A stretch of DNA of 64,000 bases from Phallusia mammillata (lineage: Eukaryota). The notes under the pieces were generated by a model. It searched no databases, was not told the origin of the DNA, and saw only the letters and a list, made by a program, of their open reading frames with translations. Made by a program: the position numbers and the translations under genes. The DNA is taken from contig OZ281494.1 of the NCBI GenBank assembly GCA_965637545.1, positions 19,158,001-19,222,000 of the forward strand, written 5' to 3'. Positions 1 to 64,000 of this stretch are shown in pieces (the first letter of the stretch is position 1; each line of letters begins with the position of its first letter).

Positions 1-3000
1 TTACAGCGGCAATCTCAAAGGCCATCGAACCTGTGTTGTCAATAACGAATGCAACGTAGGTATCCCCTGCAAAAATAATAAACGGATTATTTATATGCGG
101 CACCCAAAGTAACTTCAAAATACTAACAAGTTAAAAACGTTAAAAAAAATCAATTAAAAACAGTGAAAAGCCTTGTTTAGTTGTGATTTGATTTCGATAA
201 GTGTGACTCAAGGCGAAAGTATATTGATTCTGCACTAAAAAAACCTTGATTCTACGCACATGGCTTGATTCAATAAGCTTTTAATGAACCAAATAAATCT
301 ATCAGACCCGCTGGACGGCACTCTGGAACTGGTTGTGTCCAGGTTCTATCGGGTTGACAAGTCAAAATGGACATTCCAACCAACTCAAATCCCGTAACAC
401 AAGAATACGTCACTGTGTCTGTAACCAGATACGGAACAGCAACTGGTTGATATAAACCGTTGTCTATTTCAGCAGGATTTCCACATTCTACAAAACCAAG
501 AAAGTGCTTTTGGCAAAATTCAGAAAATCGTATGAAAGTTATCTAATAGCCCTAACCGTGCGCATTTTACACAAGTTGGACTTTAAATATTCGCGAATGC
601 TTATTGCGCCACCCGCAATACATTAGATTGTTGGTTTGTTTACAAACCAATTATGCAAATTCTATGCTATGTGATAGTGAACGAACTATCTATTGCACAA
701 TGCTACGGTTGACGCAATGCTACGACACATTTTAATCAATGACAAAGCAATTCTTATGATAAACAGTTCCTAAAAAACAAATATGTAAATGTACTTACCA
801 ATTGGCACACACACAGGCGGGTCCATAGGACTCCACACTCCATTTAAACAAGTTATTACGGAAAGTCCTTCTATTTCATAATGGCTATCGCACAAATACG
901 TCACAACTATTCCAACAACATATGGACCGTCTTTTGGCGAGAAGTCCCCGTTTTCAATGCTCTCCGGTTCCGAACATACTGAATAAAAATTTTTGGTTCA
1001 ACCCTCCACAACCAGACATGACAGATTCTAAATTTAGGGTTTGCAAGGGCGGATAAATCTTTGGCACAATGTTTTGTTTTTTAAAGTTGAATCAGTTGAT
1101 GCGATGCTGAAAACACCTTATTATTCCAGAAGAAGTGACAACAGGTTGCGACTTACCAACAGGTTCACATATTTGATCGTTTGCTGGGTCCCACGTTAAA
1201 TCATCTTGACACGTGATCATCATGGATCCACGAAGTACAAAACCCGCATCACAGATGTAAGTAAACGTATCATTCGGCAAAAAGAGGCCGTTTGGGACAG
1301 GTATAATGTTTCCGTTGGCAATAATACGCGGATGTGGGCAAACTATAACAGCACACACGAAATTAGTCTTATAAGTAGGCTATCTCACCAATCTTTTTTA
1401 TAGACGTTAAAAGTTTCACACAAGCATAAAACTATTTTGACCAAAAACTCACCTCCATTTTCGGGGCAGCAAAATCTTACTTTATAGTCACAACATTCTC
1501 CGTCATTTTCTGCATTATAACAAGCAAAGCCGTCACTAAGATCCACGTGTTGTTCTGCTGTCATATAAGAATCGCCATTCAACAAACGCGCGTCTGTTTT
1601 GGTTGGATGACTGCAAACTTCATTGGGAAAAGTTGTGACAAGAAGGGAAAGCAGTTCTAAATCACCTTCGCCTTGTGGGTCGTCAATATCAAAAAAACGT
1701 GTCCAATCGCCTTCAGGACATATGTTGCAATCTGCGAGTATAAAATGCACAATATATTCCAATGTGCTGCTCTCTACAAACACAACCTCATTCATAATCA
1801 CGAACCCCAAAGAACAGAAAAATTATCTGTGTTGTGTTTTTAACAAAGTGATGTTGTTTAGCAGCTCCAAAAGCTTCTCCGACTTTTGAGACAAAAATAT
1901 TACGAAAAAATACATAGGATTAAAATCAACAAATCACATTGTTTCCAACGTATACCTGACGGGCAACAGAAACGGACAGAATAATCTTCGCACAATTGAC
2001 CGATGTTTTCACAGTAGAAACCAATGTTTCGATTAACGACCACGTTTTGTCCTGCAGAAAGGTGACTTTCTCCCGTCAAACGGACCCGGGCATCCACCGC
2101 AATGACGTCATCACATATTTCGTCCGGATAATGAAAGCGAAGTGCGTCGAGAGTTTCAAAGTCACCTTTGATAGTTGGATCGTCAACATCATAGAAAGCA
2201 GTCCATTTTCCATTGGGACACTCTGGAGGTGGAAAAACGTCTGCAAACGACAAAATTATCTTAACTGAAAACAATATGAAAAGAAAAAACTATTTAAATA
2301 ACAGCAAAGACAATATTGTTGTCCTTAATATCGTCTATATTTTCATATTTTAAACCCGATTGAGTTGCTACATTGTGTAGTTAAAACAGGCTATTTTTTC
2401 AGACATTTATAACTTAAAAGTAAGAAATTTGGCTACTTTATTATTGTGAACTTGGTCTATTCATACCTTTAGGGCAGCAGAATCGAATTTCGTAGTCCTC
2501 GCAATTCTGTTCGATGTTGAAGCATCTCAAGCCGTATTCGGGGCTGATTTCTACTTTTTGCATTCGGGTCAAATAAGATTCGTGTGTCGTTACAACCCTT
2601 GCGTCAACAGCTGTAGGGTTATCGCATATCATTTCTGGGTATTCATCCCGCAAAGCGTTAATATTTTCTACATCTCCTTTTCCACTTGGATCGTCTATGT
2701 CTAAGAACGGCGTCCAACCACGTTTTTCACATACTGGCTCTGCAGACCAATATAGTTTCGTTAAATATATTGGGACAGCGGTTTTTACTTGAGAGAGCGA
2801 ACACATGTGGCATAGTGTAGGCAGTTTCTATCGACATAGCAATGCTTTTTTACCATACCACCACTTTTCACGATTTCTTATTAATATAGGCCAGTGGTTA
2901 CCAAACTTTTTCAGATGTTTTTCAAAACGGTCTCTTTGCCAATATTTCGAGGGCTCGCGGTCCTTAAGCCTAAATGTGTATTTCATAAAAACGAAAGTTG

Positions 3001-5421
3001 ATTGCAGGATTTTAGCCAGTTATGCAAAATTGCGCATAACAATCATTCAAAAACAGCATGTGACATCACAAACAGGACAAAAACATTACGATTGTGCGCG
3101 AACAATTGCATTTTTGATAGTTGTCATTCAATAAAGGCCATTGTTTAGCAATGGAGACAGTCGATTCTCAATTCTACTTAGATTTTAAACTTATTTAGTG
3201 GCACAAACTGACGCCAAATAAGATTATAGAATTACTTCAACCGCTTCGCGGTCCCCCCAAAATTGCCTCACGGACCCCTAAGGGACCGCGGACCCCAGTT
3301 TGGGAATCGCTGATATAGGCTCTACTGGCTTTTGGGCTATACCTGTTCGTATTTCTGTTGTATCCTTATTGCATAGGACAGGCAGAAATTGTTTCGAAAG
3401 AACTGACGAAAATTTGAAAACTGACGAAATATCACCCACACATCGTAGTAAAACTGATCAAAGGTAATTTATTGTTCTTTACTTCTGAGACTTACATGTC
3501 AGGGATAACTGTAACTTCATCGTAAAATAATAGCCTATTGTTACTTTTTAAGCATGTACTTACCGGGTGGTTGTGGGCAACAAAATCGCACTTTGTAGTC
3601 GAGACAGTTGTTATCGTTTTCTCGATTGTTACAACGAAACCCTTCTCGTGTGTTTGCTGTTACGATTTGCCCTCCAGTGGTGTAAAAAAGCCCTGTGTCG
3701 GCCACACGAGCATCGATTGCCAGTGGTTCTTTGCAGATTTTATCAGGGTACTTCAACCGCAGTAGAGGCAAGGTTTCACAATCGCATTTTCCAAACGGAG
3801 TGTCATGGTTGTAGAATGGAGTCCACATACCATCAGGGCAATATACTGCAACGGAGGAATTGTTGATCAATATTACATAGCCCACGAACAATTTCACCGG
3901 AATAATATCAAAGTTAGGCATATTGTTAAAAACAAAGCGTTTTTGTCATCGGTTCTTAAATATGTCTAGGACCGAAGGTGTCAAATTAAAAATGCTCGCA
4001 GTATGTGCTTGCTTAGTAGGAGAGCATTCATGTGCTATTCAGTGTGGTTAAATATTGGCATTATCCAATCGAACCAGCGTCTTTTAACATGAACCTCTGT
4101 TTAAAATGATAACAGAATCGTACAGTCGGCGTGTGAAGTACATGCAATTGAACTACGAAACATGTATAAAAAAGTAAACTGCTGGTTACACGTAAATATA
4201 GGCATCGCCATAGTGTTATAGTGGCCGCGTCTTACACATGTCTAAACGCAGTGGCGGTTAGATGGATGTTGACTCGGGCTGCAACCGGGGCTGTATATTG
4301 TATGTACTGCTATGACTACTACGTAGGCCTACTACTGTGCGGAACGTGCTAATTATTAAGTTTACGCTCCTCTTGATTACTTTGCTTATTTGCAGTTCTT
4401 TGGTCATAAGTCAATGTTGCAACCAAACAATGGCTAATTTTAGCTTTTCCAATATTCTGTTGCAACCAAGCTGGATGACAATGTAGTCAAGTAACACGTT
4501 ACAAAAAAGTTAAATAAAGTCACCGGATACTTAGGCTAAAATTTTCCAAAGTAAGTCCCACGAAGCATTGTACATTTTTTAATGTGTTTCATTTCGTAAA
4601 TTTATAGAAATGTAAGCACGTTTGATTTACCAGTTACTTTAAAATAAACACACTTATACGTAGGTTTGCGGAAACAAAAACTATAAGCTTTACATCAAGT
4701 AAGCTATTTGGGGATACCTCGATTAAAGGCGAAAAATTGTACAACTTTAAAATGCGCATGGCCTGCTCATAACCACCCTACACTTGAACGTACGATAGCC
4801 TAATAAATTGCACTTACCTTCAGGACAGCAAAACCGAACTTCATAATCAAGGCATTCACCGCTGCCTTGTTGGTCGTTAACACATAAGAAACCTTCTTCG
4901 ATATTAGCTTTCACAGTTTGTGCAAAAAGCTCAAAAGGAACCAACGAGCCAACTACTTTGACATCAATCTGTACAGGTTTTTCACACAAGTCTTCTGAAT
5001 GTAGACGTCTAATCTTTGCAATTGTTTCGAAATCTCCTTTTTTTGTTGGTTTGTCGACATTAAAAAATCGTGTCCAAATCCCATGGTTGCAACGTTCTGC
5101 AAAAAAATAAATAACTTACTTTTTGAAATCGTGTTTGGGGGTAGCGCTTCTATGGTTGTACTCAACCTGCGGCCGCGAACATAAAGTTATTACGGCCGTA
5201 CATATGAGAGATGGAGGATCAGGTATTGACTAGTTTTTTTTTAATTCTGACACATGGTTAAAAGGCAGATTGTGCCTTCCTGTCTAGGGGAAGTAAATCA
5301 GACAGGTTGTTTGTGTTCATAAAAGTGAGATTATACAGTTTTTGGAAATTTTAAAAAGGTACCCACCTGCGACGGAGGACCCGATCAGCAGTAGCAAAAC
5401 GTAATTGACACAAAACATCAT
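1..5421 (-). CDS. Secreted multidomain protein, 5' part: signal peptide + 5 WxxW (Mucin2_WxxW/CILP-type) + 3 Sushi/CCP + start of a vWA domain (hemicentin/VWA7-type); continues beyond the window start
   Basis: Exons on minus, all phase-1 junctions with GT/AG: 5421-5367 (MMFCVNYVLLLLIGSSVA, signal peptide); 5096-4818, 3845-3564, 2739-2467, 2240-1956 and 1731-1453 (each C..WT.F.(D/N).D.P...GD.E...C....D.R...C.N....C.DY.VRFCCP); 1342-1157, 978-799 and 487-308 (Sushi, C..P....NG....TY.C..G..L.G....TC....W.....C); 66-1 (GDTYVAFVIDNTGSMAFEIAAV, vWA beta-A with a DxTxS MIDAS-like motif). Confidence 0.9.
2892..3312. mobile_element. hAT-type MITE in an intron
   Basis: TIRs CAGTGGTTACCAAACT / AGTTTGGGAATCGCTG; perfect 8-bp TSD ATATAGGC at 2884-2891 and 3313-3320. 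Confidence 0.85.
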
Positions 5422-6137
5422 TTTAGATTTTCTCAAACTCCTACGACCTATCTCGAACTAATCACCTGCAAGCAATAAGCTACTTCCAATTTGCACTGTG
5501 TCGAGGAACCGAGGATCATGTATCTGTGAATGGTCTTTTCGGGTACATTGTTTTCAGAATAGGTGGAAGAACAACAAGGAGATGATTTGGACATATTATT
5601 TCCTGTGATTTAGCTTCCCGTGTAGTAAACACTCCTGATACAATGCATATTGTCGACCTAATAAGCACAAAACATGTTTACCACCAGTAAAATACTTATC
5701 TGGACAATTAATAATTGCATGGTAAATTAACGTGACTTCTTGCAATCAAAAACAAAGCGACGTTTCTTTTAATACTTGGTACTTAAATTTATTTAATAAA
5801 CCACTAGCCTATATAGCCTACTGGGCCTTCACACCAAGTTGCGTTAAAAATTGGCAGTTTTGCGGAAATCCACATTATAAATGAGTTGGATAAAACACGG
5901 TGGGAAATTGTCCTGAATAGTTTTGTATGTGCAACGTTTCAAATTATTTTGAAATCGCTTGGTGTGCTCTGTTGATGGTCGAACGTTGAATAGATCTTAT
6001 TTGCTGTGTTATGGACTTTTGAAAGGGGTCTTTTGGGGTTTAAAAAACAGTATTTATAATACCTGTAAAGCAGGCCGGGGATCACATTGACAGCCTTGTG
6101 AGAACGACCGGTAATTTGGCACTAGCCTACCCTACTA

Positions 6138-6988
6138 CAGAGGTGTCAAACTCGCGGACCGCGAGCCGCATGCGGCCCCCAAAAAGATTTTTTATGAGGC
6201 CTACGAAGTAACTTTTAGAAGTTATATGTTTTACTCAGGCGGAATGCCATGTCAAACCAGTGAGTTTACAGGATACAATCATGTTCTACAAGTGGTATAT
6301 GCCAGGGCTTCTCAAACTTACTTGCTCTGCGGCCCCAATTTAGAAAAGAAATTTCTACGTGACCCCTTGATAGGTAAAACCCAGCGGTCACCAAACTTTT
6401 TTCACTTCGGACCAGATAAGTTTAATAATGATTCGCGCGAGCCGCATGGTTTACATGCCCTTGCGTGATTGAGTCGCCTTTCCAAACTTAGCCAAACCGC
6501 GATAGGCGATTTTTTTTATCTCAAGTGGCATTTTTGTGAAAAAAACAAGTTATCCAGGGCGAAGGCATAACAACTTAATGATGACGAAACCGACCGAGAA
6601 AACGATTTTGTTCGTATATATACCATTTATTGGAACAATAACATAATAACGCAAGATGTTTCGCGACCCACAGTTTGAGAAGCCCTGGCATATGCAACGT
6701 TTTAAATATAATGATCGAAATAGCCCATCTTTATAAACAACATTTGCGAATGTTGCGTCATTGTATGGAATGCATGCCATTGCTTTCACACAAAGCAATT
6801 AAGTACAGTTGGTTCTTTTACTCTGCGACATATATCTGTTTGTTATTCATTACATTATGGTTTTGTAATGTAGTTGATGGCATTAATGAACAGCTCACTT
6901 TAAAGTTTGTTTTTGGCCCTCAAGGTTGTTTGAGTTTGACCATAGAATACTAAAACTCTTTTTTGTATTCTATGGTTTGTCATCCCTG
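6138..6988. mobile_element. Non-autonomous hAT (Charlie-like) element
   Basis: Ends CAGAGGTGTCAAAC / GTTTGTCATCCCTG; perfect 8-bp TSD CCCTACTA at 6130-6137 and 6989-6996; GCGGCCC-type subterminal motifs; an internal second CAGGGCTTCTCAAACT end near 6303. Confidence 0.8.
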
Positions 6989-7141
6989 CCCTACTACACG
7001 AAACTGAATTTTTACGAACACATATTTGAAGCCTAAAACGTGTCTTTCTGCTTAATCAGCTACCAGCACACAATGTTTCAAACTACGCAATAACTAAAAT
7101 AGCGTCATGTATTATGATGTTTAAAACATTACCGTTTTTCC

Positions 7142-7268
7142 CAGTGGTGGGATTCAAATTTTTCGTCAGCCGGACAGCAACTAGTAATGCTAACCGGTTC
7201 GCTGATCTCATAAAACTTCATGAAACGGTTCTGTAGAACCGGTGCGAACCGGCTGAATCCCATCACTG
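7142..7268. mobile_element. Small hAT-type MITE
   Basis: TIR CAGTGGTGGGATTC / GAATCCCATCACTG, internal AACCGG motifs; TSD degraded (GTTTTTCC vs GTTTTACT). Confidence 0.7.
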
Positions 7269-7477
7269 GTTTTACTCACTCCAGACAAAAAGTCAGTAAT
7301 TCATTGGCAGGCTGGTATAACCTTAAAACCCCAAAACTAAGATGATATATGATGGGTTGATTCGTTAAAACTACCAAATATTGGCTGCGGTACGAACTCA
7401 ATTTAACCGATTCGGTGGATCACTATACTGCAAACCCACCGTTGGAACACCAGTTATGTTTAATGTGGAGTCTAGAC

Positions 7478-8245
7478 CAGGGGTGTCAAACTCGTGGTGT
7501 TCGGGGGCCACATTGCAGTTTGGAAATGATGCCGAGGGCCGCATGTGATTTTTAATCTAGTTTTATACACTTTAACAACCTTTTCGCTACGACGGCCGCA
7601 TTGCAGATCCTTATTTCACCAACAGCCGCCAATTACCTGCTGGTTTTTGTTTTAAAATTACAATTGTAAAGAAATAGGTTTATATTATATAAATATATCA
7701 TCTATTGACGCCCAAAAAGTCCAGATTAATTTCCAACTTAATGCACAGACTGAGCTGCACAGTGTGAAGATCAGTTTTAACTGTTTGTCACGTCAGAATC
7801 TATATTGTGACGCTTTGAGACTTTTTCGCATTGTTTGCACACAGTAGGCGTACCAAAAGTCTGACACATGTGCTGCTAGGCTGGTAATACTCATTACTCA
7901 GTAACAAATTTGTTAAGAGCAGTTTTAAAATCACAATTTTTGGCAAAGGAGTTTCAATTACATCACGGCCGCCACTACATATATTTTAATGAACTTGTTT
8001 ACGACCGCACAAACTCGTCCCTGTGGCCACATGTGGCCGTACGGCCGCATGTTGTACATCCTTGACTGAAACTTAAGGCTTCGAGGAACGGTTTAATTAC
8101 TATCGCTTCTATTCATAACATATGAATTTTTATTTTAAACTAAATTTCTGTAAATGTCTGTTTAAATAATAGCTTTCACTTTGAAATGTAAGAAACATTT
8201 ATTATGATTAGATAGGGTGTTCGGGTCGCGAGTTTGACACCCTTG
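7478..8245. mobile_element. Non-autonomous hAT (Charlie-like) element
   Basis: TIR CAGGGGTGTCAAACTCG / CGAGTTTGACACCCTTG; imperfect TSD GTCTAGAC vs GTCTATTC; repeated GGCCGCA subterminal motifs. Confidence 0.75.
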
Positions 8246-8972
8246 GTCTATTCTCCAGATGGACCCTCACATGCTATACTTTAAGTATTAGAAGCAAAGC
8301 AACGATCTGCTTTACCCGGTGAAATAAACCCTACTCATTTTCAAAGAAAAGCAGCATAAGAAAGTACATGTTTAACTGCCCGTTTTAATCTTGCATGTAT
8401 TTATGGCCCTTTTAAACTGTTATGGGACTTGGTCCAGTGCACTCCTCTTGCTTGGGCCTGCTACAAACTCTAAACATATATGAACCCAGGGGTAAAGCTT
8501 GCAGAAAGGCATTTGTTTTTTAATGGCAGAATACAGAAACACAAAGTAATGCAGGAAATACATTTGTGGTAATTATGCTTAACTTTGATGGTAGCATGCA
8601 ACATGTGAAAAGGTCACTTTTCTTGAAAGTATCACCGAATTGCATGAATAGAAAAGTTTTGGAAAATTGGTAATGCTCAGGGCTCTGTCAAACCTTTTTT
8701 GGATGTAGTGAAGTCATTTACAGCAATTTAGTAAACCACATGAACAAAAAGGTGACTTGATAAAAAAACAAATAGTGCAATATATACATGATATTATATC
8801 ATACATGCATTGTAAAAATCCATCATGATCACTTATAAAAGTAAATGCATTTGCGCATAACTGTTATGCAAGTGTAAATTACATTTTGAAATGTGACTTC
8901 ATACCATACACAGGTTCCATTCTGAAGATACAACCAATCATAAAGATCAACGTTATGGCATTAAGGCATCAT

Positions 8973-9768
8973 TTAACAATCAACTTCTGTTTTTGTTGTT
9001 TCAAAACTGCTGTTTCTGGTATTGTCTGTCTTTTTTATTTCTGAATCTCTTTTGTGATACTTCATGTGAGCCTTGCAATATTTTTCACAAGTGAATTTTT
9101 TTCCACACACTGGGCAACCAAATGGCTTAGTTTGTCTGTGAGTTAAAAGATGTTGGTCCCGATTTTGCTCTCGATTAAATGACTTTTCACATACAGAACA
9201 CCTAAAAGGTTTTTCTCCTGTATGGATTTTCATATGTAGGGTACGGCCTCCAGGTTGAGAAAATGACTTGCCACATAACTTACATGGATATGGTTTTTCA
9301 CCAGTGTGAACAACTCTATGCTGGTAAAGATTAGCAGCATGTGCAAAAACCTTGTCACAGATTTGACATTTGTAAGGTTTTTTATCAGAGTGTAACACTA
9401 AATGTTGATTTAACGTCCACAGTTGATTGAATGTACCCTCACAAATATAGCACCTGTAGGGTTTTAGTTTTTCATGAACAGCATGTTGGTGTCTTCGCAT
9501 ATGTCCAGTTGTTGAAAATTGTTTATTACATGTTGGGCAGTTTGATGGTTTGTATATTCTTTTTCTTGGGGTAACTTTCTTCTTTTTTTCTTTGCCTGCA
9601 ATGGCTTTTGTTGATATGTCACAAGCTGTTCTTGGTTGTTTGCCTTTTTGCATTTTGTTCGGTGAACATTTTAGTGATTTCTTTGATAATGTTGATGTTT
9701 CTTTTAGTTTCTTATCAATAAACAGGGATTGGTTTCTCTGCAATGAACTTCTCAGCTTCATGACTCCC
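8973..9768 (-). CDS. C2H2 zinc-finger protein with 6 tandem fingers and a Lys-rich N-terminal region; 5' exon(s) uncertain
   Basis: Open frame with CPTC..HQHAVH, CYIC..HLVLH, CQIC..HRVVH, CKLC..HMKIH, CSVC..HLLTH, CPVC..HMKYH and TGEKPY/F linkers. Splice acceptor TTTTCCAG at 9769-9770, first in-frame ATG at 9761, stop TAA at 8973-8975. Confidence 0.9.
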
Positions 9769-10033
9769 CTGGAAAAAAATTCAGGGTACAAAATAAACCT
9801 GTTTTACTAGAGCAAATAAAACCCAACACAACTGCATTAAAGAAAAACAATGAATCTTAAACAAATACAGCCAATGCTTTAACAAATTTAGATAAATATA
9901 AGAATTGCCATTTGGCAGTTATCACTAGCTAGCAGTTTTCCAGGGACAAGTTAAACAAAAATCGCCTAAGTAACCGAAGTAGGTTAACACTCACGGTTAA
10001 TTTCTTATTCTTAGTACGGTATTCTATGCTATA

Positions 10034-10316
10034 CCGTATTTACTCGATTGTAAACCTCCCTCGTTTATAAGCCGCATGTTGAGGTGTTTTAAAAATAAAT
10101 GTAAGCCGCATGCTGGAATTTTAGATACTATTGTTTCTAATTCATCTTTCAGTTGTTACATAGTGCGCATATAGTATAATCTGTACATGTATACAAGTTT
10201 TGAACCCCAAATATATTAAAACGTTGGAGTGTAAAAATAATATCGGTATAAAATTAAAATGTAAGCCGCCCTAAGCCTCCCCCGATTATAAGCAAAACGA
10301 ACGGCAGGTAATACGG
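10034..10316. mobile_element. Tc1/pogo (Tc2-like) MITE
   Basis: TA|CCGTATTTAC ... GTAATACGG|TA termini with TA TSD; internal TAAGCCGC repeats. Confidence 0.7.
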
Positions 10317-11014
10317 TACAGTTGTTTGGCGCCTCTACCGGCAATCAACACATGACAAGCAAACCGGGCGGACCAAGTCTATTTGGGTCGGACTGCCTTT
10401 TTTCGCTCCCGTCGAGCGTGACAAGCGCTATCACATTTCAGAACATATCAACATCAGTATGCAAATCCTTTACACTCGGTTCGTAAGTAGCCTACATTAT
10501 CGGTTTTCGTCCGTCATGCGAAAACGCGCGCAAATTTTGGTTCTTCGTATTTCGTTTTGTAGCCTACTTGTAGATTACCAAAACACAGTAATTCATTTGT
10601 TGGAAATCAGGTTGTTACAACTTACAAGTAAAGGTGGCTGTCCACAGACCGCAGCGTACTGCGTCAAGGCATGCGAAAAACGGTCTGTAATGTGACGTGC
10701 GTAAACGATCCATTTTCGTTCCGAAAGTGGCTGCGTCTGGTGCTATAGGCTACACTTGAAACAAACGATGCGATGTTTCGCTTGGGCGTGACCAACTCCA
10801 AATCAGTTGTTTGGCTGTAAAGAGTGGGTGCTTAACATGTTTGTATGTTTTTCCTGAAACACACTTTTAAGCAGACACCTGAAGAAGTGCATACATAATT
10901 TGTATGTGTCAAAGTAACACAAAAGGAATTAATAAACATTGAAAGGATTTTCTGTGTATTTGTACCAACTGTTTCATACCTTTTTTTTCATTTCCTTTGA
11001 AAAAGCCTTCCTAA

Positions 11015-12049
11015 TTATGGGTCCCCTTCCCTGAAGGGGACACATATTGTTTTTGTCCGTACTTTTTTTTCTTGTTTCTTTTTTCTGTCTAACGCTGGTT
11101 TGTTATACGCGTTTGGTCAAGAAAGAGTGGTTCAAATTTATTCAAATTTCAAAATTTGATCCTCCTGAAGTTTGACCCCAAACAACCCAGCGGTTCACCC
11201 ACAGGCCCCCCCAAAAAAAAATTTAAACGGCTGTACTGACTAAAGTACATAATTTGAGAGTTTCATGCTTTGTTGGTTGTTGCAATGTAAGGTATTCTAA
11301 AGAATTTTGTAACTTTTTATTGGATTCAGCCACTTTACCCCTAAACCCCAAAATAATAAGTTTAAGGCCAAAAATACAAGCCCTAATGTGCTGAAATGTT
11401 AAACAATTGTTTGCAGTAGGTTATTCGTTCAGTATTTAAAATTTTGCCTTAATCGGCCAAATAGTTACTTTTACAGCCCATAATATGTGTACACTGTCAG
11501 TCAGATAGACATCTCAACTCTCAAGGAAGTAATTCGCTTGTTTACGATAAAGGCGGGTGAATGCAGCGGGAGTGCTCAGCTTGACGTCCGGACGGACGTT
11601 TTACGAGACAGTCGTGTCGGTAATCAGAAATCAGCTGTTTTTGCGCAGCGTGCTAAGTCGTTTTATTTCGTTATCAAGCACATTTTCAGTTTTGGAAAAT
11701 TGTATTTAAAAACTGACCTTGAACGACAATATTAAGGTCAAAGAATAAATTAAAAGTATTTTTCCCGTTCTTATTTACTTGTAATTATATAACAGTAATG
11801 ATGCAAAAAGAATACGGTTTTTAAAGTTGGGTTATTGCTAAAGTTGGAAGTTTTTCCTTAAGAATCTTAAAATAACCAGGACGTTTGTTTACCGTAAATC
11901 CGCACAAACGCGCGTGCGGGGACCCATTCGTTTTTGCTTGCAAAAACAATCATATGTGTAGATCAAATGATGTGTATAGTAAATTGGTAAATATCGTATA
12001 GAATATATAAAATGGAAGTAGGCTATATCAGAAAGCCACCTTTCTAGTT
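11015..12049 (+). mobile_element. DINE-1/HINE-like (Helentron-associated) non-autonomous element, copy 1 (internally deleted)
   Basis: Homologous to 47912-49350 and 53314-55449. 5' TTATGGGTCCCC plus short foldback GGGGAC; 3' inverted subterminal repeat GGGGACCCAT (11918-11927); hairpin GTTTTTGC-TT-GCAAAAAC; end TTTCTAG in a TT context; no TSD. Confidence 0.75.
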
Positions 12050-12561
12050 CGATATTGGATTGTCTCATGCCTTCTCTTATTTTAAAAATATGAATTTTTG
12101 TAGATTGTTTTTATTATCTTGACAATGTGCGGGTTGTTGCCTGCAGGACTCCAACAAATAAACAAGAAACATAAATGCAAAAGTATGTACAGATTAGTTT
12201 AAAAGTGTAGTTGTTCTGTTTTGGTCATTGCATTTAGGCTACATTATAAACCTATTTTAAAACATTATGATATTTCCTATGCTTATTTTGTATTGGGTCC
12301 CATATTAGCCATTGTCTTTTTTAAGCCTTGGTTGTTTCTGCAGGCAAAAACTCATGGGTCCCCACACATGCAAAGTTGAAAATAATGCTTTTCAAGAGAT
12401 AACCATGTTTTTGCAGTTGTCACCGTGTTGGACGGACGTGTTTTTTGGAGCTGCTGTTGTTGCTTTAAATTTCTGTTTTAACTGGCTACTTCGATGAGTT
12501 TATAGCTGTTATAACAAGTCAGATCTCCTGTAGCGGTCATATCAATATATCTTTCTCAAAA

Positions 12562-13294
12562 ATGGAAAATATTACTATCAGGGGCAGCCATAGAATGTCT
12601 AATACTAAAGCAAGTGAAGTAGGTGAGCCAACATTACGAGACGTTTTCAACCTCATGCAGTCAATGGACAAGCGCTTGACCTCAATTGAAAACGACCTGA
12701 GGGAACGCGTCGGTGAGGCAGAAACAAGCCTCGAGGTTGCACACCATCGAATTGACGAGCTCGAGGGCAAAGTAGCTTCGCTTGAAACACCTGAAGGAAA
12801 CTAAGACTGAATTGAATCAAAAGCGCGTTATGGACGAAATGCGTTCAAAAGAATTTAACCTGCTGTTTCATGGCATACCCCAACTGCTATCTCTCGAGTC
12901 ACCTGATCAAACTGAACATGTCTTAAGAACGTTCATAACGGAAAAACTGCAGTATTCTTCCTCTGAACTTGATAAAATACAGTTTAGCAATATTCACCGC
13001 CTGTCGCGGCGTACGTCAGCAATCAGTGGAAACAAAGATTTGTCTAAACCAGCCCCAATAGTTATCAAGTTTGTCAAGATGTCGGACAAAAGAAAATTGT
13101 TTTCTCTTTCTGGTCGCGCTCGGTCCTTCGATGCAAACATAACAAGGCATCTACCTGCTTCTATGCAGGCTCAAAGAAAGGAATTAATTCGACATGCAAA
13201 CAAATTCTACAATCAGGGAAAAACTATCAAATGGAAAATTATTGAAGCAGATTACTGTCTGTTCGTTAATGGTGAGAAGTTTACCGATTTTTAG
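12562..13294 (+). pseudogene. LINE ORF1 (coiled coil + RRM-type), frameshifted near 12795
   Basis: Two overlapping ORFs, 12562-12804 (coiled coil) and 12782-13294 (SKEFNLLFHGIP...IHRL...PIVIKF, typical of L1/L2-type ORF1). Confidence 0.8.
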
Positions 13295-13311
13295 TCTTTT
13301 ATGTTGTTTAA

Positions 13312-16300
13312 ATGGATCGATATGGTGATGGTTTAGCGCTTTTTCATATCAATGCTCGGAGCATTTTCGCTCATAACAGTTCTTCTAAACTAGATGAACT
13401 GCATTTTATAGCATTAAATCGTGGTTTCGACATTGTCTGCGTGACTGAAACATGGCTAGATTCAAGTGTTTCTAATGAACGCCTCATCATTGACGGTTTT
13501 CAGTTTCCTTTTAGAAAGGACAGAAATAGGCACGGTGGCGGGGTGTTGGCGTATGTACGCGATGATATTCACTGCGTACGCTTGTATGCTCACGAGTCTG
13601 ACGATTGCGAGTTGATGTGGCTGAAAATTACCATGGTTCCCGATTGTCGACCAATAATAATTTGCGTTGGATACCAACCTCCCAGTTATAACAAAGCCTC
13701 TAAAGATCTTTTTTCCGCAAAACTATGTTCTACAATTGATTTGTTACAGCAGACATCCAAATGCGTTATTATAGTAGGCGATTTTAATGAGCCCCACGCA
13801 ACTATCTTCAATTCTGCATTGTATTCTTCTGTCACTCAACGCGGTTTTACGCAACTAATAGACCAACCAACCAGATTTAGTAACATTCTAGACTGGATTT
13901 TAGTAAACACACCCGAGTGCGTATTGTCATCTGGGGTACTACCACCACTTGCAAATTTGGATCACTGTGCCATTTATGTTATACTTAACGTATCTCGTGG
14001 CGCTCTCCCCAAACACGTGTTTTACAAATGGATTTTCGCCAATAGTGATTTTGAATCTCTAAAACAAACAATATTTTAAACAATATTTTAATCGCGTATC
14101 CATGGGATGATTTGGTTGCAAGCTCATCCTCTGTGGACGTGGCCCTAAACAACATTACTGATGTTGTTAACCAGACGTGCAAAACATATATTCCACTCCG
14201 ATCTTATAAGCTAACAGCGAAATGTAAGCCATGGATGAATCACGAAATTAAACACCTGTTTCGAAAGCGACATCGCTGGTTTACCAGATGGAGAAATTCT
14301 GGTGAATTGCATCACAAATTACAATACAACAAACTTAGAAACGAAATTCAACGCAAAATTAAGACCGCAAAAGCTAAATACCATGCGCATATTGTTAACG
14401 AAGCCTGCCTTTCTCAACCTTCTTCTAAGAGGTTTTGGTCACTCACACGTAAAATCCTGAATACCAACGAAGTTTCCTATAACAGCAAAAGTACGCCAAG
14501 CTTTGTTTTCAACGGAGTAACTTATGTCAATGACATCGAGAAAGCAAATCTCCTAAATGAACATTTCGCCTCCATTTCCACACTCCCTTCAAATCTGCTT
14601 TCACTGTCTTTTCCTCCTTCTTCCTGCCAACTTAACCTATCCATACCTTCCATTGACATTACCCCGTTTGATGTGTACCACGTATTACGTAAACTTGACC
14701 CTAGCAAATCTTCTGATCCGCTAAATCTTCCTAATCACATTCTAAAACAATGTGCAGAATCCCTAGCAACGCCATTAAGCTATTTATTTGATTATATTAT
14801 ATCAGTGGGTATCTTCCCATCAGAGTGGAAAAAAGCTACAATAATCCCACTGCATAAATCCGGGCCAAAACATGATGTAAAAAATTATCGACCAATTTCG
14901 CTCCTACCCTCCCTATCAAAAGTTTTTGAAAAAATTCTCCACAAACACATGATTATTTATTTGGAATCAAATAAACTTCTGAACCCCAACAATTCCGGAT
15001 TTCGAAAAAATCATTCAACCATCACCAATCTGCTTCACACAACCCACAATATTTACGCCGATCGTGACGAAGGCATTGATTGTCGAATCGTTTTTCTTGA
15101 TATTTCCAAAGCTTTTGATCGTGTTTTGCACCACGGTTTATTTCATAAATTACAACAAATTGGGATAAATGGCAATTTGCTTCCTCTACTAAAATCGTAC
15201 TTAACTGGTCGTGTACAACAAGTTCGCCTGAACAACAACCTTTCAACCTTACTACCTACAAATGCCGGAGTCCCACAAGGTTCAATTTTAGGACCATTGC
15301 TTTTTTTGATTTATGTTAATGACATCTCCAATAACTTAACCTCTAACATTTCACTTTTTGCTGACGACACTGCCCTTTATTATTCGGATAAATCTCCAAA
15401 TCAACTTCAAAAAATTTCACAGCGAGATCTCAACCACCTCGACAAATGGGCTTCCACTTGGGCAATTAACTTTAATCCCTCCAAATCTAAAGTACTATCG
15501 CTCTGTAAAAGTTCCAATCTTCCTCAAATATTTTTCAAAGGTGTAGCTCTGCCTGAAACCCGTGCACATAGCCTACATATCTCGGCCTCATATTTACACC
15601 AACACTTTCTTGGCATGACCACATTCGTTACATTTGCCACAAAGCACAAATCAAAGTTAACCGATTGCGCAAAATATCTAACACAGTCTCTCGGCATATC
15701 ATCCTTACCCTTTATAGGTCTTGCGTTCTTCCTACGCTTGAATATGGCGACATTTTATTCGATAACTGTAACCTCTGACTGTGAAGCACTAGAAAATGTG
15801 CAACACCAATCGGCTAAACTAATTTTAGGGTGTATGAGGACCACTTCGTATGATAAAATATTACAGGACCTTGGATTGACACCCCTCCGTGTTCGTCGCA
15901 ACGTTCACTCTCTCGTTCAATTTCACAAAGTTCTAAATCGCATAGGACCTTCATATTTACAAAGCTGCATTCCTGAATACGTTAAAAACTTAATTAAATA
16001 TGACTTGCGTAACCCCCTCAAAATACATCCCATTGCGTGCCGCATAAATACCAAATATAACTCATTTTTTCCCAAAACTATCCGCTTATGGAATGAACTT
16101 CCAAAAGAAATCCGATTGATAAAATCTGTTTCAGTTTTTAAAAATAAAGTTAAAAAACTTTTCTTTACGTATCCAGTCAGAACCTTACATCTGCATGGCT
16201 CTTGTCCTAAGACAACTGCCCTTCATTGCATGCTTCGACTTAACCATAGCCCACTCAATATCAATCCCAGGCACTTTCGCCCTTGTGCATGTCAGGCCGT

Positions 16301-16544
16301 AGAAACCACGCAACATTTGTTTCTCAATTGTCCACTATTGATTCGTCCTCGCACAATTTTGTTTTCTACTGTTTCGAATATTCTGACAGAAAACGCTAAG
16401 TTTAACGCTTCATTTCTTTCCAATCTTTCTCCTGGTGCAATTATTCGTTTCATGCTATTTGGTCATCCTGATTTAACAGACGCCCACACACTGTTATTAT
16501 TCCATGCCGTTAACAAATATCTGCATGCGTGTAATAGATTTTGA
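13312..16544 (+). pseudogene. LINE ORF2 (APE endonuclease - reverse transcriptase - CCHC), disrupted
   Basis: APE motifs HINARS, VTETWL, DRNRHGGGV, GDFN, LDW, LDH. Break at a 12-bp duplication (14066-14089). RT motifs NYRPISLL, FLDISKAFD, GVPQGSILGPLLF, FADD. Segment 15576-15775 is out of frame. Terminal CACQAVETTQHLFLNCP. Confidence 0.9.
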
Positions 16545-16975
16545 TTTCTGCTGCCGATTTATTGACATTTTAACCTCTTTCGTTCGCTTTTCCTCTTTTG
16601 TTTACTATTATTATCGACTACCCTTTATCTGAAAATACGTTTATTTCTCGTATGGTGACACGACAAAGGACAGTTTTCAGTTTTCGGACTGTCGTAAAAT
16701 AAAAAAATAAAAAAAAGATAACCATGAGAAAGTGTTGTAGGGTAAAATACAGTGATCTGCAATAGGCTTAAACAATAATACTATGCTCTTCAACCGGTGT
16801 GCATGGTGCACCCTAGGGTGCACCAAAATATGCAGGGGTGCACAAGTACGAAAAGGTATACAAGGGTCGATCACAAACTTCTAATGAACACTTAATATTT
16901 GACCTTCAGGTTATTAGAAAAAAGATGTAGGTTTCAACTGATATATAAATGAACCTCTGTATTCTTTAAAAATGA

Positions 16976-17610
16976 CCTATTTTAGGGGGCTAGTAGGGTA
17001 ACTAATGGGGTCCGACACACAAACTAAAAACATATAAAACCTCAATGACTCAATCAATAGTACTGCAAAATTTCAGCCCAATCTGCAAATGTTTAAAATT
17101 TCGACCACTAGAGTTGTTTTGGGCAACAACCGTTATGCGGCTGTTGACAACCCCCTAACTGCCATGGCGCAAAAACGTCCACCAAGCCCACAAAACCCAC
17201 AAGCAACATACAACTGGTTGCACATGTAAGATTATCGCACCACAGAATCTTTTGTTTGTGGTGCCCGGTAACATACAAACACGTTTTACACCTTTGGGGC
17301 TTTTAGGCTAAATGTTGGGGCTACAGGGTTGAACACACTACTCAACATTTATAAATGGCATACTCTACAAGCTATCCAAATTTAAAATTCCGACACTGTT
17401 TACAAACTCCCTCATTTTAAGGGGCTAGCTAGGTAAATATGGGGGTTATCAGGACAATCAAAGTGGGATGTACATCTACATAACTATATCTACCATCTGT
17501 GTAAGTTTCAGCCAAATCCATCAAACATTTGATGGCCAAACAAGTCGGACAAACTTTGGGAAGAAAAATACCCATTTTAAGGGGCTAGCGAGGTAAATAC
17601 TGGGGTTATC
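16976..17610. repeat. Degenerate interspersed-repeat fragment with three imperfect internal repeats
   Basis: ATTTTA(A/G)GGGGCTAG..(A/G)GGTAA.TA..GGGGT near 16976, 17410 and 17571; AA(A/G)TTTCAGCC(C/A)AATC near 17068 and 17503. Confidence 0.45.
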
Positions 17611-19344
17611 AACAAAAACAAAGTGAACCAACTAAACATGTCATGCACAAGACATTGCAGTGGTCAGTAATGCAGGTTTGATGTAAACTGTTAATTGTGC
17701 ATTTGTAAATCATTACAGATCTCAGTTGAAATTTACTTGTTTAAATTTAGGTCATTAAAAGGTGAAGCACAGTTAAACAACAATGGAAAAATAATACTAT
17801 TTTCTTCAGGTTGTGGTTAGGTTTTATTGATTTTCGACTTTTTAAATGTTACATATAAAGAAAAACCAGCATCAAGTCAAAAAACATTTTGTAAATGTGA
17901 CTACATTGTAAATGTGATTTTATAAATGACTACATTTACATACACTACTGCATTGAGGCATTTATATGCCAAGATCCTACCAGTCACTTTACAAATGGTG
18001 TTTTCTACATCTGCTATTAATACTTGTCACTACCATGTAGTAAATACATAAACTGAAGCTAAACAGAGAGACATATTCACATTACTTCTATTAGTATCAA
18101 GCAATATTATCACACCGTAGATGTTTAGCATTTTTGGTGCCATGAACGACATTGGGTGCATATTTTCGTGAAATCAGAAAAACTTGAAAAAACAAAAAAG
18201 GTTCAAGGGCCTGAGATATACCAATCACAAAATACCAAAACTTGTTTACTTTTTCCTTGTCAGAATTTGAGCCAGTGAAACCCATTTAGATGACAACCGG
18301 ATGGGCAAACTAAAAAGTCAGATGTCTATTTTTTAACTGACATGTGTAAATGCACTAGGGTGAAATAGTAAAAACAAAACTTTTACAAAAACAAAGAAAA
18401 ATATATATTTATCCAGTACATACCATGATGCAAAAATACCCTTTTCTTGCTACCTTTTTATATTGCCTGGCTTTAAGAATATTCCCATTCCAAGCAAACC
18501 CATGTTAGAATTTTCATATGTCCCTTATAATTATACATAGCATTATTTTATGTGTAACCCACAGTGAAATAAGCTTTATTTCTATAGGTAGAGACTTTGG
18601 TGTACAGTGTTATGAAACACATTCAATACATGACATGACTTGAATAACTTGAAGTATACTATTGTGATCAGACATTGATTAAACAAGTATAACTTGCAGC
18701 ACATTATGTAAGGGTTATGTACATGTTAGTGACACAGTCTCACTGTCATGAGTTCTACTTAACCTGGTGTTAATTTATTACACACCCTATTTGCACAAAC
18801 CTTGTATTTGTTGTACACATAAGCACAAAAACATTTTGCCACCTGGAGATTAAAAGTTATGGGCCCAAACAATCTGTTGACAAAATGCAATTACCATTTT
18901 TATAGGCATAAAAAAGTTCCATTAAAATGAGTTGCAGGCATTGTGTCCAAGTAAATTAGTTTGTTGTAAAAACAGCAATGTGAAACAGTGAAAACTGAAA
19001 GCAATATTTGCCTGACACACAAAAATCATTCACCTCTCAGTTCTTGTCAAAAAACTAAGCACTTTAAAGTTCTGGCAATGTGCCCGAAGGTTGCCTTAAT
19101 AGGAAGTATGATTTTTTTGTTGAATAGGAAAGTATGATTGGGGTTAGAATGCTGAAACCACAAGCAGTTGGCCACTTGGTCTCCTACGCGTATTCTTGGC
19201 CATTCTTCCGCTTATTTAAGCCTTGCCATATCTATTCCTACTCAAGAAACAGTAAAACATGTGATAGGTGAAGATAACATATTCCTATTGAAAAAGTCTA
19301 TTGAAAATGCAAGAGAACACTTTTAACAGACCATCTGCAATTAA

Positions 19345-19680
19345 CCAATTACATGATGATATTGATAACACGTGACACGTAACCTAGCAACGCTCTTTAA
19401 TGCTACAGATAAGAGCGGGAGTTTGACGACTAGTTCGGTACCTAAATTAGAATTACCTTACTTAAACAAGGTAGTTGAACTCACGTGAATTTGGTGGCCT
19501 AGGGTTTTAGGATTTAACTTTTTTCTACATGGTGGTCTACCACTCTAAAATGGCAAGATATGCTTGATTGCGTATTCACTGCAAGCCAACAGACCAATCA
19601 TACGCCAACTTTTATATCACGTGACAAATTTTTTTGTAACTTAGCAACTGCCTTTCATGCTACAGATAAGAGCGGGAGTT
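19345..19680 (+). promoter_or_regulatory. Tandemly duplicated promoter module: CCAAT - CACGTG - RFX X-box - GATA/E2F-like
   Basis: Copy 1: CCAAT 19345, CACGTG 19369, GTAACCTAGCAAC 19379-19391, ATGCTACAGATAAGAGCGGGAGTT 19400-19423. Copy 2: CCAAT 19594, CACGTG 19618, GTAACTTAGCAAC 19636-19648, identical 24-mer 19657-19680. Copy 2 ends about 70 bp before the ATG at 19749. Confidence 0.65.
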
Positions 19681-19748
19681 CGGCGGCAAGTTTGAGGTAT
19701 TTTTGTGATAGTGCAATTGTAGTGAAGACTATTTTCTAAATCACAAAG

Positions 19749-22700
19749 ATGTCAGAGGAGAAGGTAAGTTTTTTTTCTGGCAAGTTTTCCTTCCAAAATG
19801 TGTATTAACGGTTTTTACTCGCCAGGATATGGATAACTTGTCCGGTGATGAGTATGTTAAAGCGGTTTTCAAAGATGCCGGGGTAAGTCTGTATTCTGTA
19901 CAATCAAGTACATTATCTTTGCTTTTGTTACATAGGCCCACTTATATTTTAGGTGTATAGGTAATATTAAAAGTATTTTGTATAAAGATTCATTATGACC
20001 CTGCGCCAGAGCATTTTACTGCGAACCGTGAAGTTGAAACTCTTAACAAGGTAACGTCAGCATAGGATTTTTATTACTAATATGTAACCCAGCTATTACT
20101 ACCTATTTGACATGTTGTAACAAAGCATGCACAAATTAATAAATGCCCTATTCAGACTATTCTGAACAAGCACATATGTGATGATGATGAGACTTTTTAT
20201 TGGAGATATTCACTTGGAGTAAGTTGTTGAATGTTAATATTATTAGTATTTATTTATTTCATAACAAGTTTTGATGGCCTTATGTATTTTATAGATTGAA
20301 GGGGATCCTTTGTACCAAGTAAGTGTTTTTTTGGCACAGTGTTGTGTTGTTTATTTTAAAGTACATATTATCAGAGAGTCATAAACCACCAACTCAAATG
20401 TAAGTGCACACAATGATGTTAGTGTGTCACAAAAAGACAAATCCCAGTGAATAATGGGTCACAATTTCTATATTACCTATCCATTACAATATTTATGAAA
20501 AAAACATTCCAAATATTTGTCTTCTAGTGAAAATTAAATCTTTCAATTTACATACACCAACAACACATTTAAAAAGTGTTTTTTCAATGTATTTTTTGAA
20601 TCTGTGCCACTAGTGTAGTATTTAGTACTATTCTGCATTGGTTTTATGTGCAGAATACAGACAATACAAGACACTATATCACATACTCTATCCCAGTGGT
20701 TCCCAACCTTTGGTGGACCGTGGCCCCCTAAAAGTCACTTTTTGGCCTCGTGGCCCCCTTTAAGTAACCCTGAAGGTCCTGTGGCCCCCTTTAAAAGTGT
20801 AAAGGCAATCTCGAGTTGAAATTTGGTACTAATTTCGACTTTAAACAGGTCGAATAGGGTAACCAAGAATCCGCAATCGTGAAAAACCTCAATATAGACA
20901 AATAGTATGTGAAATAGTCGATTGAATTAGGGAATAAACGTAAAAAAGAAAATGGCGTTTAGTGGGTGTTTCTTGTGAATTTAGACCTGTGGCCCCCCGG
21001 AACACAGCTCGTGGCCCCCCTGGGGGGCCATGGGCCCTGGTTGGGAACCACTGCTCTATCCTATTCAATTAATATCCACTTGTATCTTTAGCTGTGAATG
21101 ACCTGTACATCTTTATTGCTTTTTGTTCAGTTTTTTTATTCTATTTTTTTGTCCTCTTAACACTCTCTTATATGCTGTTGTGACTATCCTTAATCAGATA
21201 TTACTGGTCATTTTCTACCTCTGGTGAATTTATAGACAAGTTTATCAGCAGGGAAAAGTAGTGAAACGCCTTTCATTAACACGAAAACAAAAGATCTAAA
21301 AGGATGAGTCTGTGTATTATCCTTAAGTTTAATCATATTCATAGTTGTTTAAAATACCCCTTTCCTATTTGACAATTATTCCAAAGTTACCAATAGAAGA
21401 TCCAACGGAGGGAAGTTGGATTAAGTTTATTTGGTTGGAAAGAAACACATAGCGGTGAAAAAACGCATAGTAACACACCTACACTGAAATCACTATGCTG
21501 GTAATATATAGCTGATCGATGATAATATGTTATGGAGCGCAAAATAGTGGATGGCACAGTTGATGGAGGATGATTAAATGTGCTGTAACTACACCATATT
21601 ATGACACATTCTGTGACTTGAGCTCACCAGAGAGTGAGTTTCATCCACTATTAGTATAACCCGACTGCGGGGAATGTTGGTTGGACCTGTTAAGGTGGCC
21701 CTAAACACCTACCAGCCTTACTAGAATCTAACCAATCGTGTCAAAAATGAGGCTGGGGTTCAACAGGAAAACAACCTCCCACCAACATCGCATTTTTGTG
21801 ATAACATTTTTGAGGTGACAGTTTCACCCCTCTTCTTTAAACTTTGCCTTCTCTCTTTTGTAGTGGCATTTATGTAGGTGTTGTGACTCACTGCAATCAG
21901 TTATGCATGTTTTAAGATACACCAGCAGCAAAGTAGGACCTCACAAAATGCCATGCACAGCACACATAAATTTGAGATATTGTTGTTTTTAAAGGGTTGT
22001 TTCTTATGCTTCTTATTTCTGTATTTGAGAAAATTGTACTGTGGAAGTTTACATAGGATTTTAAATGTTGGTTAATCACATTCGTTTCGAACCTGTGTGC
22101 TTATCAATATAATGCAATTAACCGGACAATTGTCTTAACAATAACAGGGATATAGTTTGAGCTTAAAGATCTTGATGCAATAAAATGGTTTATTTGATTA
22201 TCCAGATTTTTCTGTATTGTGTTTTTTGCTGTATATGTGTTATTATCATATGATAAACATACATTCATAACTGGGATCAGCCCTGAAGCATCTATGCAGA
22301 CCAGCGATCATGACACACTCATAATTAAATCACGATATGACAGGCCCATTGAAGGTACCTCACTGAATCAACCTGTTTGAACAATTGCTATCAACTTGTT
22401 TACAAGTGTCATGTATATCGTTAAAGTTTTTATTCTAACATTTGTAGTTTTAGTATATGCATGGTGTGCAAAAGATTAAACAAAGCTTATTCAAGAACCT
22501 TGGTTTAGTTAGTCTTGCCTATTCAAGAACCTTAGTTTAGTTAAACAGACTGAAACTTAGTTCTTAATTGTAGGTTTATATTTTTGGTTTAATAGTTTGA
22601 ACCAAAAAAATTAAAGCAAACAGTTCAAGTTGAGTAATATGCTTTTGTTTTTCAAAATTTTCAGCCGGATGTAAAGTACAAGAAAAAGGTAGGTATTGTT

Positions 22701-25700
22701 GCAGAATATGTGCATATTTTTAGACACATGTTAAAAGTGTTGACTTTGTTTATTTAGAACCCAAAGCGTCAAAATCTGAAGGTCAGTGAGTGATTGCTTT
22801 TAAAGGGTAAAGCTGGAAAGATTTTGTATAATTTTCTGGATTTTCTTTATAGGCGAGAATGGACACAACCACCACAGTATTTTATTTTGATGCATGCATG
22901 CCAACAAGGGTAGGAGTTGGGACAGAAGTTAGATTTTTAAAACTAAACTTTGCTCACTTTTGTTACAGATCTCAATTGATAAGAGGGAAACAGAAACTCA
23001 TGAGTGCAAAACAGTAGATGGGGATTCAAGTGTAAGACATAAATTTATGTGTATTTGTAGAGATTAATTTGTTGTTTAGCCTGTTATTTCACTCTGTTTA
23101 ATTATACAGAGACTCGTAAAGGAAAAGATGCAAAAAGAGCAAGAAGTGAGTACAGACGAAACCGGTTATTCAGGATTGCAATTTGCCAAGCTTTATCCTG
23201 ATTAACCGGTTTCCAGATTGTTCAAATTCTCTAAACAATAGAACATTTCTATAAACAGTACAACATGTGTTGATAATTTATACTTACCCAGCTGAATTAA
23301 TGTTGTTAGGTAGCTCATTTAAGGCAATAGAGTTGCTTTCTCCTCTATGATAGTCAAAAATGAACAAAATCACTCTTGCATAACTAGGTCAGCACTACAC
23401 CACTGAACAGAAGGTGAAGTCACAACACAAACTGTATTGGGTGTGTGGTGCAATCGGCACCAAATGGACACGAGCTGCACATATATTTGTTTTTGAAATA
23501 ATAGCTATCATTTTTTCCCAGTCCATCCATCTTCTCCGTTTTTCTTAACAGATTTGTCTTAAGGCAGTTGTTACACACATTACATTATTTAGGCCAGTTT
23601 GTTGAAATCGATAATAGTGAGAAAACTGTTACCAAGGGAAAATAAATTAAAATGAAACAAAAACAAGCATTTTTGTTTGCCATAATCGCATTTTTGTCTG
23701 AAATATCATCCACTTCAACCAACTGTTACTCTAAGTTACCCAGTGGGAAGTCTGACAAAGGAAAGTTGCTAAATGCAGAACATGTGCAAAACAAGTTTTA
23801 TTTGACTATTCACTGCCTAAAACATGATGTCATTTCATCAAACTGTTGTGCTGGTATGGTGCAATGGATCATGTGTCTTCAAGATAGACACCTACTTCAC
23901 AACATGCACACATGCATTTGTGATACTGTCTTTAACAACGCTTTATAACTAAATATTTTAAGAAAAACAGTTGACTGTGCGACTTTCACCCACAAATCAA
24001 TAATGCAGTTGTTAAAAAATCATTTAAAATATTTCCGTTTATCAAACATTATTTTGCTTAACAAATGGTTGGCAACATTTGAAATCCCCTTTTAAGCAGC
24101 CCACACCATAAAACAGATTGCATTTAATTGATTTAAATTTTCTTTGCAAATGATAGTTTTTCTGGTTCACCTTACCATTCTCATCAACAAGTTTTTAAAC
24201 TTTTTATCTATGCTCTCTGTACTCAATTATTATAATTTTCTTTTCTTTGTGATTAAGATTGTTGAGGTAAAATTTATGGGAAAAGGCGAAAGTATGCCAG
24301 TTGAATATCTTCAAGAAATTGATGACCTTTTCAACCAATATATCACTGAACCTGAGGATGAGCAGGTGAGTAAATAATACTTAACTTTTTATTTAATTAA
24401 GCAAGTTTTGCTATGTGTAATTTAATTTAAACCGTCTGAGATGGTAAATTTATTTGTGAGATAATTAGCAACTTTGGATTTCACAAAGCTTGGTCGTTTA
24501 TAATACATATTTTATTATGTTGATTGCAGCAAAGCTTTAATTGTGAAATGAATTTGTTGATACTGTTTTTAAAAATTAGCTTTTTTGCTCTTTCCCAATT
24601 TATTTGAAACAATGATCTCTCTGCTTCCTGCCTCATTGCTGGCCCATGGAATTATTTTTAGTATTGTTTTCTACTTGAGTGTGCAAGTTTAATTTAGATC
24701 AAATCTCAGAATGTCCGTTTGATTTTAAAAAAATGCTTAGTTGTCGGCTATTTCGGGAATAGCTGCTTAAAGCGCTATTTATTATGTGGATGCTTTAGTG
24801 ACTTTTGATGGGAATGTGGTTAACAGTATCCCCAAAGTTAGATACACCATACACAGAAAAAAATAATTTTATTAATGATAAACATAACAACTAATTGACA
24901 ACCTGCACTAAAGATGACAACAGTAATTGTTGAAACATCTGCAACTGCATGAATTTTATAAACACAAGTTCTCTTGAGGTTATGTTTTTAATTAAAGTAT
25001 TCAAAATAATCATAATAAACAAACAAAACAAGTCTGTCTTCTTTTTAGCCTGAACTAGGTTTTTTTAATGAAGCTGATGATACAAAGGTAACTTGCAAGA
25101 CAATATTTGGTTGATATCTGTTTAATAAAGTAATTTATATTGATTTGCCAGTGCTTTGACATTGTGAAACAAGATGATGTTGCAAACACTACACAGTTAT
25201 TTAGGATTGATGAGGTACAGGACTTATATTTATGCATATTCTTTTTAAAGATCTGTTAAAATTTATTGCGTTTATCTGTGTCAGCACTTTTAGTGTTTTG
25301 GACAGGTATTTTTTGTCAGTGAATAGAAGTTAAAGGAAAACAGGTAGTGGTAGTCCAGTAAATGTGATGTACAGAAATTTTGGTTCAATCATGCATTTAT
25401 AATAAAGTCTTGCTAAATGTACTGTTCAAACATTTGTTTCAGCCCTTAGAAATCATTGATCTTGAAGTTTATGAGGAGGTAAATAATCAATTTTGCATGT
25501 TGCAATTTCAGTCTAAACTTTGACAATTTTAGGTTAATTCACCGCATGATGCAGCACCAATGGCTGACAATATAAAGGTACATTAAAGTTGATGTATTTA
25601 AAACCAAAATGGTTATTATTGCATTACAACGTTTGCAGGTGGAATGTCGCCTTGTTTTAGAAGCTGTGATTGACAATATCGTTGAAATTGAAAGTAAAAC

Positions 25701-27046
25701 TGAGGTATGCTAAGGTAGGGCCTTTTAACATTTTTTTTCTTATTTGTGTTGTTTGACAGGCTATAGTATCAAAGCCGACAAGTATTGAGATGAAACCTGC
25801 AGTTTCAGATATTGAAGATGATGTCAATCAAACCATCGAAAATCTTGTTGATCAGGTTGTAGCTCAGGTAGACTCAAAACTTAAAGTAAATGATTTTATA
25901 CTTGATTAAAAAAGTGTATATAGACTGTATTGATCTGTTACTGTCATTTCAATTTTTATGAGTATTAATTGTTGTCGAGGTGCATATTGGTAAACATTAT
26001 GCTGAGTCATTCAATGTCTTAAAGTAAGAAAAAAAAATTGTTTTAGGGTTAAATGATTCAAGTTTTTGTCATTTGCAAATTTAAATACTTCTTATTTTGT
26101 AGAATTACCCTCCACAGCAAAGCCACAGTTTGCTGTCTGGTTGCCCCCCAAAAAAGAAGGTGAGCAAATTTTTGTGAGAATGCTTTTCAAATGGTGAAGG
26201 ATAGGTCATTTTTTCATTCTGGGACATGTGAAATCAGACATTATTTGTTAGCTTCACTGTACTGCCCCAAGTGGGAGAACGCATGTTACAAACAATGGTA
26301 AATGCTAAAAACATATCTGTGCCAGGCCAAAAATTCTTTAGATATCTATTAACTTTTTTAGTCAGATTTCACATGGCCAATGTTGTTGTCAGATAGAAAA
26401 GTGGCTTTCCTATTCATTTCCGTTTTATATCCTTTTTACCTATTTACTATACATTTTAGCAGGCAAAAACGAAAGGGTTCCTACACGTTCAATTTTGGCC
26501 AGTTAAAAACATTACTTTTGGTCCTTAAAATTCCAGACATGTGATTAAAAATTATAAATACCTGATTGGAACAAAATTTTACAGCACAAAGTTTTGCTAT
26601 AAAAAGGTACAGTTGCACCACTAGCCCCAAAAATTAGTGATCATTTTAAACAATGTCTGAATTGGTTCAAGTTTCAATCAGCTTTGGAATGTAGCATTGT
26701 GAGGTGTCCGTTGTTGTTTTTCACCTTGTTGCCCACCACTTTACCCACTGGCCCTCTATAATGGTTCCGGAAACTCAGCAATCTTTATATCATTTGTTTC
26801 TGTATATTAGTGTACTTTTCAATTAAAAAACGCCACATTATGCCTAATTAAATAAATATCTGATTTACATTTTATGATGTATTGTCTGTGTGTGGCCTTG
26901 TAGCAAACCAAAATATACAAATCTTCTGTGTTCATTTATAGCAACCTTACTGTTTCTTTATTTTTATATCTTAGATGGGAAAAATGCAAAAGTTTAAGAA
27001 ACTTATGCTTCGTTTCTTTTGCTGTGGTGCTAAAGTGGATTGTTAA
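19749..27046 (+). CDS. Orphan ~305-311 aa protein encoded by 17 short exons, all coding introns phase 0
   Basis: Exons: 19749-19763, 19826-19882, 19988-20050, 20156-20218, 20295-20318, 22665-22688, 22758-22781, 22853-22909, 22969-23031, 23110-23145, 24258-24365, 25443-25478, 25533-25577, 25639-25704, 25760-25867 (or 25885), 26103-26159, 26975-27046 (TAA). Each has AG/GT boundaries, a length divisible by 3, and is stop-free in frame 0. Confidence 0.75.
20694..21053. mobile_element. Young hAT MITE in intron 5 of the orphan gene
   Basis: Perfect TIR CAGTGGTTCCCAACC / GGTTGGGAACCACTG; perfect TSD CTCTATCC; repeated GTGGCCCC subterminal motifs. Confidence 0.92.
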
Positions 27047-27339
27047 AGCTGTTGGTAAGGGTTTTTGGTTCCTGATAAAAATCTAATTGTTATTCAGTGC
27101 ATTATTGATTTTTCAGATGCAGCTCTTTTTGTGATTCATCTTTCTTCACCTTTTTTATTCGCATACTCATGACCGCAAGTTAGGATACAGGTTGTGATTG
27201 AACTGTAGTTTTATGTCGGGGTAAAAGCTTATCTGGAACATACATATTGATTATGTTACAAAAAAGTAAATCTCAGAAAAAGAAACTGTACACCACATGT
27301 CCCTAACATGTTTACTTTGTCAAAAAACCTTCTCACCAA

Positions 27340-28800
27340 AATAGCATGTCCAAATCAGCTACCAGTTAATCTATTGGCAGCTTAGCAATCAAGTCCATAA
27401 AGGATGCTTACCAGCCAAGCAAAATACTCATTTATCCAACCAATTAGCAATGCCCAATCTGCAATTCCCTGCACACTTGGAAAGTTAGTGCACCACACAA
27501 GTTAACATTGCCCAACCAACCATACACGAATGCCCAACCAGTAAGTATAACCCCACCCAACTAGGTCAACAATGGTTGGCCCTCCCCACCATACAGAAAT
27601 GCCCAACCAGCATTGTACAACAATGCTTAACCTATCCAACTGATTAAAGTGCCCAACCCAACCATCCAACTGAATTCCTCAAATGGGTTAGCAATGCCCA
27701 ACCCCCCTGTCAAATAAAAATGCCACACCCACCTGATCAGTTAGAAATGTTGAACCCACCCATCCAGGTTAGCAATACTTGACCCACCCAACCAATCAAA
27801 AATGCTCAACACAACTGAACAATTAGAAAAGCCCAACCCACTCGGTCACTTAGAAATAGCTAATCCACCCAACCAGGTTAGCAATGCCCAACCCATCCGC
27901 CTAAACAGAAATGACCAAACCAGGTTGGCAATGTCACCTAAATTTGAAAATGCTCAACTGACCTCACCAATTAGAAATGGTTTATCCACCCAACCAGGTT
28001 AGCAATCCCAACCCACCCGTCCAATCAAAAATTACTAACTATTCCAAACAGGTTCGACATGACCTACTTGACGAACCAGGTTAGCCATAGACAACCCACC
28101 AAACCAGGTTAGCAATGTCCAACCCATTGGCCAATTAGAACGGCTAATCCACCCAATCAGGATAACAACCCCCTCCCAACCCCACTAATTACAAATGCCC
28201 AACCAACCTGATCAATCAGAAATCCCCAACCCATGCAATCAATAGGAAACGACCAACCCACCCAACCTGGTCAGCACTGCCCAACCAACCTGACCAATCA
28301 GAAATGACCAACCCACCCAACCAGGTTTACAATGCCCAACACACCTGGTCAATTAGAAACGACCAACCCACTGAACCTGGTTAGCACTGCCCAACCAACC
28401 TGACCAATCAGAAATCCCCAACCCATGCAATCAATAGGAAACGCCCAACCCACCCAACCTGGTCAGCACTGCCCAACCAACCTGACCAATCAGAAACGAC
28501 CAACCCACCCAACCAGGTTTACAATGCCCAACACACCTGGTCAATTAGAAACGACCAACCCACTGAACCTGGTTAGCACTGCCCAACCAACCTGACCAAT
28601 CAGAAATGACTGACCCAGACAACCAGGTTTACAATGCCCAACACACCTGGTCAATTAGAAATGACCAACCCACTGAACCTGGTTAGCACTTCCCAACCAA
28701 CCTGACCAATCAGAAATCCCCAACCCATGCAATCAATAGGAAACGACCTACCCACCCAACCTGGTCAGCACTGCCCACTTAATCAGCAAGGCCCAAACCT
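27340..28800. repeat. 27/28-bp C/A-rich minisatellite, degenerate at left and with higher-order repeats at right
   Basis: Units such as CACTGCCCAACCAACCTGACCAATCAG and AAACGACCAACCCACCCAACCTGGTCAG; the AAATCCCCAACCCATGCAATCAATAGG variant recurs at 28220, 28412 and 28714. Confidence 0.9.
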
Positions 28801-31800
28801 AATCAGCATTAAAGCCCAACTTTTTACTTTATTTGAAGTGCTTAACCCCAGAAAACTCACAACTCCTAACATGATTTAAAATGTCCCCCATTTTTTGGCA
28901 ATGTTCATCATCATTGCCAGATTCACCTACCTAATCAACAAACCATGCAATGGGCTGTACCGTTTTTGACAACCTGATTGGGTATTTTTTTAACCCTATT
29001 GAAATTTTAGTGACAGTACCCAACCCAATAACCGTCCAGCTTTTTAAAACTGAGAAGCTTTGTCCAGCAATCCCACTCAGTGAGTAGAGCCGTGGAGGAT
29101 TGTTTGATTTTGGCAAGATTTTGTTTTCTGTTGATCTAATGGTTGCTCTGCAAATAGTTCATATTTTCGTTAGTGATATCATGTAAACTCACTGCTTTTT
29201 CTACAGACCACCTGGTAAGGGGGGTACAGTTGGTCAGAAGTAGTGGCTGGTGTACTTACATTTACTGTGTTGCCTTGTCCACATGGAGGCTATCCCAAGG
29301 GGTATAGCCTGCCATGCAGTATAAACATGGCCATGGAAGCATAGTAAATGGCACGGGTGAGTGTGATGGTTTTAGGGAATTGGGCTAGTGATTACTCATT
29401 GGTTACCAAACAGATTTTTTGGTCAGGTCTGGAGGTTGGATGAATTGTTCAAATTGGTTTTGGTTTTGAAGGGTGGAAGGTAGCCTATTGCCAAAGTGCT
29501 GTTTGCATTTTTGACTCAATTAACTTATCAGTTACTTACTAGTTGCCCAAACCTGACCATTTACATCACTCATTTTCTGAAAAACTTATGTTAAAATGTA
29601 TTAACTTCAAACTTGGTACCTTACTGATTTTATATACATATGTATTTTTAGCGGCAACATATCTTTAATATCATCAAGTTAGGCTATGCATAGATTTCCT
29701 TATGTTAGTAAAATAAAGTTTTAAAATTATTATCTGGTTAAGGTTGTTATAATTTTTTGTACGTAGTAGCTGTAGTACTAAAACATAAATGTTAGGCATA
29801 TTTTTCTTGCATTTTGACTAATTTTTAATAGGACACTACCTTACAAGTGGTTTAGATACAAGTATAAATTATAGAAATAAATATTTTTCAGTGATTTTAT
29901 TTTCACAGATATTAAATCTAATATACTTTTTCGGTTTTGAACACAATTAGTTTTATCCTAATAGTGTTTTGTTCTTAATAATGTTAAAGAATAGGATAAG
30001 ACTCATCGATTAACTTATATAAACTGTATGTAGAGGTTATACTGTTTGTGTACATTCATTTAAAGTTGGCAACTGTACAGCCTTTTTATCATTTAAAAGG
30101 ATTGCATTTGGAAACAACAAAATAAAGTTCTTTTGGCTGCCTAATTTATTTCTCAAAACAATTACTAAATTTTACTGTTGGTAACATTAAATGAATGTAC
30201 ATTGGTTAACTTACGGGTGCGAGGGGAAATATTTAAAAATGTAAAACTTCAGTAAGGTGTCATAATTTCAAGTTAAAACATGTTTAACATGTGTTTTTTG
30301 ACATTGTGTGAGTAGATAGTTAGGTTTGGGACTTGTGAGCTAGCTGCTAAGCACATTGAGGCAAAAATACAGGCACTTTCGCAATAGAATATCTACCATT
30401 GTTTAAAACTTAAACCAATTAGAACAATTTTTTCCATCCAACAGTACCTGGGTAAAAAATCTTGCCAGACGAAAAAAATCTGGCTTGTTTGGTGGCTAGT
30501 GAGTTAGTCACTAGGTCAATTTTCTAAAACCAGAAGTCACATTCATCCTACAACAAGTGCATTAGCCTTTCTGGCCTACATGGACTCCCCGTCAAACAGG
30601 TGGCTGTGGGAAAAGCTTTGAGTCTGCATGGTATTACCAATGAAAATGTGAACTATGTTACAGGGGATCGGTGTGGGTGCAGCGTAGGATGGGAAGTTGA
30701 AGGGCAGAGTAACTGTTTGGTTAACAGCAAAATGATTTCTTGCTAAAAATTAAACAAATCTCCACTCCTTTACTCACTGAGTGGGACTGCTGAACACAGG
30801 TTATTAGCTTTGGAAAGCTGAACGTCAGTACACAAGGCCAGGCCTGGAGGGAAACACAGTCTACAGGGCGATGTTGAGGTTGGTGGGTTGGTTATAACTT
30901 GGTGTAGGCAACTAGAGTGCAAAGTAGCCTTGTGGGGAGTGGGATCGTATTGACCTTGGTTTGGGTACATCATTTCGAAAGATTTAAAGCACTTTAGGTT
31001 TGTTTGTTGGTGCCATTTGCCACTAAGCAGAGCATACAAAAATACTAAAATAGGTCTGATGATAACAGTAACAAAACAATTTAGCAAGAAGTAGTACTGT
31101 ATCAACTAAATTTGACTCTCAGAAAACTCAACAAATGGTACTAAGCAAAAAGGACTGAAATAAGGTTAATATTTCTTCAAGGGGCATGTGGTGTTGTTTG
31201 TAAAAAAATGGTCTGGTTTCAACCTACAAAATTTATTTAATTTCAATTACATCACCTGTTTTGTATCTTGCGGTCATGAGGTCATTTTGTGTCTAATAAA
31301 ACAACTACAAAATAATTCCAATCATGTTTTAGCTAAAAATGCGTTGTTGTGGTGACACAAAGCAGCTTAACAAACAAGTACTGCGCTGGGTGTTGTCTGC
31401 GGGATTTGTAGGTTGTAGTCCCAAGTCAAGGCCTACTTTTTTGAGATCTTGGTTACGCCTTTGCAGTGTTAGTCATGGCTGCTGGTTACCTATTTGTGGT
31501 AAAGCTTGCACAACACGTTAATCACTGCCTCATCTGAAATCATGTTGTTAATTTCTTTAAATTCATTAGAAAGCGGTACGTAGACAAATAATGTCAGGTG
31601 CTGCGTTTAAAGGCCGCTGTGTAGTACAACTACAACGTATAAAAATGGAAAAGAAGTAGTGTCCATAAATTCAGTCATCCAAAAAAAGGACAGTGCATTT
31701 CTAACAACTGTTAAACTATCCGTAGTTTGAACAGGTGATATACTTCAAACATTGTTTTGTCGTAATTGTCGTGTGTACTGACTTCAAAGTTTGTAACGTT

Positions 31801-32191
31801 TTGTAAATTTAAAGCTGTTTAATCATGTTATATTTGTAGTGACTTTCAGTATGGCTTATCTCACATTGGTTTCTCGTGGTCAATAAGGGATTGGAACCAA
31901 CAACCTTGTGAAGGTGTTTGCACTCTTCCAGTGGTTATCAACGAGAGTGCCATTAGTATATTTAAGGGGACTGCCAAGCACTTGTCTATTCTATTGCAAT
32001 CGTCGTACATGTGAAATTAAGTTTGCATGAGAAAAACTTAGGATACACTTTTTCGTCGAGAATTTTATGCAAGCATGACAAGTGATTCCCTGGTAGGCTA
32101 CGCTTAAATGAAAAGTTTTGTGCCAAAACTAAAATCATCATAAAAATAGACAACTTGATACTTTATTGAGACAATGATTGTATTGCTAAAT

Positions 32192-33113
32192 CAGGGGTCA
32201 CCAAACTACAGCCCGCGACGTTATTTCATCCCGGCTAGCGAAGGGGTCCTAATATATATCTTAAAACAAAAAACAAAGCTTGAGTTAACCGTTGAAGGGT
32301 ATTTTACTGCGAAAGTATTCTAGCAACAATCAAGGGCGGATCCAAAAATTCAAATAAAATCCAATTCGTGTGACAAAATTCATCGTTCTGCGTATTTGTG
32401 GTAATTTAGTATCAATTATCGCCATTAATATGCAATACAGTACATGATTTATTAGGTAGCTGCTAAGTGCTAGCTGTACGCCAAGATACAGGAAATAACA
32501 TGGTGACAGCAAAATAAATATTTTTGGAAAAGCCTGGTTATGTTAAGGTAGTCGGAATTTGTGTTAACATGATCCTCGCATATATTGCTGAACACCACAT
32601 TATATTATTGCTTTTCGCAGTAGAGCCTAAACTACAACAAAAAAAATCAATGTTTGCCGTCATTTTGGAATTTTAACAGGTTTTGGGTTGCTTAACATAG
32701 TTTTTTTACGAAGTCAATGTTATTCAACCGGGCTAAAAATAATAACAGGCAAAATTTGGTTAGATTGCGAAATAGGGCATTAAAGCAAACTGTAGGGTAA
32801 AATTGTTTTCAACCAATGCATTAAGAACTAAACAGGTAATGGCCTATGTTTAAATAACATCAACAAATGTAACTCGATGTTGCCCTATTTTAAGCAGGCC
32901 AACAAAGACATGCTAGGTGGACGCAATAGTCACGTACTTATGACCATAAAGAAGAGATGTCCGCCACCAAGAACATTCTGGTGTGATGAATGCTATCAAA
33001 TCCATCTTTCCTTTCGGGAGCTTTAGCAGTTTTAGCACCACGGCATATTCTAGGGGGAGGGGGCGATCGCGATCCCTCGATTTTCATCTGCGAAAAAAGT
33101 TTGGTGGCCCCTG
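32192..33113. mobile_element. Non-autonomous hAT element carrying a copy of neighbouring sequence
   Basis: TIR CAGGGGTCACCAAACT / AGTTTGGTGGCCCCTG; TSD-like TGCTAAAT vs CACTAAAT; internal 32353-32573 nearly identical to 34077-34286. Confidence 0.7.
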
Positions 33114-34345
33114 CACTAAATGGTCCGTTGTGAAGTTAGTTTTAAAGCCCACTAGATATACATCTGGTATGATTTACCTAAATGTTTGACCAGCAAGGTG
33201 TTTATCAAATGATGTAAGCCACGCCGTTTTCTGAATATTTGCTTATTTTACTATGGCAGTGCCTTTTTCAGTCCTGCTGTACACTGTTTGTTTTGTAAGC
33301 TACTGGATTATTTTCAATCTTGAGATTTCTGCAGACGTTTCTCTTTGCTGAAAACACTTTTGTATGGAATTTAATACAATAATGGAGATGCTCACTGACT
33401 GTGATAAATACCCAATTCAATCACATTGTGTGTCTGTCAACCTGACAACAATTTCCAGTTGACAAACACGCTTACCTCACTTGTTAAATTTAACCACGAC
33501 GACAGAAATGTGTTATTCATAGACATTTTTGTTTGTCTTTTATCATTGCCCGTTATTATTTTTCCACTAAATCAACAACAGAAAAGGAAAAAGCACCATG
33601 AGAAATGACACTGAAGAGTATATCGCAGGTCACAAAAGTTTGAAAGACAGGAACGAGTCAGAATTTGAACAGTAAGACGACAATTCGTGCAAAACTCGGA
33701 ATCACAGTACAATAATTGCTCACAGCAAAAAAGAAATTGAAACGAAATCAGTGTGAAAAACACGAGTGTTTTAACTAAAACACCAAGCTATAACACCACA
33801 AACATTAACTAGCACCCATTTGCACACAAACAACACTAATGTAAGAAAAATCGAAAGTATTGCAACAAAAATTTAAAACTGTCATAGGAAACACAGTCAC
33901 GCGTGAAGTCAGTTCAATACAATACATGATTGAATACAGAAATTGCACAAAAAAATAATACCTCGTGAGCCAGAGCTAATCTCTGAGGCTGCAGTATGAA
34001 AGGAGACATTACATATAAAGTGGTAGTGTAGTGTTATGTAAAACAAACAAACACTTTGTTGGCAAGCCAATGTGGCAATAAAATCCAATTCGTGTGATAA
34101 AATTCATCGTTTCTGCGTATTTGTGGTAATTTAGTATCAATTATCGCCATTAATATGCAATGCATGATTCATTAGGTAGCTGCTAGCTGTACGGCAAGAT
34201 ACAGGAAGTAACATGGTGACAGCAAAATAAATATTTTTGGGAAAGCCTGGTTATGTTAAGGTAGTCGGAATTTGTGTCAACATGATACAAATTACCAGGT
34301 CAGTATGTTTATTACTTCAGGCAAGGTCTAGATTTGTGCACGTTA

Positions 34346-43273
<8,928 letters not shown>

Positions 43274-44780
43274 CTTCACAATTAGCAACAAAAAATTCGG
43301 AACTTAAGGAATACACTTAGTGACATTATTTTGTACTGTATATTAAGCAGATGATTATTTTTCTTTCTTGAAACTCTGGCAGCATTTGATAGCAAATAGG
43401 AAAGATCTTAAAATACATGAAAATTCACTTAACTAACTACATTTCAACTTTGCAAGAACTTAAGCAGAGTAAACCCTTTTAAAAGAAACTTTTAACCTCC
43501 AGTGGAAAAACTGCAAAATGCAAATTTACAGAAACCAACAATCAGATGCATTTCTAAATTTATGAAGGTAAAAATTTTAAAACTTTACAGAGTAAAAATT
43601 ACAAAACTATAGGAAAACAACATGTGTCTCCCACAAAAAGGGACTCATAGTAAACATGTCAAAATCCACACAACCTGGTACTAAACTCTGACCATACACT
43701 GTGCAGCACATAATTTTTAAAAATATACCAAGAGATAATAAAAATGAAAAAGTTACGCGAGAACACACAGCACTAACACTATTCAATTTACATGAGCACA
43801 AACAGGGTAAAGTAACCCTAAAATTACATCCAGGTGTCTCATTATTTTATGACATTACAAGTTGCCTGATTACAACAATATAATTAGACACAATAATTTC
43901 ACACAAATTACTAGTGTGAATGCAATTTAGTAGAATACACAGCAACCGTGTCTATGCATATTTGTGCAAAGGTTCTGCACTCTTATCTCTCAAAGTTAAA
44001 ATTAAAAACATATTAAAAGATTATACAATTTTAGAGACCATGACCACACTACTAAATACTTAATCAATCCAACGCCGCTCATATAAAAACTGCACTCATC
44101 TAAGTATTCCGAATTTAAAACAAATATTTGTAGACTCTTTGTGTAATACTGTCAAATGGAAACATGACATGAAAAAACACTACACAAACAGTTCGCAAGG
44201 CTCACTTTTGCACATACATTTAAATTACATTCAACAATGAATAACGAGCTAAATGCAAGTATGGCCACAGGAGGCATACGAGCGCAGGCAATCGATATTT
44301 GCAGAGAAAGTGGTAAACGTCAGATCACAGAAAGCAAGGTTTTCGATTTTCGCTTGACGTGGCTTTCTTGCCTCGGATTGAAAGACGCTAATTCTTATTG
44401 TTTGTTTGTTTGTTTGTTTTTTCGGTTTCATTATATTTGCCTTTTGCTCAATATATTACTCTTCTTTATTGACCAAATTATAAAACTTGATTAATTATTT
44501 TGTTTAGGTGTTATGAGCAGGCTATCGTTGGCTACCGGTACCTATATTCCCGGGTTAACTGTCAACTTAACATGCAACGAATTTAATAATAATTTCAATT
44601 TTTTTGTTTTTATGTTTTTGGTTTAAATGAAATTTGCCAAATAAATGACACTCAACTGTTTGGCCGCATGGTGCGCCTTTAGATCTCAGTCTCTGGCGTT
44701 TTTTCTTTGCCGTCTGGATTGTTTGTACAAAATTACGAAATGGTGCGTGTCTTTGCAGAAAGCTCGAGGGTTGAAACAGC

Positions 44781-47700
44781 ATGTGGTATGTGATTTTTCT
44801 GTCCAGTGTTCTACTTCTGTATTCTACAAAGGCGGCGGGTAAAATATCGATTCTTTTTGTGAAAAATAATTATGTTGATTTCGTAAAATGTGCGGTATTT
44901 TGCAGGATGGAATGTCACACAACATACACATAGTGACTCCAACACAAGCTCAGTGTCATTTCATGACAAGCATATGAGTTATGTCGGAGGCAAAGACTAT
45001 CTGCTGTTAATCGATAGAACCACAAAAAACGTTTCAAGGGTAAGGCTTTAGAATATCTTTTTTGCAACTAATTGATTTTTGTCCCAACTTCACAGGTTCG
45101 CTTTGAATCCGAAGAAATGGATTTTTCGTTGTGTAAACAGTTTTCGGTAGGTGGTAGTTTTTTGCGATGTTTGGTGGTTTTACCACAAAAATGTTGAGTT
45201 TATAAACAGTAAACACTTTGCAGTTGAAAAGCTGTTATAACTGCCTAAAAATTATTGAACAAATTGACAACAACACATTGATGATTTGCGGAACGAATGC
45301 TGGATCGCCAATGTGCTACCGCTTTACAATATCGGTAAATAGACTTTCTGTCTTGTTGCGTTAATGTATTGGCGGAAAACACGGCACCAGAAACACAACT
45401 TGTTTCTAATTGGTACTTAAACTTTTTTGTCCCCTAGAATCAAACACGGGAAAAAATGCTTAAATCGGTTCGATGGTTGTCGACTGACCCAACAACTACA
45501 TTTGCTTCCACACTTCTGCACCACAACAATGGTATCGCGATCGGTAATTGTTTTGCCTGAAGGCACTCGACCTGTTCCCTTATCTATTGTCCGTTTTTTT
45601 CCGCAGATGTAGAGTTGTACGTTGGAAGTTGCCCCAAAACCGGTTGCTCAATTGAACGGCGCGTTTCCAGGAAACTGAAAACAATATCCGGCACCGTCGA
45701 TGGTAAATATTTTTTCCAATTTCGTTGAATTGGTAACGATAATGAAAAACTAGGTGTGAGTAAAGTTCTGAATAAATAATGTAAGCAATTATATTGTATC
45801 TAACTAAAGCTTTAAATAACTTGCAGAAACGTACATGTTATCTTAAAAAACACAGGTGTCCAGTTCGTTGATGTTCACGTTTCCGGTGTCAATCAAAGGA
45901 AAATTTACTTCTTCTTTCGAGAAGAAAGTGACGCATTTGTGCTTGATCAATTCACTGCAGGAGCGGGAAAAAGCCCCTTCGGTTTCGTCGGCCGTGTTTG
46001 TGAGGTAGCTGTAATCAATAAATATAGGCTTCTCATCTCCTTTATTTTTCTATTATGGGGTCTGATTTGTGAAAACAAACTCTGGAAAACTGGTCATATA
46101 AGGTTTAAATGAACACTGCGAGAGAGAGGGGATTAGGGCCGTTATGGGCTGCAAGCACTTTTTCGCTCATTGTACTTCGACTGTTCTGAGCCGGCTAATC
46201 TAAACTTCAACAGGCCAGCAATGATGACTGTACTGAAACTGGTTAAAGTGTAAGATAAGCGATCTTTAACAGAGATACAATCGTTCGGTATACGAAAAAA
46301 CAATAATTCACTTTGTTGGATAATAGGCCTTTATGTAGGATGTATGTAAACATTTTTTAAGTGAAATAAATAACAATGGGATTAACTCAAACTATACGTC
46401 AAACACAATTCAAGAAATATTTATTTTGAAATATTGTTTTTACTGCACGCAGTTATTTAGTATTTAGAACAGATATGTACCAGTTTTACGTGTAGCTAAC
46501 CGTTTTTCTTTATGACCGTTGGCATGCACTCGAGTTGTCTTTCTATTATCGCATAAACCTATATGTTGTACGTATGTGGCTAACATGTTTTTGGATGTAG
46601 GGTGATATGGGTGGTTCGTATACTTATCGGGGAAGGTGGATGACGTTTATGAAAGTAAGGCTTATTTGCCCTTACCCTGGTGGTACAAAAACAGGAAGCC
46701 AAAACAGTTACTTCGACTATATGCGTTCCACTGTCAAAGTTGGTGACACGGTGTATGTCATATTTAGTTATCCAGAGTAAGTAAAAGTAAACACTTAAAA
46801 CAAAGTAACTATTGGTACCAATGCTTTACCTCAATTCTTTCGGTTGAATTCCGCTTGAGTGTCGCATTATATAAATGATTGTGACTATGTTACCATATTG
46901 TTATTCTTATCATTTTCAGTTCAGCCATATGTTTAACATGACAATATTCGGTAAAGCACATTTTTCCGAAAATAAATGATTGACGGATCTGTTTAAAATT
47001 ACTTTCTCCAATGTTTGTAGATAGCGTTGTAATTAGATAAACAAGTAGAGCTTGAAGTACCGTATTTGGCGACATAGGCTACTGTTACGCGAAACTAATC
47101 ATCTCAAATTTGATGAATTTAAAACAACAAAATGCGAAATTTAATCGACATTATGGACACACTTATGTGACAGTAGAGCATTTGGCCTGTTTTTTTAATA
47201 TAAATTTAAATGTTATGTTTACTTTAGTGACTGGAACGTGGAGAGATCAGCTGTCTGCGGATACAAGTTTTCCGATATTGATTCATACATTGATGGAACT
47301 GCATTTGAATCGAATCAGACACTGTATTACAACAGCAACACGCCACCAAGTTATGGCAAAGCATATATTGCACCCAGTGAATTTCTACCTGGTCAGGTAT
47401 ATGCCCTTGTATTATAACAAAGTTTAAAATAAACACCGTAACAACACTTTGCCAATTATAAGTTCGTGTGTATAGTGTCCTCACAGTGATCAGTCTACCA
47501 CATCTGTGGACACCACATACGAAAATTTTGTCGCAAGTGCGTCTCTTATCAAAGCTGTGGTTAAACCGATAGAAAATAAAGCGGTATATGTCCAAAACAC
47601 CGTTTTTAACTACGTTGCCGGGATTCAAATGGAAGGATTTAATCTTCTTTACCTGCTGAAAGGTAAGCCAGGTTCTAACACCAAATGCATTTTTCTATTA

Positions 47701-50700
47701 AAATAAGTTATAGGCATGTGGTTTAGTTTCAGAGGTGATTTAAACGTATACAAACATGTTGAAACTAAACTCCATAAATCGAGCACATGTTTGTAAAAAT
47801 GTCAATTTTTTTAATCGGCACAAAATGATCGCATGTTTTAGAACAAATAATAAACAGAAAAAAAAATATGGCAGTCTAATAAAAAAAACAGGAACAATTT
47901 GTTCAATATTTTTATGGGTCCCCTTCCATGAAGCGGACACATATTGTTTTTGTCCGTATTTTTTTTTCTTTTTTTCTTTTTTCTTTTATTTTTCTGTCTA
48001 ACGCTGGTTTGTGAGACGCGTTTGGTCAAGAAAGAGTGCTTTAAATTTATTCAAATTTACAGAGGTGTTATTTAATAATCCAAATTTGATCCTCCTGAAG
48101 TTTGACCCCGATTGACCCAGCGGTTCACCCACAGGCCCCCAAAACGTATTTTTTTTAAACGGCTATACTAACTAAAGTACAGCATCTTGGAGTTTCATGC
48201 TTTGTTGCTTGGTGCAATGTAAGGTTTTTTAAAGAATTTTGTATCTTTTTTTCGGATTCACCCAATTTTCACCCTTTAAACCCCAAAATAATCGGTTTTA
48301 GTTTTAGGCCAGAAAAACAAGCCCTATGATGCAGAAACATTTAAAAATTTTAACAATTGTTTAAGCAGGATATTCGTTTAGTATTTAAAATTTTGCCAGT
48401 TACCTTTACAACCCATAATATGTGTACGCTATCAGTCAGACATAAGTCCCAAGGGAGGAATTCACTGGTTTACGATTAAGGCGGCAGAGCGGGAGTGCTC
48501 AGCTTGACGTCCGGACAGACGTTTTACGAGACAGTCGTTTGGGTGATTAGAAATCAGCTGTTTTTTGTGTGTGCAGCAATGCTGTGTCATTTTATTGAGT
48601 TATCACGCGAATTTTCAGTTTTGGCGAAGGTTTTACACCTAAGACGTAATTTAAACTCGATAAACGTACTTCGGTTTCGTTTATATCAGGCAAAACGTTG
48701 TTGATCAACATAAATATGAAAAAATAAACTTATCTTTTTCGAACGCCGCGATAAATGGTCTTTAAATTCTCATTGTCAGCTTGGCCATCGCATAACAACG
48801 GGTCACTAAAGGTCAACTTGTAGGCATTACAACACAGTTAAGAATTTTTCGTCATAACGTATCTTCTTTATTTTTGACAAATCAATTCAATAATCAGTAC
48901 TTAAGTCATGTATAAATCAGGCTAAATGGTATTGTTGAACACTAAGGACTGCATGCTGTTAAAAACAGTGTTTCTAGGAAAATTTGTATTTAAAAACTGA
49001 ACTTGAACCACAATATCAAGGTCAAAGCAAGAGATTAAATTGAAAGTATTTTCCCCGTTCTTTTTGACCGATTTTTTGTAATTGTATGACAATAATGATG
49101 CAAAAAGAATACAGACAAAAACTTTTAAAGTTAAGTTAATGCTTTGTGAAAAATTTGTCCTTAAGAATCTAAAAAGTACCGCAACATTTGTTTACCGTAA
49201 ATCCGCATAAACACGCGTGTGGGGACCCATTAGTTTTTGCTTGCAAAAACATTCATATATGTAGATAAAATTGTGTACAGTATAGTAAATTGGTAAATAT
49301 CGTATAGAATATATAAAATGGAAGTATATCAGAAAGCCACTTTTCTAGTTTTTGTAATGTTTGTATCCTGAGTGAAACTACACATTCCGACACTATCTAC
49401 GCACATGACGTGCTTATGATTCACATGAATTAGCAAGAGTAGGTGCTTCAAATTTTGAATGTTTTTTGGAGGCTTTTGTCTCGCTGGGAGAAAATACTAT
49501 GCTTGTGTGAAATGGGGCCTCTGGTATTTAACTGACTCATTTTTAGACACTGGTTTACTTCAAAAGATGTCAGTTCCGTATTCCGGTGGCAAACCTGAAA
49601 TAATCACAACCACTCAAGTGTTTGACAACTCAGTATGTGATTTTTGTGATTGGGTTTATTTACCTAAGCATATTTTTTAATCAAAGTAACATCTGTTTTA
49701 TAGGGGACAAACTCGACCGTGAAATCATTTTCCGCAAGTGACAAGGTAAATTCCGACGCTTAATGTGTTAGTCACGTGTTTTAAACTGTATATTTGCCAC
49801 TTCAGGAACTGGTGATTGTTATGAATGACAAAGTTCTGAGTTTACCACTCGCAAGTTGCTCTTCCTATGAAACATGTGGACATTGTGAAATTGACCCACA
49901 CTGTTCGTGGAGAATGGGTTGTGTCGACAGTACAACGTTTGAACTTAAGTCGAGGTAACTTATAGACGTTTTTTTAAGTCGAGGTAACTTCTGGATTGCT
50001 TCACGCACATCCTTTGAGTATGTGGTTGGTTTTGTTGTTTAACCTCTTCTTTTATAACTTTCCTAAATTCGAAAAACGAAACTAAAATTTAATCTCATCT
50101 TTAGCATCTGTCCAAATCAGACGCCAGCCCCAGAGCTGTTGCCAATCAGTCCTACTTTTCCCATCCAAGTCACTTGGAAGTACAACGCAAGTTATGGTAG
50201 CAGTGTCAGTTACCATACAACTGTCACCAGAACGAAAGATAATCTAGTTGTATATCAACGGTCGTCACATGGAAACACAACGGTATCAATACCATATTCA
50301 TGTTACGCAATATTTTATACTGAGGAGCTGAATAAAGGGACCGAATTGTAAATTACAACAAAATACTGATAGTGACTCAAAAAACGTTTTGCACTGTCTT
50401 TAAGTGAACCTAAACCTAACACAATGCATTTTCTTTAAACGTGCGCATATAGCCGCCTATATTTGATTTTGATTTATTGTTAACCTTAGTTAAACGACAA
50501 CGATCTGGAAAATGGACAAACATACAGAGTTGAAGTTACCTCGTCCCATAACAATATTCTCAGTGAAAAGGCTGCATCTGTGTTTTCTACACGTGAGTTT
50601 TTTTACTTCCAATATTTGAATAATTCATGGTTCGAAAAGACACACACCCGCGCGTGTTCTGTTAATTATGCGTTTAGGCATCACGTAGACCAAATAGGTT

Positions 50701-52563
50701 TTATACATGCCTTTGCTGGTTGTATGTTGTATGCATTTATGTGGTATTTTAGGGTTAAGGTTAAACAACTGTACTTTTCAGCGTTGTCGAAACCCACCCT
50801 TCAGCAAGTGCGGAGAACTGCGTTCGAATGCGACGTCATATGGGGCGCTGTAGATTCCGCCAAAAGTTACAACATATACAAAGCTCAGTCATCTGTACCC
50901 AGCTTTGTTATATTTCCACGCAACGATCACGAAGAAATTTCTTTTAAATTTATCGACTTAAAACAGGAGGAAGATTTTACTGCAACAGTGGTTGCAATAT
51001 CAGACAATGGAATTCGCTCTGATTCGGCAATTGTTGATTGTGCTGAAAGTAAGTATCAAAACTGGTAACTTTCAACAAGAGATGAAAACAATCAGTTTTA
51101 GGGACGCCTAATAAGTAGTTTTTGGACGGGTGATCCGAAATACTGTTAGGTTTAGATATAAAAGAAAATATGATGTGTACGACACATAAAAAACGTCAAG
51201 GGAAACAAAAAAACGAAAATATGTTATTGTAATTAGTTTCATGCAGAATTAATCCGCTGTTGTGCTTGTGATGTTATTTCGGAACACTATTGTCTAAAAT
51301 TGTAATGTAAACTTATATTTGAGAGATTAGAATTATTTTAGTCACCATTTTTTACGAATCTGAAAAAACGTCTCTTCTGACACGTTTAAAGAACATTTGA
51401 CAACGCAACGTGAAACTTTCCCAACAACTCACCAAGAAACTTCCAAGACAACCATGCCTACCACAATAAGCGAACAAACAACATTTCGCTCCGAAAAGTC
51501 AACTTTAAAACCTGAAAACCCGACTTTTCGCCAAGAAACTACTGCTGTCACGTCACAGACAACGTCTGGCGTCAGTTATCCGACAATAGGCTCAGCGAAA
51601 AAATTAGGTATTTCATCCTTGTCCCATACCTGCGTGGAATGTCGGTGTCATTGACCTGTAATAATATCTTCTCTGGTCAACTGCATTGCTTGCCCTTTGT
51701 CAAAAAACTTTGGTGTGCTGTATAAAAATCATGCATGTATCAACCATAGCCATTGTTTCAAAACACAAGGCCAATTTCGGCTGTTACAAACACAACCAGT
51801 CCAGACGTTTTTGGCCGACGTTTTCCAGCGGTGAGGTGGCTTGCATGTGGTTACGGTGTTTTCTGAGTGGCTAATTTTATGATCAAGTGATACAATTGAG
51901 TATATTGAATACTTTAATAAACAGAATAACTATTTTTAAGTTTCGTCATTCACCTTTCAATCATTCTTTCCAGCTCTTTCACCTAACAATTACCAAAAAC
52001 TTGATACTCTTTTAAACAGGTGATTCTGATGAGTTAAGCAGCGGAAGTGTGTCTGTATTTCTCGTGATGATTGCAGTGTTTGTGGTTCTTTTCCTTGTCG
52101 TTCTGTTGATACTGGTGCAAAATTACTTTGCCCTCGGAAGACAAACGTCTAAACTGGTAGCAGGTTAGTGCAACATTTGCTTACTCTAGCCTACCACAAA
52201 TGAAATTAACAGGCATTTTGTGTTTTATCTAAAAAAAAATTGTTTTGGTTTAGAAGATGGAAACGTTAAGTTTGTACGAGTCGGAGTGTTCTGGAAAAGA
52301 GAAAGTACGGAAGGTGAGTTGGTAGTAAAAAAACAAAACAATGCTTAGAAACTTGGATAGCAAACTAATGCAAAATCCACACCTACTTGGAACCCTGTCC
52401 TACAGTTCGATCGTAACGTGGACATCATGTGAATCTTCCAGACAAACTCCAGTTTTCGAAAAAAGATCATGGAGAGGTCGCAAACGGAAACTCTGCAGGG
52501 ACACCAGCAAATTTTTTGGACGCTGAAAACAACAAGGATGTCTTGCTGACTGTTAACGTATGA
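44781..52563 (+). CDS. Transmembrane semaphorin: signal - Sema - PSI - 2xFN3 - Thr-rich stalk - TM - cytoplasmic tail
   Basis: 20 phase-consistent exons: 44781-44838 (MWYVIFLSSVLLLYSTKAA), 44906-45039 (YVGGKD), 45096-45146, 45224-45334 (CYN..ICGTNAGSPMC), 45438-45531, 45607-45702, 45856-46004 (KIYFFFRE..GRVCE), 46601-46776 (GDMGG..WMTFMKVRLICP), 47228-47396 (SAVCGY), 47476-47662, 49547-49632, 49704-49745, 49806-49954 (PSI: CSSYETCGHCEIDPHCSW), 50105-50282, 50490-50592, 50782-51048 (FN3-like), 51392-51607, 52020-52163 (TM), 52254-52313, 52442-52563. Confidence 0.88.
47912..49350 (+). mobile_element. DINE-1/HINE-like element, copy 2 (in a semaphorin intron)
   Basis: Same termini as copy 1: TTATGGGTCCCC ... 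GGGGACCCAT (49221-49230), GTTTTTGCTTGCAAAAAC hairpin, TTTTCTAGTT; inserted in a T-run. Confidence 0.8.
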
Positions 52564-53313
52564 CCAGATTTCTTTATGTCTTCTTCAGGCCTGCTGAAGA
52601 TCGGCCGTTATTCATTTGACCAAATTGATTTTATTTTTGTATTTACCGTCAGTAGATTTTATGCGTAGACTATGAATAAGGTATTGAATTAAACTTTAAT
52701 GAAGGTTAAAGTAAAGTATATTTACAATTGATACATATTTTTAAGAAAAATGGCGCATTGTAAGCTGTATGTCTTCAATCTTCATCGCAATTAGCCTACT
52801 TGCCTTTTTCTGCATTGCAATATGTCGTAAGTTTTAACACGTAAGCTTATATAGGCTATTGACTTGGCCTAATACAATTAAGTTATTCTTACTATTTTTT
52901 CACCATTTCCTAAACTTAGTGTCGTCAACCATCACGTCTGCTTACAAATCGTGCGTTAACTGTGACTTTTATCTTTTTAACTTGCCCCTTGTTTTTACGT
53001 ATTTCAGTGTTGCACTTTTGTTTGTTTGTTTGACGTGCTCGATTTTAACGTGGTGTTACCTTTTAAACTAACTTGCCCATATTGCCTGATAAACCAAATC
53101 GTTTTTTAAATAACTGTCAGTTATAGTTTCAATTTAACTAGATTGCGCAGATTTCTTGAAAAATGCTTTGCAAAAAACACACCGACGTTTCACGCAATTT
53201 ACAAATATAAGTTATGTATGAATTGTGTTTGTTTTTTCTTTGCAGAATTTAATGCTATAAACAAAGCAAATTGTTATTTGTTTAACCTTCCTTTATTTTC
53301 CACTGTTTTCTAA

Positions 53314-55449
53314 TTATGGGTCCCCTTCTAGAAGGGGACACATATTGTTTTTGTCCGTATTTTTCTTTTTTTCTTTTTTTCTTTTTTCTTTTTTCTGTCT
53401 AAGGCTGGTTTGTGAGACGCGTTTGGTCAAGAAAGAGTGCTTTGAATTTATTCAAATTTACAGAGATGTTAGTTAATAATCCAAATTTGATCCTCCTGAA
53501 GTTTGACCCCGATTGACCCAGCGGTTCACCCACAGGCCCCCAAAACGTAATTAATTTTTTTAAAACGGCTGTACTGACTAAAGTACAGCGTCTTGGAGTT
53601 TCATGCTTTGTTGATTGGTGCAATGTAAGGTTTTTTAAAGAATTTTGTATCTTTTTTTCGGATTTACCCATTTTCACCCTTTAAACCCCGAAATAATCGG
53701 TTTTAGTAACGCTGGCTTGTGAGACGCGTTTGGTCAAGAAAGAGTGCTTTAAATTTATTAAAATTTACAAAGATGTTAGTTAATAATCCAAATTTGATCC
53801 TCCTGAAGTTTGACCCCGATTGGCCCAGCGGTTCACCCATAGGCCCCCAAAAACGTAATTTTTTTAAAACCGTTGTACTGACTAAAGTACAGCGTCTTGG
53901 AGTTTCATGCTTTGTTGTTTGGTGCAATGTAAGGTTTTTTAAAGAATTTTGTATCTTTTTTTCGGATTCGCCCATTTTCACCCTTTAAACCCCGAAATAA
54001 TCGGTTTTAGTAACGCTGGCTTGTGAGACGCGTTTGGTCAAGAAAGAGTGCTTTAAATTTATTAAAATTTACAAAGATGTTAGTTAATAATCCAAATTTG
54101 ATCCTCCTGAAGTTTGACCCCGATTGGCCCAGCGGTTCACCCATAGGCCCCCAAAAACGTAATTTTTTTAAAACCGTTGTACTGACTAAAGTACAGCGTC
54201 TTGGAGTTTCATGCTTTGTTGTTTGGTGCAATGTAAGGTTTTTTAAAGAATTTTGTATCTTTTTTTCCGATTTCGTCCACCCTTTAAACCCCGAAATAAT
54301 CAGTATTAGTTTTAAGGCAGAAATACCAAGCCCTATGGTGCAGAAATATTTTTTAAAAAACAATTGTTTAAGCAGGGTATTCGTTTAGTATTAAAAATTT
54401 TGCCAGTTACCTTTACAACCCATAATATATGTGTACACTATCAGTCAGATATAAGTCCCAAGGGAGGAATTCACTGGTTTATGATTAAGGCGGCAGAGCG
54501 GGAGTGCTCAGCTTGACGTCCGGAGTCGTTTGGGTGATTAGAAATCAGCTGTTTTTTTGTGCAGCAATGCTGTGTCGTTTTATTGAGTTATCACGCGCAT
54601 TTTCAGTTTTGGTGAAGTTTTTACGCCTAAGACGTAATTTAAACTCGATAAACGTACTTCGGTTTCGTTTATGTCAGGCAAAACGTCGTTGATCAACATA
54701 AATATGAAAAAATAAACTTAACTTTTTCAAACGCCGCGATAAATGGTCTATAAATTCTCGTTGTCAGCTTGGCCGTCGCATAACCACGGGTCACTAAAGG
54801 TCAACTAGTAGGCATTACAACACAGTTAAGAATTTTTCGTCATAACGTATCTTCTTTATTTTTGACAAATCAATTCAAGAATCAATACTTAAGTGATGCA
54901 TAAATTAGGCTGAACGGTATTGTTGAACACTAAGGACTGCATGCTGTTAAAAACAGTGTCAAAAGATCATTAAACGGTCGTTTTTGCGAAACAAAGTTAA
55001 GTGAAAAACAAGTTGTTTTGTATACCTTTGTAGCAAATGACTTTTTATATAGTGTCTAATATAACAGTTAAGGCTTTTTAGGAAAATGTGTGTTTAAAAA
55101 CTGAACTTAAACGACAATATCAAGGTCAAAGCAAGAGATTAAATTGGAAGTATTTTCCCCGTCCTTTTTTCACCGATTTTTTTGTAATTATATGACAATA
55201 AAGATGCAAAAAGAATACGGACAAAAACTTTTAAAGTTAAGTTAATGCTTTGTGAAAAATTTGTCCTTAAGAATCTAAAAATAACCGCAACATAGGTTTA
55301 CCGTATATCTGCATAAACACGCGTGTGGGGACCCATTAGTTTTGCTTGCAATCATACATGTAGATACAATTGTGTATAGTATAGTAAAATGGTAAATATC
55401 GTATATAATATATAAAATTGAAGTATATCAGAAAACCACTTTTCTAGTT
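53314..55449 (+). mobile_element. DINE-1/HINE-like element, copy 3, with an internal tandem triplication
   Basis: Same termini; a ~305-bp internal segment repeated head-to-tail from 53400, 53707 and 54011. Confidence 0.85.
53400..54310 (+). repeat. Three tandem 304-307 bp units
   Basis: TAA(G/C)GCTGG(T/C)TTGTGAGACGCGTTTGGTCAAG recurs at 53400, 53707 and 54011; this explains the three near-identical spurious ORFs. Confidence 0.95.
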
Positions 55450-56708
55450 AATTTTGGCTTGGTATGATGTCTCACTATAATATTCACCAGTGGCAAGAAA
55501 GAAGAAATTTAAATATATTACTTGTAGAAGGTAAAGGTAGACCGTAACAGGGTCGCGCGAGTTAAGGAGTTTGCGAGTGGACACTAATTTATCTTTTGTA
55601 TTTCAGATGTTTTGACTTTATGGGTTAATGCTGATGCAGAACACACTTTTATCCGAACTTTTACCGAAAAATCTTTAAAAGGGTATAAGCAAATGAAACG
55701 ATGCAGGCTACAGTTCAAACTGACGGCTTATGCTTCTGATCTAGCTGTGTTTTTTGTTTAATAGGTTGGAGATATAACAGTTTCATTGTGGCATACGGAG
55801 CTGCCTTTCAAAAGCTTATCGAATGCGAGGAGGTCGCAACGAAACAAGTTAAATAATCCCGGGTTGTCGCTACATGAAAGCTTGGAAGAGGGAAATTTTG
55901 TAAGTTAGGTGCCAGATCCGACCTTCAGTTAACCGTTGAAATTTAATTTACCGCAAAAGTACAGTAAATTACGACTTCGCAGACCACAGTTTTGGAACGG
56001 CGCTGGATGAGGGCTTGTCAGTCATATGGCTCTCACGTTTCTATTTTGATTTAATCTGTCCCGCTGGAAAACAAGTTTGGTGACTCCTGGTGTAAGTCAA
56101 TGGTATCCAAACTTTTCCTGAAAGGTTCACTCGAATATCTTATTAGGTCATAAATCCGATTTTTGTCACGTTTTCAATCGAAGAATGTAGGACACAAAAT
56201 GTTTTTGTAAAAATAACAGAGGGGCAAATCGAACCTGGTGATTGACTATAGTGGAAAACTACACCAAAAAGCTACTGACCTATATATGATCCGTGAACTA
56301 AAAAAATACTGCAATGTTTTACAATTCTAAAGGGCGTGAGGAGAAAACCCCAACGGACCTAGTGACGTTTTACAGATTTAAAATCACAAAAACATTTATC
56401 GGTGCACATATTTGATAAGACATAATATAGGTACCGGCGGTATTTTTAGTGAAAACCTTAATAGAAGTTTTCACAGTTGTTCATAACAATGATGTATTCT
56501 TCTAAGCAGTATTAAGAAACGTAAACAAGACTTGAGATTGTAATCGCTTGAGTTGCAGCCAACCAGCATAACCAATTATAACCCCTGTTGTACAGAAATC
56601 TGAGACACCTTGCCAGAACAATTAAACCAAAAGTACATAGGCCAGACAAATAGTGAAATTTATTAATATATTTTCAAAAAAAGTTTTATCATGCCAACAA
56701 TTTGTAAA

Positions 56709-57449
56709 TCATCGATATAGGTAGTCTGCTTGTATGTTGGCCTCAATCTCTGTTTCCCATTTATCCCCATTTTCCAGCAATTTCTCTTTGTTGTATAACA
56801 ACTCCTCATGTGTTTCTGTTGAGTACTCAAAGTTAGGCCCTTCGACTATTGCATCAACTGGGCAAGCTTCCTGACAGAATCCACAGTAAATACACTTGGT
56901 CATGTCTATGTCATATCTATCATAAAAAAATAAAAATGATTAAGATTTCCATAGTAAATACTCTTTAAATATTAACAGTCAAGTGCAAAATACTGGTAAA
57001 AAGCATACAAAATCTCATTAAACCCTTATTAACACTGTGCACCTTGTTGTTCTTCTGCTGCCATCTTCCCGTTCTTCTGCTTCGATTGTGATTGCCTGTG
57101 CAGGACATATGGCTTCACATAGTTTACAGGCAATGCACCTTTCTTCACCAGAAGGGTAGCGCCGCAGGGCATGCTCTCCACGAAACCTTGGACTTAATGG
57201 ACCTTTCTCGAATGGGTAGTTGATAGTTGCTGGTTCACCAAATGATTTGGCAAGAATAACACCAAATCCCCTCATCAATTCAGTTGCAAACATAGCATTT
57301 GCATTGGTATCTACTATGTTTCTCAGAGTTGGATTGTCAAACTTCTCATTTACAAGCTTGTATGATGCCCGAAATGATGAATTAGAAAAGCTTCTGGAAA
57401 TTAGACGTGCAAGGCCACAGACATTCGAACCAATCGGTAAAAGTTGCAT
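56709..57449 (-). CDS. NDUFS8: NADH:ubiquinone oxidoreductase core subunit S8 (TYKY, 2x[4Fe-4S])
   Basis: Exons 57449-57043 and 56916-56709. [46 protein letters not shown]...[31 protein letters not shown]; N-terminal mitochondrial presequence-like region. Confidence 0.97.
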
Positions 57450-58568
57450 TACTTTAGTCTACATAACCCTGTCCTGTAATAATTCATTCATGATGATTTA
57501 GTCATTTTAGCAATATTGTGATTAGTTTTAACTCCTAGTGTTGCAGAGTCAGAAGGTATGACGTTTGACTAGACTCATAGTAGTACTATGATGCCAACCC
57601 TGTCTGCAACTCCTAGTAATTTAATTTTAAAGTCCAACCTTGACTTTTTAAGGTTCATTGTGGTTGACGGAGTGAAATAATTGATATCAGTTTTTCAGTG
57701 CACACCAGTTGCAAAAAACGCTCTAGTTTGAATTATTTTGCTGTTTAAAAATCCATAATCCATATAGGCTCACTACATAGTCTACATGTAAAGAACTATA
57801 TTTGTTTCTGTGTTAAAGAACACCATATATTGGATGTGTGAGTCCAATAAAAATGTTACATCTATTTTATTGCACAAATTGAACACATGCATGATGTTTA
57901 CCTGAACAATAATTACTGGACATGTACCGTACTCTACGGCTTTTTTTGTTTCTTTGCATGAGATGAGATGTCAGCAGTCAGTTATATGTCATTGTCAAGT
58001 ATAACGTTAGCAGTTAGCACATAGCAGGTTGGGATGAATTGTAAAATGTACTCCCAACAGTAACACATTACCGGGTCATTTAGGTTCACCAAGACGCCAT
58101 TACCCAACTCATGCCCTTAATAACTAATTTGCTAACAATTGTTGCACGAATGGGAGAAATGAAGTGTCATTCAATGCAGTTATTTTGCGCAGGAAAGCAA
58201 GAAAATGTCAATTTTGAAAAAGTTCCCTGCTAATGAAAACAAATCTGCAAACGATATTGCTTCTTTAGGTATGCTCACCACCACAATCAAAATCGATTAT
58301 GAACACAAAAACCCACAAAGTGGTCTGGTCTTTCGTCTTTGATATTGCAATTGCAAGTAGAATCTTATCATGTAACCACTGGAGACGGTAAAGATTTGTG
58401 CTCTAAATAGAAATTAAAATTTACCATACGAGTTGGTTCAAAAAGCAAGAAAACTTCTGTTTGTAAATTTGGCATAAAGCATTTTTATTTGCAACCAACG
58501 CGGCAATGTTATTTTCACATCTCTAAGCTAAGTTAAAGGACTTTGGTCGAACCGGATCAGCGTTGGTA

Positions 58569-58580
58569 GGGGAATTTCCC
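58569..58580. promoter_or_regulatory. kappaB-consensus site in the NDUFS8/NSRP1 divergent intergenic region
   Basis: GGGGAATTTCCC matches GGGRNWYYCC; about 115 bp upstream of the NSRP1 ATG. Confidence 0.35.
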
Positions 58581-58693
58581 AACACTGCGAAGATGCAAAC
58601 ATTTCCACACTTTTGTTGTCGTTTTTTGAATCTCAGTTCAATTAGCTGACAAGAACATTTGGGCTTTATTTTCAGGAAACTAGTGCTACTGCT

Positions 58694-61600
58694 ATGAATC
58701 CCAATAAAAAGTATGTATTTTTGTTTTTATTTTTTACCATGTGTATGAAAAAATAACCTCTGTTATCAGTGAATTGGTACCAGATTCAAATTTGTCTTTA
58801 TATGAATCAAAGTTAAACAGAAACCAAAGATATTATTGCAAAGAAAAGTTGCCATACTTTACCAAATTAAATTAAAAAATTAAGGCCTTGCTGTTCTATA
58901 ATGAAAGCTAATTATGTTGTCTAAAAACTTTTTTCCTTCTCAATATCTGTTAGATGTTACTATTGCCATAATAATGGTGAATGTAGCATATAGGAATGGG
59001 GGGTGCAGTAAAATTTATTGTAAACAACCTGATTACAGATATGGTTTGATCCTGTCAAAGAAATCAAAGGACAGTAGTCATCTAAAGCCTAGGTTGTCAG
59101 TTTTTAACAATGATGATTCAAGTGATGAAGATGGAAAAAGCCAGGTTAACTCTCAAATTCATAAAGAAGCAATGAAAAAAATAGTAAAAAAACAAGTACG
59201 TTTTTTCTCTATTTTATATTGGAAATCAATGCGAACAAGAAAAAAATGCTCTTTCAGACTAAACTTGAAATACAAAAAGCTCTGGAAGAGGACGCCACAG
59301 TGTATGAGTATGACCAAATTTATGATGATATGAAATCCAAGTCAATTAAGGAAAATACTCCATCTGCAATCACAAAAGCAGACAAGCATAAGCAGGTACA
59401 TACTGTGTAAAACTGCAAATTGTTTTCAAAATATTTTGGAATGTGATTAATTTTTAGCAGACCTTTACTAATATTAAGTTTAAAGAGCTCTTCTGGCAAA
59501 TGTGATATAGTTTGTGTTTAGCTTTACTAATATTATTTTGTGGGAATTTAGCCAAAGTACATTGGAAGTCTGTTAAAAGCAGCTGAGGCAAGAAATCGAG
59601 AGCGACAACGTGTTGAGGAGCGCAAAATTGAAAAGGAAAGAGAACAAGAAGGGGATACATTTAAGGATAAACCTGCTTTTGTAACTTCTGCGTATCGTAA
59701 GCGAATGCAAGAAAAACAAGAGGAGGAAGAACAGGAAAGACGGGAAGCTGCCATTGAAGGTTTATTTTTTTACTAGTTTATTGTTTTCTTATCAAATTCT
59801 TTCTGTATCAACTGGCTGGCTATAAGTCATTGCTTTTTTTTTGAACATTGTTAAATTTACAAAAACATATTATTTAACTACAAGGTTACAATCAAAGAAT
59901 TATTCCTGGATCCCGCATCAGTACATATTTGTTTGATTGCTGCAGCAAAGCTTCATCCTGTATCCACAAATAAATATTGCATTATTTTGTTTCTTTTAAA
60001 TGCAATTTGAAATGGTATTGTAGAATCAGATAAATTTACATGCTTGAGAAGTTGTAACACCTTTTAACCATGGTAATCTTTATTCAATAACTATCTTAAT
60101 GTAAATTAATGTTGCAAGTTTCATTGTGGCTTGCTACTGATTCCCAGCAAGCCAACAAGTGTGCTAGGATGTGTTCACCTGTTTTGCGTTTCAGTCTGAT
60201 CATCTCTACCATATTTCATAAATTTATTGCATTGGGAATAGTAGACGATGATATACTTGAATTTCTCCATCAATTTTGACATGACTAAAACATTAACACT
60301 TAAACATAACAAGAAATGGCCTCCTTGTCTACTTGTGATTACACAAAGAAGTGTTGCTCAACACAGGAGACATACATTCAACTTAAATTTGCACTTATAC
60401 ACTCACATCATCTGACTTAAGATTTACAAAAGTGGCTGTAAAAGTACTCTGAGATCTTGCCAATCTGTTAAAATTGTTTCACAGACCCTTAAAGAACTGT
60501 GGACTCTTTTGAAACCACTGATTTAAGTATTCAAAGTGTATTTGAGTACAAGCATAGTAAACCCCAAATGCTTTAGGCTTTAATACATCTTTTTTTTACA
60601 GATGCGTTAGATGTTCGCAAGCAGAAAGATCTCAGCGGTTTCTACAGACATTTTCTTCGCCAACAAATGGGTGAGGAGCCATCACCAACTCAAGGGTAAA
60701 TTTGTTTTGCCAAGATTTTGTGCATGTAAATTGTATGTTGTGCAACATGCCTGTTTTCCAATGTGAAATGTTTGTATGATTCAAATTTTATAACAATTTG
60801 GTTGGAGCAATCAGCACATTTTTAAAAAGTTCAAATGTGGGCCTGAAATCTTGTTCACATGCGTTTGATCAAAGATTTGTTTGTAACTTTGAACGAAGTT
60901 GTTTCCAACCATTTTTTTCCCAGGCCTTCATCACTTAAGTAGCAATGTTCCCAAATGATGACTTGTATAATTATCAAAATAAATTCCATTGCAGCAAGGC
61001 CTAAAATAACTATATAGGTTTAACAAACTTCAAAAATGGTAAAATACAGTAAAGGGTATGAGGAATCTTGGCCATGAATATGCGCTTGTCTAAAATTCCA
61101 GCTGATACTATGTATGGCAGACCTGGGCATTGTACAGGAGCAGGCCACATACACCCTTATGGTTGCTTCAATCTGCCATGTTTGATGTATGTCTTAAATC
61201 TACATTGCTTTTGAACTTATAAACAAAATAACGCACCAAGTATTAACCTTAGTGGAACTAGTCAATTTGGTAAAAAATTTTCATTTAACTCCCTAATTAA
61301 ATACAAAATTTAAAAACTCCCTAATTGAAATAGATATGTGTCAACTTAACAAATGTTTAGTTACTAAGCTTCAACCTAAAGTACCATGTGCCAAACAAGA
61401 AACATACAAGTTTCCCTGGCACTTAACAAGACGAAAATGAGCACTTATGTGTTTTGTGAGTTACAATGCCTTTTTACCAAAAAGTGGATGTACAATTTGC
61501 CCTGTCACACATTATGGTAAATAAAAACCAAATATTAACAACAAGACTGTATATATTTTAATGTTGCTGCTGCAAGTTCATGTACTAATAAATTTAGTTC

Positions 61601-62046
61601 CATTTCTTCTGTTCATCTTTAGATCCAAAAAATCTTCACCAACTTCTCAAGAAACTACTGATAATGAAAAAGATGCATCAAACATGGCAGCTGATGTTAC
61701 CAATGAAGATGACAGAGACACAGATATGTCATTTTCAAGTAGCTCTGATGAAGATGATCACAAGCAAGACTCTAATAGCTCCAGAAAGCGAGCTCATAGT
61801 AGTGATTCATCTGAAAACCCTGTTAACCCACAAGATGATACAAATGATGCCACTGAAAAACTTTGTGAAAGCAAAGTTTCCACTAGCCAGGAAGGACATC
61901 GTGTCAATAAACAAACAAAGCAGAATCCAGAAAACACCTCCAGTTCATTTGTCAAACGAACAGACAAAGATTCAGTTTTGTCTGCAAGGGAAAGGTATTT
62001 GGCACGGAAAAAATTGGGCCAATCAAAAAGGTTGGAAGGAAACTAA
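58694..62046 (+). CDS. NSRP1: Nuclear speckle splicing regulatory protein 1 (CCDC55, DUF2040)
   Basis: Exons 58694-58710, 59039-59195 (KYGLIL), 59258-59395 (ALEEDATVYEYDQIYDDM), 59552-59759 (PKYI..LLKAAE.R...FKDKPAFVTSAYRKRMQE), 60602-60695 (LDVRKQKDLSGFYRH), 61623-62046 (VLSARERYLARK). Confidence 0.92.
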
Positions 62047-63769
62047 AATTGTTTGTACTCTTTATATCACACATGTTGTCGTCTGTGGTTTTTAATAATG
62101 ATGATCTAAGTAAAAAGTTAGCTTACATTACAAATAACAATTAAATTGCTTCAGCAATACTGCATTTTGACCTAGACATTCACAAATCAACAATTATTAT
62201 TAGATAAGCTATTAAGATCCACAATTTTTGAAAAATAATAATAATGGGTCATCTTAACATACTTTGAAGTTTATTTTGTTTTTCACTGCTCTGCATTTTA
62301 CAGCCCATTTTGCTTTATTTTCCGATCACAAGTTTAGCATTAGGTTATGCATGTTTACATGCACAAATTTACGTGGGTAAATTACAGAAATTTGCCGTTT
62401 TTTTAAAGGGAAGAAATGAAAAGGCAAATCCAGTACAATTTAGGGTTAATCTTGACAAATGTACCCAGGTAAACTTGGTGGGTAAATTGTAAAACAAACC
62501 AGGTAAATTTTTCTCGTACAGTCTGTGACTGTATGTGGTGTAATGGTTATTTAAAACCCTGTTAGTACAAACTTTCACAACATGCAAACAAACATTAATA
62601 AAATTGATAAACGTAATTGATTTTGCCTCACATGATGCAAAAAGGTTGTGTTGTTTGTTAAAAGTTTGAATGCAAAAACGACTAAAACATGCTTTTTATG
62701 TGGTATTAAAATTTCTTCTGTATAACAATGTTCTCAACAAAATAATAAATTGTAATACTCATTATTTTTTTGCTATATGTTTTTTTATAAAAAATCTTAA
62801 TACATTTGAAGTAAAAATGTGTTCGCCCTCAGCCAAATACAATGTGTTACTTCCTTGCCTCTCTCAGCTAGATTCCTGACCCCTGCTGTTACTTGGAATT
62901 GAACAGCAGGATTTAAGCTCGCTCTTATTAATACAAATAAAATGAACAAACATTTTTTTTGTCACATCATATGAAACCAAAGCATTGATAGAATAATCAT
63001 ACGTGTAATACAACATTGGCAAGGGAAAGAAAAGATAAATAGGAAGCAATCACCAAAAATCAATGTTTTAATTTATCAGCAGTTAGTGTTGGAAATATTG
63101 TTGCCTTTGAATTGCCAAAAATACCACCAGTTGTTTACAAACAGTGTCAAAAAACAAAAAAAATTTGGCAAGCAGCAGAACAACTAGTAACATTTTTACA
63201 CACCAAAAGAAAAAAGTTCACTTTTTATTTAAGTTGCATTAACTGCCACAAAAAAATTAATTTGTTAAAACAATCTGGATTAGAATTGTACAAACTATGA
63301 CAGGAAACTAATCACATTTGTTTCAAATGTTGACATTTTACCATTTATGTTTTTAGTGTACTATGAAATATCATAAATCAATTATTTTAGTTATTGAATG
63401 TCAGTAAACCATAAAAAGCACTCAAAAATACACACAATCAATTGCCAGCACAAACTTATGAACTATATTACACCCAGTACAAACTTTCTGCAATACTAAG
63501 GCACTGATGTAATTTGATGCCTTAAATACTGTAAAACATAATTTCCACAACAACATAAGAGTCCATTACAGTTAAGCGCCACTGAAAAAAGTGCATTTGA
63601 TCTACCCACTTACAGTTGTATTGCACATGAGAAAATAGGCAAAAACAAAATTTCCCCTTATGAACACATCACATCAACTTTTACAAAACTCTATTTTTTG
63701 CCATAAATTTTGCAACTTTTCAAAAATTACTTCTTTCCCAAATGCAACAGCATCAAAATAGATGGTCCA

Positions 63770-64000
63770 TTATGAGATAACAACTGATGTCATATTACTC
63801 AATTCTTCACCCATGTTTTTATCAAATGTGTCCTGAATTTCACTAGGTGACCTAAAATCATCATCCAAACCCTGAGTTGTAACAGTTGCATCAAAAAGCA
63901 GCTCCGAATCATCATCACTGATATCCGAATCATTTGTTTGGTCAACAGTGTTAAAACTTTCAGCAGCATTGGGTGCTTGTTTGCGAAGGACGTCGATTTG
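63770..64000 (-). CDS. C-terminal acidic tail of an unidentified gene extending beyond the window
   Basis: 77-codon open frame from the window edge: QIDVLRKQAPNAAESFNTVDQTNDSDISDDDSELLFDATVTTQGLDDDFRSPSEIQDTFDKNMGEELSNMTSVVIS-TAA, followed by an AT-rich UTR converging on NSRP1. Confidence 0.6.
   Translation of the reverse strand, partial: QIDVLRKQAPNAAESFNTVDQTNDSDISDDDSELLFDATVTTQGLDDDFRSPSEIQDTFDKNMGEELSNMTSVVIS

What the first reader, a model, noticed from the sequence alone, without database searches (positions are those of the whole stretch)
19749..27046. Hidden orphan gene built from 17 short symmetric exons, every coding intron phase 0
Seen: following AG/GT signals gives MSEEK|DMDNLSGDEYVKAVFKDAG|IHYDPAPEHFTANREVETLNK|TILNKHICDDDETFYWRYSLG|IEGDPLYQ|PDVKYKKK|NPKRQNLK|ARMDTTTTVFYFDACMPTR|ISIDKRETETHECKTVDGDSS|RLVKEKMQKEQE|IVEVKFMGKGESMPVEYLQEIDDLFNQYITEPEDEQ|PLEIIDLEVYEE|VNSPHDAAPMADNIK|VECRLVLEAVIDNIVEIESKTE|AIVSKPTSIEMKPAVSDIEDDVNQTIENLVDQVVAQ(VDSKLK)|NYPPQQSHSLLSGCPPKKK|MGKMQKFKKLMLRFFCCGAKVDC*. 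All 15 internal exons (24-108 nt, three of 24 nt) are multiples of 3 and open in frame 0. Even the alternative donors (22876, 25885) and one candidate extra exon (23593-23616) keep phase 0. The neighbouring BRSK, semaphorin and NSRP1 genes have mixed phases. Established: schistosome micro-exon genes use symmetric tiny exons to generate variants by skipping. Inference: a lineage-specific gene in which any exon can be skipped in frame, giving a combinatorial isoform system. I recognise no domain or homolog. Caveat: exons were picked by eye, so some selection bias is possible.
Basis: partly seen in the sequence, partly recalled or inferred. Interest (0 to 1): 0.88.

Follow-up and report, generated by a model that had tools for sequence, protein, structure and literature searches.

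The report
Sea-squirt gene with only phase-0 introns
A probably real, single-copy sea-squirt gene with no detectable relatives is split so that every exon holds whole codons, which is far beyond chance, but no RNA data could show that its exons are mixed and matched.

Summary
The 17 AG/GT-bounded, in-frame segments are in the sequence exactly as listed. They are not a picking artefact.
- Choosing exons by splice-site score alone gives 17 open phase-0 exons here, against 0-3 in controls.
- Codon usage is coding-like in 16 of 17 exons, z = 6.7.
- A gene finder blind to frame recovers 12-13 of the 15 internal exons, all phase 0.

The window is Phallusia mammillata or a close relative. I read the locus as a real single-copy gene. 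It encodes a roughly 305-340-aa acidic, non-secreted protein with predicted helices and a basic, cysteine-bearing tail. An RFX X-box-like promoter lies upstream. Two further phase-0 exons were missed (25049-25087, 25152-25214).

Not shown: any transcript. Four probable RNA runs cover no exon and show no junction. No homologue, domain or paralogue was found, but only single exons could be searched.

The comparison with schistosome micro-exon genes fails on three defining features. "Combinatorial isoforms" remains a possibility that the structure allows, not a finding. The scan noted a similar phase-0 orphan gene elsewhere in this genome (s1-375401).

The parts
19368..19435 (+). Upstream promoter cassette A, holding the only full RFX X-box match in the window (at 19379)
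   Evidence: one full X-box match in 64 kb (0.72 expected), 370 nt upstream of the ATG; this cassette is duplicated at 19636-19692.
19618..19692 (+). Promoter cassette B, a duplicate with a one-mismatch X-box at 19636, about 113 nt upstream of the ATG
   Evidence: No other ATG lies between it and 19749.
19749..19763 (+). Exon 1 coding part (ATG plus 4 codons)
   Evidence: Its donor ranks 2 of 484.
19826..19882 (+). Exon 2, 57 nt, phase 0-0
   Evidence: recovered by the frame-free gene finder. Codon score +5.7.
19988..20050 (+). Exon 3, 63 nt, phase 0-0; its acceptor is uncertain
   Evidence: Weak acceptor (rank 283). The rival 19936-19960 plus 20010-20050 has better splice sites but worse codons.
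20156..20218 (+). Exon 4, 63 nt, phase 0-0; moderate support
   Evidence: Codon score positive. Dropped by the gene finder because of its site scores.
20295..20318 (+). Exon 5, 24 nt
   Evidence: (donor rank 7).
22665..22688 (+). Exon 6, 24 nt
   Evidence: (donor rank 5).
22758..22781 (+). Exon 7, 24 nt
   Evidence: (donor rank 8).
22853..22909 (+). Exon 8, 57 nt
   Evidence: (acceptor rank 4). The alternative donor after 22876 is weak (rank 218).
22969..23031 (+). Exon 9, 63 nt
   Evidence: (acceptor rank 6).
23110..23145 (+). Exon 10, 36 nt
24258..24365 (+). Exon 11, 108 nt, with a predicted helix at residues 15-29
   Evidence: Strongest donor of the region. Codon score +7.8. AF2 helix, pLDDT about 75-79.
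25049..25087 (+).
   Evidence: Donor rank 10, acceptor rank 20. Codon score +5.2 to +6.4. Chosen by the frame-free gene finder at every penalty.
25152..25214 (+). Possible further phase-0 exon, 63 nt, with weaker support
   Evidence: (chosen only at the lowest penalty). It would leave a typical 64-nt intron after 25087.
25443..25478 (+). Exon 12, 36 nt
25533..25577 (+). Exon 13, 45 nt
   Evidence: Codon score +5.2 to +6.0. Weak generic site scores.
25639..25704 (+). Exon 14, 66 nt, amphipathic stretch
   Evidence: Matches a loose AKAP-type pattern.
25760..25885 (+). Exon 15, 108 nt to donor 25868, or 126 nt to donor 25886; long predicted helix
   Evidence: AF2 helix at residues 14-41 with pLDDT 93-95 in its core; it runs through the short-form donor.
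26103..26159 (+). Exon 16, 57 nt; all three frames are open
   Evidence: Donor rank 3. This is the only exon with a slightly negative codon score.
26975..27046 (+). Exon 17 coding part with the stop codon; basic tail bearing cysteines
27643..27718 (+). Candidate poly(A) signals (ATTAAA at 27643, AATAAA at 27713), implying a 3' UTR of about 600-670 nt
   Evidence: Inferred, not shown.

Best explanation
This is a real, single-copy protein-coding gene on the + strand of a Phallusia genome, with 17-19 coding exons. All, or all but one, of its coding introns lie between codons. The product is roughly 305-340 aa. It is acidic (net charge about -21), rich in Glu, Lys and Asp, and has no signal peptide or membrane span. 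It carries at least two predicted helices (exons 11 and 15) plus an unmodelled amphipathic stretch in exon 14, and ends in a basic stretch with three cysteines. I infer that this tail could tether the protein to a membrane by S-acylation. The duplicated X-box-like promoter suggests RFX control, hence expression in ciliated cells or sperm. That would also explain silence in the small RNA runs at hand, whose tissue or stage is not on record. I read the uniform phase mainly as a record of how the gene grew. In a gene whose introns are phase 0, only whole-codon (0,0) exons can be added or dropped without breaking the frame, and a flexible charged protein tolerates such changes. The structure permits in-frame skipping of any internal exon, and some alternative use is likely, but a dedicated combinatorial system is not shown. 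Shown: the sequence signals and their statistics. Inferred: expression, protein properties, membrane tether, ciliary context, mode of origin.
For: Exons and frames are verified. Strong donors are enriched on the + strand only: 11 of at least 8 bits against 4 on the - strand. Site-only selection gives 17 open phase-0 exons against 0-3 in controls. The phase-0 chain scores 119.5 against 5-56. Codon usage trained on other genes of the window gives +59.6 bits over 305 codons, with 16 of 17 exons positive and none of 5000 control sets as high. The frame-free gene finder recovers 12-13 of 15 internal exons, all 0-0. Ten of 16 introns are 54-105 nt. Proto-splice sites inside the exons are only 37-60% phase 0, so site availability does not explain 16 of 16. 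At the human intron frequency of 46.3% phase 0 (PMC3632108), 16 of 16 has a probability of about 4e-6. The exons are unique in the genome, with repeats only in introns. There is no hydrophobic N-terminus. Helices are predicted. The X-box lies at 19379. No gene signal appears on the - strand.
Against: No transcript evidence: no RNA run holds the locus. In four probable RNA runs no exon is covered and no junction is seen, only two unspliced intronic pieces and a repeat. No protein in 1.84 billion representatives matches exon 15, so no public annotation or transcript ORF backs the model. The splice-site matrices are generic, from my own knowledge, and not trained on this species. Exons 3, 4 and 13 have weak site scores. 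Exon 16 is open in all frames with no coding signal. A strong GT lies 8 nt after the stop. The functional reading rests on motifs only, and the one binding test gave no verdict.
Confidence: 0.62

Rival explanations
1. One reading: a MEG-like system in which the symmetric exons are skipped in many combinations to give a family of protein variants from one gene.
For: Every internal exon is a whole number of codons. Two further optional-looking phase-0 exons exist. An in-frame alternative donor at 25885 lengthens a predicted helix. Proto-splice availability does not explain the uniform phase. In humans, alternative exons are enriched for symmetry and disorder (PMC3632108).
Against: No isoform has been seen. 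Micro-exons of 36 nt or less make up only 17% of the coding sequence. There is no signal peptide, no gene family and no similarity between exons. Most splice sites are strong, which is more typical of constitutive exons.
Confidence: 0.1
2. A real gene whose model is wrong in places, so the true transcript has mixed phases. For example, exon 3 may really be 19936-19960 plus 20010-20050 (one phase-1 intron), or the C-terminus may be read in another frame through the donor at 27055.
For: The frame-free gene finder prefers the split version of exon 3 on splice-site score. Exon 16 is open in all three frames. Frame 2 of exon 17 is open up to a strong donor.
Against: At least 12 exons are 0-0 under any scoring.
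Confidence: 0.2
3. There is no functional coding gene here. On this view the chain is chance plus selection by eye, or a non-coding or decaying transcript unit.
For: No RNA and no homologue were found. Phase-0 exons can be chained freely, so picking by eye is an easy route to a false chain.
Against: Controls chosen the same way give 0-3 such exons, not 17. The codon signal has z = 6.7 against open pseudo-exons. The signal is strand-specific. The short-intron length pattern looks genuine.
Confidence: 0.07

Closest known systems
Genes of disordered proteins assembled from runs of symmetric (0,0) exons (Schad, Kalmar and Tompa 2013, PMC3632108)
   Same: A run of successive 0-0 exons encodes a charged, probably flexible protein. 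The symmetry makes exon gain, loss or skipping frame-neutral.
   Different: That paper reports frequent internal tandem duplication. Here no exon resembles another. Disorder was judged only from composition and two short folds, not predicted for the whole protein.
[quoted passage not shown] 2010, as described in PMC4350168)
   Same: Symmetric exons that are multiples of three, no relatives outside the lineage, and a structure that would allow variants by skipping.
   Different: MEGs have most of their coding region in very small exons, all carry a signal peptide, and they form about 25 families. Here micro-exons are 17% of the coding sequence, there is no signal peptide, and the gene is single-copy. 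Skipping has not been observed.
A-kinase anchoring proteins and other partners of RIIa or DPY-30 domains, such as ciliary or flagellar scaffolds
   Same: An acidic protein with amphipathic helices. Exons 14 and 15 fit a loose anchoring-helix pattern. A helix is confidently predicted. The promoter motif is ciliary in type.
   Different: There was no Pfam or PDB match. The pattern is expected about 0.6 times by chance in a protein of this size (my estimate). The docking test gave no verdict. This is a lead only.
The other phase-0 genes noted in this genome by the scan (s1-375401 orphan micro-exon array; s1-399111 TSR repeat gene)
   Same: Same genome, with runs of phase-0 symmetric exons. One of them is also an orphan, non-secreted and probably disordered.
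   Different: Those are repeat-encoding arrays (P/Q-rich repeats; TSR domains). This gene has no internal repeats. I did not re-examine them.

Membership tests
Schistosome micro-exon genes (MEG) | Most of the coding region lies in very small exons | tested here: not met
   Exons of 36 nt or less total 159 of 915 coding nt, or 17%. Definition from PMC4350168.
Schistosome micro-exon genes (MEG) | Internal exons are symmetric (whole codons) | tested here: met
   All 15 internal exons are multiples of 3 and open in frame 0. Twelve to thirteen are recovered without frame knowledge.
Schistosome micro-exon genes (MEG) | The product has a signal peptide and is secreted or surface-anchored | tested here: not met
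   In the N-terminal exons the longest apolar run is 3 residues or fewer and the mean hydropathy is negative. No dedicated signal-peptide predictor was available.
Schistosome micro-exon genes (MEG) | Member of a multi-copy family | tested here: not met
   Exons 11 and 15 match only themselves in the 240-Mb genome. DNA searches find only intronic repeats.
Schistosome micro-exon genes (MEG) | Variant proteins are made by exon skipping | not testable with these tools
   No run on record as RNA holds the locus, and the contigs laid show no junction.
Disordered-protein genes built of symmetric exons (PMC3632108) | Successive exons of the same symmetric phase class | tested here: met
Disordered-protein genes built of symmetric exons (PMC3632108) | A mostly disordered product (over 70% predicted disorder) | tested here: inconclusive
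   The protein is 32% charged, with net charge -21 and low hydropathy. Two exon peptides fold as helices. No disorder predictor was run and the joined protein was not analysed.
Disordered-protein genes built of symmetric exons (PMC3632108) | Origin by internal tandem exon duplication (frequent, not obligatory) | tested here: not met
   The best exon-exon alignment has z = 2.6 and none stands out from shuffles.
AKAP-type anchoring proteins | An amphipathic helix fitting the RII-binding pattern | tested here: inconclusive
   The pattern hits exons 14 and 15 and a helix is predicted, but the pattern is loose. Pfam and PDB searches found nothing.
AKAP-type anchoring proteins | Binding to an RIIa-domain dimer | tested here: inconclusive
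   Four RIIa loci exist in the genome. The complex prediction gave no verdict.
RFX (X-box) regulated ciliary genes | An X-box within a few hundred bases upstream of the start codon | tested here: met
   The only full match in 64 kb lies at 19379, and a one-mismatch copy lies at 19636. Binding and expression are not testable here.

The most novel reading that the evidence does not exclude
A chordate, intracellular counterpart of micro-exon genes. In this reading, one single-copy gene has 15-17 whole-codon cassettes (including the optional exons 25049-25087 and 25152-25214 and the in-frame donor choice at 25867/25885). These cassettes would be combined differently in different ciliated cell types or in sperm, changing the number and spacing of docking helices on a membrane-tethered scaffold.
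Probability: 0.08. Interest if true: 0.65.

Novelty: new member of a known kind. Interest (0 to 1): 0.3.

Why it matters
If the model holds, this is a clean chordate example of a lineage-restricted gene whose 16-18 introns all share one phase without any repeat structure. Neither chance (about 4e-6 at usual phase frequencies) nor proto-splice-site availability explains that. It would be a useful test case for two questions. One is how young, flexible proteins grow by adding frame-neutral exons. The other is whether such a structure is actually used for alternative splicing. In practice it also flags a probable gene, with two extra exons, that has no match among 1.84 billion public protein representatives. 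As it stands it is a well-supported gene prediction with an unusual but known type of architecture, not a new mechanism.

Tried and rejected
RNA support: the look-up of sequencing runs found no RNA holder. Laying four probable RNA runs on 21400-27399 gave no exon coverage and no joints. Exons 1-5 were outside the 6-kb limit, and both caps are now used.

Homology: Pfam on eight exons found nothing at E up to 10. HMMER of exon 15 against 1.84 billion representatives found only a spurious low-complexity repeat protein. PDB sequence searches of exons 11, 14 and 15 found nothing meaningful.

Binding: complex prediction with an SPA17-like RIIa dimer from this genome and exon 15 gave no verdict (score 0.29 against a mark of 0.34). 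That counts neither for nor against binding.

Other checks:
- Rfam on 19-29 kb found nothing.
- Exon duplication is rejected.
- A gene on the - strand is rejected.
- A hydrophobic alternative C-terminus through the donor at 27055 is disfavoured by codon score.
Full report
**What is in the sequence.** I recomputed all 17 segments from the window. Each has the stated coordinates. Each follows an AG (exon 1 starts at its ATG) and precedes a GT. The alternative donors after 22876 and 25885 and the 24-nt candidate 23593-23616 also exist and are in frame.

**Is it more than chance or picking by eye?** Phase-0 exons can be chained in any order, so the danger is real.

- **Donor strength.** Donors of at least 8 bits number 11 on the + strand and 4 on the - strand.
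- **Site-only exon choice.** I took every AG..GT pair of 21-130 nt that passes a splice-site threshold, without regard to frame. The region gives 48 pairs, of which 27 are multiples of three and 17 are open in phase 0. Nine control stretches on either strand, mostly of the same size, give 12-18 pairs, 3-8 multiples of three and 0-3 open.
- **Best uniform-phase chain.** The best chain of uniformly phase-0 exons scores 119.5 here. Every other 7.2-kb window on either strand, in any uniform phase, scores 5-56. The one exception is the Mucin2_WxxW repeat gene at 1-5 kb on the - strand, which is uniformly phase 1 and scores 131.6. That gene serves as a positive control for the method.
- **Codon usage.** The other two frames give -153 and -315. 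None of 5000 equal-sized sets of open, AG/GT-bounded pseudo-exons from control sequence reaches this value (z = 6.7).

A small gene finder that allows any intron phase and uses sites plus codon score recovers 12-13 of the 15 internal exons exactly, all of them 0-0, and adds 25049-25087 at every penalty. Ten of the 16 introns are 54-105 nt long.

**Where the model is unsure.**
- Exon 3 has a poor acceptor. The gene finder prefers 19936-19960 plus 20010-20050, which would make one phase-1 intron.
- Exons 4 and 13 have modest site scores but positive codon scores.
- Exon 16 is open in all three frames and has no coding signal.
- A strong GT lies 8 nt after the stop, and a second frame of exon 17 is open up to it. 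That frame scores -2.0 against +3.9.
- The optional exon 23593-23616 lies in a dispersed repeat and scores negatively.

**Transcripts.** No run on record as RNA holds the locus. I laid four probable RNA runs of the same species on 21400-27399, which covers exons 6-17 within the 6-kb limit. No exon was covered and no joint was seen. The only matches were a short repeat at about 22252-22312 and two unspliced, low-depth pieces inside introns. This neither supports nor refutes the model. The runs are small, and their tissue or stage is not on record.

**Relatives.** The neighbouring NDUFS8 exon is 98% identical to a UniRef protein of Phallusia mammillata, so the window is that species or a very close relative.
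- Pfam finds nothing in eight exons.
- Exon 15 (42 aa) finds only a spurious repeat protein among 1.84 billion representatives.
- PDB and the ESM Atlas give nothing usable.
- In the 240-Mb genome, exons 11 and 15 match only themselves. DNA searches find only intronic repeats: a roughly 360-bp element at 20690-21060, and repeats at 23149-23791, 24893-25002 and 26609-26758. They also find the promoter duplicate.

So the gene is single-copy and has no detectable relative at exon level. A diverged orthologue in other ascidians is not excluded.

**The product.** Summed over exons, it has Glu 33, Lys 30 and Asp 27 of 305 residues, with net charge -21. No exon has an apolar run longer than six residues, and the N-terminal exons are strongly polar, so there is no signal peptide or membrane span. 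AlphaFold on single exons predicts a helix at residues 15-29 of exon 11 (pLDDT about 75-79). It predicts a long helix at residues 14-41 of the long form of exon 15 (pLDDT 93-95 in the core). That helix runs straight through the short-form donor. Exons 14 and 15 fit a loose anchoring-helix pattern, but this pattern is expected by chance about once in two proteins of this size (my estimate). The last exon is basic and carries three cysteines, which I infer could be S-acylated. Upstream lies the only full X-box match in the 64-kb window, at 19379. Its duplicated cassette carries a one-mismatch copy at 19636. Both lie within 370 nt of the first ATG, in line with the scan's note s1-549933.

**Why all phase 0?** At the human intron frequencies (46.3% phase 0; PMC3632108), 16 of 16 has a probability of about 4e-6. 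The protein is rich in Lys, Glu and Gln, whose codons end in AG. I therefore counted proto-splice motifs inside the exons. Only 37-60% are in phase 0, which gives 1e-7 to 3e-4 for 16 of 16, so site availability alone does not explain it. Exon duplication does not explain it either, because no two exons are alike.

The remaining ordinary explanation is a founder effect. Once a gene's introns are phase 0, only 0-0 exons can be inserted, lost or skipped without breaking the frame, and a flexible charged protein tolerates that. Schad et al. describe this link between symmetric exons, disorder and alternative splicing in human genes. Selection for skippability is the more exciting alternative and cannot be excluded.

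**Comparison with micro-exon genes.** As described in PMC4350168, MEGs have most of their coding region in very small symmetric exons. All of them encode a signal peptide, and they form about 25 families restricted to flatworms. Here only the symmetry is met. Micro-exons are 17% of the coding sequence, there is no signal peptide, and the gene is single-copy. It may work like a MEG in allowing in-frame skipping, but it is not a member, and the skipping is unobserved.

**Verdict.** The combinatorial-isoform reading is untested. The architecture belongs to a known kind. The scan has already noted a comparable orphan phase-0 array elsewhere in this genome (s1-375401), which suggests a genome-wide count would be more informative than this single case.

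Noticed in passing
window 1-5000, - strand: A gene made of at least five Mucin2_WxxW repeat exons. The chain search scores it as uniformly phase 1 (131.6 bits, 14 exons), so a second uniform-phase gene lies in the same window, here of the classic 1-1 domain-exon type.
   Followed up: partly
window 20690-21060: A roughly 360-bp element with terminal inverted repeats sits in intron 5. At least 40 copies at 87-98% identity are spread over the chromosomes, which looks like a young MITE family.
   Followed up: partly
window 27400-28810: A C/A-rich satellite-like array (periods 55, 110 and 192 nt) starts about 350 nt after the stop codon. It overlaps the likely 3' UTR and both candidate poly(A) signals.
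   Followed up: no
window 22252-22312: A short element in intron 5 is matched by many contigs of all four probable RNA runs, at depth up to about 260. These contigs continue into unrelated sequence, so it is an expressed dispersed repeat. Rfam finds nothing there.
   Followed up: partly
window 19368-19435 and 19618-19692: Besides the X-box, the duplicated promoter cassette carries a CACGTGAC box and an AGATAAG (GATA-like) site in both copies. A possible non-coding first exon with a donor near 19470 follows copy A.
   Followed up: no
window 12500-16550, + strand: A non-LTR retrotransposon with long open frames (an 810-aa ORF with a reverse transcriptase domain) lies about 3 kb upstream of the gene.
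   Followed up: no
G000 loci L011, L012, L013, L014: Four RIIa-domain loci exist in this genome. By eye they look like an SPA17-like gene, a PKA RII-like gene with the domain split by an intron, and two others.
   Followed up: partly
window 23143-23415 and 21865-22018: Two low-depth contigs from probable RNA runs match intronic sequence perfectly and unspliced, while no exon is covered. One starts 3 nt before the exon 10 donor, and the other starts 1 nt after a strong AG. I have no explanation; they may be DNA carry-over.
   Followed up: no
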